Assembly: GCA_035250975.1 (NCBI GenBank) | Contig: DATFEP010000047.1 | Coordinates: 18,963 to 82,962, forward strand | DNA from: Nitrososphaeraceae archaeon | GTDB lineage: Archaea > Thermoproteota > Nitrososphaeria > Nitrososphaerales > Nitrososphaeraceae | Length of the DNA: 64,000 nucleotides | Reading direction: 5' to 3' | Part shown: one piece after another, positions 1 to 64,000 of the stretch | How the letters are laid out: every line of letters starts with the position of its first letter | Numbering within the stretch: position 1 is the stretch's first letter | Program-made: the position numbers and the translations under genes | Notes under the pieces: model-generated | What the model was told of the DNA's origin: nothing | Database searches by the model: none | What the model saw: the letters and a program-made list of their open reading frames with translations, nothing else

Positions 1-450
1 GCCCTTGTTATTGTCTTTCAATCCAAAACCTGACGTCACTGTATGTAGTGTATGATCTACGTTATGCCAGCTTACTGTGGTGTTAGGCCCAATAATTAAA
101 GGATTAGGATTATATGCCTTATCACCTAGTAATGTAGCGTCAAAAACAATTTGAACACTTATGTTAGATGTTCTTTTTTGTAAACCTTCCATAACCCTAT
201 AATTCCATGTCATATTTACATTTGATGAGTTTTCAGGAGAAGCATTTAAAGATGATTTTATTTCTTTTTGTTCTTGTCCTAACTGGTTTATAGGTTTAAA
301 TGCAAATGTGTATTGACTAAAAAAATAAAAGGATAATAACCAATTGACTGAAAGGACAAAAGAACTTAGCAAAACTATCGACAACATTATTTTTATCGTA
401 CCATCATACCTTAGAAAAAAGACAGGAGAAAATCGCCTAAATACTGCCAT
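1..450 (-). CDS. Cupredoxin/plastocyanin-like blue copper protein, N-terminal part (runs off window)
   Basis: Manual translation from ATG at 450 gives a hydrophobic N-terminus, then ...GDKAYNPNPLIIGPNTTVSWHNVDHTLHTVTSG, typical of cupredoxins. Frame open to position 1; missing from the ORF track. Confidence 0.8.
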   Translation of the reverse strand, partial: MAVFRRFSPVFFLRYDGTIKIMLSIVLLSSFVLSVNWLLSFYFFSQYTFAFKPINQLGQEQKEIKSSLNASPENSSNVNMTWNYRVMEGLQKRTSNISVQIVFDATLLGDKAYNPNPLIIGPNTTVSWHNVDHTLHTVTSGFGLKDNNKG

Positions 451-1346
451 CTTAATATTATACTTATGGATATGCTAACAGATGTATTTATCATTCTTTC
501 GCTCTTTGAAGGTTATCCTATGGTTATACAGAGGTAATGATTTAATATTAATTTACCAAATTTTAGTTGTGATATTCTAACCCTAATCTTACATTTTAGT
601 CATCTAGATATACATGACATAAATATAAAATGTCATAATTATATGTCTACTACCCATTTATAGCGTATATCTAACAAATTAGTATATCATGGAATGGTAG
701 TTTTATTATTATTCTCAATAGTTTAAAGATTCTATAATAAGTTGAATGTATTGAAAAAATTCATCATAATAATATCAGTAAATAAAAAAAGTCAGAATCG
801 TTATGTTGTAAGCATTACATGATTTCTGTTTTTCTTTTCTTCTTTTTTTAAGAATAAGTATAACGAATTAAATTCATAACGAACATTTTTACTTGTGTAC
901 GGTCTTTTTATTTGGTATCCACTATACCTAAATTCCTATTCTGTGATGATAACCTATTATTATTTCAGTTGTCTTTTTTAAGCAGTGTATAGATACATTC
1001 ACTAATACAACAAATATTATTTTAATTATAGAATCGTACCTGGAGTCAAATAATTATTGAAAAAGAGAGAAATTGGAAATAAGTGAATATATTTTCGGAG
1101 CCTTGTCGGAAATCTAGTTCAATTTATAACCGCTAATGCTTGGCTGGCAGACAATTAGTAATATATTTATCATTTCTTCATAGTTAATTGGATCTTGCTT
1201 TTATCCTTTCCTTTGGGAACAGATTTGACCTAATAAGAAGAAGATTTGAATATTGACATCTAGATCTTTCGTTATCTTGTTTCTGATGATATTAAGATAG
1301 TAAATAAAAAATGATAAATACTTCAGATACCATAATGTGAAACAGA

Positions 1347-2465
1347 TTGCGTCTGGCAACATTTAATGTTGAGAATATGTTTGAGCGTCCATCTGTAATG
1401 AATCTCCCGTCGTGGAAGGATGGTGAAAAGGTTCTGAATGACTTTTCTCGTATTTCAAATTTGATACAAAAAGAAGATTATTTGGATTCAGATAAACAAG
1501 AAATGTTAAACATAATGAATAGAAATACTGGATTAGCCACAAAAGGTGAAAGCAAATACATACTCTTAAACGAAATAAGAGGCAAGTTTCTAAAAAAAAA
1601 GCAACGAAACAGGCCTGCAGAAATACTAGCTAATGGACGTAAGGAATGGATAGGTTGGTTCGAACTGAAACATGAAACTGTTAAAGAAACTGCAATAGAA
1701 AATACTGCTCGAGTCATTAAAGAAATTAATGCAGATGTTTTTTGTATTATAGAAGCGGAAAATCGCATTACAGCAAATAGATTCAGCAAATTAGTTATTC
1801 CAAAGATAGGAGGTCAAGAATATAATCATATTATGGTTATTGATGGCAATGATAACCGTGGAATAGATGTAGGTATTATGACTAGACAATCATTTGATAT
1901 ACAATCGATAGTAACTCATGTAGATGATGTCGATACACAAGGAAAAATATTTAGCCGTGATTGTATCGAGTTCAATATCAAAACTGCATTAGGAAATACA
2001 TTGCTAATACTAGTAAATCATTTCAAAAGTAAGGGATTTGGTTTACAAACGGATAATAATAATAAACGTAGACGTCAAGCGAAACGGGTTAGAGAGATTT
2101 ATGATCAGCGTTTAAATCAAGCCTTCGAATTTATTGCCGTAGTTGGTGATCTAAACGATACACCAGAAAGCGAACCATTACAACCATTATTAGGGAATGG
2201 TTCAGATCTTACTGATATAATGAAGCATGATAAATTTACCGGAGATGGACGCCCAGGAACTCATCTTAATGGAACGAAAGGTACTAAACTTGATTATATA
2301 TTAATGTCTCCAAAACTAACAAATAAAGTGATACAAGGAGGTATTGAACGTCGTGGTGTTTGGGGTGGAATCCATGGAAAACTGTTCCCGCACTTTCCAG
2401 AAATCAAAACTGCAAAAGATGCAGCATCAGACCATGCAGCTTTGTGGGCTGACATTAATTTGTAA
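1347..2465 (+). CDS. Endonuclease/exonuclease/phosphatase (EEP) family protein
   Basis: Motifs TFNVEN, NHFKSK, GDLND, LDYIL, SDH. Confidence 0.9.
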   Translation: MRLATFNVENMFERPSVMNLPSWKDGEKVLNDFSRISNLIQKEDYLDSDKQEMLNIMNRNTGLATKGESKYILLNEIRGKFLKKKQRNRPAEILANGRKEWIGWFELKHETVKETAIENTARVIKEINADVFCIIEAENRITANRFSKLVIPKIGGQEYNHIMVIDGNDNRGIDVGIMTRQSFDIQSIVTHVDDVDTQGKIFSRDCIEFNIKTALGNTLLILVNHFKSKGFGLQTDNNNKRRRQAKRVREIYDQRLNQAFEFIAVVGDLNDTPESEPLQPLLGNGSDLTDIMKHDKFTGDGRPGTHLNGTKGTKLDYILMSPKLTNKVIQGGIERRGVWGGIHGKLFPHFPEIKTAKDAASDHAALWADINL

Positions 2466-2666
2466 TACGCCATTTTTTATTAATTAATAATACATAAGAT
2501 TAGCGTAATTATCTTCTAAAAAATATAATACTATTGATCATTGTTCTTATCGCAATGGATGAGATTATTTTTGTTTTATACAGAAACAATATAGAGAAAA
2601 GATTAAAATAGTTTTTAAAAAAAATATGATCAAATTCAGATGTAATTTAATAAAGTAATTTTTCCA

Positions 2667-2690
2667 AAATTTTTTGGCGGCGAAAAATTT
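2667..2690. repeat. Degenerate copy of dispersed palindrome AAATTTTTCGGCGCCGAAAAATTT
   Basis: aaattttttggcggcgaaaaattt, 22/24 match to the copy at 42475-42498. Confidence 0.7.
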
Positions 2691-3067
2691 AATATAGTTA
2701 ATTTTGGCATTAAATCGAGTTTAACAACAATAAAAATTATATAACATCTTTTCAAAAATAAACGAAACAAAATTACATTAGTGTAAAGAAAAATACGAAA
2801 AAAAAGTAAAATCATATTTAGTCGTTAATTCCGTGATTATATATCTATGATGATATATGTGCCTTAATATAGTAGACAATTCATTTAAAACATCTTTTTT
2901 TTATAAACATAATTTAAAAATTTCTAATCAATAGACATATTAAGTCTGATACTATCCAGTGATTATAATTATATTTTTAATTTGAGAAATCTTAATTTCT
3001 TACAAACAATAATTAATTATAAGATAATAACAAGAAAGTATATTAACTAATAGCTACAATTGATCCC

Positions 3068-4177
3068 ATGACGTTAACTAAAAGATTAAGAAAGAATATT
3101 TCAAAGATTTCGTCTGATGAGCTAAAAGATTTCATAAATGCTATTATTTCTTTAAATATTAATCCATCTTTTCGTTATCCTGGAAATAGGGATGATAAAC
3201 CATTTGTGGGTGGAGTTAGTTTTTGGTTTAAACAAGATGAAATTCATCAAGCTACACATGTTCATGGTGGTCCAGCCTTCCTTACTTGGCACAGAGAGTT
3301 ATGTAATAGATTTGAACGACTCTTAAGATTGCATAACGAAAATATTTCTTTACATTATTGGGATTGGAATGAGGATCTTGAAGAAACAATTAATTCTGAA
3401 TCTAAAGTAATTAATCTTTTTACAGGTCAACTTTTAGGTAATTCAAAAGGCGAAGTTGGAGATCCTTGGCGTAGTAACAACTTCTATAATCCATATCCTA
3501 TAAACGATAACTATCGTGGAATTGAATCCTTTGATATTGAACATAGCAATCCAGCAGATCCCCCGTTAATAATAACTAGAGATAAACAAGATGGAACATT
3601 GCACGAATTTATGAAAAGAAATAATATTCGAATCTTTACCGACGAGGAGATCATTACATCACAGACTTATAGGGAAATGAGATTTAAATTAGAACATATA
3701 CATAATTGGGCTCATAATTATATTGGTGGTACAATAGGAGATCCTCATACTTCATTTTGTGATCCATTTGTGTTTCTTATTCATTCAAACGTAGATAGAC
3801 TTTTTGCTGCCTGGCAATCATGTAAAAATTCTGAATGGAGACTGGACCCAGAGAAAGTGTATGGTGAAGATATAGAGAGTGTTGCCTTAGGTTCTACTTC
3901 CCCACGTGTAGTTGTAGGCATACAAACTTTGCTATCGCCCTGGTGCGGGATAGGGTATCCCTTTGAATATATTAATGATAAAACAAAGTTGAAAGAAGAA
4001 CCAGGTGTTAAAGACGTAAGACCTTGGTCATATCCTGAAAATTCACATAGGGATCCTGAAATTCCTCATTATGAAAAACCAAAGAATTCATTAGATCGAT
4101 CAATAATTAGACCAACATTGTATGATAAATACCCTGCAATTGAGAATTTAGAATATAATACTTTTTTGGAGATATAA
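3068..4177 (+). CDS. Tyrosinase (type-3 copper) family protein
   Basis: CuA HQATHVHGGPAFLTWHRE, YWDW, CuB HNWAHNYIGG...DPFVFLIHSNVDRLFAAWQ. Confidence 0.92.
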   Translation: MTLTKRLRKNISKISSDELKDFINAIISLNINPSFRYPGNRDDKPFVGGVSFWFKQDEIHQATHVHGGPAFLTWHRELCNRFERLLRLHNENISLHYWDWNEDLEETINSESKVINLFTGQLLGNSKGEVGDPWRSNNFYNPYPINDNYRGIESFDIEHSNPADPPLIITRDKQDGTLHEFMKRNNIRIFTDEEIITSQTYREMRFKLEHIHNWAHNYIGGTIGDPHTSFCDPFVFLIHSNVDRLFAAWQSCKNSEWRLDPEKVYGEDIESVALGSTSPRVVVGIQTLLSPWCGIGYPFEYINDKTKLKEEPGVKDVRPWSYPENSHRDPEIPHYEKPKNSLDRSIIRPTLYDKYPAIENLEYNTFLEI

Positions 4178-4178
4178 A

Positions 4179-6293
4179 TTGTCTATTCTACATTTTTCTG
4201 GAAAATTTAAATTCTATCCTCCTATCTATAATAACGAACCAAGAAATCCTGAAAGATATTTTAATCCCACACTTGAGCCTGAAACTGTACTTACCAAAAT
4301 AACTGATGGAGTAGACCCATTAAAATATTTTGAATTTGAATTTTTAAATGTTTATGTAACAAAGGTAACTTATGATGATGGTTCTTTTTCATTAAAAAAG
4401 GAGAAAGATCCTATTATTGGAAAAAAAGTCATTTTGAAAGGGCTTTTAGTAGATGTTTCTCCTCATTTAGAGAGAGGTAGATTGTTTGCTGGAGAAATTA
4501 GGATAATTGACTTTATAATGGGAAAATTAGAATTAGCTGTTCAATCAGATTTATTTAAAACTATTCGTAATGATACTGATAAAGGTGTTAAAATTCTCTC
4601 TGCAGATTTCGATTCCAAAATTTATAACCATAATTACTTGGAAAATACATTTCTTACAACTTCTAATTCCCGTTATTTACGCGAATTACAAATCAATTAT
4701 TTTGGGATATATTTTAATGTAAGAAAATTTAGTTTTGAGTCACTTGAAGGAGAAATTAATGGTTACTTTGGACCTTATATACCAAAAGAAAATAGTGAAA
4801 GAATTAGACTTAGTGGAAGAAGGTTATTATTTAATCCAGAAATTGAATCTCAGTTAATCAAAGATTTTCATTTAAAGGATCCCGATAATATGTCTTCAGA
4901 TATATTTCAGTATGATTCTGAAGATGTATTTAGGTATGATTTAGAACTTGTTTATGACATAATAGAGGAAAAAAGAATGATAGTACTAAAGTATCTACAT
5001 GCTATCCCATTTATTGATCAGAATGATAAAATTCCTACAGATTACCGTTTTTTTATTGTTCTCTTATACAAAGGAAAAAGGATAAAAAATCATCACGAAT
5101 CAGAGTTAGAATTAAAGCTTAAACCAAAAGATATTTTTGTATCAGGAGGAATACATACTGTGAAAATTCCTTTAAATATACAAGAATTTGATAAATTAAA
5201 AATCGAAATTGTGGTTACAAAAGATAATAATAATAATTTCTTTACCTATCTTAAAGAACCGCAATACGATTTATCATTAATCAACTATGAAAAGTTCTTG
5301 ATATTCAAATCTAATGAGAAAAGAGAAATTAAGATCAAAATCTTTGAGGAAAATCGAAATTCCAACAAGGAAATTAATTTAGAAGTAGGCCAATATGATA
5401 ATGATCGTTCTCCTACTGTTGCCCATTGGACCGATAAAATAAATACAAAAAATGGAATAGCTACAGGTTATATCCAAGCACGAAATTTAGAGAATTCTGA
5501 AGAAATAGAAGATCCTACTCCAGGAATTGATCCAGATACAAATAATATAAGAGTAAAATTAAATGGAGATCTTCCGTGGGATCGATATTATGGAAACTAT
5601 GTTTATATAAGAATAAACAACCAAAAGGATAAAAAGCCATTAATAAAATACAATATTCCGGTTCGTGTACTTCATGGTATTAACTTAGAAGAGGCACAAA
5701 GGGAAATAGACAGTTTAAACAAAGAAAGAATACAAGAAGTTGTTACAAAGATGCTTAGATATTATACTAGATATTATCCATGGCTTCACGTTGAATATAG
5801 GTATAGACCAACAAGTTCTAATATTCCTAAATTGGTCTACAACCAATTTTTAAAAGTTACAGAATATTTGAATTTTATCGAAGAAGAAGATATAAGTCAT
5901 TGGCATATTATTGAAAACACTATAACAAAAATTAATCATTTTCTGGACAGATTGGAAAAGGATGATCATGACTGGAGTAAAATGCCGCGTTCTAGAGATT
6001 TTCCATTTAATGGAGTAGAATATTTGAAAATGTGGAAGACAAGTATTATCGATAAAATGATAAAAGAAATTGAAGAACAAAGAAATAACATGAAGGATGA
6101 AAATTTAGATAAGATTAATTTTGGCAATTGGGAAGGTATACAAGAACTTATTAATAAAATTGACAATCTAAATATGCGTATATCTGAACAAGATAAAAAA
6201 TTAATTCTTACATGGAAAGTACAACTTTTAGAAGAAATGGTAAAAATACTCACATATGCAAAAACTTCTACAAGGCATTTTCATTCTCATTAA
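4179..6293 (+). CDS. Hypothetical protein, probable VioB/RebD/StaD-like core without the ferritin-like C-terminal domain
   Basis: MSILHFSG start, VDVSP...LFAGEIRI, YYTRYYPWL and MPRSRDFP resemble remembered VioB motifs. TTG start 1 nt after the tyrosinase stop. Confidence 0.6.
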   Translation: MSILHFSGKFKFYPPIYNNEPRNPERYFNPTLEPETVLTKITDGVDPLKYFEFEFLNVYVTKVTYDDGSFSLKKEKDPIIGKKVILKGLLVDVSPHLERGRLFAGEIRIIDFIMGKLELAVQSDLFKTIRNDTDKGVKILSADFDSKIYNHNYLENTFLTTSNSRYLRELQINYFGIYFNVRKFSFESLEGEINGYFGPYIPKENSERIRLSGRRLLFNPEIESQLIKDFHLKDPDNMSSDIFQYDSEDVFRYDLELVYDIIEEKRMIVLKYLHAIPFIDQNDKIPTDYRFFIVLLYKGKRIKNHHESELELKLKPKDIFVSGGIHTVKIPLNIQEFDKLKIEIVVTKDNNNNFFTYLKEPQYDLSLINYEKFLIFKSNEKREIKIKIFEENRNSNKEINLEVGQYDNDRSPTVAHWTDKINTKNGIATGYIQARNLENSEEIEDPTPGIDPDTNNIRVKLNGDLPWDRYYGNYVYIRINNQKDKKPLIKYNIPVRVLHGINLEEAQREIDSLNKERIQEVVTKMLRYYTRYYPWLHVEYRYRPTSSNIPKLVYNQFLKVTEYLNFIEEEDISHWHIIENTITKINHFLDRLEKDDHDWSKMPRSRDFPFNGVEYLKMWKTSIIDKMIKEIEEQRNNMKDENLDKINFGNWEGIQELINKIDNLNMRISEQDKKLILTWKVQLLEEMVKILTYAKTSTRHFHSH

Positions 6294-6806
6294 TCATAAT
6301 TGCAAAAATTTTTTGTATATATTCATCATAAGATATAATAAGCGAAATTTCAATTTCTGACCATGTAGTAGGTATCAAATTCATAGAATTTATAATCTGA
6401 TATTGATTATTTAAGAATATTTATCAAATAATTAAAAACCTTTTCGATGGTTCAAAATTTTACCAATATATTTATCTATGAAGACAAATTATATAAAATT
6501 ACAATATAGAATAAGATTGATGCGTACACCTATAACTCAAGCAGGGTATGTGGACGTTATGGAGGTATTCCACCTTTTATTCGATTTCTATTAAAAAATA
6601 GTAGTATTCAATCTAATATATTAAGATTTTTGCTATTTATTGACCAAAAAATCTAATCTGCTTAATTTGAACAAGATTCAACATCTTAACTTTTGAAAAT
6701 TTATTAATAATCTACATAATTATTATCACATATAAATGAAATCTTCCTATAACTTGTTGATTAAAAAAAATTTGGAATTTTATATGTATTTTGATTGTAC
6801 TAACAT

Positions 6807-7043
6807 TTAGAATGTTAATTTATTGATCTCCTTGTCTCCACCATGTTCTATAGTTACATTAATACCTACTACTACTCTTGCAAGAGCCAAAATAGAGACC
6901 ATCGCTTCATATGAACTATCGTCGTCATTTGCAACTTTGAACGTATCGGGAAGTGTGACCGAAGGAGTATCAATTTCCACACGTGCAGTTTTAGAAGTAT
7001 CTAGTACTTCTATCTTTCTAACTTGACCTGTAAATGTTGTCAT
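6807..7043 (-). CDS. Small hypothetical protein, possible OB-fold
   Basis: 78-aa ATG ORF preceded by AAAAGG; strand-strand-helix-strand pattern. Confidence 0.6.
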   Translation of the reverse strand: MTTFTGQVRKIEVLDTSKTARVEIDTPSVTLPDTFKVANDDDSSYEAMVSILALARVVVGINVTIEHGGDKEINKLTF

Positions 7044-7253
7044 CCTTTTGTTCGGAGGATTTTAATCTCAGTTATAACATGGTTACCATAAAAGAATATA
7101 GTTGATCGTTCAAAACGTTTTGTTGACATCCCGTTGATTTGAAACTCCTTTTAATACATTACAAATGGCTGTGTCATAAGAAAAATTAAAAATATAGTAT
7201 CAAAGTTTGATTAGAAAGTAATATTAATACTAAAAAAGTCTCTTTTACTTTAA

Positions 7254-8931
7254 ATGGAAAAATGAAATTAATATACCTTCTAGACAAAGGGCTTTAGTAT
7301 TTCAAGGTGGAGGCTCTCTAGGAGCTTATGAAGCTGGTGTTTTTCACGTTTTATGTCATTGGATTAAAAAAGATTTATCGGACAATGAAAATGTTTTTGA
7401 TATAATTGCTGGGACTTCAATAGGAGCGGTTAATGCTTCCATAATTATTAACGATATTTTAGAAAAGAAGAACCAAGAAAAGTCATCAACAGAAGAAGCA
7501 GAAAAATATAAGAAAACTTTAAAATATTGGGAGGGCACACCTGAAAAGCTTATCCAATTTTGGAAGAATGTATCATCTAATACAAATACTCCCTGGGATC
7601 CTTGGAATCTGTATGATTTTTATACATCATTCATAGAAAGTTATGTGAAATTCAATTATCAAAATTATCTAAATTTATTTCCTTATTTACGAGAATTGTT
7701 ACCATCATCAGAATCTTTTCGAAGATACTATCATACACAAATGTCCTTAGTACGAGGAGAGTCACATATATTTAGTCCCTTATTTATCTATCCTTTTGCA
7801 ACTCCAGTCCCAAACAAATTTTTTGATTATTTTTCACCGACCGCAAAATGGTATCAATACAGTAATCTTCCACTTAGACAGAGTATAGCAGGCTCAGCAA
7901 GTATGTTGAGAGATAACAACACAAAGAGAAGCGGAATAAGAACAGTTTACGACGAAAAAGAACCAAGACTTCTTCTTGTTGCTGTGGATATAAGTGAGGC
8001 AAAGAGTACCACATTTGACAGCTATAAAGAAGATATTACAATAAATCATGTATTGGCTAGTGCAGCAGTACCAAAAAATTATCCATATGTAGATATAAAT
8101 GGAAACAAATACTGGGATGGTGGAATTTTAAGCAATACACCAATAAGAGAGGTTTTAAGTGAGCATAGTAAATTGTGGGTAAAGAGATTGGGAATAGATG
8201 ATTATGATTCGAGTTCACATTCGAAAAAGGATTTAAGCTATGAAAAGGAAAAAGAATGGTTTAAAGAGGAAGATGAACAAGATAAACGTAAAAATAAAGA
8301 TAAAAATGAAAAAAGAATTCCTAACCTGGACTTGTGTATAGTAAATCTATATCCATCAAAAGAAAAAGGGGAACAAATTCCGTCCCTATACGATTATGAC
8401 TTTACAAAAGATAGAGAAAATGATATTAGATTTCATGATAAGACAGAATATGATGTAAAACTGGCTAATGTAGTAACTGATTATAAAGATTTTGTAGAAC
8501 GTATGGCAAAATTAGCAATTAAATCAATAGAAGAAATTAAAGATAAAGTTAAACTTGTTGCCGAACTAAAGGAAGAATTCATAGGTATCTTGGGTAAAAA
8601 CCAAACAACACTTACTAGGGATGAAAAACCTAGGTATTATTATGATCTTTTGCAAAAGAGGTTTGAGATTAAAAAAACAATTGAAATACAAAGAGAGGAC
8701 GACATACATACAATTGCAAGCAAAGCCTTAGATTTCTCTTCAGCAACTATAAACCATTTAATTAAACAGGGAATTACCGATACACTTGATAAAATTTACC
8801 AAGACCAAAAAGAAAACGATAAAGAATCATTCAAACGATGGCTATCTGGTTATATAAAAGATATAGAGAACCAAAGTACAAAAGATCTTTTAAATCCAGT
8901 TTTGGAATTTAAAGATAAAGAGAGGTTATAA
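7254..8931 (+). CDS. Patatin-like phospholipase; start frameshifted or non-canonical
   Basis: The frame of ORF 7645..8931 is open back to 7234 and contains QGGGSLGAYEAG and GTSIG; WDGG lies downstream. ATG at 7254 is out of frame by one A (ATGGAAAAATGA). Confidence 0.85.
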
Positions 8932-9294
8932 AATATTTCTTCATGAATATATCAAGTGAAACTTCTAATTTATTTTATTTTTTAAATTAATTTCTCTATT
9001 TGATGTCGTAAAAAATATTTCCCATGAATCCAAACTAATTGTTACGTATAACAATTAGAGTCACACTAAATTATCTTTTGAAACTAACGATGATAGTGAG
9101 GTAATTTCATACCAATTAGGGGTTCTCTTCAGTTAAGGTAATTAAAAGACATGTTGTTCTTTTCTATTTTATTCTTAGCTCAAATTTAGAACATTTTTCA
9201 CTACAAATCCTGAAATTTTAACTTAACAGAGCCATATTGTATGTATTATTTTAATATCAAACATTGTAAGATTATTCATACCATGTGGTCTCGG

Positions 9295-9342
9295 AGGGCT
9301 TCGAATTTCCATTATCACAGGGTTCGGTAACATAATATATTA
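9295..9342 (+). repeat. Hairpin-type repeat, copy 1 (left of PIN gene)
   Basis: 41/48 identity to 10253-10300. Confidence 0.75.
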
Positions 9343-9700
9343 ACATTATGTCAAAAATAATTACTTCTATAAATGAGATTTTTGAAAATTTAATAATAAG
9401 TATCTCATTTTTTCAGTATGTTAAAGATAATTTTCCATTTTGAACGTTAGGATTGAATCTGTGAAAACCGTGTTATTGTAGAATTGTTTAAAACCATTAA
9501 TTATTGAATATCTGATTTCTATTTTTCATAATTACGTATACTATACCGTAATGTTTATCGGCTACTTTTTACAAGTAACTATTCCAATCTCTTTTATACC
9601 GTTTCCATCGTCATTAAAAAAGAAGATGAAGTTCATTATCCAATACTTCTATTAAAACAAGGACTGAAGAAAGAAAGAAGTAGCATTTGAAATATAAAAA

Positions 9701-10165
9701 CTGAAACTACAAAAGATAAATCTTGATACGAACGTTTTTTTAAAATTGTTTTTAGATGAAAGCAAAAGTGATATTGCCCAAAAATTAGAGGACCTTGCTA
9801 ATAACGATAAAGTACTTTTGGTAATATCAGATTGGCTAATAAATGAATGTATGGCAGTTATTGAAAGAAAAATTATTGAAAAAAGAATGACGAACAATGA
9901 GGCATTTCATATTTTAAATGCGATTACAAATTTGCAGGAAGAAAAACTGAAACAAGATCAAATGGAATTATATTCTATTGAAGGTAAACATATTATCGCC
10001 TCTCGAGTTATCATCCAAGATATAAATTTGATAAATGCATCTGATGCTCTGCACATATTTATAGCACTTCTTTCAGAGTGTAATGCTATTCTTTCAGCAG
10101 ATGTTTTTCTGACAAATGCATTAAAGAAAAAAATAAAGGTTTTGCATTTTACACCTATAATATAA
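9701..10165 (+). CDS. PIN-domain (VapC-like) protein
   Basis: In-frame extension from CTG at 9701 gives KINLDTNVF (first PIN motif); later SDALHI and ILSAD motifs. Confidence 0.8.
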   Translation: MKLQKINLDTNVFLKLFLDESKSDIAQKLEDLANNDKVLLVISDWLINECMAVIERKIIEKRMTNNEAFHILNAITNLQEEKLKQDQMELYSIEGKHIIASRVIIQDINLINASDALHIFIALLSECNAILSADVFLTNALKKKIKVLHFTPII

Positions 10166-10252
10166 ATTTCAATAATGAAAGAGAAGTGAAAAAATTATTC
10201 AAACTGTTAGAGAAGAATTAATTTATAGACTTATTCATGAGTGCTGAAAAGA

Positions 10253-10300
10253 AGGGCTTCGAATTTACATTATGACAAGATTTGGTGACATAAGATATTA
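10253..10300 (+). repeat. Hairpin-type repeat, copy 2 (right of PIN gene)
   Basis: Direct repeat of 9295-9342. Confidence 0.75.
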
Positions 10301-10405
10301 GATTTTTTATTGAAATACACGAAAGTTCAAATTCCACACTTTTAGCTAAAAGCTATACAGAATCCGCTGCTTTTTAATAATAGCCTAAATTCAAAAAACT
10401 TATCT

Positions 10406-11062
10406 ATGTTGTTGGTACTAATTTATCAAATGTCCGATCTTGAAAATGAAATTGAAAATGAAATTGAAAATGAAATGCAGAAATATGTTGAAGATTATAA
10501 TCGAACTGGTAAAATATTATATTCTCAAGCTCGATTTGCTGAACAAATATATAAATTATCTCAAGACAATTTTAAATCATCTAATGAACTTAATTTTAGA
10601 ATGTATCAAATAATGAACGAGATAGAGAGACAATACTTTTTTGGAAAACTTATTAAAAAGTTCAAAAAGACGGCTTTAAAAAAATTAATTAAATTAAGTA
10701 AAAAATTTATTAGAGGGTTGCCAGTCTATCGAGGAATAGATACCATTACACAACTTTCACGGGGAAACCTAAAAGGAGCATTAACTTCCGTAGTCAGGGC
10801 AAGATTATCTAGTCTAGTACCTGGAGGACCTGTTAGTATTCCAGTATTGAATGGTCTTAATACTAACTCTGAATTACCTAATAGTGTGCAAAATAATCTA
10901 AAGGTATGGAAGAATTTTGTGAATATGTCAGAATATGCATACGAAAATCTAATCGATAATTTTAAAGATAACGCTATTATAGACCCAATTTCTTCATACA
11001 AAATAGCTAACAAATCATTTCAAAATAGTATTATGCGAACAAAATATTACTTTTTACCATGA
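10406..11062 (+). CDS. Hypothetical protein (true start may be ATG 10430)
   Basis: 218-aa ORF with an N-terminal 12-bp tandem repeat encoding ENEI/ENEM x3. Confidence 0.65.
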   Translation: MLLVLIYQMSDLENEIENEIENEMQKYVEDYNRTGKILYSQARFAEQIYKLSQDNFKSSNELNFRMYQIMNEIERQYFFGKLIKKFKKTALKKLIKLSKKFIRGLPVYRGIDTITQLSRGNLKGALTSVVRARLSSLVPGGPVSIPVLNGLNTNSELPNSVQNNLKVWKNFVNMSEYAYENLIDNFKDNAIIDPISSYKIANKSFQNSIMRTKYYFLP

Positions 11063-11439
11063 TATTAATTGCATTTCATAAGTAAGCAACTTTAAAAGAA
11101 AAGTTGTAAATTCGGGGACAGAATTACATTCAATAATAAAGATAGTTCATTTTTTATAAAATGTCAAAATACGTAGTAGGATTTTTTACAAGTATGTAGC
11201 TAGTACATTAACTAAAATATGAACGAAATGTGACACAATAATAAATATTTGGTTTAATAATTACCGTAGTTTCAGAAAATTCGATATTAAGAATTAATGA
11301 CAAAATTCTTATACTTTTCATTAATTTTTATCCAGATAGAAAGAAACAAATTTGATAATTATAATTAACAGTAATTTAAATATATTGAAAACCACAGATA
11401 TAGGATTAATTTGAATCTATGGAATTAAAACAAATAAAA

Positions 11440-14232
11440 TTACAGGAAACGTCCGTATACACCTCTGCCCATGGTACTTGCAACTAAGATATTACTATTT
11501 CTCATAAGACCCAAACCTGTGACTATAATACGAGGCATTCCATCTTCAAATGGTTCCCATGAATCACCACCATCACGTGTTCTAAAGACTCCGATACTTG
11601 TTGACGCGTACAAAATTTCTGGATTATATTGGTCAAATACGATTGAGGTAACTGGTACATCTGGAAGTGCATCAGTAGGTAATATTCCACTTGCATTTGT
11701 CCAATGTATTCCACCATCCACCGAACGGAAAATATGTGGCCTACCATACCCACCATAAGAAATGTATAAAAGACTCATAGTATACCACCATGGAGCAATA
11801 CATGTGATATATCCAGAAGGGGGTTTATCATTGAGAGTATAAGGTTCAGTCCAGCTTCCAGGATCTCCATTGGTTATACTTCGATAAATTCTACCTTGAT
11901 CTGTTGCCACAAAGCACACTGACTTATGAGATGGATGGAAAACAACATATTTAGCATCACCAATTGTGGTTAGAACTGATGTCCAGTCGTTTCCTTGATT
12001 AGTACTACGAAATACTTGATTTGCTTGTGTACATAAAAGGAGATTAGAATCACCATGTTTGACAGCGAGATGAGATACATCTATTTTAGGATCTTTTATA
12101 CCATTGAGAATAGTTGTCCAAGTTATTCCTGTATCAGTGCTTCTACGCAAATTATGAGACCAAGGTGTTACGTAAATATTAGAGTTAGTATTAGGATCTA
12201 TGACGAAGATACCTCCTTCATTGCCTGCATTCGTATCCACCCATGTTTGAAATGTTGTGGGCTTTTTCATTAGAATTCCTTCATCTTGAGTACTTCCTCC
12301 AAAAAAAATAGGATAGCTCTGTCCTACTCCAATGGTATAAAATTGTGTAGCTACTAAATTATCGCTTTGAAGTGTCCAACTCGATCCATTATTCCCAGAT
12401 TTATAAACCCCTCCATCCGTAGCAAGATAACAAATATTTGAGTCAGCTGGGTCAAATACGATTATATGCTTATCTGCATGAGTTCCTCCTCCAGCATTAG
12501 AAAATGAATTACCGCCATCGTTACTGCGCTCGAGACCAATGCCACCTGCAAAAATTATATCCTCGTTATTTGGATCAACAGCAACCATATTAGTCCATTC
12601 ATTATAGGTGGCCTTCTGATGTTCTCCTGGAATTCGTATCCAAGTTAAACCAGCGTCTGACGATTTATATAGCTCTCCCGAATCTAAACCCATTTTACTT
12701 ACTACGAAAGAAGTTCCATGTTTACCGTTTAATCCCATAGCTAGCTTTATCCATTCAGCTGAGTATCCAGTAGGAATTCCATTGGTCAGTAAACTCCATG
12801 TACTTCCACCGTCTAAACTTTTAAAGATGCCAGTATTCCAGACGCCAACATATAATATGTTTGGAGATAATGGATCCATAAGTGCATCAGAAATGTGGTC
12901 TGTTCTGACATTGATCCATGTTGATCCTCCATCTATAGATTTATGTAATCCACGGTTTCCAGCAACATATACAATGTTTCTGTCATTGGGATGCACTAGA
13001 ACTTTTGTACATCTGTCACTATTAATCGGTGATAAAAGATCCCAGTCTACGCCGCCATCTACTGTTTTGTAAACCCCTACCCCAGGATATGAAGGCGCCC
13101 AACCAGGAGTATCTTCTCCAGTAGCTGCATAAACCGTCCGAGGAGAACTTTTGGCTATTCCGATCGCACCAATGGCCATTGAGAGTTCCAAATGCATTGT
13201 ACTATACCAACTCAAACCACCGTTATCCGTTTTCCAAACTCCACCATCAGCCGCTCCAGCGTACAAAGTACTTCCGTGAATCGGATGAGGATGAATGGCA
13301 AGGGATTTTATTCTTCCACTAAATCCCTTTTTTGGCCCAGCTAACCTCCATTGTTGACAAGAAGAGCTTTTATCAAAAAGAAGTTCTAGGGGAATGTTAC
13401 TTAATATATCAGAATCAAAAAGCTGTGTCTCTGGTAATCCACCATCTGCTAAGTCAAGTCTCTGACATCTTTCGCACATGTATTTCAATTTTGACTCTTC
13501 GACTGGCGGTAATCCATATTTTGCTGCCAATTGAGGATCCCTGCCAATACTTTCAAATGTATCATTACAAAGAATTAATCTACAAATTTGGTTAATCAAT
13601 TTATCTAGAGATTGTGACTGACGCGCAGCTCTTAGCCATGGCATCGAGCTATTAATTATCATTATTGTTTGCAATAACCAAGGATCTGATGGTAAACCAA
13701 TAGACACATATTTACCAGGTTCTTTGATTATAGCCCATGCATATTCACCATTTAAGGATAATGAGGATCTATTAACTAAAACCCACTCTTTAGTAGATTC
13801 TTCAAATCTAAATATGCGTATGGTGGATGGCTCTATATTAGTAAGTTTATCCTTATCTAAGATAATTTTAAGCATGAATTCTTTAGATGATTGCGATTCG
13901 ATTTTTGCTTCCATTGTTTCAGAAACAAATCCAAAACTAGAATTTGCACGCGGATTATCAACTTTATATATTTCTGGTTTATATCCTTCTTCTTTACCAA
14001 CTATAGTAATATCGAACCCTTTGAGTGGACTTTCTCCAGTATCTAAATCTCTAAATCGGATTTTAGAAAGATTTTTAACATTTTCTATAGCATGTAAACG
14101 ATCTTTATGGGAAATAAATCCATCTTGATCGCTAAAAAGATCCTTAAACCATTGAGCACGTCTTTTGAACACATCCTCTTCATTTTCTATTTCTTCTTCT
14201 TTTTCATTTTTTTCATCGTTAGTAGCACTCAA
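11440..14232 (-). CDS. BNR/Asp-box double beta-propeller protein (VPS10/GH74-like)
   Basis: Many SxDGGxTW Asp-boxes, SGRIKSLAIHP, C-terminal STMGRGVY. Confidence 0.9.
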   Translation of the reverse strand: MSATNDEKNEKEEEIENEEDVFKRRAQWFKDLFSDQDGFISHKDRLHAIENVKNLSKIRFRDLDTGESPLKGFDITIVGKEEGYKPEIYKVDNPRANSSFGFVSETMEAKIESQSSKEFMLKIILDKDKLTNIEPSTIRIFRFEESTKEWVLVNRSSLSLNGEYAWAIIKEPGKYVSIGLPSDPWLLQTIMIINSSMPWLRAARQSQSLDKLINQICRLILCNDTFESIGRDPQLAAKYGLPPVEESKLKYMCERCQRLDLADGGLPETQLFDSDILSNIPLELLFDKSSSCQQWRLAGPKKGFSGRIKSLAIHPHPIHGSTLYAGAADGGVWKTDNGGLSWYSTMHLELSMAIGAIGIAKSSPRTVYAATGEDTPGWAPSYPGVGVYKTVDGGVDWDLLSPINSDRCTKVLVHPNDRNIVYVAGNRGLHKSIDGGSTWINVRTDHISDALMDPLSPNILYVGVWNTGIFKSLDGGSTWSLLTNGIPTGYSAEWIKLAMGLNGKHGTSFVVSKMGLDSGELYKSSDAGLTWIRIPGEHQKATYNEWTNMVAVDPNNEDIIFAGGIGLERSNDGGNSFSNAGGGTHADKHIIVFDPADSNICYLATDGGVYKSGNNGSSWTLQSDNLVATQFYTIGVGQSYPIFFGGSTQDEGILMKKPTTFQTWVDTNAGNEGGIFVIDPNTNSNIYVTPWSHNLRRSTDTGITWTTILNGIKDPKIDVSHLAVKHGDSNLLLCTQANQVFRSTNQGNDWTSVLTTIGDAKYVVFHPSHKSVCFVATDQGRIYRSITNGDPGSWTEPYTLNDKPPSGYITCIAPWWYTMSLLYISYGGYGRPHIFRSVDGGIHWTNASGILPTDALPDVPVTSIVFDQYNPEILYASTSIGVFRTRDGGDSWEPFEDGMPRIIVTGLGLMRNSNILVASTMGRGVYGRFL

Positions 14233-14340
14233 TTTGATATTACTCCCATTTTTGTAATTGCATAATGACCCGAATTATGGTAAAAATTCAAATTAATAAT
14301 TTGATCGTTTCCATCCGTATCATCATTAATCGACATATAA

Positions 14341-14529
14341 TTATTTCCTCCTTGCTAATGGAATTAAAAAAAATATAGTCCATCCTATAATTAATGAAAG
14401 AGTTGGAATAACAATCATTTTAGCTTTAACTTCTGGTAACAATTCAGCAACCAAGGCAAAAGTGGCAAGGATAGCAATTCCAACCAAAAAATAAATTGAT
14501 ACAGTATGAACGACTATTCTAGTTTGCAT
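14341..14529 (-). CDS. Small two-helix membrane protein
   Basis: 62 aa, two hydrophobic segments, basic C-terminus. Confidence 0.55.
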   Translation of the reverse strand: MQTRIVVHTVSIYFLVGIAILATFALVAELLPEVKAKMIVIPTLSLIIGWTIFFLIPLARRK

Positions 14530-14567
14530 TATTAGACTTTGAGTCGATAATATTTAAGTTTTCTTAT

Positions 14568-14591
14568 CAATTTTTCGAAGCCGAAAGATTT
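14568..14591. repeat. Degenerate copy of dispersed palindrome
   Basis: caatttttcgaagccgaaagattt, 20/24 match to consensus. Confidence 0.5.
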
Positions 14592-14662
14592 GTTGAAAAA
14601 GGATTCATATTTGCTTGGACCAATTAACGAACTTAGTTCAATACCTAAAATTCAAAGCTTAG

Positions 14663-14698
14663 ATGGCTTCGACTATGGCATATAGTTGGGATCGGTAA
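14663..14698 (+). repeat. Hairpin-type repeat, divergent copy 3
   Basis: Blocks GGCTTCGA and GGGnTCGGTAA at the same spacing as in 9295-9330. Confidence 0.5.
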
Positions 14699-14823
14699 AC
14701 TGGTATTTATTAGTTTGGTAACTTAATAATTGATAACAATTTCCAAGACTGGAAAAAATGAAAAAAGGAAATTAGTGGGATTTGAACCCCTTCTATAAAG
14801 ATGGACCAGCAAAATATATTAGG

Positions 14824-14852
14824 TTCAGATTTAACTTAGCATTAAATCTGAA
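14824..14852. repeat. Perfect 11-bp inverted repeat with 7-bp spacer
   Basis: TTCAGATTTAA-cttagca-TTAAATCTGAA. Confidence 0.75.
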
Positions 14853-14966
14853 TGTTAGGGCTTTATAAGTACTAAACTTTATTATTTTCCTTATTTTTAG
14901 TTGAATAATGATATTGATTTCTCTATCTATCGTCATAAATTAGCTCAGAAATTAGTATAAGATAGG

Positions 14967-16538
14967 TCAAATCAATTGTATAAATTTGGCTTTTGATGGT
15001 GTTTCGTCTTTATTTAAAATAAATAACATATAATATCCAGGTGGTGCAACATTTGAATTATTTTCCATCTTCACAGTAAGTTCATTCTTTTTTGTATCTA
15101 TTATTTCAAGCTCTATACATCTCTGATCTGTATTAAGTGAATGAGTAACCGAACTAGGTCGTATTATAGTAACTAAAGTAATTTCTTCTGCCTGATCTGA
15201 TTCTATTAACATATCTTTGCCATAATTTACTTGCTTTGTGACATTTTTTATAATTGGACGAGATAATCCTGAAATATTATCCTCCATCAAATAAGGTGGT
15301 GTGAATACTTCAATCCTGTATTCATCATGTTCTCTATCTTCATTCCATTCTTTGTCCGTACCGCTTGTCATAATGGTACCATCAGCAAGAAGTAATGCAT
15401 TTGCATGATACAACCTAGGTACTTTCATTTCATTTAATTGTGTCCATGACTCATTTTCAGGATCATAAAGGTCGGCAGTTAAAACTGGATCTTTTCCTGC
15501 ATCCGATTTTCCTTTCTCAGTCCCATTTACAACTAAAACTTTCTTATTCGGGAGTAACACTGCATCAGGCATTACCCTTGTAAAATTCATTTTTGCTGTA
15601 TATTGCCACTGAGGAGTTTCTGATTTTAAATCTTGGTTAGCATGTATTTTTATTATTTCACAAGTATCTGTTGCACGAGTATCGATATCTGGATCATCTG
15701 ACTTTCCACCTCCACCGATTAACATTATTTTAGCTTCCAAAGAATTAAGATTGAAAGGAAGAATAACGCTTGTTCCTTGTACTGGATTGGTTCTGGAATA
15801 TTCATAGTTTGTATGTATTTCCAGTATTTTATTTGTAGATTTAGATTTTACCCACAAATTATTTTTAACATCATAAAATCTGGTTGTTCGCTCTGAATGA
15901 ACAAAAATATGTCCGTTTGGCAACAAATATAAAAATGGATATAATCCTAACCTAAATGGAATCTTTTGTATCTTTTTTAGTCCTGTTTTTTTATTGTAAA
16001 TTTCTAATCTGTTATTTACAAAATTAAATGGTCCGACTTTTTTAACTCCATATATTCCATAACTACCAGAAACAATTACAATACTTCCATCAAAAACAGA
16101 AACGCATGATGGATACCATCTGGCTAAAAAAGAACGTTTCGTTAATTTCCATTCATCGTTATCAACTGAAAATGTATGTGTACATATACTTGGTGGATCA
16201 ACTAATAAAATAGGATTATGAATTGTTTGATATTGACCTCCAGAAACAAATAAGTCTCCATCATCTAAAAAACAATGACCACCACAAAATACGTTCTTTT
16301 TAATTCTTTTTGGCTCTTCTCCTGTCCAATTTTCTACATCTATAATTTCATATACACCATAGTGTGACGCACTTCCAAAGAGACTATGGGGGTGCTCTTT
16401 ACCATTATGATCATGCTCTTCCTTACTTGGATACGAAAAAAGAATGATTTTGCCATTGTTTAATAAAGCAGCATGTATTCCTACAATTCGAGAATGATAC
16501 TTTACATTCCACTCTCCATTACTTTTCGATACAGACAA
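14967..16538 (-). CDS. Copper radical oxidase (galactose/glyoxal oxidase-like, Kelch plus C-terminal Ig domain)
   Basis: FCGGH, RWYP, RLYHA, SVTHS and APPGYYMLF motifs. Confidence 0.9.
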   Translation of the reverse strand: MSVSKSNGEWNVKYHSRIVGIHAALLNNGKIILFSYPSKEEHDHNGKEHPHSLFGSASHYGVYEIIDVENWTGEEPKRIKKNVFCGGHCFLDDGDLFVSGGQYQTIHNPILLVDPPSICTHTFSVDNDEWKLTKRSFLARWYPSCVSVFDGSIVIVSGSYGIYGVKKVGPFNFVNNRLEIYNKKTGLKKIQKIPFRLGLYPFLYLLPNGHIFVHSERTTRFYDVKNNLWVKSKSTNKILEIHTNYEYSRTNPVQGTSVILPFNLNSLEAKIMLIGGGGKSDDPDIDTRATDTCEIIKIHANQDLKSETPQWQYTAKMNFTRVMPDAVLLPNKKVLVVNGTEKGKSDAGKDPVLTADLYDPENESWTQLNEMKVPRLYHANALLLADGTIMTSGTDKEWNEDREHDEYRIEVFTPPYLMEDNISGLSRPIIKNVTKQVNYGKDMLIESDQAEEITLVTIIRPSSVTHSLNTDQRCIELEIIDTKKNELTVKMENNSNVAPPGYYMLFILNKDETPSKAKFIQLI

Positions 16539-16587
16539 CTATAAAATAATTCATTTATAGTATTTCAATTTATTTCTCTATTTCTGT

Positions 16588-16604
16588 ATTTTTCGGCGCC
16601 GAAA
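16588..16604. repeat. Dispersed palindrome copy between divergent oxidase genes
   Basis: atttttcggcgccgaaa; core 16591-16604 is a perfect palindrome. Confidence 0.8.
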
Positions 16605-16698
16605 TAAAGTAAAGTATATACTTTATAATTCAAATAAAATTCATATTATCTTATATTTTGACCAAATTATTTTTATATTATTACAAATCAAATTATTC

Positions 16699-19227
16699 AT
16701 GTCCTTTGAACTTAAAGGAACTCTAACTGATTCTACTGGAAACGCTATACCAAATCATACAATAAAAGCATTTGATAAGGATCCGCTAATCGATCTTTTA
16801 GGCGATGACCCTTTAGGAAGTTCTGTTACTCTTGATGATGGCTCGTTTAAAATAACTTTTTCAAAGGAAGATTTTAAAAAACCTGCTGAATTTTGGGAAT
16901 CAGTAACCAATGAACCTGAGTTATATCTAAAAATTTTTGATATAGATGGAAAGATAATACATCAAACAGGAATAATGAGCGATCCATTTTCACCATATGT
17001 TGATCCTGCTGATATTAATCAATGTGAGGCTGTGGTTGTAGGCTCTGGATTTGGAGGTACCATTGTCTCTTTATCATTGGTAAATAAATTCGTAAGTGAT
17101 GCTACAGCTCCCGGTTCAGAAAAAAAGAAAGTTGTTATATTAGAACGTGGACAATGGTGGGTTAGTCACGAATTACCATTAAGCCCAGGTTCACATGAAT
17201 TTGAAAAAAAAGGTAAACTAGGAAAGGGAATAAGAGAATTCTTGGAGACAAATGATATGCCTTATAGAACATGGCCTTATCCAGATAATCTAAATGGATT
17301 ATCACAATTTCTTAAAACTGTTCGTGTAATAGATAGAAGAGGATTATATGACTATAGAATATCTAATAAAATTCATACACTTGCTGCAAGTGGCGTTGGC
17401 GGTGGTTCCTTAGTTTATACAAATGTTACCGAGAAACCTCACGATAGCGTCCTCGATTCCTGGGATAGTGATCTAGATCTTGGAATAAATGCATCCAACT
17501 TGTCACAATATTTTGATATGGCACGAGGTTTTATTGGCGTAAATAAGATTGCAACTACAACATCGATTGGTGATATTAAACTTCCAAAGTCAAAGGTATT
17601 TCAGGAGGCTGCAGAAAAAATAAGACAACAATCTCCAGGTATTGTTACCAATAAATCTTCTTTTGACACTTCTGATCCTGGCCAAAATCCTTCTGATTAT
17701 GAAGAAGATATTTATGCAGTAGATCTTTCTATTACAGACATTCCCTATAGAAAAGATGAAGATACTTTATTTAAAAAATCGCCTTTACTTTTAGACACAT
17801 CCGGAAAATATTCATTTTCAACCATATTAGATGCAATTGATGGAGATCCACCAAATCCAGATCCAGCAATGACGAAACTCTTAAGGGAAAAATTAGCAAA
17901 TTTATTAAGAAAACATTTTCCAGAAACAAATGCATGTCAACGTCAGGGAAGATGTGCATTGGGATGTATTCCAGGTGCAAGACATACAAATAATAAAAAG
18001 CTATTTGATTATCTGAAAGATGATAAAAAGAAAGAGCATCTTCTAGTACGTGCCTTATGTGAAGTTTATGATATAGAACCATTAGCACCAGGTGCTTTCA
18101 AATATAGAGTTTATTACAATGATTATGGTGCTAGAGATAAAAAAGAAGAAAATTTTGACTGGAATGATGGTCCGAACTCGTACAAACTTTCAATACGGTT
18201 ATTTAGATTAGTTGATGGTGGAAGGAAAAAAACAATTGAGTGTAAAAAATTGATTCTTGCTGCTGGATCTATAGGAAGTACAGAAATTTTGTTAAAGTCA
18301 ATAAATACCACTAGACAGAATGGTCAGAAACTCGAATTAAGTGATAGACTTGGTAAGGGTTATTCAACGAATGGAGATTTATTGGGAGTAATAAATCCTA
18401 CCAAGACAGACATTTATGCTACACGAGGTCCAATAGTCACATCGGCAATAAAATTTAACGAAGGGTCAGGATTTGTTTATACTATAGAGGACAGTAATAT
18501 TCCTAAGATGTTTGCAGGTGTATCAAAATTATTATCAAAGTCAAGTTCATTCAGAAAACTTCTTGGCTATGTAGGCAAAGGAGGAGTACAAGATATAATA
18601 TCCATGATTACTCAAAATCCAGCTGGAATTCCTCTACCAAACATTGATTTTTCATTACAAATTTCTGAACAAGATCTTTCAAAGACTTTACTCCTTGCTG
18701 GAATGGGTACAGATACATCGGATGGTACAATAAAACTTCAAGAGTCATGGAAGAACAATCCAAACAGAGACATGAATGCATTGAATGTTTTAGACGTCAA
18801 TTTTGACATGAATAAACTGGTACCATTGTTTAACAAAATGAGAAATTCAATGGAGAAAATAGCAAGAGAAATAGGTGAAAAGGGTTTAGCAAGTTTTTCA
18901 ACTCCATTATGGAATCCTTCTAACACAAATGAAAACTTGACTGTTGTTTTGCATAATTTAGGGGGTTGCTCAATGGGCAAGGATAGGAATAACGGAGTTG
19001 TTAATACTTTCGGCCAGGTCTATAAAGGAAATGGTTTAACAATAACAGAAACGTATGATGATTTTCATGTTGTTGATGGTGGTATAGTTCCGTCATCTAT
19101 TGGAGTCAATTCTTCTTTAACAATTTCCGCGTTGGCATTTAGAATAGCAGAAAATCTTGTTGGTCATTCACATCTTCCTATAGAAGAGGTACCATTAGGA
19201 ACAAAAACATTATACTTTCCTAAATAA
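16699..19227 (+). CDS. GMC family oxidoreductase (cholesterol oxidase-like) with N-terminal transthyretin-like domain
   Basis: VVGSGFGG, LERG, GVGGGSLVY, CQRQGRCALGC, LAAGSIGS, HNLGGCSMG, VVDGG. Confidence 0.9.
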   Translation: MSFELKGTLTDSTGNAIPNHTIKAFDKDPLIDLLGDDPLGSSVTLDDGSFKITFSKEDFKKPAEFWESVTNEPELYLKIFDIDGKIIHQTGIMSDPFSPYVDPADINQCEAVVVGSGFGGTIVSLSLVNKFVSDATAPGSEKKKVVILERGQWWVSHELPLSPGSHEFEKKGKLGKGIREFLETNDMPYRTWPYPDNLNGLSQFLKTVRVIDRRGLYDYRISNKIHTLAASGVGGGSLVYTNVTEKPHDSVLDSWDSDLDLGINASNLSQYFDMARGFIGVNKIATTTSIGDIKLPKSKVFQEAAEKIRQQSPGIVTNKSSFDTSDPGQNPSDYEEDIYAVDLSITDIPYRKDEDTLFKKSPLLLDTSGKYSFSTILDAIDGDPPNPDPAMTKLLREKLANLLRKHFPETNACQRQGRCALGCIPGARHTNNKKLFDYLKDDKKKEHLLVRALCEVYDIEPLAPGAFKYRVYYNDYGARDKKEENFDWNDGPNSYKLSIRLFRLVDGGRKKTIECKKLILAAGSIGSTEILLKSINTTRQNGQKLELSDRLGKGYSTNGDLLGVINPTKTDIYATRGPIVTSAIKFNEGSGFVYTIEDSNIPKMFAGVSKLLSKSSSFRKLLGYVGKGGVQDIISMITQNPAGIPLPNIDFSLQISEQDLSKTLLLAGMGTDTSDGTIKLQESWKNNPNRDMNALNVLDVNFDMNKLVPLFNKMRNSMEKIAREIGEKGLASFSTPLWNPSNTNENLTVVLHNLGGCSMGKDRNNGVVNTFGQVYKGNGLTITETYDDFHVVDGGIVPSSIGVNSSLTISALAFRIAENLVGHSHLPIEEVPLGTKTLYFPK

Positions 19228-19379
19228 ATTGTTTCCGTACTAAATTCTTGAACAACACTAAAATTTTACAAGTTTTTCAAAATGACAAAAATACTTTTCT
19301 ATCATCTGTACAGTTCTCAATCTTGTAAAATTATATAATTTTCAGGCTGTGGAATACAACTTTACGATGTTTTATATCA

Positions 19380-19540
19380 TACATCCCTATGTACATTGTT
19401 TTGAATTAGGTCAAACAGAAAACCCGAAAGCGTACGCGTTGGGTGTAATCTGTTGTACACAGGATGTATTAGGAAATCAGCCAGCGAAGATCTGAAGTCT
19501 AGCTTGTACACTGACTCCTTCTCCGGTTCTTTTGGATAGA
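19380..19540. other. Locally GC-richer multi-hairpin intergenic element (candidate ncRNA or mobile-element end)
   Basis: Stems 19380-19395/19454-19468, 19422-19427/19439-19444, 19471-19480/19511-19519, 19522-19526/19532-19536. Confidence 0.45.
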
Positions 19541-19761
19541 CGTTTTACTTGATATTCTTATATTATAATTCTATTTTTGTGAATTGAATGAAATTAGTAG
19601 CTTCATACTAGTAATGAACCAGAGAGTTGTGTTTTTCTAGATAATGTATGGTAATTTATCTAATGAATCGATAAAATATTATGCTTGAAAAATGATATCT
19701 TAACTTTCTAATACATATCTAATATTATATTGTATGTATATATGATTTATGTTTGGATTTT

Positions 19762-19800
19762 TTTGACCTATTTGACCTATTATTTGACCTATTTGACGCA
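19762..19800 (+). repeat. Four tandem TTTGACCTA-type direct repeats
   Basis: tttgaccta tttgaccta tta tttgaccta tttgacgca. Confidence 0.8.
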
Positions 19801-19832
19801 AGCCATATATAGTTCATACCCACAAATACACC

Positions 19833-21398
19833 ATACCAGCTACAATACCCAACAAAATTCGAATAAGCGTTATTCGTGAATGGCTAAAAGGAAGGTTCAG
19901 AAATGAAATAGCAATTGAACACAACATCAGTACTGGTGCAGTTTCAAATATTGTTGCAGAATGGCGCAATGATCTAGGAAGTTATGAGGCTGATAGTCTT
20001 CGCGAATTAGCATTAGCTTTAAAAAATCTGAAACTCTCTCCAGACCAGTGTGCAGTGGGTTTTAGAACCGCTAGGATGATGTTAAAATCCGGAGTACATG
20101 AGGATGACTTTAACCAGTTTATGAACGAGGTTTATGCAAAATGTGAATTACTAGAAATTTCACCTGATGAAATTACCCTTTATTTAAATGAATTAGTAAA
20201 AATGTCAAAAATTGTGTTTCCCTCGCAGATTCCTGACTACCTTGAAAAGAAAAGAGAAGAAATACAAAAAATAGAACAACAATTAAAGGAAAAAAATCAA
20301 AATTTAATTTCTCTTAACGATGAAACAACGGCAGCTGAGAACCGTCTAAATAAGACGCTAGAAAATGAAAATATCTCATCAGAAACAATTGAATGGAACT
20401 ATAGAACAAAAAAAGAACTTGAAAATAATGGAATACCAGTCAACGAGTTGGATTTATTTATACAGTGCGTCAAGGGTATAAAAAACCTTAATTATGATGT
20501 TAGAAAAGTTTTAGCTAAATATTCCGAATACGAATATTTTGTTGATTTAATTGAATCACAAAAGCACATACACGAAAAAATGAAAAAGGATATTGCAGCT
20601 GCAGAATTTCAATTAGCACAGTTGAATCCACGTATAAATGACAAAAGATTAAAGCTCTCCAAAATCTTCCAACTAGAAAAGATGGGATTTGGTCTTGAAC
20701 AATTAAGATATTTACATAATACAATAAAAGAAATTGCAAAAGAAAATGACATAGGGACTGATACTGCAGTAGAAAAGTTTTTCAATGACCTTGATGACTA
20801 CGAAGAAATTGCTGGTTTTCAGAATAAATTGAAACAGCAAAGAGAAGAGAGTAACAAGTTGAATATACAAATAGCTACAGCAAGATCTATTTTATTAGCT
20901 CATCAGTATATTGGACCAGTTTTACAAAATCTATTAGCAAAAGGAATTACAGAAAACGACATAATCAATATTAACGCAATCTTGTCATTAATAGAACCTG
21001 ATTATTTTAATAGAAATCTGCACAAACAGCAGTTAATTGAGGATCTTGAAAATTATAAAAACTTGAAAAAATTAATACAATCTCTAGAACAACATAAAAT
21101 AAATTTAGAAAAGAATAATTTTATTCTAGAAAACCACAAACAGCAATTGGAAAATTTTATAAACTTATACCTTCTTTTTTTGTTATCATTTTTAGGGGAC
21201 ATCAAGTCTTCGTTGAACAGAAAGTTACATTTTGAAAATCTGCACCAGATATTTTTAGTATGTATACTGAATCTTGCAAAAGATGCCAAATTTTCGTCTA
21301 GTGATGAAAAAAAAGAAGATCGAGAAGATCGAGAAAATGAAAACGATCACTCAGAAAATGATAATCATCGTAAAAGAAATGAAGGAAAATCGAAATAA
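19833..21398 (+). CDS. N-terminal HTH plus long coiled-coil protein; probable ATA start
   Basis: The frame of 20055..21398 is open upstream: (M)PATIPNKIRISVIREWLKGRFRNEIAIEHNISTGAVSNIV, HTH-like; heptad-rich body. Confidence 0.75.
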   Translation: MPATIPNKIRISVIREWLKGRFRNEIAIEHNISTGAVSNIVAEWRNDLGSYEADSLRELALALKNLKLSPDQCAVGFRTARMMLKSGVHEDDFNQFMNEVYAKCELLEISPDEITLYLNELVKMSKIVFPSQIPDYLEKKREEIQKIEQQLKEKNQNLISLNDETTAAENRLNKTLENENISSETIEWNYRTKKELENNGIPVNELDLFIQCVKGIKNLNYDVRKVLAKYSEYEYFVDLIESQKHIHEKMKKDIAAAEFQLAQLNPRINDKRLKLSKIFQLEKMGFGLEQLRYLHNTIKEIAKENDIGTDTAVEKFFNDLDDYEEIAGFQNKLKQQREESNKLNIQIATARSILLAHQYIGPVLQNLLAKGITENDIININAILSLIEPDYFNRNLHKQQLIEDLENYKNLKKLIQSLEQHKINLEKNNFILENHKQQLENFINLYLLFLLSFLGDIKSSLNRKLHFENLHQIFLVCILNLAKDAKFSSSDEKKEDREDRENENDHSENDNHRKRNEGKSK

Positions 21399-21665
21399 AA
21401 TTTTCACTGCCAAAAACGTTTGATCTTGAATTTGGTATAGAAATAAATATAAATATGTTGATTCTGTTATATGGATCTAAAACTATTCAGATTTTACTTG
21501 AAATCAACTATAATCTAATTTATGCTTTATTTACTTAAAGAAAAGAAAACGATGTTGTTTTATTTCCATATATATAAATTTATATATATTAAATGAAATG
21601 GATTGTTGGTAACAAACGATTTTTAATGCAATTTCTAGTTGCCTTAATTCTTTGTTATTATATTA

Positions 21666-22976
21666 CTATTTGAATATACACGATCCTGGAAATGGTTTTT
21701 CTATTCGAGGAATGTAAAATATACCACAAGCTTGAACATGTAACAATTTATCAATTCCTTTGAATTGGGAGTTTCCACCAAAAGATGTATTTCCCATCCA
21801 ATTAGGATCGGTTAGTATAAAGAGCAGTCGGGCTGGGTCATTCTGAAAGCTTATGAAATTTAGTCCTACCTTAAGAAATTTTTTACATGAATAGTTTGAT
21901 TCAATGAAATCAAACCCCTGCCTATAAATACGTCTAGAAGGTACTAATTTACTGTTAATTTTATCAAAATGTCGTGTTCTTCCTATGTGACTTTCATTAA
22001 GAACTTTAAAAGATTTATTTATATCTATTTTATTCATAATCTCCTTTGATAATAATTGAGGAGCTTTGAAAAAATCTGGATGATCATGGTATCCCGTATT
22101 ATATACTGTAACTTTTTGAGCAGTAGGAAATTTTTTTGAGATTATAGGATTATTATTTTTATCAACGCCAATTAGTGGACGACCATCTAATTTTTCTCTT
22201 CCAATAATTAATTCTTGTTTAGATCTATTAATGGAATCCCAAAGATCCAAATCGATCTCAATTCTAAGAAAAGCCATATAAGTTCCATTTTCTGTCCAAA
22301 AATCTCTAGGCAATAATTCATTGTTTTCTTTATGAATCGCTATCACATTTCTTCGTTCTTTTCCACGTCTCATATTTGAAACTTCATCATGAAACCCTAA
22401 CCAACTGCGACCATCGTCTCTCTGAAAACCCGTAAAAAATTTTGAAAAAATTAATGGGTTTTTTGGTAACGCATTGTGTCTTAGGTTCTTACACGTTTCC
22501 ACTAGGGCACGATATACAGCCAATTGTTTGTTTGCAACAAATTGAACAAATATATCTTCATCCAGCCCTAAATTTTCGTGAATATCTTTAGAATAAGATA
22601 GATGTGAACCTTCAAGTATATATCCACCACCATTTTTTTTTGGAGGACAAAATTGACTGTTATTAAAATCCCTTGGAATCGATTTTTTTATGTCATTTAA
22701 TTTGAAAATGTTCTGACCAAAGCCTAATGTCACTGAAAGAGAACCGTGTGGAACTCTTTGGTCTGGTAAATCTTTAATAATCCCCTTTTTCAAATTTTGA
22801 TACATTAACCATAGATTTTCTAATGATTGAAAAACTTGATCTATAGTTGATTTTTTTCTTATTTTGAAAAATAAAATAGCAAAAGTGTGATTATAAGTAT
22901 CTTTATTATTTCTAAATGACTTGGAATTAAATATATTATTATTATAAAATATACCATCTTGAAGTTTTCTACCCAT
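21666..22976 (-). CDS. Dye-decolorizing (DyP-type) peroxidase
   Basis: GFHDEVSN (GxxDG variant), SHIGR proximal His, IYRQG distal Arg, GLNFISFQ. Confidence 0.85.
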   Translation of the reverse strand: MGRKLQDGIFYNNNIFNSKSFRNNKDTYNHTFAILFFKIRKKSTIDQVFQSLENLWLMYQNLKKGIIKDLPDQRVPHGSLSVTLGFGQNIFKLNDIKKSIPRDFNNSQFCPPKKNGGGYILEGSHLSYSKDIHENLGLDEDIFVQFVANKQLAVYRALVETCKNLRHNALPKNPLIFSKFFTGFQRDDGRSWLGFHDEVSNMRRGKERRNVIAIHKENNELLPRDFWTENGTYMAFLRIEIDLDLWDSINRSKQELIIGREKLDGRPLIGVDKNNNPIISKKFPTAQKVTVYNTGYHDHPDFFKAPQLLSKEIMNKIDINKSFKVLNESHIGRTRHFDKINSKLVPSRRIYRQGFDFIESNYSCKKFLKVGLNFISFQNDPARLLFILTDPNWMGNTSFGGNSQFKGIDKLLHVQACGIFYIPRIEKPFPGSCIFK

Positions 22977-23123
22977 AAGTTACTGATTTATCTGGAAATT
23001 ATTATTCTTAATAAATTTTTACTCTATTTATGTGAATATAGAAGCTAACTATGATACCATATTTTTTCTTCTACAACGTAATAATGATTATATAAAAATA
23101 GTTTTAAATGTAAATATTTAGCA

Positions 23124-23136
23124 GAAAACCTTTAAG
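23124..23136 (+). promoter_or_regulatory. Archaeal BRE-TATA promoter, probably leaderless
   Basis: GAAAACC-TTTAAG, TATA 25-30 nt upstream of ATG 23161. Confidence 0.5.
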
Positions 23137-23160
23137 CTTTCAACTAGTTTATTAAAGATC

Positions 23161-23856
23161 ATGAAATTGGACATTGTTCATCCCACAGAAAATTTTAGAG
23201 GTATGTCTTATGGTGATTGGATAGCAGCTTGGCATCAATGGTTATTATCTGATAATCCTAGCTATAATGGTGAGAATATTCTATTCCTTAGAGGAAATGT
23301 TGATTATAGACCGTTTGGTGGTAAGGAAGATGGTCCAAGGTATTTAGATCCCAAAGCTGTATATGATAGAACACAAGACAAGGGAGAGACGATTGATGAA
23401 TCTACTGCAGTACTTGTTGCAATTCTTACATCGCAATATCACATAGGAGATTTTTATAATGGAAGAAAAATAACTAGTATCCCTTATCTTCGATACGTTG
23501 CAAATAAAGACACGGATGGTAGTTCAATATGGGCTACGATCACGAAAAAAGGCAATAATACTACTAAGATAGTTTCGGATCTTAAAGAATATAGATTTGA
23601 ATCCCCTCTTTATTCACTTTCAGTCCCTAAAAATAGTAAATTAAGAACAAAAATAGATTATCCACCGAAACCAGGAAATTATCTTGCAATAACTGTGGGC
23701 TATTTTGTATTAATAAAATCTCTCAGTATGGGAACATATAGAATTAAATTTGGAGGGAGTAATGTTAATGCCTACCACACAAATTCAGTATATGATATAT
23801 ACGTTGAAAAAAAAAGAAAGGATAATGTTATTGATAAATCAGGCAATCTAAAATAA
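23161..23856 (+). CDS. Uncharacterised family protein, paralog A
   Basis: YGDWIAAWHQW ... GYFVLIKSLSMGTYRIKF, shared with three neighbours. Confidence 0.85.
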   Translation: MKLDIVHPTENFRGMSYGDWIAAWHQWLLSDNPSYNGENILFLRGNVDYRPFGGKEDGPRYLDPKAVYDRTQDKGETIDESTAVLVAILTSQYHIGDFYNGRKITSIPYLRYVANKDTDGSSIWATITKKGNNTTKIVSDLKEYRFESPLYSLSVPKNSKLRTKIDYPPKPGNYLAITVGYFVLIKSLSMGTYRIKFGGSNVNAYHTNSVYDIYVEKKRKDNVIDKSGNLK

Positions 23857-23918
23857 CTATAATATTAAAAGATTTAATGAGTATAAGTAGCTAGTTATAA
23901 TTGTTATAGGTACTTATT

Positions 23919-24068
23919 GATCCATCAAAATGAGCATCTTGAGGAAATTTGAGCTCAAACGCATTGGTAACAAAATTTGTATATACATATGTAGACAACT
24001 TTATCACCAGCTAATTTTACAGATAAATGAATAACACTTTCCTGATCCTCGGTTGATAATTCTTTAAT
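23919..24068 (-). pseudogene. Decayed fragment of a fifth paralog of the same family
   Basis: IKELSTEDQESVIHLSVKLAG, then after a frameshift TNAFELKFPQDAHFD; aligns to EANKDQAGIVPSSLSLELDG and GQFTVNFPPQDAIFN. Confidence 0.5.
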
Positions 24069-24154
24069 TTACGAATTGATTGATTTTATGTTTTCTATTC
24101 TACATAATACAATGGATTTATTATTCTAACTCACAACCATAAAAAAAAGTAAGG

Positions 24155-24793
24155 TTATCGAACATTGATATTATATGTTATATCTTCACTAAAATCATTT
24201 TCAACTGCAGGTCCCTCAACATCTAGCTTTCCACGATGTTTTACAGTATGTTTTCCTGGGGAAAGTGGTTCTGTCCATACATATCTACCTGCTGCAACAG
24301 CATTACATGGACCTGACCTATTATTAGTATTGAAAATAGCATCTTGTGGAGGGAAGTTAACTGTGAATTGACCTATGTCATTAGGATTAATGTTATATCT
24401 ATTAAGTTCATTAATGTCGATCGAGGAACCATCTAGCTCAAGACTTAAAGAGGAGGGAACTATACCGGCTTGATCTTTATTAGCTTCTCCAACTAAGGGA
24501 CTAGACGTTTCAAATTCTGAAACTTCTACTGGGACTACAGGTATAAACAGCCCTTTACCGCTGGGAACTTCAATATCTCTTGTTACTGCTGTTTGGGGAT
24601 CCACAGAAGAACTTAACATATACAAATCTGCATTAACGCTCTTATTAAAAGAGTCATCTTTGCTTCCGGTATTCTGCCAAGCAGGATTTTGACTCTTAGG
24701 TGTCTGACATAGAGCTTGCCAATATATTTTGGCAAATTCTTTTAATGTTTTACCATTTACAGTTCCATCTGATGGAATAATTTTTATAGCCAT
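24155..24793 (-). CDS. Uncharacterised family protein, paralog B
   Basis: YWQALCQTPKSQNP, GLFIPV, GRYVWTEPLSPGKHTV, DITYNI. Confidence 0.85.
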   Translation of the reverse strand: MAIKIIPSDGTVNGKTLKEFAKIYWQALCQTPKSQNPAWQNTGSKDDSFNKSVNADLYMLSSSVDPQTAVTRDIEVPSGKGLFIPVVPVEVSEFETSSPLVGEANKDQAGIVPSSLSLELDGSSIDINELNRYNINPNDIGQFTVNFPPQDAIFNTNNRSGPCNAVAAGRYVWTEPLSPGKHTVKHRGKLDVEGPAVENDFSEDITYNINVR

Positions 24794-25640
24794 GTCTATT
24801 ATTTTATAAAGATATTAATAAATATTGTTGTAAAATTTATAAAATGAACAAAAATACGGTTATTTTACCAAAAATTTCCTTCAGCTGGTAAATGTGTACT
24901 ATTATAGATGCTTTCGCAATAGACAAGTTTAAAGCTTTATTCCTCTTTTTACATAATAATTTCTGAAAATTACTAAATTATATAGTTTATCCAAAAAACA
25001 AATTATTGTTTAGATTCTTTACTGAATTAGAATTATCTGAATTTAATAATTTGTAATGGAATATAATAAAATTATCCAAAATATGAGATAAAATACCAAT
25101 CAGAAAGAAAGGAGGGAACAAGAAATGTAGAAGCTAGTCGACATTATAGACATACAATAAGAGACATATTTCTCTATTTTACACTCTTACAAGTACCTAT
25201 GTGGTATATTGTCCAATCAGTATGTTATTACAGATACTATAGTCTTATCATTATTTTGTTTATTGTAGAACACGATTAAATATCTCTTTTCTATATTTAC
25301 CGCCAGTTTTCCAAATAAGTACATCCTCATATCCTGATGGTATAAAACTAAACCAACGCAGGTTCTTTATAACAAGAATGTAATTTATTCACAGTTCTAT
25401 TTACTAACTGCAACATATATCGATATTTTTGTTAAATTGGTTTGAAATCAATGCTATCGTATGTACTGGTTTTCTAAACTTTAGAAAATGGACTATTTAA
25501 TTAGAACATATGCTCAATGATTTTACAAATCTTTTTACCCGTTTTGTTATTTTAGATTATATCATTATAATTTCATCCCTAAATTATAAATGTCTATCAA
25601 TGTTTGAATATTTTTGTAATAAATGGGTTGTTGATTAGTA

Positions 25641-26348
25641 ATGATATTCAATGTCATAAGCAACAAATTTCAGTTGAAATTTAAAGATAGAGAATCTTCT
25701 GGCAATATCCTAGGTGAAGCATTAAAGGATATAATCAAAAAAGATGAAAGAAAAAATACGCTTGTGTTGGGTATTCCTCGAGGTGGAGTAATAACTGCAG
25801 ACATTATCGCAAGGAAGTTACATTGCGAATTTGATATAATTATACCTAGGAAGCTTCGTGCACCATCTAACGAAGAGCTTGCAATAGGTGCGATATTGGG
25901 AGATGGTACTACCTACCTCAATGAAATCATAGTTAAAAATCTAGAAATATCTCCAAAATATATTCAGGATGAAAAATTACATCAATTAGAAGAAATAAAA
26001 CGTAGAGCTTCTCTATACTGCTTTGGCAATAGAGAATTTACAAAGTCCGGTAACCTAAATTTTGACAACAAAACTGTTATTTTAGTAGATGATGGAGCTG
26101 CCACAGGAGCTACTGTTATTGTAGCAGTTAGATGGATAAGAGCAAATACAAATCCACATCGTTTTATACTTGCTATTCCTATAGCGCCAAAATATACTGT
26201 AAATTTATTAAAAGGTGAGAACATTGACCACATTGAAGTTATTACATGTCCTGATTTGAATTTTAAATCATTAGAACAATATTATAATAATTTTAGCCAA
26301 GTTACAGATAGACAAGTTATTGATATCATTACCAGTTATAAGAAATAA
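25641..26348 (+). CDS. Phosphoribosyltransferase family protein
   Basis: FKDR, GIPRGG, PRPP loop VILVDDGAATGAT. Confidence 0.92.
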   Translation: MIFNVISNKFQLKFKDRESSGNILGEALKDIIKKDERKNTLVLGIPRGGVITADIIARKLHCEFDIIIPRKLRAPSNEELAIGAILGDGTTYLNEIIVKNLEISPKYIQDEKLHQLEEIKRRASLYCFGNREFTKSGNLNFDNKTVILVDDGAATGATVIVAVRWIRANTNPHRFILAIPIAPKYTVNLLKGENIDHIEVITCPDLNFKSLEQYYNNFSQVTDRQVIDIITSYKK

Positions 26349-27038
26349 GCTGATCAAGTAGATTATGTCTATTTATATTTAGTCTCAAATGGACATTATT
26401 ATTCAATGGATATTATTATTTACATCTATTAATGTATACGGTTCAGACAAGTTCAAAATCTCTCTTTTAGTAATTCTCAATGTATTATGCTGACAATCCT
26501 TATGTTGTATATAGACTGAATCCTACATTATATTTTTTTATAACCAGTTCCTTTTAACTATGTCACCACAACTGTTACGAAAAAGAAGCGAGATCTCTGC
26601 TCTGCTCTCGGACCCTCCGAAGATATTTTTTGTCGTTCCATTCTTCTTTAATTGTGTTGGTTAACTCGTAGTAAAAATCCTTTCACGCTTAGACTGTTAA
26701 TCATTACAAATACTGATTCAAGAATAGATTCGGTCATAAGCCTAATAAGAAATCTTTATTAATTTGAATATTATTAAAACTACAATGAGAAAATTATTAG
26801 CAACAATTAAGGCATTTTGTAGCGGTAGAGTGTCTGTAGATTTAGTGGATAAAACTCATATTTCAAGAACACCTGGCGATGTAACAAATGTTGGTCATAA
26901 CTGATTTATATAGGTAGAACATACCTATGCAACATAATTTTTCATTAGAACTAAAAGCTTTTAATTATAATTTTTGACTTGCATACGAGATGACGACTAA
27001 AATTTCAATTAATCTAATCTCGATAAAAATGATTTTCT

Positions 27039-28460
27039 CTACCTATTCTGAATTTTCTGATAATGTTTTTTTGCTCTTCTTCCCATAAATAAGTCTGTAC
27101 TGGTAAATAATTTTGCAATTTCAAAAGTTTCAAGACCCGGTACTATTGCTCTTACAACTGGTATTCCAATATCACTGTTAGTCAAATCAACAATTATAGC
27201 CCTCTTCAATCCTGCCTTCTTTAACCGATTTAAAACAAGTTTGATATCATCTCGGATATCTTTTTTTACATATGTTTCAATTTCCGAAAACCTAATAGTT
27301 TTGTTGTTATTTTTGTAAGTGTTTGATGATGATGTGGACATGAATTCCCATTTTCTTTTGTATATCTCGTCCTTATCTCTATACTGTATTTTTTTAAAAT
27401 CATCTCTTGCACCTTGAATATTAGCTGCTCTTGTTTGTGAAAGTTCTGTTATCGCGCGTATCAGCGCAATTCTAGAATCAAGATGTGTTCCATAACCTTT
27501 AGCGAAATATCCATAATCGCTAGTTATCCATTCAACACTACTTGCAACGAATGTAGGAATACCAATATCTTTTTGTGTGATATCTTTTATCAATAAAGAA
27601 ATATTAGCATCAATAAATCTTTTGACTAAAAATTTAATAGGTTTAAACTCGTCTGCAATTTCAGAAATATTGACATTAGGGTAAATGCTTGAATCGTCCA
27701 CAAACTTATCTTCAGGAATTTGTTCAATTAGACATACATTATATTCTTTTCTTAATGATTTTAGTATATTTTCTAATATGCTATATGGTATGGAAGATGA
27801 ACACAAATCAGCTATACTTACGGCGTCTCTCTCAATAACTTCAAATAATGCGTGACATATAGCTTCTTCCAGTACATTACCCGATGCAAGCCCGTTAGTA
27901 TGAGAATATAAAAATGCGTTAGTAGACGGAGGTTTTGCAGAAAATTTTGATAATACAAGTTGGGCTGGAACCAAAATCTCTTCATTGTTTAGCAGATCAA
28001 ACCCTGGCAGATAATCGATAATTGATTCTTTGTCATTATAGGTTGGTACAATAGCTTCTATTACCTCATTAGGATGCAATACCTTTTTATATATTTTTGA
28101 TAAGTCTAAATAAGTTCCCTGAATAAAATTTTTGGAAAGGGTACTGGGCAGAGAAAAATATCTTTCTATTGATTCCATTAAAGCACTAACTATTGCATGC
28201 ATTTTTGTTGGTCCTTTGCCGCTGTATACCCATATTGAGTCTTCTGTATCAGGCAATATTGCACTATAGTTAGGTATGTACAACTTGTCCAGAAAAGTAA
28301 TATCTGAAATTCTTGTAATACCAATCTTTCTACAGATTGGAATAATTTGAGTTAGAGTATCCTCCAGTGACTTGACTCTTGTTGATGCATTACCATCGTC
28401 TGGAGTATATTTTTTTACACTCCTAAGATGTATTGACGATGATAAGGATGACTTCAACAT
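27039..28460 (-). CDS. ycaO: YcaO-like protein (TfuA-associated type by sequence)
   Basis: GITRISDIT, SGKG, SALMESIER, TNGLASGN, EVIERDA, TELSQTR, VVRAIVPGLE. Confidence 0.93.
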   Translation of the reverse strand: MLKSSLSSSIHLRSVKKYTPDDGNASTRVKSLEDTLTQIIPICRKIGITRISDITFLDKLYIPNYSAILPDTEDSIWVYSGKGPTKMHAIVSALMESIERYFSLPSTLSKNFIQGTYLDLSKIYKKVLHPNEVIEAIVPTYNDKESIIDYLPGFDLLNNEEILVPAQLVLSKFSAKPPSTNAFLYSHTNGLASGNVLEEAICHALFEVIERDAVSIADLCSSSIPYSILENILKSLRKEYNVCLIEQIPEDKFVDDSSIYPNVNISEIADEFKPIKFLVKRFIDANISLLIKDITQKDIGIPTFVASSVEWITSDYGYFAKGYGTHLDSRIALIRAITELSQTRAANIQGARDDFKKIQYRDKDEIYKRKWEFMSTSSSNTYKNNNKTIRFSEIETYVKKDIRDDIKLVLNRLKKAGLKRAIIVDLTNSDIGIPVVRAIVPGLETFEIAKLFTSTDLFMGRRAKKHYQKIQNR

Positions 28461-28894
28461 CGTTAATGTTAGAATAATTCGGTTCTTATCAATTTTGCTG
28501 TTCTAGATTTGTTTTAATTAGAAATATTATTATGGAAATAATATCTCTCAAATTATAGTCAAAAAAAGATTGAGATCATATCAAATACTAGAACAAAAGA
28601 TTTTACAAATCTACATAACCTGTATTAAGAATTAATGTTATATAGAATATCATACAATTCTGGAAATAACTCAAGTGCTTTTTATCTCAGAATCGTTGTA
28701 TATCCAAATTATATCTTAAGAAATCACATTCCAAGCATGCCTAAAATTTTTAATTCTTAACCAATATCAATCATATGAGGACCATACAACAAGGGAATAG
28801 TTCAAGATGGCATAATGCATTCTAAACTAGTGATATTTTGGGCACAATGGTAAAAGACGATTTTTGTGAATTAGATTGACTTACTTTATGATTT

Positions 28895-30262
28895 CTATTT
28901 CTTTTCGTTACCCTTCTTTGAATAGTAAAGTTCATTCAATACATCATGTAATATTTTCTTTACAGTCTCTTCTTCCAACTGTGGTTCCTCAATTCTTTTT
29001 GACAAGCTAGAACGTTGTTGCAAAAATTTTATTTTGTCTTCAAATTGTTTTTCCATCTGTGACACTCCGATATTCTTTAAAAGACTGAGCTGGCTTTCGG
29101 CGCTCTTGTAAAATTCTTTCCTCAGTTTGGCATCCTGCGATATATGTTGGGCTGAGGTAAAAATTCCAAAAAGAAGAAGATACGCACCTAGCGGTAAAAA
29201 TGCTTCTGTTATAAGTCCATATGGTGGATAGATGTGACTTCGCAATGGTGCTATTTCAATGGAAGAAAAAAGTATCAACATACCGATGGAACATATAAGA
29301 AGAGATTTGTAAACTCGATCATGGTGAATTAATGAAGAAGCAGTCCAAAAAGATAGACTGAATAATAATGCCCCAACTTGTTTTGTAGCGCTAAAGATTA
29401 GAACATATATTATGCTAAAAACCACGGGAGAGGATAGTAACAAGACGAAAAATACGTCTCCAAAATAATTCTGAAAAGGAAACATATAATATATCAATGG
29501 TATGCTCATCAGTGAGAAAAATCTTATTCGACCCATCTTATGTCGATACTGACCCAGAAGTATCGCTGTAGCTACCCACATAAGTAAGAATGAAGAAAGA
29601 GACAGAATATCATATACTACGGATAATGATTCAGTAATTGGTGACCCCGGAAGGTTTACTATATATGAAGTGATAGGATACGGTTTTACATCGGGTAATG
29701 TTGAAAATGAAAAATACGATTCAATATATATGAGAGAGACCACAAGGTTGACAGAAGCGAGTGAGAAGGCTATGGTATACAACATGATTATATAATTTCT
29801 TTTGGAAGTTAACCAACCTACAAACATAAAAACTAGGAACGAGAGAAATATCAATGCGGAAAGATAACTAAGATACGTTTGGACCTCTAACAAAATGAGA
29901 CTGTATTTATTTAGAAATAACATTTGGACAATAATAATTAATATGATGGAGCCAGTCAAGATCATAGTAACACTAACCATCATTTGAAGATACCTAAGAC
30001 TTAGCGGCATTGCCTGGTATGAGTCTCTTGAGGTAATCTTTCTCACATAATTCAGCAGGATGGGACTACTTATTAGAAACAGTATGGAAAAGATGAGAAA
30101 AATCCCAACATTTAGCCACATCGGGATCCTGACTCCACTGTACGAAGAAAAGTCTACAATCGTTGATTCAAATACCATAACAGTTGTGAAAATTAAAATG
30201 AAGAAAAGTGAGCTTCTTTTAGTTAGCTCTACAGTGGCTAAACTAATAATTTTTTCCTTCAT
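28895..30262 (-). CDS. Multi-pass membrane protein with helical cytoplasmic C-terminus
   Basis: About 10 hydrophobic segments; charged tail DAKLRKEFYKSAESQLSLLKNIG. Confidence 0.85.
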   Translation of the reverse strand: MKEKIISLATVELTKRSSLFFILIFTTVMVFESTIVDFSSYSGVRIPMWLNVGIFLIFSILFLISSPILLNYVRKITSRDSYQAMPLSLRYLQMMVSVTMILTGSIILIIIVQMLFLNKYSLILLEVQTYLSYLSALIFLSFLVFMFVGWLTSKRNYIIMLYTIAFSLASVNLVVSLIYIESYFSFSTLPDVKPYPITSYIVNLPGSPITESLSVVYDILSLSSFLLMWVATAILLGQYRHKMGRIRFFSLMSIPLIYYMFPFQNYFGDVFFVLLLSSPVVFSIIYVLIFSATKQVGALLFSLSFWTASSLIHHDRVYKSLLICSIGMLILFSSIEIAPLRSHIYPPYGLITEAFLPLGAYLLLFGIFTSAQHISQDAKLRKEFYKSAESQLSLLKNIGVSQMEKQFEDKIKFLQQRSSLSKRIEEPQLEEETVKKILHDVLNELYYSKKGNEKK

Positions 30263-30375
30263 TTTACGAAATAGAATATCTTAGCAAGCTGCTATATAAA
30301 TAAGAATCGTATTCCACTAGTTTAGGTTATCGAAAATAATAATAATAACAGGAACATTAATGATTTAATAAATCC

Positions 30376-31188
30376 ATGAATAGCAATAGCATCTTTTGTA
30401 CGGTTAAGAAACTTGGGGGATCAAATTTTATCTTCAGCACATTCTTGCTTTTCTCAATTTTTTTTGCAATTTTTGGACTCAATAGTGTATATGCGACAAT
30501 TGAACTGTTTTCAAAAGACGAGAAACCATTTGCCGTACCTTATGATGATTGGGTTTCCAGATATTTTAATTGGGACTTTTCTATGAATATAGATGAATTT
30601 ACTCCAAAACTGGACGGATGCATTATCGATAAATCAGCTGAAATGGTTATGCTACTGAACACGATAGCTGATGGATCTATTCATCAGGTATGTGAGATCT
30701 CGCCTAAACAGGGGATCATGATACCCATGTGGATCGCATGGTGCGACATGGGAACTGATCGACCACATATTCAAAATCCGAATTTTAATCTAGATGAACA
30801 ATTAACGAAATGTGCGAGAGAAGTATACAACTTAGGAAACATAAGATCAGAAGTCAAGGTGGATGGAGTTCGAGTTGCCAATCTTGACGTAAAACTGTCT
30901 TCCGCATCCGGATCATTGGATTATAAGATAAATTCTCTAACTAACGTTACCGAATTATATACAGGGGGATTTAACGTTACCCTGCCATCTGATACCCATC
31001 AAGCAGGTGTTGAACCAGGTACATGGCGAGCAGGAAGTCATGGATGGTGGGTCTTTCTAAAGCCACTTCCTCCCGGAGAGCATACAATATCTTACAACGT
31101 TCGTATAACTCCAACAGGTGCCCTCACTTCAGCTGGTACTAGTCCACATTTCGCAGATATTACATACTCTCTTCAAGTAGTGAAGTAA
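30376..31188 (+). CDS. Uncharacterised family protein, paralog C (exported)
   Basis: Signal/anchor segment ending SVYA; [33 protein letters not shown]. Confidence 0.88.
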
Positions 31189-31405
31189 GCGTCCTCGTAA
31201 CACTTTTAATTATCATTTAAATAAAACTACTATGATGTATCTGTTACATATATGATTCCTTATTACTGGATAATAAGCTATATCTATGATCTAAGCTAAT
31301 AAGATCAATTATTAGTTCTTAAATGTAATAAAAGTAGCAGATTATGAATTTTAAACAGAATTAAAACATTTTAGAATATTAAAAATATCACGTCATTACA
31401 ACAGA

Positions 31406-32035
31406 CTAATTACTTTGGATTTTCAGTCTGTAGTCCGCACCAGAAGATAGTCTTCCATTTTCACATGAACCACGAAAAGATAACAAATACTCTCCAGGAG
31501 GCAGAGGTTTCAAAAATATCCAATAGCCGTCAGCACATGCAATGGTATCTCCTCCATTCACGTTATAAACATTATCGCCATTTAGATTAACCTTAAATAT
31601 AAGTGGGTCTGATTTGACACGCTGAGACGGTATGTATCTATCATTTAGAAGACATGTTTTTTGTACGATAGTATTTTCATCTCTCGTTACATGATCTATG
31701 AGATTCTGTTCAGTCTTTAAATCTGGGTATTCAATAGGATTGGCTTCACAGTTAATTACTGGAAATAGAATTGATCTCCCAAATGGTATCATGCAATTTC
31801 TCAAAGGAAAACTTTTATTTTCACTACCAAGTTTTCCAGCTAAAAACCATACATGTTCAGCAGGCTGGTTTACATTAGAATTTGCTCCAGACTCGTCTAC
31901 TAATGGATTACATGACTTCGGAGTTGATAAAACCCATTGCCACCATTTTACTGTCCATTGACCATAAGAAATACCATACGGATAAGATTCGCTACTGAAC
32001 CAAGATATATCTAGCTGAGAATTTTTATCTGTCAT
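31406..32035 (-). CDS. Uncharacterised family protein, paralog D
   Basis: [49 protein letters not shown]. Confidence 0.88.
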   Translation of the reverse strand: MTDKNSQLDISWFSSESYPYGISYGQWTVKWWQWVLSTPKSCNPLVDESGANSNVNQPAEHVWFLAGKLGSENKSFPLRNCMIPFGRSILFPVINCEANPIEYPDLKTEQNLIDHVTRDENTIVQKTCLLNDRYIPSQRVKSDPLIFKVNLNGDNVYNVNGGDTIACADGYWIFLKPLPPGEYLLSFRGSCENGRLSSGADYRLKIQSN

Positions 32036-32731
32036 TATAATAAAGTAAATCTAATAATAATAAATATCTATTTACCGCAAATCACAATAAGCAAAAATGT
32101 GAAACAAAATCAAATATTTAATATAACATATGGATACGAACATCCAAAAAATATTACGATTCTATAATCGGCTTCAATAACAAAGGGTTTCTGTTGGTTA
32201 CATATTAAAAAGCTGTTTACTTAAACTATATTATAAATAAATTCAAATGGCAATAAATACATAATTAGGTACTTTCAATAAAATATATATTAAATCATTT
32301 GATTATCAAAAATAATTTTATCGAGCAATGAATATTTCTGGTCGCTAGAAAGGTTTAAAATAGCTAGATCCATTAATCTCAAAAAGTTGTATAAAGTGTC
32401 AATCTTAAAATTCAAATATCTTATTATTTGAAAGATAGGGAAGATGAACTTGAATTAGAAATATATTTATTTTGATTCAATTTTCCAACAGATCCAATTT
32501 ATGACCTCAATCCTGATGTTATATACTTCGTTGTAAATAATACTTTGTTTTTCTAAAGCCATTATTGGCATTTCAAGAATTGCTAATTTCCGATGTATAC
32601 TATTACTGCATAAAAATGCAGAACGTTGATCCTTCAAGTTAGACATTATATAATCCATTACAGAATAATAGGTCTGATTCAATATCTATCTTCTTTGCAC
32701 TGAATAATAAAGAAATAAATTAAAAAATAAA

Positions 32732-33790
32732 ATGAATTTAGACGATGTTCCTTCATATACATATTTTCTTCATATTTGTTTAAATTTACATTTAGTTCAC
32801 AATACCCAATATCTATATTTAATAGAGCAAACCATCTTAGATAGTGTAATGATTTTTCAAAATAAAAAAATTATTTCATTTTTACCTAGCGCAACAGAAA
32901 TACTTTATGAAATAGGATGCAGTTCTCAAATAGTGGGTGTTACACATGAGTGCAAATATCCAGAAGATGCAAAAACAAAACCTAAAGTGATAAATTCTTC
33001 CTTTGATGCTTCAGCTATGACAAGCAAGGAAATAGATAAGAAAATTGTTGAATTATTTAGCAAAGGAATGGACATATATGTCGTAAATGACAAGGTGTTA
33101 ACAAATCTAAAACCTGACCTAATAGTAGCACAGGGAATATGTGAAGTATGTTCCCCATTTACAAAAGAGATCAAACGGGCTATTTCAGTGTTAGGATATA
33201 ATCCAGATGTTCTTATCCTCGATCCTCGCAATCTAAAAGATATTTTGACTAATATAGAAGAAATAGCCAAAAAAGTAGATAAAGTGAAAGAAGGTCAAAA
33301 ATTGATAGAATCTCTTACAAAAAAGATTAGTTTGATACAGAAAATAATTGAAACGAAAAACAAAGTAAATTTACAGAGAGTACTATGTTTAGAGTGGATT
33401 GATCCATTTTTTACTGCAGGACACTGGATTCCAGAGATGGTAGAAATAGCTGGCGGGATAAATGGTTTAAGTAAAACTGGAGAACAATCAAGACGTACTA
33501 CAATGCAGGAGATAAAAGATTTTGATCCCGATAAAATTATTCTCATGCCATGTGGATTTGATACAGAGAGAACTTTAATAGAATACAATAGAACAATAAA
33601 GAAAGATATCGGATGGAATTCTTTGACGGCGGTAAAAAATGGTAAGATATATGTTGTAGATGCAGGTTCATATTTCAGTAAACCAGGACCAAGAACATTT
33701 TCTGGAGTTGAGATCTTGGCAAAGATAATTCATCCACAATACTTTAATCACATTACGGTTCCTTCGAATTCTTTTCTGAGGCTTGATTGA
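32732..33790 (+). CDS. Cobalamin/iron-siderophore-type ABC substrate-binding protein (BtuF-like); true start likely near 32849
   Basis: IISFLPSATEIL, VGVTHECKYP, LEWIDP, GHWIPEMV, YFSKPGPR. Confidence 0.9.
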   Translation: MNLDDVPSYTYFLHICLNLHLVHNTQYLYLIEQTILDSVMIFQNKKIISFLPSATEILYEIGCSSQIVGVTHECKYPEDAKTKPKVINSSFDASAMTSKEIDKKIVELFSKGMDIYVVNDKVLTNLKPDLIVAQGICEVCSPFTKEIKRAISVLGYNPDVLILDPRNLKDILTNIEEIAKKVDKVKEGQKLIESLTKKISLIQKIIETKNKVNLQRVLCLEWIDPFFTAGHWIPEMVEIAGGINGLSKTGEQSRRTTMQEIKDFDPDKIILMPCGFDTERTLIEYNRTIKKDIGWNSLTAVKNGKIYVVDAGSYFSKPGPRTFSGVEILAKIIHPQYFNHITVPSNSFLRLD

Positions 33791-33906
33791 TCATACAAGA
33801 TATTTCTATTAACATGGCATCATTGTGTATCCAAATAACAGTAATATATATACATTGTGACCTCCAATAGGTATTATTGAGATTTTCCCAGCCATCAAAT
33901 TTGAAT

Positions 33907-34656
33907 TTATAATCTATTATCGTCTGAGTGGATTGAATATTTTTTCTTTATCTTTATGTACTTATCTAGATCATCATAAGTATTGATATACCTTGATGCA
34001 CTTATTACATCCCGTACATTCCTAGATCCCAATTCATCCCAAACTGCGCTAATTATTTTCTGTTTCAAATCTTGATTTTTTACTTTTACTACTTTATTAC
34101 AAATACTGTTAAAATCCTCAAATGTATATTGTGGCAAGTCATATCTATCAAACCTATCTCGCAATGGCTCTATCAATTTTGAAAGCTCGTTACAGGTAGC
34201 AAATACTTTTAGAAAACTAAATTTTATCTCCCTGTGATTTCCTGACCTCGTATCAATTATCCTACCATCCTGCAGCAGGTTTAACAATATCTCCTGATCA
34301 ATCTTTTTTAACCTGGATATTTCATCTAACAATAATATCTTTAGTCGATTTCTATTTTCAAACAAAAGATCTCGCAATCCTGCCTTTGTCATCAAACTAC
34401 AATCCAAATAAATACAATGTTTATGATAGCTATTCTCTATACATTTAAGAAATAACGATTTTCCCATTCCTGGTTTTCCAGATAATAATATCGATGTAGA
34501 ATATTCCGATAATAACGCAAGTTCTAACAGATCTTTAATATCAGTATAACCCACAATCTGACTAAATATATCGTCATTATTTTCATTCTTATTTTGTAAA
34601 CCAACTGTAACTGAATGTATTTTATCTACAAAAAATAATCTACGCAATTGAAACAT
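33907..34656 (-). CDS. AAA+ ATPase
   Basis: Walker A GKPGMGKS, Walker B LLLDE, ATCN, LRDRF. Confidence 0.88.
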   Translation of the reverse strand: MFQLRRLFFVDKIHSVTVGLQNKNENNDDIFSQIVGYTDIKDLLELALLSEYSTSILLSGKPGMGKSLFLKCIENSYHKHCIYLDCSLMTKAGLRDLLFENRNRLKILLLDEISRLKKIDQEILLNLLQDGRIIDTRSGNHREIKFSFLKVFATCNELSKLIEPLRDRFDRYDLPQYTFEDFNSICNKVVKVKNQDLKQKIISAVWDELGSRNVRDVISASRYINTYDDLDKYIKIKKKYSIHSDDNRL

Positions 34657-34785
34657 TATATTATATGTTTTGTAGATTATAATAAAAATATTTTCAAAAA
34701 AATTTTTCTGAAAATTTTTCTTTTCCTTTATTAGAAATCCTTAAATCAAAATTATTTTCAAGCTTCAAATCTGGTTAAAATTAAA

Positions 34786-35433
34786 TTATAAAAAAGCACT
34801 TACCAACAAATTTACCCCAAATATTCCTATAATGGTACTAAAAGATAAGAGAAGGATTCTATAAAATTTTTGTTTAATTATTGATCTTCCCTTAGAGGAC
34901 ATAAAGGATGTTATCCATAACCAAAAGTAATCCATCCAGATATGTGAAAAGAAAAGAAGGATTATACCACTTAGATAACCAAAATTATTTACTGAATCAG
35001 AGACAAGTTTCAACCCGATAGTAGACCACCAAACAAGGAAAAATGGATTGAGACCTGTGAAAATCATTCCAACCAATATAGCGTTTTTGATTGTATATCT
35101 GGAATTTTGATTATTTGTTTCCAAAGATTTATTTTTTATTACAGGATAAACCTGTATAAACGAGAAAAATATCATGAATACACCCCCAACTATTCCTATT
35201 ATTTTCAAAATATCAGAATCGGATATAGACATAGAGGAAAATTTGCTTATTCCGTAGAATAACAATACTAGTAATGGAAATTCTACCAATGTATGTCCTA
35301 CAGCAATTTTTAGCCCCATTATGGAACCATATTTACTACCATAAAATAGATTCACAAAAAATAAAGGTCCAGGAGAGAAGACTCCAGACGTTGAAACAAG
35401 AATAACATAAAAGAAAAATTCTAATGGAGACAT
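34786..35433 (-). CDS. LysE family translocator
   Basis: SPGP, GHTLVE, LNPFFLVWW. Confidence 0.9.
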   Translation of the reverse strand: MSPLEFFFYVILVSTSGVFSPGPLFFVNLFYGSKYGSIMGLKIAVGHTLVEFPLLVLLFYGISKFSSMSISDSDILKIIGIVGGVFMIFFSFIQVYPVIKNKSLETNNQNSRYTIKNAILVGMIFTGLNPFFLVWWSTIGLKLVSDSVNNFGYLSGIILLFFSHIWMDYFWLWITSFMSSKGRSIIKQKFYRILLLSFSTIIGIFGVNLLVSAFL

Positions 35434-35534
35434 TCGATTTATCTTATGAAGAATAATGAATAACTATATAACTTGTCTTTTTTGTCACACAAAATTTAAA
35501 TTCTAATACCCATGTTATTTTTTAATTATTTACT

Positions 35535-36092
35535 TTACCATCTACTCTTTAATTTTGAAAACGTATTTTTAAAGTAACCTAATGTTTCATTATCAAGAAT
35601 GCAAAACTCTACAGTATGAAGAGAAGTTTTATTATTTAACAAAAATTTTCCAGTTTCCTTTAAAAGAATTTCTGCACATCTAAGTTTGGGAAAACCAAAG
35701 ATACCAGAACTGATGGCAGGAATGGAAATAGTTTTGAATTCTTTCTTCGTTGCAAGCTGCAACGTATTGTAGATAGATTGAGACAATTTATTATCTTCAT
35801 TACCTTCTCCCATTCTAGGTCCTACAGTATGAATTATTGCAGAACATGGCAGGTTCCCAGAGGTTGTAATAACTGAATTTCCTACTGGAACAAATCCTAT
35901 CTTGTCACTTTCTATCTGGATTATTTTTCCACCTTTCCTTACTATTGAGCCGGCTACACCACTGCCATGTTTTAAAAAGGAATTTGCAGCATTGACAATT
36001 ACGTCTACTTTTCTGTCTGTTATATCTCCCTGTACTATTATGATTTTTTTATTGTTTGAAAAGCTAAATTCATCTACTAAATGACCAGTCAT
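35535..36092 (-). CDS. Macro domain protein (O-acetyl-ADP-ribose deacetylase-like)
   Basis: GDIT, NAAN, GSGVAG, HTVGP, ISSGIFGFP. Confidence 0.93.
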   Translation of the reverse strand: MTGHLVDEFSFSNNKKIIIVQGDITDRKVDVIVNAANSFLKHGSGVAGSIVRKGGKIIQIESDKIGFVPVGNSVITTSGNLPCSAIIHTVGPRMGEGNEDNKLSQSIYNTLQLATKKEFKTISIPAISSGIFGFPKLRCAEILLKETGKFLLNNKTSLHTVEFCILDNETLGYFKNTFSKLKSRW

Positions 36093-36204
36093 GAATTAAA
36101 ATAAAGATTGTTTAATAAATAAATAAACATTCAATTCAAAGCATATGACCAAATCCCAAAAAATAATAAATTTTGCTTAATACATATGGCAGACCGATAT
36201 GCAA

Positions 36205-36945
36205 TCAGACATTTTTTATCATTGACAATATCTTAGGCAGTGTTTCAGTTGCCTTTCCCCGCAAGGAAAAATCCATTAAATTATTAAAAATAGTAGGTTC
36301 AGGATTCATTTCTATCAGAGTTGCACCATTTCTTTTAGCATTCAGAGGTAATGTATTCACAGGACCAACGTTCAATGAAGTTCCCACGATAAACATTACA
36401 CTACAATTCCCTGAAGATTCCTCCGCTATTTTCCACGTTTGTTGATCTAATGGTTCTCCAAAGAAGACAATTTCTGGTCTTAGAATATTTCTACATGATT
36501 TACATATTGGGGGCAAATCTTGAATATTTTTTATATCTTGCTGTTGAAATTCACCCTTAAAATTGCAGCCAGTACATTTTATTCGCATTATATTTCCATG
36601 AAGTTCAACAATATTTTTGCTGCCAGCTCTTCTATGCAATCCATCTATATTTTGTGTCAAAATGGTGGTATTTTTCAACCTTTCAATTTCTGCTATTGTT
36701 AAATGTCCAAGATTGGGTTTGCAACCTAAAACCAGTTTTTGTCTATCCTGATAAAATTCCCACACCAATTTAGGATCCTCATAAAATCCAGATATAGATG
36801 CAAGTTTCATGGGATCATATTTTTTCCACAGACCCCCAGGACCTCTAAAGGTTGGTATACCACTTTCTTCTGATATCCCGGCTCCAGTCAGAAAAACAAA
36901 ATTATCTGAATTTTTGAGAATGGATTTTAGAGACTCTTGTGTCAT
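36205..36945 (-). CDS. cobB: NAD-dependent protein deacylase (Sir2 family)
   Basis: GAGISEESGIPTFRG, TQNIDGLH, HGN, two CxxC, GTSL. Confidence 0.95.
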   Translation of the reverse strand: MTQESLKSILKNSDNFVFLTGAGISEESGIPTFRGPGGLWKKYDPMKLASISGFYEDPKLVWEFYQDRQKLVLGCKPNLGHLTIAEIERLKNTTILTQNIDGLHRRAGSKNIVELHGNIMRIKCTGCNFKGEFQQQDIKNIQDLPPICKSCRNILRPEIVFFGEPLDQQTWKIAEESSGNCSVMFIVGTSLNVGPVNTLPLNAKRNGATLIEMNPEPTIFNNLMDFSLRGKATETLPKILSMIKNV

Positions 36946-37145
36946 TTATTTAATATTTCAGCAACAAATATTTATTTTAGCCTCTTCTAGGATATTATAT
37001 TGTTTTCTTCAGATAAGATTCAAATCGAATCTATCTCGACTTACTTTTTTTATGAAAAATTTATGTATCATAATATCCAAATTTCTTTTATTTGGTAATC
37101 AGATTGATGAATTTATTTACGAAAAAAAGTACTTGAAGATATGCA

Positions 37146-37613
37146 TTATTTCATGTTTTCTTTTATCTTATTAACAATTTGTCTCATCGTATTACTATCT
37201 AGATGTGGTCTATTTTTTTTAAACAATGAATGAATAGGACCACCGCCATCCCCATATGTTCTTGGGATGACATGAATATGAACATGAGGTATCTCTTGTC
37301 CTGCTTCTCTTCCATTATGAATTGCTATGGTAGAACTATTTACGTTCAAGGATCTTTCTAAGGGTTCTATTATTTTCCACAATACATCAAATAACCCTAC
37401 AGAACATGCTTTGTTCATCTCATTAATTTTTGAATAGTGAGTTTTTGGGATAATAAGAGTATGACCTATTGCTAGTGGATATGCATCAAGAAATGCTAAA
37501 GCTTGGTCATTTTCAGTGATAAAATTAGTTGAGATTTCTTTTCTGACAATTTTACAAAAAATACATGATTGTTCATACATACCAAATTTATCAAAATTAA
37601 ATAATAAAATCAT
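37146..37613 (-). CDS. HIT family hydrolase
   Basis: CIFC, GHTLIIPK, HVHIH. Confidence 0.93.
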   Translation of the reverse strand: MILLFNFDKFGMYEQSCIFCKIVRKEISTNFITENDQALAFLDAYPLAIGHTLIIPKTHYSKINEMNKACSVGLFDVLWKIIEPLERSLNVNSSTIAIHNGREAGQEIPHVHIHVIPRTYGDGGGPIHSLFKKNRPHLDSNTMRQIVNKIKENMK

Positions 37614-37908
37614 TTATTTTTTAAAAACGTCAAGATAGGCTACGACTCTCCTGAAGTCTAGATCTCTCTGAACTTTGTCTTAAATTCCTTATTTGACTTC
37701 AATTAATTAATTATTTCTCTATAACTGATTTGATATATCTTAAATGTTTAGAGATTTTATTGATATAAAACTAATTCTTTTTTTTAAAAACTAATATCCA
37801 TTAATCTACATTGATTTAATAATTTTTTACTAGATACGAATAGTTAATCATTATAAATAAACCTTCGTTAATATAACCTATTTCTAATATGAAATATATA
37901 TTAAAAAT

Positions 37909-38202
37909 ATGGGAAGATCCAAGAACTACTCTACTTCACCGAATAATGGTCTACTGATGCGACTACTAGGGTACGCTTTAACTAAATTTATTATTCCTTT
38001 TATCATTCTACTAATGCGAGTACTAGCATATGCCATAATTACATTTATTATTCCATTTATCATTAATATCATAAAAACAAAACTAGGTGCCCAACAACGT
38101 CTTTTATGTACTAAATGTCACGGAAAATTAGAAGTAATTGATAAAGGCAATCTTTATTGCAGAAATTGCAAAATAATTAAGTTTGATCCCGATCCCTATT
38201 AA
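37909..38202 (+). CDS. Small membrane protein with duplicated 19-aa segment and C-terminal zinc ribbon
   Basis: 57-bp tandem repeat at 37951-38064; CTKC...CRNC. Confidence 0.65.
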   Translation: MGRSKNYSTSPNNGLLMRLLGYALTKFIIPFIILLMRVLAYAIITFIIPFIINIIKTKLGAQQRLLCTKCHGKLEVIDKGNLYCRNCKIIKFDPDPY

Positions 38203-38685
38203 TTAGCAGAAACCTTAATTTCATTAATTTTATTAACCGGAAACATTTAATTTTTCTACAGAAATGTTGACATCTAATTACTAGAAATAATAACGGTAAT
38301 CTTAATCATGATTAAGTAAAATTAACTAAAAATACTTTTACTGATTTTGAATTGTATAATTTATTATGTTCTCAAATCAAAGTTGTGATTGAAAATTTGT
38401 CTTGGAAAAATGAACACAATAAAAAACTTTTAATTAGTGTTGTAAATATAAAAAAATTTGTAGAATTAAAAATCTAACCGATGTAAAGAAATTTAACAAA
38501 TATTTTTGATATAGTAATAAAAGGCATCATATCATCAATGATAAAATGCATTAGAAGAAACAGGCTTTCAAAGATTTCATATACTCATTTTCGTTAGATC
38601 GCAATTTTTGCCATTTAATTTTTTTATTTACAACATTTTTTACTTCATTTTCTTTTTTTGTTCTTTTTATACAATAAAATAACTA

Positions 38686-38886
38686 TCACAACTGTATCAT
38701 CTTATTAAAATTATTTCCATAAAAATGATTGAATCTCTTGAAAATAACAAGACATTGTTTATTATCAAAATAATAATTTGATCCTGAAATATATTCGATA
38801 ATAATATCTTTATCGTCAGTACATGATAGTGGTTTGCCACATAAGGAACAGACTGATTCAGAAAGATTTGTAATATTCATATCCAT
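38686..38886 (-). CDS. Stand-alone TRASH/YHS-like Cys domain protein
   Basis: CSLCGK...YYFDNKQC, homologous to the N-terminus of the kinase at 45014-46489. Confidence 0.8.
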   Translation of the reverse strand: MDMNITNLSESVCSLCGKPLSCTDDKDIIIEYISGSNYYFDNKQCLVIFKRFNHFYGNNFNKMIQL

Positions 38887-39204
38887 GTTTTACTCTTATA
38901 TAAAAAAACGAGAGAATCATCACAATCGCCATCATCATGATATTTGTGAATATATAGTGGAAGGATATCGCTATCTTGTTCCTTTCCTTTCATGACTTCA
39001 AAATCTAAAGTTTTCCATCTCCTTCCAAGAAATTCTGCTGAGATAATTGCATATACTATAGTTGACATACTAAAATATAAAGCATATTATATTTTTGGTT
39101 AACATATGAAAAATAAATGACCTGATCAGTTAACGTACATTAAGTCAACTATATGATATTGCCATAAAAAAAAGGTTAATTTGTATTTAGACATATTATT
39201 CAAG

Positions 39205-39365
39205 ACAAAGCTTACTACGGTATCTTTACAATTTCCAAAAACATAAACGTCAGCTCCTGATTTATCTATCAAGACATTATCACCATTTTCTCTAACCTAA
39301 TACCATCTCCTTTCTCGCCAATAAGGATTTCATTATCACCTCTATCGTACAATACATCGTTTCGT
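39205..39365 (-). pseudogene. Remnant of hemolysin-type (RTX) calcium-binding repeat gene
   Basis: NDVLYDRGDNEILIGEKGD, then after a frameshift GDNVLIDKSGADVYVFGNCKDTVVSF. Confidence 0.5.
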
Positions 39366-39493
39366 TCAAATTCAAAGGATCTTGCCAGTTGATGGAGAAC
39401 TTTTTTGTGAACACATTGGTAATGATACCTATTTATTATTAAGATTTTTTATCAAAAATGACCTGGACTATTCTTACGACGTTATTTGAATAA

Positions 39494-40600
39494 TTAGCCA
39501 CCCATTACAGGTGGTTGTCGTAATAACCATAGCTTCTTCTGATCATAAAATGACATTTGTTGTTCATCTGACTGTTCAAAATTGAGATCGTAGTCTGCAT
39601 GTATAGATAAAATTACAGGCGATCGAGACAAACCTGATTCTCCTGGAGTAGCATAGAGTACAGAGTCTCCGTCGTCTCCACAAATAAACTGGCCTAAATT
39701 TGACGTCCAGAATATCCTAGGACTAATAACTATATCATATAATGGATGTTTTTTGTATTTAGAACCTGTTATTGTAGTAGGTGAACAATTATTAGTTTCT
39801 CTTAACGCAGTAAATTTTATAATTTCCGACGTAATTAGATAACTCTTTGAAATATTTATTCGCACAAGGTTGTTAAAAGCTCTAAAAAGTATTCTTAAAT
39901 TGCAGATATTACAGCTTTTTTGTGTTTTTATTGACACAAGATTATCATATTTTTCAGCAATTAATAATTGATTATTTTCGTTCTCAAAATTGTCATCGGT
40001 TGTATACGATAAACATAAATCATTTTTTTTAGAAGGGTCAGAATCATCCTTTTCTAATGAGATCCTAGCTTTGCATTTACTTTTTAGAAATTTTTTGAAA
40101 ATTGTTATTTCTATATTTATTAGAAACTTGTCCTGTCTTTGTCCCCTGAAAGATTTTAACCCAATTTGAGTGGCAGTTAAAAAAATTTTGATATTTTTCG
40201 TGGCCTGATTATTTCTGATCTCATTCAACTGAGGATAGAAAAGTACGCAGTTTCCAGTATCCCTTGTCATATACTCTGCATTCGTACCATATCCAATTTT
40301 GAAAGCGCCGTTTTCCTTATCTTCCTGTTCTATCTTCCAATTTATTTTAGAGTCCGCTGGCAACTTAAAAATATGACTTTGTTGATGTCTGCATAATGCT
40401 TTTATGATAACATGACTTTTTACATCCAATTTAATTGGAATAGCATCTCTGATTCCGAAACTGATTTCATTAATTGGAAATGCAATATCAATATCACAAT
40501 AACGATGTATTTCATAATCAACAGAGTAAAGATAATTTGATTCACTAACATGATCATCCCCATCATTACCATCATCATAATGTGATATATTATTAAACAC
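39494..40600 (-). CDS. Hypothetical protein ending in PPVMGG
   Basis: 368-aa ORF; two similar W..G.F..G..V[FY].P segments. Confidence 0.75.
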   Translation of the reverse strand: MFNNISHYDDGNDGDDHVSESNYLYSVDYEIHRYCDIDIAFPINEISFGIRDAIPIKLDVKSHVIIKALCRHQQSHIFKLPADSKINWKIEQEDKENGAFKIGYGTNAEYMTRDTGNCVLFYPQLNEIRNNQATKNIKIFLTATQIGLKSFRGQRQDKFLINIEITIFKKFLKSKCKARISLEKDDSDPSKKNDLCLSYTTDDNFENENNQLLIAEKYDNLVSIKTQKSCNICNLRILFRAFNNLVRINISKSYLITSEIIKFTALRETNNCSPTTITGSKYKKHPLYDIVISPRIFWTSNLGQFICGDDGDSVLYATPGESGLSRSPVILSIHADYDLNFEQSDEQQMSFYDQKKLWLLRQPPVMGG

Positions 40601-40873
40601 TAGATTATTGAATACAGATTATTATTAATTAAGTATAGCTATGTTATTTATCTCAGTAACCAAATTCACAGTTGGTAATTTAATAAAATTCTTTTTTTTA
40701 TTATTCAAGATTGATGAAATTTTATAACGTTTGGAGAAATTTAGATCTATTAAAAATCAGTGACAGAGGATAATCACGACATTCAACTTGAATGTGAAAG
40801 ATATCATAATACTGAATTCATGTTTGAAAGATAAATTAAATTAAAGCAATCATCTGATAAAAACAACATTTCT

Positions 40874-42271
40874 CTATTCTATAGCACATGTTACGACTTT
40901 CTCTAATAACCAAATTTTCTCAAAAGAGCTAATATATGTAAATATAGATTCTTCTTTATTAGTATAAATTGCAAAATATTTCTCTGTATCTTGTTTAGAA
41001 TCTTTTTTTGTATCCAATACCATAACTTTTTCTAAATCTACTAACATTATCATGGCATCTGTTTTCAAAGGTTTTTCAAAGTATCTCAAACTGATATTTG
41101 GATTTTTAAATATTAACCTCTGTAAATTATTGTCTTTAACAAAAGCAGACACATGCAACAAAATTCTAATGAATAGTCCTTCATCCGCTCTTTTATTAAC
41201 AAGATATAACAGATCTTTTATTTCTGTCGCTTCCAACCACTTAGGTGCACAAATCAGGATACTTATCTCGCTTTTTGAATAATTTACCAATTCAAAAAGA
41301 AGAGTGTGAATTCTTTCTTTATCTTCTATATTTTCTATAAATGGTTTATTTTCTCCTAAAAATTCTTTAAAATTTCCTCTAGAAGAAATTACCTGTCTAT
41401 TGGATTCATCTGCATTAAACGTATCATCAAGGTCTTTATTTAGTAATTGACTGAGTTTGTAGTACCAAATTAAAGCTGCGCTTAGAAACAAATATGCAAA
41501 TGCATATATCAAATTCCATAGCCACTCAGTAACCAAAATAAGATCATCACTAATAGTGGATGTATATGTATATCCAAAGTCTGCAATTGTTACCAATGTC
41601 ATTGAAACACAGAATAACATCCAATGATAAATGAAAGGATCTTTTTTCGGTAACTTGTAAATAATAAGAAGAGCAGAAACTAGTAATATTGTATCCAATA
41701 CATAGTACAAGATATTCATAGCAATTTCTAAAAATTGAGAATTGAAATCAATTCCACTGATTATCATATGGACGGTTGTTATTACAGGAATTAAAGAAAC
41801 CACAAAAGATACAAAAATAATAGTGTTACGAGAAATCGATTTATTCTTATTAACAACATTAAAGGATTTGTAAATATGATAAATGAGGAAACCGTATCCG
41901 ATAAAATAAAACAATTCTGCAATAGAAGGATAAGGAACAGGAATATTTAGTACCGATTGATAGAACATGTATGTAGCTTCGCCCAAAAACCAAAAAACAA
42001 TTCCGATTAAAACAGCTTTGAACTTTCTAATCTCCATTTTTTTAATATGAGTAGTTATCAAAAGCAGCGATATCCCCGTACATATACCTAAAAATATTAA
42101 TGTGACCATACTATTGTATTTATTAGTTTTTTCTATATCAATCAAATAGATTATTAAATAGATAAAAAATGTGCTTACGGCAGCAGTTAGTAAAAAACCA
42201 GAGAACAGATATTTTAATTCATATTTTACTCTGAATAGGACATCTGTTTTTGAACTTTCGACATTATACAA
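40874..42271 (-). CDS. Membrane sensor-like protein with C-terminal TrmB/PLD-like domain, no kinase domain
   Basis: Hydrophobic N-half with WFLGE and PYPSIAELFY; C-terminal YTNKEESIFTYISSFEKIW. Confidence 0.82.
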   Translation of the reverse strand: MYNVESSKTDVLFRVKYELKYLFSGFLLTAAVSTFFIYLIIYLIDIEKTNKYNSMVTLIFLGICTGISLLLITTHIKKMEIRKFKAVLIGIVFWFLGEATYMFYQSVLNIPVPYPSIAELFYFIGYGFLIYHIYKSFNVVNKNKSISRNTIIFVSFVVSLIPVITTVHMIISGIDFNSQFLEIAMNILYYVLDTILLVSALLIIYKLPKKDPFIYHWMLFCVSMTLVTIADFGYTYTSTISDDLILVTEWLWNLIYAFAYLFLSAALIWYYKLSQLLNKDLDDTFNADESNRQVISSRGNFKEFLGENKPFIENIEDKERIHTLLFELVNYSKSEISILICAPKWLEATEIKDLLYLVNKRADEGLFIRILLHVSAFVKDNNLQRLIFKNPNISLRYFEKPLKTDAMIMLVDLEKVMVLDTKKDSKQDTEKYFAIYTNKEESIFTYISSFEKIWLLEKVVTCAIE

Positions 42272-42473
42272 CTACTTGTTATATATTACTGATCTAATGA
42301 TAATTATTTATTCTTTTTTCCAGTATGATTTTCGTGTTTCTAATGTGCTATTATTCTTTTCAACCAAAAATATTGAATTAAAAAATTTCAAATATCATAT
42401 TTGATGTTTACCTAGAAAACATGATTATTATCAGACTTTTTGTAATTTGTACCGACAATAATATTATAGTCAA

Positions 42474-42499
42474 AAAATTTTTCGGCGCCGAAAAATTTT
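42474..42499. repeat. Perfect 26-bp palindrome, candidate parS or regulator site
   Basis: AAAATTTTTCGGCGCCGAAAAATTTT, about 90 bp beyond the parB stop. Confidence 0.8.
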
Positions 42500-42589
42500 A
42501 CCTTTGAAAAAACATCCAGAAGCAAAATGATAGTAAAAATATATAAAAAATGAAAATGAAAATAAAAATAACGAAAATAAAGAAAATGT

Positions 42590-43492
42590 CTAGATTTTCT
42601 TTTTCTCTTTTATCAGTATGTCTATCTGGCTATGAAGCATGTTTTTGTGCTGCATCAATATTTCATAGACTGTCCAGTTATCCTCAACATCTTCAATTAT
42701 GGAGGCCAGTTTATTCATGGCTACTCTCACTGCAATGATAGCCTTGTCGAAAGATTTCTGAGTCCTTGCATCGATATCAACTATCTTGGTTTGAAAATCA
42801 AATATTTCTTCAGGATGCTCGGAGTTTTTCATCTCATCTTTTAACATGCGTACCTGTCTTGAAGAAAGCTTTCTCTTTTTAATCAATTCAGCCAATTTGG
42901 ATTGATGTTCTTTCTCTTTTATAGGAAGCAATTCCTCTGCAAGACTTGGTTTTATCTCGTTGTTTGATATTGATTCGATTATAGATTCCGGAAAAGTCAA
43001 CATCCTTATACGTTTATCAATATAACTTGCACTTTTACCCAGTTTTGTAGCAAGTTCGGATATTCCACCCCAACCATAGGTAGATACATAATCTTTGAAT
43101 GCACGTGCTTCATCTATTGGATTTAGATTTTTAGAGTGAATATTTTCCATCAGGGATACTTCGAATGCATCCTTGTCATCAAGCTCTACCACATGACAGA
43201 GAATTTTACGCCATCCAAGCATTTTACAAGCATTGTATCTTCTTGTACCTGCAACAATTTCGTATTTTGAATCATCAGTCATCCTTACAATTATAGGCTG
43301 AAGAAGACCTTTTTCCTTTATAGAATAACATAATTCATGCATATCCTCATGCAGATTATTTCTGTAATAGTACTTGAATGGTTTAATCTTTGAGATATCT
43401 ACATTCTCTAGGACTCCAATTACACTGTTTGAAGTGGAATGGATTTTTTGCATGTGAAATATTCGGTTACAGACTATATAACCTTGTTGCAC
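42590..43492 (-). CDS. parB: ParB/Spo0J family protein
   Basis: GLLQPIIVR, YEIVAGTRR, LMENI, HTH ELATKLGKSASYI. Confidence 0.92.
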   Translation of the reverse strand: MQQGYIVCNRIFHMQKIHSTSNSVIGVLENVDISKIKPFKYYYRNNLHEDMHELCYSIKEKGLLQPIIVRMTDDSKYEIVAGTRRYNACKMLGWRKILCHVVELDDKDAFEVSLMENIHSKNLNPIDEARAFKDYVSTYGWGGISELATKLGKSASYIDKRIRMLTFPESIIESISNNEIKPSLAEELLPIKEKEHQSKLAELIKKRKLSSRQVRMLKDEMKNSEHPEEIFDFQTKIVDIDARTQKSFDKAIIAVRVAMNKLASIIEDVEDNWTVYEILMQHKNMLHSQIDILIKEKKKI

Positions 43493-43529
43493 CTGTATAA
43501 GAACTATAAAAAGAATTACTTTTTATTTT

Positions 43530-44390
43530 CTAGTTATTTGTTTCTAATTTTTCTATGAGTCCATAAATCTTGCTTGCGAATGGATGTTCAGGATATAGTA
43601 AACTGGTAAGAAATTCTTTTTGACTAAACTGGATATCACAATAACATGGTATTTCTGAAATAATATCCAGATCTATCTCGCGGGATAATTTTTGCAATGT
43701 ACTTTGTGGAGTTGGCTGAGAAGAAGACCCATCTTTTCCTCTATTATCTAATGTTATCAATGGATGATGCTGCTCTGGAGGAATGGTACAGTAACCCGAA
43801 CCTCTGTTTAGTAAAAGATAACACATTGTTCCAAACTTAGTAAATGAGCCATAAATCTCACTGGCCATTCTTTTGGTACCATCAACATCAAGGTCACCCA
43901 TTTTCAATGTCAAAAGAACGACATCGGAAACAGCAAGAGCGTTGATTGACCAATATCTCACTCCTGGACTTGTGTCGATGATGATAAAATCAGCATTTTT
44001 TTTCATTATTAGTTCTTCCCTTAATAGTATAAAGTTTCTAAGGAATTGCATTTGAGAACCTTGTTTAGATATGTTTCCATCCAGTTTGTAAATTTCTTCC
44101 TTATTGGAGTTTGCCATACTTACAAATAACTTGCCTTTTATATCAGATGAAATTGTTTTAGTAATATCAACGCAAATGTCATCAACTGAGGCATTACCGA
44201 AAAGAAAATCATTTATCCATTTTTTCGGATCTTTTAAGTCAAAATAGGAACCCAAACTTGGAGCATAAACATCTAGATCTAAAAGAAATACCCTATATCC
44301 TTTCTTTGCCAATAGTACACTGAGATTGCTTGCTATTGTTGTCTTGCCTGTTCCGCCTTTGTAAGAGTGAAAAGCAATGCATCTAGTCAT
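43530..44390 (-). CDS. ParA/MinD family ATPase
   Basis: Deviant Walker A KGGTGKTT, LDLD, IIIDTSPG. Confidence 0.93.
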   Translation of the reverse strand: MTRCIAFHSYKGGTGKTTIASNLSVLLAKKGYRVFLLDLDVYAPSLGSYFDLKDPKKWINDFLFGNASVDDICVDITKTISSDIKGKLFVSMANSNKEEIYKLDGNISKQGSQMQFLRNFILLREELIMKKNADFIIIDTSPGVRYWSINALAVSDVVLLTLKMGDLDVDGTKRMASEIYGSFTKFGTMCYLLLNRGSGYCTIPPEQHHPLITLDNRGKDGSSSQPTPQSTLQKLSREIDLDIISEIPCYCDIQFSQKEFLTSLLYPEHPFASKIYGLIEKLETNN

Positions 44391-44465
44391 ATCTTTACAA
44401 AAAAGGACGCCATAAACCCAATAATAAACTTGTGATAGGTATATTCAGTTCATATCTTTGTTTTT

Positions 44466-44867
44466 TCATACTAATACTTTTTCGATATGTTTCAAGAGCT
44501 CATCTATTGAAATAGGTTTTTGTATAAAGCACTTGTGATCCATATTTGGGTATTCCTCTAATAGCCCTTCATAATATGCCTTAAATGAAGTTATGAAACA
44601 GACTCTCAGATTGGTATCTATTTTTTTTAATTCCTGAACTAGTTCGAATCCATTCATTCCTTGCATTCTTATATCTATAAGAGATAAATCGTAAATTCCA
44701 GGTTTAAAATTATTTAAAGCAATTTCAGGATCATTAAAGGTATCTACGCTATAACCAGTGTTTTCTAATCCTAACTTGAAGGATAAAGTAGTACCTTGAT
44801 CATCGTCAACAATAAGGATCTTCTTTTTTTCCATAATAAAATCTCGTTTGAAAAAGTTAACAGTCAT
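44466..44867 (-). CDS. Single-domain response regulator
   Basis: ILIVDDD, LIDIRMQGMNG, FIQKP. Confidence 0.95.
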   Translation of the reverse strand: MTVNFFKRDFIMEKKKILIVDDDQGTTLSFKLGLENTGYSVDTFNDPEIALNNFKPGIYDLSLIDIRMQGMNGFELVQELKKIDTNLRVCFITSFKAYYEGLLEEYPNMDHKCFIQKPISIDELLKHIEKVLV

Positions 44868-45013
44868 TGTATATAAAAATATTTTCTACAAAAAATATAG
44901 AATTGTAACTAGGAAGTTCCAAACCAAACAAATTGGATACTGGCTGACAGATGATGATGATGAAAAAAAGAAACTGGAAATTGCAGGAAATGTAGAAAGA
45001 TGATTAAAGAAAA

Positions 45014-46489
45014 CTATTCTTCTGTTTTTATAGGTACAGTAAAACTAAATGTTGCACCTTTGCCTTGATTATTTTCTGCCCATATCTTTCCACCATGTTT
45101 TTCTATTATATTTTTGCAAATATATAGTCCCAGGCCTGTTCCTGATTTTGAACCCGTTACAAACTTTGTAAATAGCTTATCTTTTATCTTTGGTGAAATA
45201 CCAGGACCGTTATCTGTGATCTTTACAAGGACATCGTTATTTTGTCTTTGTACCGATACAATTACTTGGCCTTCTTCTAAAATATTTATAGCATTATTGA
45301 TCATATTTAAAAAAACTTGGTTTACACGTAATTTGTCCGCAACCAGTTTAACTGATTCTTCTTTACTCGTTAAAACTAAACTGATATTTTTCCCCTTGAT
45401 TTGATTTTCTAACTCCCCTAATAGAACTGTTACAGATTCCATTAAATCAAATTCTTCAAGATTAAGAGTTAAAAGATGACCATCGATACGAGCCACATCT
45501 AAAAGATTATCCGTAAGAAACTGAAGTTTTTTAGCATTGCTGACAATTATCCTAAGTAGATCATCCTTCTTATCAGGATCAAGATTCTTGTTAGAAAGCA
45601 TAACTTCGGCAAGACCTAAAATAGGCTGAATTGGATTTCGTATCTCGTGTGCTGCTTCATTAATAAATTGTCTTTGTGTCTGACTTGTCTCTTTTAATTG
45701 GTGGTAGAGGTCATCTGCTTTTTTATAGATATCCGCCTGTTTCCACAAATTCTCGAATATAGATACATAATATAATACTGTTGATTTGCTATTTGAATAA
45801 GTCGATAATCCCATCGCATCAATAGAGTCTTCCGCTGAATCATTTTCTTTTTGTAATTCAACCGCAAGAGAGAATCTTCTATCAGTTATCAAAATAGTGA
45901 TATTGAGATGCAATGGTTCTGGCAGATACTGTATGTCTATCGAATATTCATTTTTCAGATTATCAACGGTTGTTTGTATTTTTTCATCAAAAGGAGTTAG
46001 AATTCGAATATTAACATTTTTTGATGGATCCTCTTTTATCTTTTTTATAATCGCAAATCCGTCTGCTTGATTTATTCGCCTGTAAAAGGCGTTTGAAGAA
46101 GAAAAGAGTAATAGAATTTCTTTTTCTGCGGATCGAACGAGTTGAATAGCCGTTGCTAGTGCCTCTTTAGGATTTTTGATTACATGAATATAACGATCTT
46201 TTGATTCAATATCTATTTCTCTTATTTCATCATAGGATGGTACAATTTTGTTCCAAAAAGGATCTGAAATAATTTCTGTATTTCCTGTAAAACTAGTAAT
46301 ATTTTTTCCATAAAAATGGTCAAGTCTTTTGAACATGGTTACACATTGATTTGTATCAAAAAAGTACTTTGATCCAGAAATAGATTCTTGAATAATTTCG
46401 TTAGGATCTCTATTTATTAGAGACTTGCCACATAGGGAACATTTGAACTGAGTTTTATTATTTGAAGTATTTATATGATTACTCATCAT
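45014..46489 (-). CDS. Soluble sensor histidine kinase with N-terminal TRASH-like and central TrmB/PLD-like domains
   Basis: AAHEIRNP, NMINNA, DNGPGI, GTGLGL. Confidence 0.95.
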   Translation of the reverse strand: MMSNHINTSNNKTQFKCSLCGKSLINRDPNEIIQESISGSKYFFDTNQCVTMFKRLDHFYGKNITSFTGNTEIISDPFWNKIVPSYDEIREIDIESKDRYIHVIKNPKEALATAIQLVRSAEKEILLLFSSSNAFYRRINQADGFAIIKKIKEDPSKNVNIRILTPFDEKIQTTVDNLKNEYSIDIQYLPEPLHLNITILITDRRFSLAVELQKENDSAEDSIDAMGLSTYSNSKSTVLYYVSIFENLWKQADIYKKADDLYHQLKETSQTQRQFINEAAHEIRNPIQPILGLAEVMLSNKNLDPDKKDDLLRIIVSNAKKLQFLTDNLLDVARIDGHLLTLNLEEFDLMESVTVLLGELENQIKGKNISLVLTSKEESVKLVADKLRVNQVFLNMINNAINILEEGQVIVSVQRQNNDVLVKITDNGPGISPKIKDKLFTKFVTGSKSGTGLGLYICKNIIEKHGGKIWAENNQGKGATFSFTVPIKTEE

Positions 46490-46960
46490 TTTCCACGAAG
46501 TACAATATTAAATATATAATTTCTATCTTTTTTAAACTATTTGAATTATATAGTAAATTTGATTTTCCTAATGAGAAGAGGTTACCAGATCCATGCAGAA
46601 TTCATTTCCATAAATTCCTGAAAACCTTTCAAAGAGAATTTTACAATTTTTTTTATCAAAAAGAAACTCGTATGTAGTATCGTCTATGGATCTGAAGGTT
46701 TTTATAATGGTCTCAGCATTTTCTATTGTACAACCACATAAACTACATTTTAATTTCAGGATATATTATTATACACTTTAACGAATATAAAGGGTAGTAC
46801 AAATTTTTATTTATATCATAATTAAAATTCAATTTATCACATGGCTCATTTTATGATCGTAGATAATAATATTATTATATATTTTTCTTACATATAGCTA
46901 TTATCATACGAAACAGCAATTAATAAAAAAGATCCTGTTAACGTAAATCAATGACGTTTC

Positions 46961-47824
46961 TCATAGCTTCTTTGAACAAACAATTCCATAACGTAATAAT
47001 CCTTTATTAAGGCAGTCACACTCTAGAATATTTCTGTCTTGTTCTTCATCAATATGTATCCTTAAAATGGGATCGATGATATCTTCATGTAATTTATTCA
47101 ATCGTATTATTCCCTCGCCATAAGATTTTTTTACATTGATGCTGACATCTTTGGTAATGACATCACTATATCCAGCCAGTTGTATGAGTAGACTGATTTG
47201 ACCCAGTGAGCAAAGATTGATACAAGATTTTTTGCAAACCTTGGTTAATACATTGTTTTCATAAGTAGAAATGTAACCATCTCTAGAAAAATAATCAGAG
47301 ATTACTAGCCGTCCACCTTTTTTAAGAACTCGAAAGGCTTCTTTCAAGAAATTATTCTTATCAAGGGCATAACAAAAACTTTCAATAGCTATCACAACAT
47401 CAAATGACTCTTTGTCAAATTTCAGATCAGTAATATCCATTGTTTCAAATGTTACCATACTATCTATTTTTTTAGCAGCTGAAAATTTTTTTGCCAGAAA
47501 GATTTCATTATCAACTAAGGAAACACCTTTTACTTTACATCCTCTATTCTGTGCCCACCAGATGGAGCTTCCTCCAACCCCACATCCAGCATCTAAAACT
47601 AGATCACCCTTCTGAAGTTTAGCTGTATCTGAAACAATTTCATTCATTTTCAATAGTGATTCTTCATGAGAAATTTCCTTTCCATTGTCTTCGTAATATC
47701 CCATGTGTAGGGCAAGGTTATCATAATTTCCCCAAATATCAAGATACAGTTTATGATAGATCTCGTAAAATTTGTAAACTTCATTTATCCTATTTTCATG
47801 AGTATATTCCAAATTATATACCAC
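46961..47824 (-). CDS. Class I SAM methyltransferase (tocopherol/sterol MT-like)
   Basis: LHMGYY, VLDAGCGVGG, RVLKKGG. Confidence 0.9.
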   Translation of the reverse strand: MVYNLEYTHENRINEVYKFYEIYHKLYLDIWGNYDNLALHMGYYEDNGKEISHEESLLKMNEIVSDTAKLQKGDLVLDAGCGVGGSSIWWAQNRGCKVKGVSLVDNEIFLAKKFSAAKKIDSMVTFETMDITDLKFDKESFDVVIAIESFCYALDKNNFLKEAFRVLKKGGRLVISDYFSRDGYISTYENNVLTKVCKKSCINLCSLGQISLLIQLAGYSDVITKDVSINVKKSYGEGIIRLNKLHEDIIDPILRIHIDEEQDRNILECDCLNKGLLRYGIVCSKKL

Positions 47825-47942
47825 GATGGTCTTCCTCCACTAGATTCAAGAATAAAATCATATTTTGTACTAAATCCTAGTATAAAAATATGATGAGTTT
47901 ATTATAGCCAAATGCGTTAGTACCCATCTATAATAATGCCTT

Positions 47943-48905
47943 TTATTTTCTTCTTAAACTGTGATAAAAATAAGTGTGCATGTGTATTATAAAGATTCCA
48001 AAAATTCCCAAAGTACCTCCAAATAATGCCAGTATTACGTTATCTGGGAGAGTATTTTGAATTGCTAAATGAGTCAGGATAATTTGAATAATCAAGGTTA
48101 ACAATATTCTGGATGAAGCAATTGTGGAAGTCAAAGAAGCTCCAATCCTCTTCAATCCTTCAACATATAGCATCGTTCCTATTAACGGTAACAGAGAAAA
48201 AATAAAAAATATATACCAATAAGACACAAGTAATTGAAACGATAATTCGGGCGAGAAGATTATCATGATTACAATCAATATTGATCCCGATATCAGTAGA
48301 CACATTCCAGAAATTTCTATTGGAGAGTGTCTTGTTGACAACCTCGTCAAAAAGAAGACTGCAAGTGCAAAGAAGACTGCTGAAAAAACGGCTTCTATAT
48401 CACCAAATTCAATAGAAAATTGAAAAAGATCAAAATTAACACTTAAAATTGGAACACCTATACTATTATCAACTATACTATTGTCACTTAATAGTACTAT
48501 GACAAATCCAGTAATAGCTACTGCTACTCCAGTAAATTGTACTTTATTCAGTCTTTCATGTAAAAACAATCGTGCTAAGAACAATATAGCTATTGTTTCC
48601 ATTGGACCAGACAAAAGACTTTCTTTTGAAGCTCCGATTCTACTTACTGCATCATACCACGTAAAAATACCCATTGAAAGAAAGATGGAGGCAGGAATGA
48701 AATCCTTCCAGGATTGAAAAATCGAAAATTTCTTCTTTGTAAAGATAATTGACAATAAAAGAAGTAATGTTCCTGACATAGCAATACTAAAAGCCGAAAT
48801 TGACAAGGGGGAGATGCCTAGTAAACGAGTAAGATACTCTATGAGGATAGATTCTATTGATAAAACAAATGCAAATAAAAAAACTATCCACGATCTTTTA
48901 ATCAA
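47943..48905 (-). CDS. EamA/DMT family transporter
   Basis: About 10 TM segments, duplicated RIGAS, FLHERL. Confidence 0.88.
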   Translation of the reverse strand: MIKRSWIVFLFAFVLSIESILIEYLTRLLGISPLSISAFSIAMSGTLLLLLSIIFTKKKFSIFQSWKDFIPASIFLSMGIFTWYDAVSRIGASKESLLSGPMETIAILFLARLFLHERLNKVQFTGVAVAITGFVIVLLSDNSIVDNSIGVPILSVNFDLFQFSIEFGDIEAVFSAVFFALAVFFLTRLSTRHSPIEISGMCLLISGSILIVIMIIFSPELSFQLLVSYWYIFFIFSLLPLIGTMLYVEGLKRIGASLTSTIASSRILLTLIIQIILTHLAIQNTLPDNVILALFGGTLGIFGIFIIHMHTYFYHSLRRK

Positions 48906-49166
48906 TTACTATTTACTACTAGTCTACATTTTCATCTAAAAATAAACCTTCCTAAGCAAAAAAATTGTATATAGACTATACAAGGCACCATAAATTTAAG
49001 GAGACATACCAATTTTGTAATTGAAAGATAGATATATTATATAATATCAGCATTGAAAAACTGTATATTGAATTACAATAACATATTATTCATCAATGAA
49101 AAACTATATATTTCTAAAATAGAGACATATCTAATAAAAATAAATTGTAAATTAGAAAAAAATCCC

Positions 49167-50048
49167 CTAAGGCATATTCATATTCATGTTCATATTTGAC
49201 TGTCCATCCATCATATTCATATTCATATTCATTCTAGTTTTCAAATTGAAGGCATCTTGCAATTCTGGATGTATAGTTAGGTGCACCAACCTCATCAGAT
49301 CGCCAGCAGATCCAGTATTTAATAAAATACTATGCAAATTGTCTATGCCCTTTTCCAATTTATCTAGCAACAAAGAATCAGTTTTGGATTCACCCGAAAC
49401 CGAGTCTGTGGATTTTAAATAATTAAATATATTTTTCACCTCCGTGGTCAATGCAAGAGCTGTTTCATAATTATCATAATTGAAAATTGTATTATTTGTT
49501 GAAATGAGTTTTTGATATTGTTTATAGTTAGCACTGGAGTAGTTGATAGGAATATTAGAATTTATAGATTTTTTAAAATTATCCAAAATGCCCAAGTTAG
49601 ACATATTGGTCAAATCAACATCCAAAATAATTGCTGAAGCGTATTCACGTAGAATTTGATCAATTAGATCAGCTGTTACTAAAGAGTGAATAGTACTGTT
49701 TTTACTAGATATCTCCTTGTTGTATCTTTTAATAAAATCGTTATCATCGACTATATCATCGTCAACATAATAGACATCATTTACCAGCCTTGCAGCATTG
49801 TCAGAGTGATCCATTGATAGTGTTATATTTACCGGAAAATTCTTCTTTGCAAGTTCTAGCTGAATCGCGGCTTGTTTTGATATTGCAAGAAATGTCACAG
49901 AATCATCAGAAGTAAAACTATGACCAAATGCATGGTGATGGTTGTCAGTATTAGTATTTGAAATACTATTCAAAGATAAAATCAAACCCATTCCAAATAA
50001 AATGGATAAAAGTGAGATATTATCATGGGTATAATAATGGCTACTCAT
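49167..50048 (-). CDS. Exported protein with His cluster and Met-Asn repeat tail
   Basis: Signal-like N-terminus, HHHAFGH, VHLTIHP, MNMNMNMMDGQSNMNMNMNMP. Confidence 0.8.
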   Translation of the reverse strand: MSSHYYTHDNISLLSILFGMGLILSLNSISNTNTDNHHHAFGHSFTSDDSVTFLAISKQAAIQLELAKKNFPVNITLSMDHSDNAARLVNDVYYVDDDIVDDNDFIKRYNKEISSKNSTIHSLVTADLIDQILREYASAIILDVDLTNMSNLGILDNFKKSINSNIPINYSSANYKQYQKLISTNNTIFNYDNYETALALTTEVKNIFNYLKSTDSVSGESKTDSLLLDKLEKGIDNLHSILLNTGSAGDLMRLVHLTIHPELQDAFNLKTRMNMNMNMMDGQSNMNMNMNMP

Positions 50049-50185
50049 AAACTACGAACTAGAAATTTAGTTTCTCTAATAAAACTATTTTGATATGAAA
50101 TTTGTTTAATATCTTCCAAGGCAGTTTATAAAACGAAATAACCCCAGTGTTTAAATTTATTTATAGGATTTGTTTATAAAAAAAT

Positions 50186-50371
50186 ATGCCAGTAATTCAA
50201 ATCACTATGAACGAGGGAAGGAGTATTGAACAAAAAAGAGAATTGGTTAAGGTTTTAACAAGGGAAACAGCTCGCATATTACGCGCTAAAGAAGAAAACA
50301 TGAGAATACTAATTTATGAGATATCAAAAGAGAATTGGGGCAACGGTGGAATCCTAGGATCTGACTTGTAA
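50186..50371 (+). CDS. 4-oxalocrotonate tautomerase family protein
   Basis: N-terminal Pro, EGRSIEQK, NWGNGG. Confidence 0.92.
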   Translation: MPVIQITMNEGRSIEQKRELVKVLTRETARILRAKEENMRILIYEISKENWGNGGILGSDL

Positions 50372-50584
50372 CTTTAAATCGAAAAGATCTCTTGAAATTT
50401 TCTTATTTTATGCCTAAATTACATATACGAAAATTGAGGACATGGTGTAGTCTTATAGAGAAAATTATACCAACCAAAAATTTTTCATATACATCTACTG
50501 ATAATAATATTTAATATGATTTACTTATTTATAAAATTCAAATGTTTGTCTTTACTCATACCGATAATCATAAAAATCAATTAA

Positions 50585-50812
50585 CTACACATGCACAAAA
50601 CCTGCGAATTCCTTTTTAGTCTCGGTAAAAATAATCTTTCCGACATATTCATCTATTCCTAGATCTTGTGCTATCTTTGACGGTTCCTTATCTAATATGG
50701 ATTCAATGGTGAATCCTGCATTATTTAACGCATCTTTTAAACCTCGAGATATTTTTATGAGACTGATTCTGTTGTCGTTAGTCATTACCTGTATATGACC
50801 ATCGTAGAACAA
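50585..50812 (-). CDS. Small hypothetical helix-hairpin-helix-like protein
   Basis: ALNNAGFTIESI...IAQDLGIDEYVGKII. Confidence 0.65.
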   Translation of the reverse strand: MFYDGHIQVMTNDNRISLIKISRGLKDALNNAGFTIESILDKEPSKIAQDLGIDEYVGKIIFTETKKEFAGFVHV

Positions 50813-50926
50813 AAGTTTATCCTATATACTATATTTAAAATATTTAGATCTATATATCATGAATTATAAGACGTAAGACAACAGCATAAAACATATGTTG
50901 GTTATCATTTAAGATTAAAATGCAAT

Positions 50927-51328
50927 TTGAACGATATATTAGATGTATATTTTGACGATTTAGATAAGAAAATCTATATCCGTTTAGATTGTTCATGGTC
51001 TCCAGAAACTGTAAAGAAAATTGTTATGAATTTACCTATTAAAACGTACATGAACCAGTGGGGAGAGGAATTCTATAGCGACGATACAAAAATCGATGTC
51101 AAATACGAAAATCCCAAAAAAGAAGTAGAAATTTTCGATGTCGCTTTCTGGCCTGAAGGAAAAGCAATTTGCTTATTTTTTGGTCCAACGCCAATAAGCA
51201 AAATCGACAAGATATTACCTTATTCACCGGTAAATGTTATTGGAAGAGTAATTAATCCCGATCAAAATATTATAGAAGTTTTAAAACATAAAAATAGAAC
51301 ACGTGTGACTATTAGCAAAAGTTCATAA
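50927..51328 (+). CDS. Cyclophilin-like fold protein
   Basis: WGEEFY, DVAFWPEGKAICLFFGPTP. Confidence 0.85.
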   Translation: MNDILDVYFDDLDKKIYIRLDCSWSPETVKKIVMNLPIKTYMNQWGEEFYSDDTKIDVKYENPKKEVEIFDVAFWPEGKAICLFFGPTPISKIDKILPYSPVNVIGRVINPDQNIIEVLKHKNRTRVTISKSS

Positions 51329-51372
51329 TAAGATGATATTTCATTACCATTTCCAACCAATTTTTAGAAGAG

Positions 51373-52089
51373 ATGATTCGAGCAATAATAAAATACAGTA
51401 GAATTGACTTTAAGATGTTGTTACATTTGAAAGGAATAATTTTTGATATGGATGGAGTATTGGTTGATTCTATGCCATCTCATTCCCGGGCATGGCAATT
51501 GGCTTTTGAAAATGTAACAAATATTCAAGTTGAAAGTAAACTCATCTACAAAAATGAGGGAAGAAGGGGAATGGAATTAGTAAGAGAGATACTTGCTACT
51601 AAAAATATTTATGTTGCAGATATATCCATCATAGAGAAAATAGTTAGGAAAAAGAGTGAGATTTTTAAGGATATAGGTAGTTTTAAGTTATTTCCAGGTG
51701 TTAAAAAGCTAATATCCGGTTTACCTTGTAGAAAGGCAGTAGTTAGTGGGTCTACAAAGTCTGACGTTTTTAATATCATAAATCATAGCTTTGGAAATAA
51801 GATATTTGATGTCTTGGTGACCGCAGATGATATTGCCAATGGAAAACCAAATCCTATGCCGTTTATCAAAGCTTTACAACAACTAGATCTAGAAGCTGAA
51901 AATGCTCTTGTAGTTGAAAATGCACCATTAGGGGTACTGGCTTCAATAAATGCAGGAATAGAATGTATTGTGACATTAAATAATACTCCTTTATCTTATG
52001 ATGATTTTAAACCTATGATTTCAAATCACCGAATATTTACTAATTTGAAATCTGCAAATAAAATATTGATGAATTGGTGTGTTAAATAA
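51373..52089 (+). CDS. HAD family phosphatase (beta-PGM-like)
   Basis: FDMDGVLVDS, GKPNP, VENAPLG. Confidence 0.92.
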   Translation: MIRAIIKYSRIDFKMLLHLKGIIFDMDGVLVDSMPSHSRAWQLAFENVTNIQVESKLIYKNEGRRGMELVREILATKNIYVADISIIEKIVRKKSEIFKDIGSFKLFPGVKKLISGLPCRKAVVSGSTKSDVFNIINHSFGNKIFDVLVTADDIANGKPNPMPFIKALQQLDLEAENALVVENAPLGVLASINAGIECIVTLNNTPLSYDDFKPMISNHRIFTNLKSANKILMNWCVK

Positions 52090-52190
52090 TAATAGCAAGG
52101 ATCAAATCTGTAATCAAGAATAGAATAAAATTATTTATCAGAACTAAAAAGAAAACAAAATAAGGTAAAACATATTGGAAGAATAATGGG

Positions 52191-53333
52191 TCAACCTGTA
52201 TTTTCTGCAAAAGATACTTTTTTACCTTGAAATTTTGGATCAAACCAGCGAGGTTCAATCTTTGAGAAGATTAGAGAGCCTATCACACCCATTACAGCAC
52301 CTATAGCTATCGTAAAAAAAGATAGTGGTACAAGGGTATTGAGAAAGGTTGGTAATACTCCATTAATTGAATCTAAATTTGCATTTAATGCATTTCCATA
52401 GGTCCATGTAATCATAGGATAATTGAAAAAATAAAAAACCGAACCCATTATTCCTCCCACTGCCAGTTTATTATACTTAAATTTTAATTCATTTTTGAAC
52501 AATCTAGAATTTAATATAATATCCGAAAGAAGAGATGCACTCAATATAGTAACAATGTACCACGGCAATACAGGTGACAATAGACCCTTAGCAGGGATTA
52601 TGTTTGCAAAAATATTAATAACAAGCAATAGTGAAGCAATGACAAATCCACTGCCAAAACCATTATTTAATGCTCTAGAGGAACTTAAAAATATTATAGA
52701 ATTGATTAATGGAAGGGATATGCTAGCAATTATTGTTGCACTATAAGAATCGAGATTAAAGTTAAAAAAATCGGAATCAGAAAATGGTAATACAAACATG
52801 AAAGTATACCATATAGATGTATACCACAATGATGTAAGCGAAGGAATTAGAAAGAATTGTATCAAACGCTTTCTTTTCGGGATATAACTCATTAATCTAT
52901 ATAATCCCATGAATACTGCAACGGAATTTACTAACATTCCCGTAACCAAAGTAACATGTGATGGACTCAAAAGCCCATCGAAGCCAAAGGTGTTATGCCA
53001 TAGAAAATCAAAAGGGCCTGCAATTACAGCCAACAAAGATCCTATTACCAAAAGTTTGAATGCTCCTGCAACAGATGTATTTTTTATTTCCTGGCTTCTC
53101 ATTAATATACAACCCAATAGAGCAGAAAGTGAGATTAGACCAACGCCAGTATATAGCATAGTATGAGATGATGTAAAGAATGATTCTGGTTCTTGTAGAA
53201 TATGGGATGTCACATCCCAACTACCTCCACTAATTTGTACAAGAGAACCGATTGAAGATACAATTAGAATAAAAAGAGATATTTCAAAACGAGAATGCGA
53301 CAGAAAAACAGATTTTGCACTTCTAACACTCAT
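52191..53333 (-). CDS. Membrane protein with two D-x3-H...H motifs
   Basis: WDVTSH...TSSH and FDFLWH...LSPSH; multiple TM helices. Confidence 0.85.
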   Translation of the reverse strand: MSVRSAKSVFLSHSRFEISLFILIVSSIGSLVQISGGSWDVTSHILQEPESFFTSSHTMLYTGVGLISLSALLGCILMRSQEIKNTSVAGAFKLLVIGSLLAVIAGPFDFLWHNTFGFDGLLSPSHVTLVTGMLVNSVAVFMGLYRLMSYIPKRKRLIQFFLIPSLTSLWYTSIWYTFMFVLPFSDSDFFNFNLDSYSATIIASISLPLINSIIFLSSSRALNNGFGSGFVIASLLLVINIFANIIPAKGLLSPVLPWYIVTILSASLLSDIILNSRLFKNELKFKYNKLAVGGIMGSVFYFFNYPMITWTYGNALNANLDSINGVLPTFLNTLVPLSFFTIAIGAVMGVIGSLIFSKIEPRWFDPKFQGKKVSFAENTG

Positions 53334-53674
53334 AACAAATCTAATTTGATAGAACTAATAAGGATAACTAAGAGACTATGACGAGATTTTTTTTATATGG
53401 ATGGATACTTTTAATATTTAAAATGACAATAACAAACTCTAATAGTAAAAGAAAAAGCTAACAGTCAATTAAAAATATACCAAAATTTCTCTCCTAGTTG
53501 TTGGACCGTAAAAATTTTAGTATCATATTTTTGATATGCCAAATAACAAAAAGCATGTTTGATGAAAGATAACCTGTCGACAGATCTCTGTCCAAATATA
53601 TAATTTATAGGATAATACCAGAAATTTGATTATAAAAGAAACATATAGAAACAGCAATAATAATTATTTCATGG

Positions 53675-54787
53675 ATGGCAAAAATGATCAATCATGCTAT
53701 TATTTTTGTTGTGATGTCAATATTTTTTGTTACATACACTTTGGAATCTGTTAATGCTCAAAGCTCCAACATTACAGAAAAAGAGTATTTAACCCTTAAT
53801 GACTTGTTTGACCTAGTTGAAAATTCCGTTGTACAGATAACTAAAACAATACCTTCTGTAGATCCATTTGGTCCAAAGAACGAGAATAGTACTTCTCTAG
53901 GATCAGGATTCATTTACAGCAAGGATGGACATATAGTTACAAATAATCACGTAGTAGAACATGCAAAATCTGTAGATGTAACTTTCATTAACGGTGATAG
54001 ATATACTGCCAATGTAACTGGGACGGATGTTTTTAGCGATTTAGCTGTAATCAAGATTAATGAAAATGTTACAAAATTACCCTTGGTACTAATTCTTGGA
54101 AATTCATCTCAGCTTAAGGTCGGAGATCCAGTAGTTGCAATAGGAAATCCATTTGGATTAGAAGGATCGATGACAACAGGTATCGTAAGTCAAATAGGCA
54201 GGCTTTTGTCTGTTGATGAGAAAGGATTTTCAATTCCAAATGCAATTCAGACCGATGCATCTATTAATCCAGGCAACTCTGGAGGGCCATTATTAGATAT
54301 GAAAGCTGAGGTAATAGGAGTAAATACTGCTGGAATTTTTCCAGGAGGAATTGGACTTGCGGTTCCTTCCAATACTGTAGCGCGCATAATTCCAGTACTT
54401 ATTGAACAAGGAAATTATACCCATCCATGGCTTGGAATAACAGGAACCACACTTACATCAGAGCTCGCCAAGAGAGAACAATTGGATAGAAGTCACAAAG
54501 GTGTTTTACTTGACACTATAGTAAAGGCAAGTCCTGCTGATTTGGCCGGATTAAACGGAAGTGTGGTGAATCAATATGGCGAAAAGAGAGGAGGAGATCT
54601 GATTACTGCCATAGATGGAAAGCCGATATTAAAAATTGAAGACTTGATTTCTTACTTGGAGATCAATAAAGCTGTAAACGAGAATGCCACCTTATCTATA
54701 TATAGAGATGGAGAGATTTTGGAAAAAGAGATCATGTTGAAGAGTAGACCAGTAACTATGCCACCTATCAATCAAACGAAGAGTTAG
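53675..54787 (+). CDS. HtrA/DegP-like serine protease with PDZ domain
   Basis: TNNHVV, DLAVIK, GNSGGPL. Confidence 0.95.
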   Translation: MAKMINHAIIFVVMSIFFVTYTLESVNAQSSNITEKEYLTLNDLFDLVENSVVQITKTIPSVDPFGPKNENSTSLGSGFIYSKDGHIVTNNHVVEHAKSVDVTFINGDRYTANVTGTDVFSDLAVIKINENVTKLPLVLILGNSSQLKVGDPVVAIGNPFGLEGSMTTGIVSQIGRLLSVDEKGFSIPNAIQTDASINPGNSGGPLLDMKAEVIGVNTAGIFPGGIGLAVPSNTVARIIPVLIEQGNYTHPWLGITGTTLTSELAKREQLDRSHKGVLLDTIVKASPADLAGLNGSVVNQYGEKRGGDLITAIDGKPILKIEDLISYLEINKAVNENATLSIYRDGEILEKEIMLKSRPVTMPPINQTKS

Positions 54788-54900
54788 AAAACCGTTATTT
54801 TCCTATATTTATTTTATATTGGACTTCAAATTTTTTCGTTTATTAGTTAAAGTATTATAATTATTTATATTCATATAAATATAATTCCATTCATTATATT

Positions 54901-54918
54901 TGTTAGCCGAGGCTAACA
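54901..54918. promoter_or_regulatory. Probable DtxR/MntR-family operator
   Basis: Perfect inverted repeat TGTTAGCC-ga-GGCTAACA 30 bp upstream of the operon that ends in the DtxR-family gene. Confidence 0.7.
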
Positions 54919-54948
54919 TTTATTTATGCATGAAAGCTATATATTTCT

Positions 54949-56145
54949 ATGAAATTATCTAAATCCCTTATCTTTCTTTTCTCTTTAGCATTCATTTTTA
55001 TACTATATACCGGTATCAAATTAGTTAATCCAAATATATCATCTCACTCTCAAGAACAAAATGTACAAAGAATTATTGGAGGTCACACCCCTGGATATAG
55101 CACTTCAACAACAAATGGAGAACTTATTGATCCAATTTCTCAAATGATACCAATCAAAGATGCAGTAATAGATCCTGATAAATACTTGAGAGATTTTAAT
55201 TATGGAAGAGTATCAGTCTCAGATAATGACACGACAATAAGAGATTTTACAATTGTCGCTTCAGATCAAGACATAAAGGAAATTTCTCCAGGTGTATTTT
55301 ATAATGTTTGGACATTTAATGGAACAGTACCTGGACCAACAATCCGTGCTGTTGAAGGAGATATTGTGAGGATCAATTTCATAAACAATGGATCAAAATT
55401 TCATACAATGCATTTTCATGGTATTCATAAGGCAGAAATGGATGGAGTATTTGAAGGGGTAGCTCCGGGAGGAAAATTTACTTATGAATTTATAGCCGAG
55501 CCATTCGGACTCTTTCCATACCACTGTCATATCCAACCACTGGAAGAACACATAGGTCATGGTTTGTATGGAGTTTACATAGTTGATCCCAAAATTCCTA
55601 GACCTGAAGCTGATGAGATGGTCATGGTAATGAATGGTTATGATACCGATTTTGATACTGAAAATAACTTCTATACTGTAAATGGCATTCCATATTATTA
55701 CATGCATCATCCTGTTCAGATTAAGCAAAATGATCTAGTTAGAATTTATCTAGTAAATATGTTGGAATTTGATCCTATCAATAATTTCCATTTACATGCA
55801 AATCTCTATAATGTATACAAGACCGGAACAAAAACAACTCCAGACGAATATACAGACATGATAACCATGAGTCAGGGAGAAAGGAGTATCTTAGAATTCA
55901 ATTACACGTATCCCGGAAAATATATGTTTCATGCTCACAAGACGGAATTTGCTGAGAAAGGATGGATGGGTTTATTTCTCGTAAAAGAATCAGTTAATGA
56001 AAAAAATAATACAAGCTACACAAATACTGCGGATACTCTGTCTGACGAAAATGACGAGAACTTGAGTACAGGAACCTATAATAAGATAACACAAAAAGAA
56101 TCAGCAGCAAAGATTCTGAAAAATTTAACCAATGGAGGCAACTAA
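54949..56145 (+). CDS. Two-domain multicopper oxidase
   Basis: HTMHFHG, YHCH...EEH..HGL, FHLH, FHAH; T1 Cys only in domain 1. Confidence 0.92.
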   Translation: MKLSKSLIFLFSLAFIFILYTGIKLVNPNISSHSQEQNVQRIIGGHTPGYSTSTTNGELIDPISQMIPIKDAVIDPDKYLRDFNYGRVSVSDNDTTIRDFTIVASDQDIKEISPGVFYNVWTFNGTVPGPTIRAVEGDIVRINFINNGSKFHTMHFHGIHKAEMDGVFEGVAPGGKFTYEFIAEPFGLFPYHCHIQPLEEHIGHGLYGVYIVDPKIPRPEADEMVMVMNGYDTDFDTENNFYTVNGIPYYYMHHPVQIKQNDLVRIYLVNMLEFDPINNFHLHANLYNVYKTGTKTTPDEYTDMITMSQGERSILEFNYTYPGKYMFHAHKTEFAEKGWMGLFLVKESVNEKNNTSYTNTADTLSDENDENLSTGTYNKITQKESAAKILKNLTNGGN

Positions 56146-56150
56146 AAAGA

Positions 56151-57461
56151 ATGGAAGACATAGAGAACAAACAAGCAAAAAAGGAAAGTAAAAACAATAT
56201 AGAATTCTCTAAAAAAAAGATAGTTCTCTATGGTATAATTCCTTTTATCATACTAGCTACTCTAATTGCTTTTCTCTTAAGTCCAAATAGTGAAGTCTTT
56301 CTGAATGCAGGAATAGCACTACCAAATCTTACAATAGAGAAAATAGAATTTCAAGAAGATTTTATAATTGCACATGTCAGAAACACAGGACAGTTCGATA
56401 CTGTTATTTCGCAGGCCGATATAAATGATAGAATTCATCCTGCGGGTGTAGAACCATCTAAACACCTTTTAAGATTTGAATCAGCAAAAATAACCATTCC
56501 ATTTTCTTGGAATGTAGGCGAACCCTATGAGATAGGAATTACAACAAGTGATGGTACAAGATTTAGCAAAATCATTGAAGCTGCTGCCCCAACTCCAAAT
56601 CCAAATTATGAACAATTCGCCATATTTGCTCTTATAGGTACATATGTTGGAATCATACCAATTATGATAGGTTTATTGTGGTATCCTTTTATAAAAAAGT
56701 TAAATCAGAATAAGTATAATTTCTTTCTAAGTCTTACTGTAGGATTACTAGTCTTTCTTGGATTAGATGCCTTGTTAGAAAGTAACGAGATTGTAGTCTC
56801 AAATGTTTCTAAAATCTTTAATGGACAAATGCTTATCATAATAGGATGTATTATCACTTTTCTGGTACTAATTTACATTTCAAATAGATTTACACAAAGA
56901 ACTCAAAAGAGTAAATCGTTAATTGAAGGTAAGAATACAGACTACAACGAATCTGTGTCATCATTTTCTTCCATGTCTACCAGGCAAGAACAAAAAGACA
57001 TCATCAAACCAATTACATTGTCTTTGATGATAGCTATAAGCATAGGGTTGCATAACTTTGGAGAAGGATTGGCTATTGGTTCTGCAATTTTGATTGGTGA
57101 GGTTGCACTGAGTACTTTTCTTATAGTAGGTTTTACCATTCATAACACAACAGAGGGTTTAGCAATAGTTGCACCATTGACTAAAAGCGGAAAGATAACG
57201 ATACGAAAATTAATAATGCTTGGAGTAATAGCAGGTGGACCAACAATAATTGGAGCTTGGATAGGAGGTTTCCTTTATCATCCCATAGCCTCTGTGATCT
57301 TCTTGGCTATAGGAGCCGGTGCAATCTTTCAGGTAGCATATCAAGTATATTCATGGTTTTCATCCTATCTAGGAAATAAAAATACTTTAACAAATGGATA
57401 TATTATCAGCGGATTTATTGTAGGAATAATGATTATGTATCTAACAGGATTATTTATATAA
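56151..57461 (+). CDS. ZIP family metal transporter with N-terminal extracellular domain
   Basis: GLHNFGEGLAIG, HNTTEGL. Confidence 0.92.
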   Translation: MEDIENKQAKKESKNNIEFSKKKIVLYGIIPFIILATLIAFLLSPNSEVFLNAGIALPNLTIEKIEFQEDFIIAHVRNTGQFDTVISQADINDRIHPAGVEPSKHLLRFESAKITIPFSWNVGEPYEIGITTSDGTRFSKIIEAAAPTPNPNYEQFAIFALIGTYVGIIPIMIGLLWYPFIKKLNQNKYNFFLSLTVGLLVFLGLDALLESNEIVVSNVSKIFNGQMLIIIGCIITFLVLIYISNRFTQRTQKSKSLIEGKNTDYNESVSSFSSMSTRQEQKDIIKPITLSLMIAISIGLHNFGEGLAIGSAILIGEVALSTFLIVGFTIHNTTEGLAIVAPLTKSGKITIRKLIMLGVIAGGPTIIGAWIGGFLYHPIASVIFLAIGAGAIFQVAYQVYSWFSSYLGNKNTLTNGYIISGFIVGIMIMYLTGLFI

Positions 57462-57490
57462 AAAAAGGAGATGAAAGAGGTAATACGAAA

Positions 57491-57988
57491 TTGAATATAA
57501 TGAATACAAAAGGTCTATCAAGTAGCAGCAAAAGTATCGAAGAAAGTACTAGATTGACTTCCATACGTAATGCTAATTCCTCCAAGAAATATACAAAAGA
57601 TAGAACTCCAAGGATGGAGGATTACCTTGAAGTTATTTATGAATTAGTCCAAAGTAAAGGATATGCAACAACCGTAGACATATCTCAATATCTGAATGTA
57701 AGTTCTCCAAGTGTCACAAAAATGGTACAAAGATTGGATGAAGCACAGATGCTTATTTATGAAAAATATAGAGGAATAAGATTGACTGAACATGGAATTT
57801 CTATCGCTATTAGTATTAGAAATAGACATGGGCTTTTATCAGAATTTTTTAGATTAATCGGGGTTGATGAAAATACTGCAAATGAAGATGCAGAAGGTCT
57901 CGAACACCATTTACATCCAGAAAGTATAAAGAAATTAGAGAAATTGGTAAATATTATGAAAAACAACCCAGATATCCTAGATATTTGA
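57491..57988 (+). CDS. DtxR/MntR family metal-dependent repressor
   Basis: MEDYLEVIY, SVTKMV, RHGLL, AEGLEHH. Confidence 0.93.
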   Translation: MNIMNTKGLSSSSKSIEESTRLTSIRNANSSKKYTKDRTPRMEDYLEVIYELVQSKGYATTVDISQYLNVSSPSVTKMVQRLDEAQMLIYEKYRGIRLTEHGISIAISIRNRHGLLSEFFRLIGVDENTANEDAEGLEHHLHPESIKKLEKLVNIMKNNPDILDI

Positions 57989-58191
57989 ATTGCTTTTTAA
58001 ATTAAAAAAACAAATATCAAATTAACCGAATTTATTGCGATTTATGGTTACAAAACAAAATTGCAAAGAACATAATTCCTGGTATCAGAAAAAATAATTT
58101 ATAAAAAAGCTGAAAATAAAAAATGTTCTTGTTTTACAAAATTTTAATAATGTTTCATTATCTGGTGTTAAATGGTTAATTGGTTAAATTG

Positions 58192-58929
58192 TCAATTTAT
58201 TTTTTTCTTGCTTTTTTCAATCATATCACGAAAATTTACATAAACTAATTTGCATAGACTCGATAGCTCCTCGATTTGGGATATATTTTTGGGCATGATA
58301 GAATCTACTGGTATTTTGGAATCCTCAATTTCTTTTGAATATTGATTTATCCAATCCTTTATCATATTGACATCTACTTCAATATGAAACTGTATTCCTA
58401 TAGCATTCTTGATCCTAAACGCTTGAACATAGTAACGTGATTTTGCCAAAATGGTAGAACCGTCTGGAAGATCATATGTGTCTCCATGCCATTGAAAAAT
58501 TTTAACGTTGTTTGTAGATAAACCACTAAATATTTCTTTTTTACCATCATTAGTTATTTCTACGTCATACCAACCGATCTCTTTTGTTTTTCCAGCATGA
58601 ACATTACCTCCTAAAGCTTGCGCAATTAATTGAGACCCTAGACAAATCCCTAAGGTTGGAATATTCATGTCAACTGCTTTATTTATCAAATTTTGCTCCT
58701 CTTGTAAATATTCGTAATTATCAGAAACAGACATTGGACCACCTAAAATTATGATGCCCGAATAATCAGACATATTTGGAAAAATATTTTTTATGTTTCT
58801 AGCATCAATCACAGAAATATCGTATTTATCAGATTCAAAAAGTTTTTTAAACCTGCCTAGGTGTTCGCATTGAATATTTTGAACTACTAAAATCCGATGG
58901 TTCACGGGCAGAGATAAAGACAAATTCAA
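58192..58929 (-). CDS. Type 1 glutamine amidotransferase
   Basis: LGGPMS, GICLGSQL, WHGD, QFHIE. Confidence 0.92.
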   Translation of the reverse strand: MNLSLSLPVNHRILVVQNIQCEHLGRFKKLFESDKYDISVIDARNIKNIFPNMSDYSGIIILGGPMSVSDNYEYLQEEQNLINKAVDMNIPTLGICLGSQLIAQALGGNVHAGKTKEIGWYDVEITNDGKKEIFSGLSTNNVKIFQWHGDTYDLPDGSTILAKSRYYVQAFRIKNAIGIQFHIEVDVNMIKDWINQYSKEIEDSKIPVDSIMPKNISQIEELSSLCKLVYVNFRDMIEKSKKKIN

Positions 58930-59178
58930 GAAAGATACAAGCCTTTAGAATATAAAGCTATCAAAGATCAGAAAATAAAAGTAAATCAGATCACATCAAC
59001 TTCAAAAAGATAATTTTAGAATATTTTTGTCTGTATTATAAAAATTCAAAATGGTAAAGTGACTTAAAATTAACGAAGTTTTTGTTCCCAAATTTAAACT
59101 ATTTTGGGCTATTCAATCAAAAATTAATGTCTATTTTGTAAAAACATCTCTGAAAAAATAACAGTTATCCAAGTTATC

Positions 59179-59200
59179 GATGTCTATTTTTGTAGACATC
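59179..59200. promoter_or_regulatory. 8-6-8 inverted repeat, candidate operator
   Basis: GATGTCTA-tttttg-TAGACATC; degenerate copy near 59127-59149. Confidence 0.4.
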
Positions 59201-59672
59201 CAGAACATTTCCTTTTAGAGAAGAATGTATATGATTTAATAGATCTATCAAGGATGAGTTTGGCGTTACACATATTGCATTTTTTTCAATAGAGATGAGA
59301 TATAGCTATTGTCTTTTAGATGTATCTAACAAAAAAGCAGTAGAATACATTATTCTAAGATCGATATAAATCTGATTGGATCACCGAAGTTAAGACGGGC
59401 TAAGAAAGAATAGGAATTAATCCTAAAATAGGATAAACACAAAATAAAATAGAATTAACTTAGCTTTATATCAGTAATTTAATACATTATATATATTGAA
59501 AACTTTTTCAAGAGATTTTTTTGTTTTTGCTTCGTCTTGTATATAGAAAATAAATAGCTATGAATACTTTGTAGAAATAATTTTATATTATTTGAGATTA
59601 CGTTGTTTAAAATAAAGTTGCAAAAATACAAATACATAACATTTGAATTAGATAATGCTTTTATTCAACTGA

Positions 59673-60122
59673 TTGAGTCGATTTAGCAATAGATTTATCG
59701 TTAGGGCTCCAATAGAAAAAGTTTGGAATTTTTATACAGATATAAAACATTTAGAAATTATCACTCCACAAAAACTAGATTTAAAAGTTATGCATACAAC
59801 AAATGATAAAATTTCTACAGGACAGGAATGTACTATATCTGCAAAAATGCTAACACGAAAGAGATGGCGGTCTAAAATTGTAGCATGTACCCCTTATGAA
59901 TACACCGATGAAATGTTAGAAGGGCCTTTTAAGAAATGGAAGCATGTTCATAAATTTAATGAAATTGGCAGGAATGAGACAGAAATTATAGATGAAATCG
60001 ATTTTGAATTATCTTATGGAATAATTGGAAGATTAGTAAATTTTTACATAATACATGTTCTTGAAAAAATATTTGAAAACAGGAGGATAGCTACCAAAAT
60101 TCACCTAGATAAAATATATTAA
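59673..60122 (+). CDS. SRPBCC family protein
   Basis: APIEKVWNF, DEMLEGPFKKWKHVHKF. Confidence 0.88.
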   Translation: MSRFSNRFIVRAPIEKVWNFYTDIKHLEIITPQKLDLKVMHTTNDKISTGQECTISAKMLTRKRWRSKIVACTPYEYTDEMLEGPFKKWKHVHKFNEIGRNETEIIDEIDFELSYGIIGRLVNFYIIHVLEKIFENRRIATKIHLDKIY

Positions 60123-60212
60123 TAGATTGACATCACAAGTTGTGGATTACAATCATATCTTTTTTAATTTGGGAAAGTTTTCTGAACTAATTATAGGAAA
60201 AATTATTTTTCC

Positions 60213-60254
60213 TTTGAATACTAAATTGTTCTATTTGAATACTAAATTGTTCTA
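60213..60254 (+). repeat. Exact 21-bp tandem duplication
   Basis: tttgaatactaaattgttcta x2. Confidence 0.9.
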
Positions 60255-60394
60255 TGGTTGTATATTGGTATTTTATTGTTATGTATGACTCATAGCTTTA
60301 TTATTAGCTAGGATGTCATTTTGTAGATGATTGTTTTATATACTATTATGATTCCATAGTAAACCATTTACAAAATACTAAAAAATCAAATTAT

Positions 60395-60934
60395 TTGAAA
60401 ATTACAAGTACATTTAAAGGGAGTAACACTCTAACAATTCAGGATATAGAAATCATGGTTATTATAGTAGATGAAAAATTGATGATTAATCATCATCACG
60501 ATAAAAAACTAGCAAATGTAACAGTAACTGGAGAAATAAGATTTTCTCCACAAGAATTGCATCAAATGAATACATCCGAGAAAAGATTATTTAAATTAAG
60601 ATGTGAATTATGGGGACAAGATACGATTGCTAAAGATAAATTATATACATTTAATCCGTTAAAATATTATCCAGGTGTCTCTCAGAATATATCCGAAACA
60701 TTTACATTCAAAGAAATATTATCAGAAGGTGTTTTAGATGAAGATGTAGGAAAAAATGAGGTATATGCTAAGCTTATTTTGACCAATCTATCTACTGGAA
60801 ATCAAGTTATAGATAAAACCAACACTGTAAGTTTAGGAAAAAGTAAAGAATATGCTAAGCTTATTTTGACCAATCTATCTACTGGAATACTTTATTGTGT
60901 AACCCATTTCACAAATCATTTTATATACATTTAG
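60395..60934 (+). CDS. Hypothetical protein with internal C-terminal duplication
   Basis: YAKLILTNLSTG twice; exact 38-bp repeat at 60763-60800 and 60850-60887. Confidence 0.7.
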   Translation: MKITSTFKGSNTLTIQDIEIMVIIVDEKLMINHHHDKKLANVTVTGEIRFSPQELHQMNTSEKRLFKLRCELWGQDTIAKDKLYTFNPLKYYPGVSQNISETFTFKEILSEGVLDEDVGKNEVYAKLILTNLSTGNQVIDKTNTVSLGKSKEYAKLILTNLSTGILYCVTHFTNHFIYI

Positions 60935-61293
60935 TGGATAAGATATAGTTATGGGTCGATCATATTTTTCAATATAGTCCAGGTAACGCTGGTAGAAATA
61001 CCTGCAGATCCGCTGACTATTATTTTGTTGACCTCCTTGTATTTTGATGGGTTTTTAACAAGAATATCATAGTTGCAAAAGGATATTATAGAAGCAGACC
61101 AAGAAAAATATGCTTTGAATAATTTTTATTTGTATAATTAGTAGTATTAAAGAATTAAATATATTCTGGCTGAAAGTTCATGACTGATTTTCATATATTA
61201 CTTATACTCATAGAAAAACATATTTGTTCACGATATAAAATTTAACCAAATTTAGTTATCTGATATATATAGCATAAAATTAATAAGTATATA

Positions 61294-62215
61294 ATGAAGG
61301 TAGGATTAGTTGTCCCTCAATCTGGAATAAATTCAACAAAGGAAAATTTAATTACATTTATACAACTAGCGGAAAAAGAAAAATTTGAATCATTTGGGGT
61401 TTATGATCGAATGCTATATCCTCTGAATCCTCAACAACCATATCCTGGAACACCAGACAAAAGAGAATGGCCTGATTATTTTCAGAACGTCTTAGATCCA
61501 TTAACAACACTAGCATTTATTGCAGCTAATACTTCAAACGCAAAATTGGGAACTTGTATTATTGACATGCTTTTTCACAATCCTGTAACCCTTGCTAAAG
61601 AATTCACTACGATTGACATCTTATCTGGAGGCAGGATGATTTGTGGTTTAGGCATCGGATGGTCAAAGGATGAATACCTTACAGCAAACATTCCTTATTT
61701 GAAGAGAGGAGAAAGATCAAACGAAATTCTCCAAGCGATGAAAAAGATATAGATAGAGAATATTGTAGAATTTGACGGAAAATTTTATAAAATTCCAAAA
61801 TCAAAAATAGGTCCAAAACCTACTCAAAAACCACATCCTAAAATTTTGCTGGGAGGTTTTCTCCAAAAACGTTTGAACGTATGGCAAAATATGGAGATGG
61901 TTATATGGAGCCTTAGGAGGATCTTTTGGATATTTTGAAAACTCCATTAAAATGTTCAATGATTTTATTAAAAAAAGTACAAGAGAAAGGAAGGATTTTG
62001 ATCTACCTATTTTAACATTTCCATATATTCTGACAAAAAAGTCCTGAAAACGAACGAGCTATGATGAACGGAACAATAGAGGAAATTGCATCTGATTTAT
62101 CTAAACTCAAAAGTTTTGCGTAGACCCAGTAATTTTTGCCATGAATGCAGAAAAAAATTATGATGTAAACGAAACTATTGAATTTCTTGTAAAATTAAAA
62201 AAGTTCTGTAAATAG
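61294..62215 (+). pseudogene. LLM-class F420-dependent oxidoreductase pseudogene
   Basis: LDPLTTLAF, GLGIGW; in-frame TAG at 61750 followed by FDGKFY...PKPTQKPHP; several frameshifts before the TAG at 62213-62215. Confidence 0.88.
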
Positions 62216-62328
62216 AAAGCTATTAAACATCATATACATTGATAGGCTAATTAATGTTGTTTCGTTTCATACTTGTTAAATAATGTGTTTTTATAACTTA
62301 ATTATAAAAATATTCAAATTTTATAAAA

Positions 62329-63009
62329 TTAGTTTTTTTCATCTTTGAAATTTATTATGGAATGATTGCCATCACAAAATGGTTTATTATTAGATGTGCC
62401 ACATCTACAAAGTGTATAATGTTCTTTTGACGCATCATCTGGAAATTGCGTTCCTACTAGTTCTATGCTACCAGTAATATAATATGGTCCATCTTTGCTT
62501 ACCTTAACCAACTGTTTTCCATCGTAATCTCTATATTCAATCCCGTCAATCGAATAACTAAGTGCACCTGAAGGACATTTTTTTATTGTTTCAATAATTT
62601 CTTTAGTTATTGCTCGATCTGGATCTATCCAGGGTCTTTTATTTAAACTGAATACTGATGATAAATTATTTACACATTCAGCTGCATGGGAACATATCCT
62701 CCTATTATCATGAATAGTAATTTTGCTGCCTACGTAACTTTTTCTTTTTGAACTTGTCTTGTTGTTATTATTATCGGCATTTTCACTTGAAAACTTTATT
62801 ACACCATGAGTCCCATCACAAAAAGGCTTATTCCTTGAAGCCCCACATCTACATAGTGCTATTCCTTGAATATTTGATAGTCTTTCACCCTTGGAATTTT
62901 CTAGATTTTCTATAACTTTAATTTCTCTATCATTGATTAAATATAATGGACCATTTGGTAATGGTATAATCATTGGTTTATTATCGGTTTTTTTACTATT
63001 ATTCTCCAA
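62329..63009 (-). CDS. CDGSH iron-sulfur domain protein (two CDGSH domains plus central ferredoxin-like domain)
   Basis: LCRCG...KPFCDGTH and LCRCG...KPFCDGNH; CSHAAEC, CPSGAL. Confidence 0.93.
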   Translation of the reverse strand: MENNSKKTDNKPMIIPLPNGPLYLINDREIKVIENLENSKGERLSNIQGIALCRCGASRNKPFCDGTHGVIKFSSENADNNNNKTSSKRKSYVGSKITIHDNRRICSHAAECVNNLSSVFSLNKRPWIDPDRAITKEIIETIKKCPSGALSYSIDGIEYRDYDGKQLVKVSKDGPYYITGSIELVGTQFPDDASKEHYTLCRCGTSNNKPFCDGNHSIINFKDEKN

Positions 63010-63090
63010 TATTAATATAATAATTTATCAGTACTTTAATTTATCTTTCATTTTTTTATTTATATTCAATAACTATTTACTTCATTTTAT

Positions 63091-63357
63091 TTATTTTATA
63101 TAGATCTTATCTTCATAACACCATTTCCAGTCTTCTCCAGGTTCGTATGATTTAATAATTGGGTGACCTGTTTCTTGAAAGTGTTTTGTTCCATGTTTAT
63201 TAATTGAAGAATCACAACAGCCAATATGACCACATGAAAGACAAAGACGTAAATGGACCCAAGTAGAGCCAATTTTTTCACATTCTTCACAACCTTTTGT
63301 ATTTCCATTTACGTTATCATTAACTTGATCAATGTGCGAACATCTATTTTGATTCAT
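63091..63357 (-). CDS. Stand-alone UBP-type zinc finger protein
   Basis: CSH, GCEEC, WVHLRLCLSCGHIGCCDSS, HF..TGHP, WKWCY. Confidence 0.92.
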   Translation of the reverse strand: MNQNRCSHIDQVNDNVNGNTKGCEECEKIGSTWVHLRLCLSCGHIGCCDSSINKHGTKHFQETGHPIIKSYEPGEDWKWCYEDKIYIK

Positions 63358-63861
63358 AACTTTATAGAGAGGTTTAATTTATATAAATATAGATTAATCA
63401 ATTACCAAAAAAAATAGTTCATTTAAAAGAACCTAAATTATAAAATACAGCACAAAAACGAATATGTAAGTTATTATAAATGATGATTACTCATACAATC
63501 AGCAAATATGAAATGCGACCAAATGAAAAAATTGAAAAACCCTAAGGAATGATCTTGTCCTGTATATCTATTAGTTTGATTCTGCAATTTTTATCTGCTG
63601 CTAACTTTTATTTTAGTTAATGGATAAAACTATATATAGTATTAAGATATTCCAAATTTTTAAAGAAATTATAGTCAAGACTTTTAAATCAGAAAATACA
63701 TTGATTGTACCGCTTCTAGATTTTGTTTAATAAGATTCTTTATTTTGTAACTTTATTCTATATTCTATATTTTATATTCTACCGAGATATTAAAATTTTT
63801 TATTATTTCTTTTTTATTATTTCTCTTTGATTATTTCCATTATTATTTATCGATAACCAAG

Positions 63862-64000
63862 TCATCCAAATAAACCGAAAAAGGGCTTATTTTTGGCTTT
63901 ACCATTATCTTTTGCAATTGTATTATTATTTTTATCAATATTTTTTTTATCACTATATTTTATATTCTCACAATCATTTTCTGGAGAGGTATCTTTTTGT
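63862..64000 (-). CDS. Probable 3' end of a gene entering from beyond the window
   Basis: Open frame QKDTSPENDCENIKY...KPFFGLFG-stop. Confidence 0.4.
   Translation of the reverse strand, partial: QKDTSPENDCENIKYSDKKNIDKNNNTIAKDNGKAKNKPFFGLFG

Follow-up and report, generated by a model that had tools for sequence, protein, structure and literature searches.

A tyrosinase and a probable relative of the VioB/RebD/StaD N-terminal module form a two-gene cassette in a soil ammonia-oxidising archaeon

Introduction

Enzymes of the VioB/RebD/StaD type (iminophenyl-pyruvate dimer synthase, chromopyrrolic acid synthase; TIGR04492) are key bisindole-forming enzymes. VioB-type enzymes join two imines at C-beta (PMC10851217), and VioB has been reported to contain heme b and to show catalase activity; in the accessible text of the same report, the family has no structure and its N-terminal 600 residues are without an assigned role (PMC9705886). 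Here we describe a tightly coupled two-gene cassette from a soil ammonia-oxidising archaeon of the Nitrososphaeraceae, located in a window of 64,000 nucleotides (the whole stretch of DNA that was analysed) and consisting of a tyrosinase and a 704-aa partner, hereafter X. X is colinear with the N-terminal ~600 residues of the VioB family and, like VioB, is encoded beside an oxidase that makes a reactive electrophile. It differs from VioB/RebD/StaD in lacking both the PF12902 half and a match to TIGR04492, in having a dicopper tyrosinase rather than a flavin-dependent Trp oxidase as its partner, in carrying an extra helical tail that ends in HxHxH, and in its archaeal host.

A two-gene, tightly coupled arrangement of a tyrosinase and a partner is known from the Streptomyces operon encoding MelC1 (the caddie) and MelC2 (the tyrosinase). 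MelC1 is a protein of ~130 aa that is encoded upstream of the tyrosinase and carries an export signal, whereas X comprises 704 aa, is encoded downstream, shows no sequence kinship to MelC1 (no Pfam family matched at E ≤0.1) and has no signal peptide visible by eye; a MelC1-type caddie was rejected as an identity for X on grounds of its size, position and lack of a Pfam match. Plant dirigent proteins provide a functional analogy, confined to the proposed logic of the pair: a laccase or peroxidase makes reactive phenol species, and a non-redox beta-barrel captures them and dictates their coupling. Archaeal tyrosinases as such are already known, since mTyr-CNK of the ammonia-oxidising archaeon Candidatus Nitrosopumilus koreensis is an active tyrosinase (PMC5722948); the accessible text of that report mentions no X-like partner. 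The literature searched, which covered sources other than subscription journals, yielded no description of a tyrosinase paired with an X-type protein.

Results

The tyrosinase ORF (3068–4177, + strand, ATG start, 369 aa) is preceded by an AT-rich stretch of 602 nt (2466–3067), presumed from the ORF list and the sequence to be the promoter region, in which the ORF list contains no frame of at least 80 aa. The ORF of X (4179–6293, + strand, TTG start, 704 aa) begins 1 nt after the tyrosinase, as originally predicted. At the junction (4168–4181, + strand), a GGAG (4168–4171) sits 7 nt 5′ of the start of X and is followed by the tyrosinase stop codon TAA (4175–4177), a single A (4178) and the TTG (4179–4181). 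This start is supported by X homologues, which begin with MSILHFSG or MPILHFSG at the equivalent position, and the layout, as read from the sequence, suggests translational coupling of the two genes. Other loci have junctions that are just as close (e.g. L016, L019 and L015, with the end of the tyrosinase ORF at 5000 and the start of X at 5001). In the window the cassette is neighboured by genes for an endonuclease/phosphatase-family protein and a patatin-like protein (Pfam), and no flavin-dependent L-Trp oxidase (VioA/RebO/StaO) adjoins it, either among these neighbours or among the conserved neighbours of 73 archaeal loci.

The first ORF encodes a tyrosinase (PF00264; E 1.4e-26; 94.6 bits against a gathering cut-off of 22.6 in Pfam), a type-3 copper protein whose domain occupies residues 55–251 of 369 and is followed by a conserved C-terminal extension of ~115 aa. 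The earlier claim that its CuA and CuB histidines are intact was borne out, with all six (H60, H66, H75, H212, H216 and H239) invariant in 23 of 23 aligned relatives. The nearest solved single-domain relatives are tyrosinases of the Bacillus megaterium type (3nm8, E 2.1e-17), and no hydrophobic signal is visible by eye at the N-terminus. Some X-partner tyrosinases carry His-rich C-terminal tails (e.g. L046 and L061). The X-linked tyrosinases form a dedicated clade in the Nitrososphaeraceae, and this clade has diverged in step with X.

The neighbourhood survey suggested with the original prediction showed the linkage to be conserved, a tyrosinase adjoining X in 40 of the 43 low-GC archaeal loci that include the N-terminus of X (35 directly upstream on the same strand, 5 divergent). 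This adjacency spans X identities of 29–67% and extends to a shorter, tail-less X of ~590 aa (e.g. L006, L039, L041 and L044); besides the tyrosinase, no neighbour of X is conserved across the 73 archaeal loci. The six best tyrosinase matches in 201 genomes of the family (581–636 bits) come from exactly the six genomes that contain a full-length X, with the two genes adjacent in all six, and in one further genome (G185) tyrosinase and X are both decayed. Identities to the two proteins of the window are correlated between tyrosinase and X (Spearman 0.88 across 33 loci that are related rather than independent). The cassette was found in 14 of the 201 family genomes and in none of 24 other genomes from the genus of the source organism, and it often survives as fragments containing stop codons; what it does is therefore dispensable. 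We regard the cassette as one functional unit of a tyrosinase and its 704-aa partner, the two being almost certainly obligately linked in function.

Judged by its sequence, X is a member of an uncharacterised protein family: searches recovered 95 and 122 homologues, while X itself had zero matches in Pfam (E ≤0.1), NCBIfam (E ≤1) and PDB sequences, and the X-family profile A1 returned nothing usable from the PDB. The predicted model is built largely of beta-sandwich domains. Residues 1–205 (4179–4793, + strand) form an N-terminal beta-rich domain with weak, beta-barrel-like structural matches; this is the most widely shared part of X and is also present in P0228, P0210, X_G582, a Symploca protein and a Branchiostoma protein, with a fused tyrosinase domain in 0 of 12 distant N-domain homologues examined with Pfam. 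Residues 361–501 (5259–5681, + strand) form an Ig-like beta-sandwich domain whose C-terminal end carries the conserved motifs LPWDRYYGN and VRVLH, and residues 503–640 (5685–6098, + strand) form a conserved helical region, delimited from model secondary structure and invariant columns, with the motifs YYxRYYPWLH (528–537) and KMPRSRDFP (601–609). The His-rich tail noted at the outset is present, the translation ending in ...TSTRHFHSH; residues 641–704 (6099–6290, + strand) are modelled at low confidence as helical (pLDDT 31–79) and terminate in RHFHSH (6273–6290). This tail is confined to the archaeal X subfamily of ~700 aa, in the alignment of which the terminal HxHxH is conserved, and is absent from the ~590-aa subfamily. 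Foldseek comparison of the X model with the PDB returned multi-Ig-domain proteins only (TM 0.07–0.16), and a search of the ESM Atlas gave no usable match, the Atlas model of X being poor (pTM 0.30).

The original prediction had likened four ordered segments of X to VioB motifs. All four are present (MSILHFSG, 1–8; VDVSP..LFAGEIRI, 91–109; YYTRYYPWL, 528–536; MPRSRDFP..YLKMW, 602–619), and in profile–profile alignment they fall on LPRLHFxG, FDVDP..MVGQFxFG, FAxYExLYSFM and YMPPTRDLS of an alignment (A2) of 38 actinomycete-type chromopyrrolic acid synthase relatives (VioB/RebD/StaD-type; Chromobacterium VioB itself is not the reference). The likeness exceeds chance: 18 positions with the same residue, conserved to 90% or more in each family, coincide, whereas shifted or permuted controls gave a mean of 1.4 and a maximum of 5–6, and 0 of 2000 permutations reached 18. 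Null profiles (reversed or column-shuffled) gave 4–38 aligned columns and 0–4 doubly conserved positions, compared with 481–537 colinear columns and 15–18 doubly conserved identities for the real alignments. Residues common to the two families include D92, R214, E360, R496 and the motifs MPxxRD, DVxP, GRLL and VRVL; M602, P603, R606 and D607 of X match M576, P577, R580 and D581 of the VioB-type sequences, and Y529 of X lies in a motif that VioB-type enzymes also conserve. None of the 18 shared positions is a conserved His or Cys common to both families.

Profile similarity to VioB/RebD, proposed as a check on the original prediction, was obtained with bridging sequences but was slight without them. 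Using hhalign, the wider X-family alignment (A3), which includes P0210, matched A2 with a probability of 88% (E 3.2e-6) over 542 colinear columns, placing residues 1–587 of X on 4–658 of the VioB-type sequences; probability rose to 92.5% (E 4.8e-7) with X_G582 as the bridge in place of P0210 and to 94.8% (E 4.9e-8) with both. Without a bridge it fell to 0.9% (A1 against A2, P 0.06) or 5.4% (A3 minus P0210, P 0.007), and A1 with X_G582 added gave 33%. X_G582 is matched over overlapping residues by an archaeal-only HMM (P 7.7e-10) and by an HMM of the VioB N-module (P 4.9e-12). The three bridging proteins (P0228, P0210 and X_G582) are independent, and each has PF12902 either flanking or fused; P0228 may be a mosaic of domains rather than a true intermediate. 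TIGR04492 did not match X in NCBIfam at E ≤1 and matched 1 of 37 members of the X family (E 0.019), with positive controls P0276 and P0277 scoring 726 and 667 bits. Iterated HMMER searches from the archaeal X family ended after one round without reaching VioB-type proteins, and a structure search with a VioB-type model was filled by matches to its ferritin-like half, which resembles ferritin, bacterioferritin and Mn catalase, and was uninformative on the N-module. The profile alignments argue that X is very probably a remote homologue of the N-terminal ~600-residue module of VioB/RebD/StaD.

X has no ferritin-like domain in Pfam, as originally noted, and PF12902 has no match in the source genome (94.6% complete). 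X is therefore not a VioB-type enzyme, and of the proposed VioB/RebD-like character the remote kinship of the N-module stands. Every bacterial version of the module has a ferritin-like PF12902 partner, whether fused to its C-terminal side (the VioB family), fused to its N-terminal side (P0228) or supplied by an adjacent gene (the L005 group and G582). All six high-GC loci that include the X N-terminus have a PF12902 gene immediately upstream and in the same orientation, LodA/LodB quinoprotein amino-acid oxidases are often nearby, and the G582 locus (L089) has the order X, PF12902, MFS transporter, LodA and LodB-like gene. These bacterial proteins belong to X's own family (29–32% identity in the L005 group; HMM P 7.7e-10 for G582) and share with the archaeal cassette a gene order in which a redox-partner gene is immediately beside X. 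They differ from it in having a ferritin-like partner instead of a tyrosinase, in the accompanying LodA/LodB (plus the MFS transporter in G582) and in the absence of the C-terminal tail of X. One bacterial locus (L054) has both partners, a tyrosinase adjoining PF12902 and X, and X is also adjoined there by a CsoR-type metal-sensing repressor. We found no description of bacterial X and PF12902 clusters in the literature searched, although in the accessible text of PMC4417212 lodA operons with tyrosinase and PF12902 neighbours are reported.

Discussion

In the Nitrososphaeraceae cassette the ferritin-like partner is missing and a tyrosinase occupies the slot directly upstream of X. Our preferred though still tentative reading, which we hold with slightly less than even conviction, is that the tyrosinase replaced the ferritin-like redox module and that X binds its reactive quinone products and directs their coupling. 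The dicopper enzyme would take over the role of the ferritin-like module and, with O2, convert a phenolic substrate (tyrosine or another phenol) to an o-quinone; X would hold the reactive product and steer a defined coupling, in parallel to the joining of two indolepyruvate imines by the VioB family and in a manner resembling that of a plant dirigent protein paired with a laccase. Instead of random melanin, the pair would yield a discrete aromatic dimer or a controlled pigment, and the chemistry would be cytoplasmic, because neither protein shows a signal peptide by eye. To our knowledge, characterised tyrosinases catalyse without any partner like X, which counts against a coupling mechanism. 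A predicted complex of the tyrosinase (A4) with residues 1–625 of X (A1) scored 0.00 and was uninformative on binding. A broader generalisation, about which we are rather doubtful, is that the VioB N-module serves as a portable coupling director, itself non-redox, for interchangeable binuclear-metal oxidases (iron/heme ferritin-like in bacteria, dicopper tyrosinase in archaea) and that Nitrososphaeraceae make a defined coupled aromatic product.

The main competing explanation, possible if somewhat unlikely, is that X is a caddie- or lid-like accessory of the tyrosinase, supplying it with copper, stabilising it or shielding its active site until required, with the HxHxH tail as a copper handle; its kinship to VioB would then mean that the N-module generally escorts binuclear-metal oxidases. 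The tight pairing and joint divergence with one tyrosinase clade would be expected of such a protein, as would the terminal HxHxH conserved in the ~700-aa subfamily, the His-rich tails of some partner tyrosinases and the CsoR-type repressor beside X in L054. In hemocyanins and latent tyrosinases the active site is covered by beta-sandwich domains, the kind of which the X model mostly consists. Against a copper handle, however, the tail-less ~590-aa subfamily remains linked to tyrosinase, and D92, R214, E360, R496 and MPxxRD are more suggestive of a functional site common to X and the VioB family; X is, moreover, ~5 times the size of MelC1 without a match to its or any other Pfam family, and in bacteria the module is partnered by a ferritin-like protein of the iron type rather than by a copper enzyme. 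It is quite unlikely that X is instead the protein substrate of the tyrosinase, with its Tyr clusters (DRYYGNY, YYxRYYPW) oxidised to DOPA or quinone residues that then cross-link to give an adhesive or a protective matrix. Invariance of the Tyr-rich motifs across the X family and the one-to-one pairing would agree with a substrate, yet the Y529 motif is shared with the VioB-type enzymes, for which there is no tyrosinase partner, the Tyr-rich motifs fall within regularly folded parts of the model that were predicted with confidence (pLDDT 75–91), and the relatives in bacteria have a ferritin-like protein as their partner.

The original prediction took X itself to be a heme-dependent, VioB/RebD-like coupling enzyme acting on the tyrosinase product, which now appears very unlikely. 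The kinship with the VioB N-module along ~590 residues leaves room for it, and the heme site of VioB, an enzyme without a structure, is unlocated in the accessible text of PMC9705886. The whole ferritin-like half is nevertheless missing from X, with no PF12902 match in the genome, and the heme and catalase activity reported for VioB fit that half better, the part that resembles bacterioferritin and Mn catalase in a VioB-type model; X and VioB, furthermore, have no conserved His or Cys in common among the 18 positions, and X is not matched by TIGR04492. Least probable of all, and already disfavoured, is that tyrosinase and X are unrelated neighbours and that the likeness to VioB arises by chance when profiles of beta-rich proteins are compared. 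Unbridged profile scores do lie near the null range (A1 scored 26.3, shuffled profiles as much as 23.7), but adjacency in 40 of 43 loci across a wide span of X identity, coincident occurrence in six of six genomes, the length and doubly conserved identities of the real alignments relative to the null, and three independent bridging proteins flanked by or fused to PF12902 all argue otherwise.

The cassette suggests an undescribed control of the oxidative coupling of aromatic compounds. A free-standing N-module splits the VioB/RebD/StaD enzyme into two experimentally separable parts, and if X does direct coupling, this would be the first function for the N-terminal 600 residues of these enzymes and would indicate an archaeal natural-product or pigment route without a described counterpart. 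For archaeal ammonia oxidisers, organisms already built on copper enzymes, the pair would also be a rare candidate for a dedicated secondary chemistry of aromatic compounds, and partner-steered quinone products of a tyrosinase would be of interest to biocatalysis. Contigs from four soil metatranscriptome libraries (two studies; such libraries may contain DNA), none of which crosses the tyrosinase–X junction, match the tyrosinase gene at 3094–3237, 3339–3644 and 3916–4145 and the 5′ part of X at 4206–4356 and 4373–4640.

The tyrosinase gene and its neighbour

The window (G+C ~29%; source genome 2.49 Mb, 94.6% complete) carries on its plus strand a tyrosinase gene at 3068–4177 (369 aa; Pfam PF00264, E = 1.4e-26) and, at 4179–6293, an ORF encoding a 704-aa protein, here termed X. 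Records of homologues point to Nitrososphaeraceae archaea as the nearest named relatives of the source genome. The copper histidines of the tyrosinase (H60, H66, H75, H212, H216 and H239) are invariant in 23/23 aligned relatives, confirming the intact copper sites of the original prediction, and among single-domain proteins of known structure the enzyme comes closest to Bacillus megaterium-type tyrosinases (3nm8, E = 2.1e-17) and mollusc hemocyanin units. A single base separates the tyrosinase TAA stop (4175–4177) from the TTG start of X, with GGAG 7 nt 5′ of the TTG, and X ends in RHFHSH, just as first described. Soil RNA contigs (four libraries, two studies) cover parts of both genes at 95–100% identity; none of them bridges the junction and the libraries may contain DNA, and they are not counted here as evidence of expression.

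X matched nothing in Pfam or NCBIfam, nor any PDB sequence, as a single sequence or as a profile. Its family is small: a word-indexed search returned 95 proteins and exhaustive phmmer against 1.84 billion cluster representatives returned 122 (89 at E ≤1e-10; 34 at E ≤1e-30), the sole name from any source being 'hypothetical protein'. Members fall into classes of ~700 aa and ~590 aa, the latter without the helical tail, and invariant motifs include LPWDRYYGN, VRVLH, YYxRYYPWLH and KMPRSRDFP. AlphaFold2, run on 37 sequences, modelled X with good confidence (mean pLDDT 83.3, pTM 0.83), predicting a beta-rich N-terminal domain, additional beta-sandwiches, a helical region (503–640) and an ill-defined tail. 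Distant relatives of the N-terminal domain occur in a Symploca cyanobacterium (P0196; 422 aa, partial) and in a record annotated from the lancelet Branchiostoma lanceolatum (P0212; 453 aa; E = 9.2e-8 to X residues 4–169), which may reflect either transfer or contamination.

Relationship of X to the VioB family

The VioB family (VioB/RebD/StaD; TIGR04492), in which an N-terminal module of ~600 residues (N-module) is joined to a PF12902 ferritin-like half, is well known, and archaeal tyrosinase is not new per se, mTyr-CNK being a reported case (PMC5722948). In the mainly open-access full-text literature searched, no description was found of a free-standing VioB N-module, or of one paired with a separate ferritin-like protein or with a tyrosinase.

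The connection was reached through a Rubrobacteraceae locus (L005), where a relative of X lies directly 3′ of a PF12902 ferritin-like gene (E = 2e-33). Among the 64 longer relatives of that ferritin-like protein were P0276 (Lentzea, 1037 aa) and P0277, matching the curated VioB model TIGR04492 with 726 and 667 bits; source records label proteins related to P0276 as chromopyrrolic acid (CPA) synthase, RebD-like, StaD-like or VioB. The VioB-type alignment (A2) comprises 37 of the 120 matches listed to P0276 (463 in all) plus P0277; it contains actinomycete-type enzymes only, VioB proper being represented in the tests solely by TIGR04492.

Direct comparison gave little signal: TIGR04492 did not match X at E ≤1 and matched 1/37 family members (E = 0.019), iterated HMMER from the archaeal alignment (A1) never reached VioB-type proteins, and hhalign of A1 against A2 returned a probability of 0.9% (P = 0.06), yet was colinear across 484 columns. 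Three bridging proteins, P0228, P0210 and X_G582, connect the two families. In P0228 (Planctomycetaceae, 1244 aa) a PF12902 domain precedes an X-like module, and the protein matches TIGR04492 (E = 1.8e-36, residues 709–1049 on model 256–581) and the VioB N-module HMM (residues 550–593, 645–867 and 953–1049, E = 2.3e-28), while X_G582 (645 aa), obtained independently from an Actinomycetota genome (G582), matches both the archaeal-only HMM (residues 9–228, P = 7.7e-10) and the VioB N-module HMM (residues 51–420 and 528–591, P = 4.9e-12). Against the VioB family, hhalign probability was 5.4% (P = 0.007) for the wider X alignment (A3) minus the bridge P0210, 33% (E = 4.6e-4) for A1 plus X_G582, 88% (E = 3.2e-6; 542 columns, X 1–587 on VioB-type 4–658) for A3 with P0210, 92.5% (E = 4.8e-7) when X_G582 replaced P0210 and 94.8% (E = 4.9e-8) with both. 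The anticipated profile similarity to VioB/RebD emerges when A3 contains a bridge and is weak without one, A1 plus X_G582 lying between. All four ordered segments of X that had been likened to VioB motifs align with their proposed counterparts.

Under the hhalign alignment, 18 residues conserved at ≥90% in both A1 and A2 coincide, among them (X = VioB-type) D92 = D137, P95 = P140, G195 = G255, R214 = R272, E360 = E373, R496 = R507, Y529 = Y534, M602 = M576, P603 = P577, R606 = R580 and D607 = D581. With shifted registers such coincidences averaged 1.4 and never exceeded 5, 0/2000 permutations attained 18, and null VioB profiles (one reversed, 11 column-shuffled) scored 12–24 over 4–38 aligned columns with 0–4 coincidences. 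On these sequence comparisons, X is very probably homologous to the VioB N-module, some doubt persisting because the statistical support depends on the bridges and the comparison is one of sequence profiles rather than superposed models.

X ends where the ferritin-like half of the VioB family starts, and PF12902 had no match in the window's genome (94.6% complete); the control genome, Caulobacter, does match. As first noted, X shows no ferritin-like domain, and it is therefore not a VioB-family member in the enzyme sense. It is the N-module minus the ferritin-like module and, judged by alignment, the counterpart of the unexplained non-ferritin part of VioB; of the proposed VioB/RebD likeness, remote homology to the N-module is the part supported, without the ferritin-like half or a TIGR04492 match.

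Linkage in archaeal genomes

We surveyed 82 loci by tblastn (10 from species genomes, 71 from metagenomes and the window's own). The low-G+C set (<46%) comprised 73 loci, 43 with the X N-terminus and 30 cut by contig ends and left out. A tyrosinase lies directly upstream of X on the same strand in 35/43 and upstream on the opposite strand in 5/43 (L007, L049, L056, L057 and L060; the L007 match is fragmented and seems to be broken), so the predicted conserved linkage holds in 40/43, although these loci are not independent (near-duplicates L026/L027 and L013/L014/L017), X identities still being 29%–67%. The remaining three lack a tyrosinase in the upstream sequence present (L069, 2,046 nt; L070, 637 nt; L072, only 82 nt). 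Clustering of all ORFs from the 73 loci revealed no other conserved neighbour. Identities of X and tyrosinase to the window's pair correlate across 33 loci, which are kin rather than independent (Spearman 0.88).

X occurred in 14/201 sampled genomes of the family, with six full-length matches and the rest fragments, several with internal stop codons, and in 0/24 other genomes of the window's genus. In a family sample of the same kind, 56/201 genomes matched the tyrosinase profile, many through weak paralogues; the six strongest matches (581–636 bits) belong to exactly the six genomes with full-length X, each directly beside it. In one family genome (G185, contig C53:16196–19259) both genes have decayed: part of X contains 15 stops and the tyrosinase match, which lies on the other strand, contains 7. 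Given this co-occurrence and joint decay, the tyrosinase–X cassette is an accessory two-gene unit that is acquired, retained or lost in its entirety. Many Nitrososphaeraceae genomes also contain one to several weaker tyrosinase-like paralogues away from X (open frames of ~230–350 aa), and type-3 copper proteins therefore appear to have diversified in this family.

Linkage to PF12902 in bacteria

Nine loci are high-G+C (bacterial); in all six that include the X N-terminus (~three distinct sequences), X is immediately preceded by a same-strand PF12902 gene. L005 additionally encodes a LodA-like quinoprotein oxidase, a LodB-like flavoprotein and a PQQ-type propeller. In L054 (3–7266), tyrosinase and ferritin-like partners are present together: the 506-aa tyrosinase (PF00264, E = 3.5e-30) shares its strand with a 181-aa ORF and, beyond the tyrosinase, a LodA-like gene, and all three diverge from PF12902 plus X, just downstream of which lies a CsoR-type metal-sensing repressor. 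The G582 operon (L089:1631–8955, one strand) encodes X_G582, a 363-aa PF12902 protein (E = 1.6e-69), an MFS transporter, a LodA-like quinoprotein oxidase and a LodB-like flavoprotein. Its first two genes form a split VioB with the domain order of VioB, and the operon looks like a VioB system with a quinoprotein oxidase in place of the flavin amino-acid oxidase, plus an exporter. It is a candidate undescribed natural-product cluster; X is rare in Actinomycetota (2/401 sampled genomes).

Many of the 64 longer ferritin-like relatives (within P0214–P0275) are fused to LodA or other oxidoreductase domains. PF12902 fusion partners include LodA, glucose/sorbosone dehydrogenase propellers, BNR/PSII-stability-factor-like propellers, FAD/Rieske oxidoreductases and globin plus CDGSH modules, and the ferritin-like-plus-oxidase architecture therefore seems a broad theme. 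Campillo-Brocal et al. (PMC4417212) had already described lodA operons containing tyrosinases and, in fungi, PF12902 neighbours.

Possible function of the cassette

Bacteria combine the N-module and ferritin-like module, as obligate partners, in three different ways; in archaea the place of the ferritin-like partner is taken by a dedicated tyrosinase, which co-diverges with X. We tentatively propose that the dicopper tyrosinase would serve, instead of the ferritin-like module, as the redox partner that uses O2, and that X would capture the reactive product and direct a coupling step, by analogy with CPA synthases, which couple two imines at C-beta (PMC10851217); this scheme is perhaps nearly as likely to be right as wrong. 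Dirigent proteins working with laccases would offer a functional parallel.

The main rival, a rather unlikely but serious reading, is that X merely escorts, copper-loads or shields the tyrosinase. Both the sandwich domains and the HxHxH tail are compatible with it; however, the tail-less subfamily is equally linked to tyrosinase, and the residues common to X and VioB argue for a shared functional site. It is improbable that X is a protein substrate of the tyrosinase and slightly more so that it is a self-sufficient heme enzyme, while mere neighbourhood of the two genes is the least credible of these readings.

Surroundings of the cassette

Downstream of X lies an AT-rich spacer of 1.35 kb (6294–7644) with no ORF of at least 80 aa (the longest, 78 aa, is on the minus strand at 6807–7043), and no tRNA was found in window positions 1–30000. 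A plus-strand ORF of 428 aa follows at 7645–8931, partially patatin-like phospholipase (PF01734, E = 3.1e-9, residues 120–170 only). Two small plus-strand ORFs at 9746–11062 resemble PIN domains (E = 0.017) and an ORC/CDC6-like family (E = 0.019) only weakly, below threshold; taken with the patchy distribution of the cassette, they might point to a variable or island-like region. A 930-aa Sortilin-Vps10/BNR-type repeat ORF (PF15902, E = 4.3e-24) occupies the minus strand at 11440–14232, where G+C reaches 38%, higher than in the cassette region.
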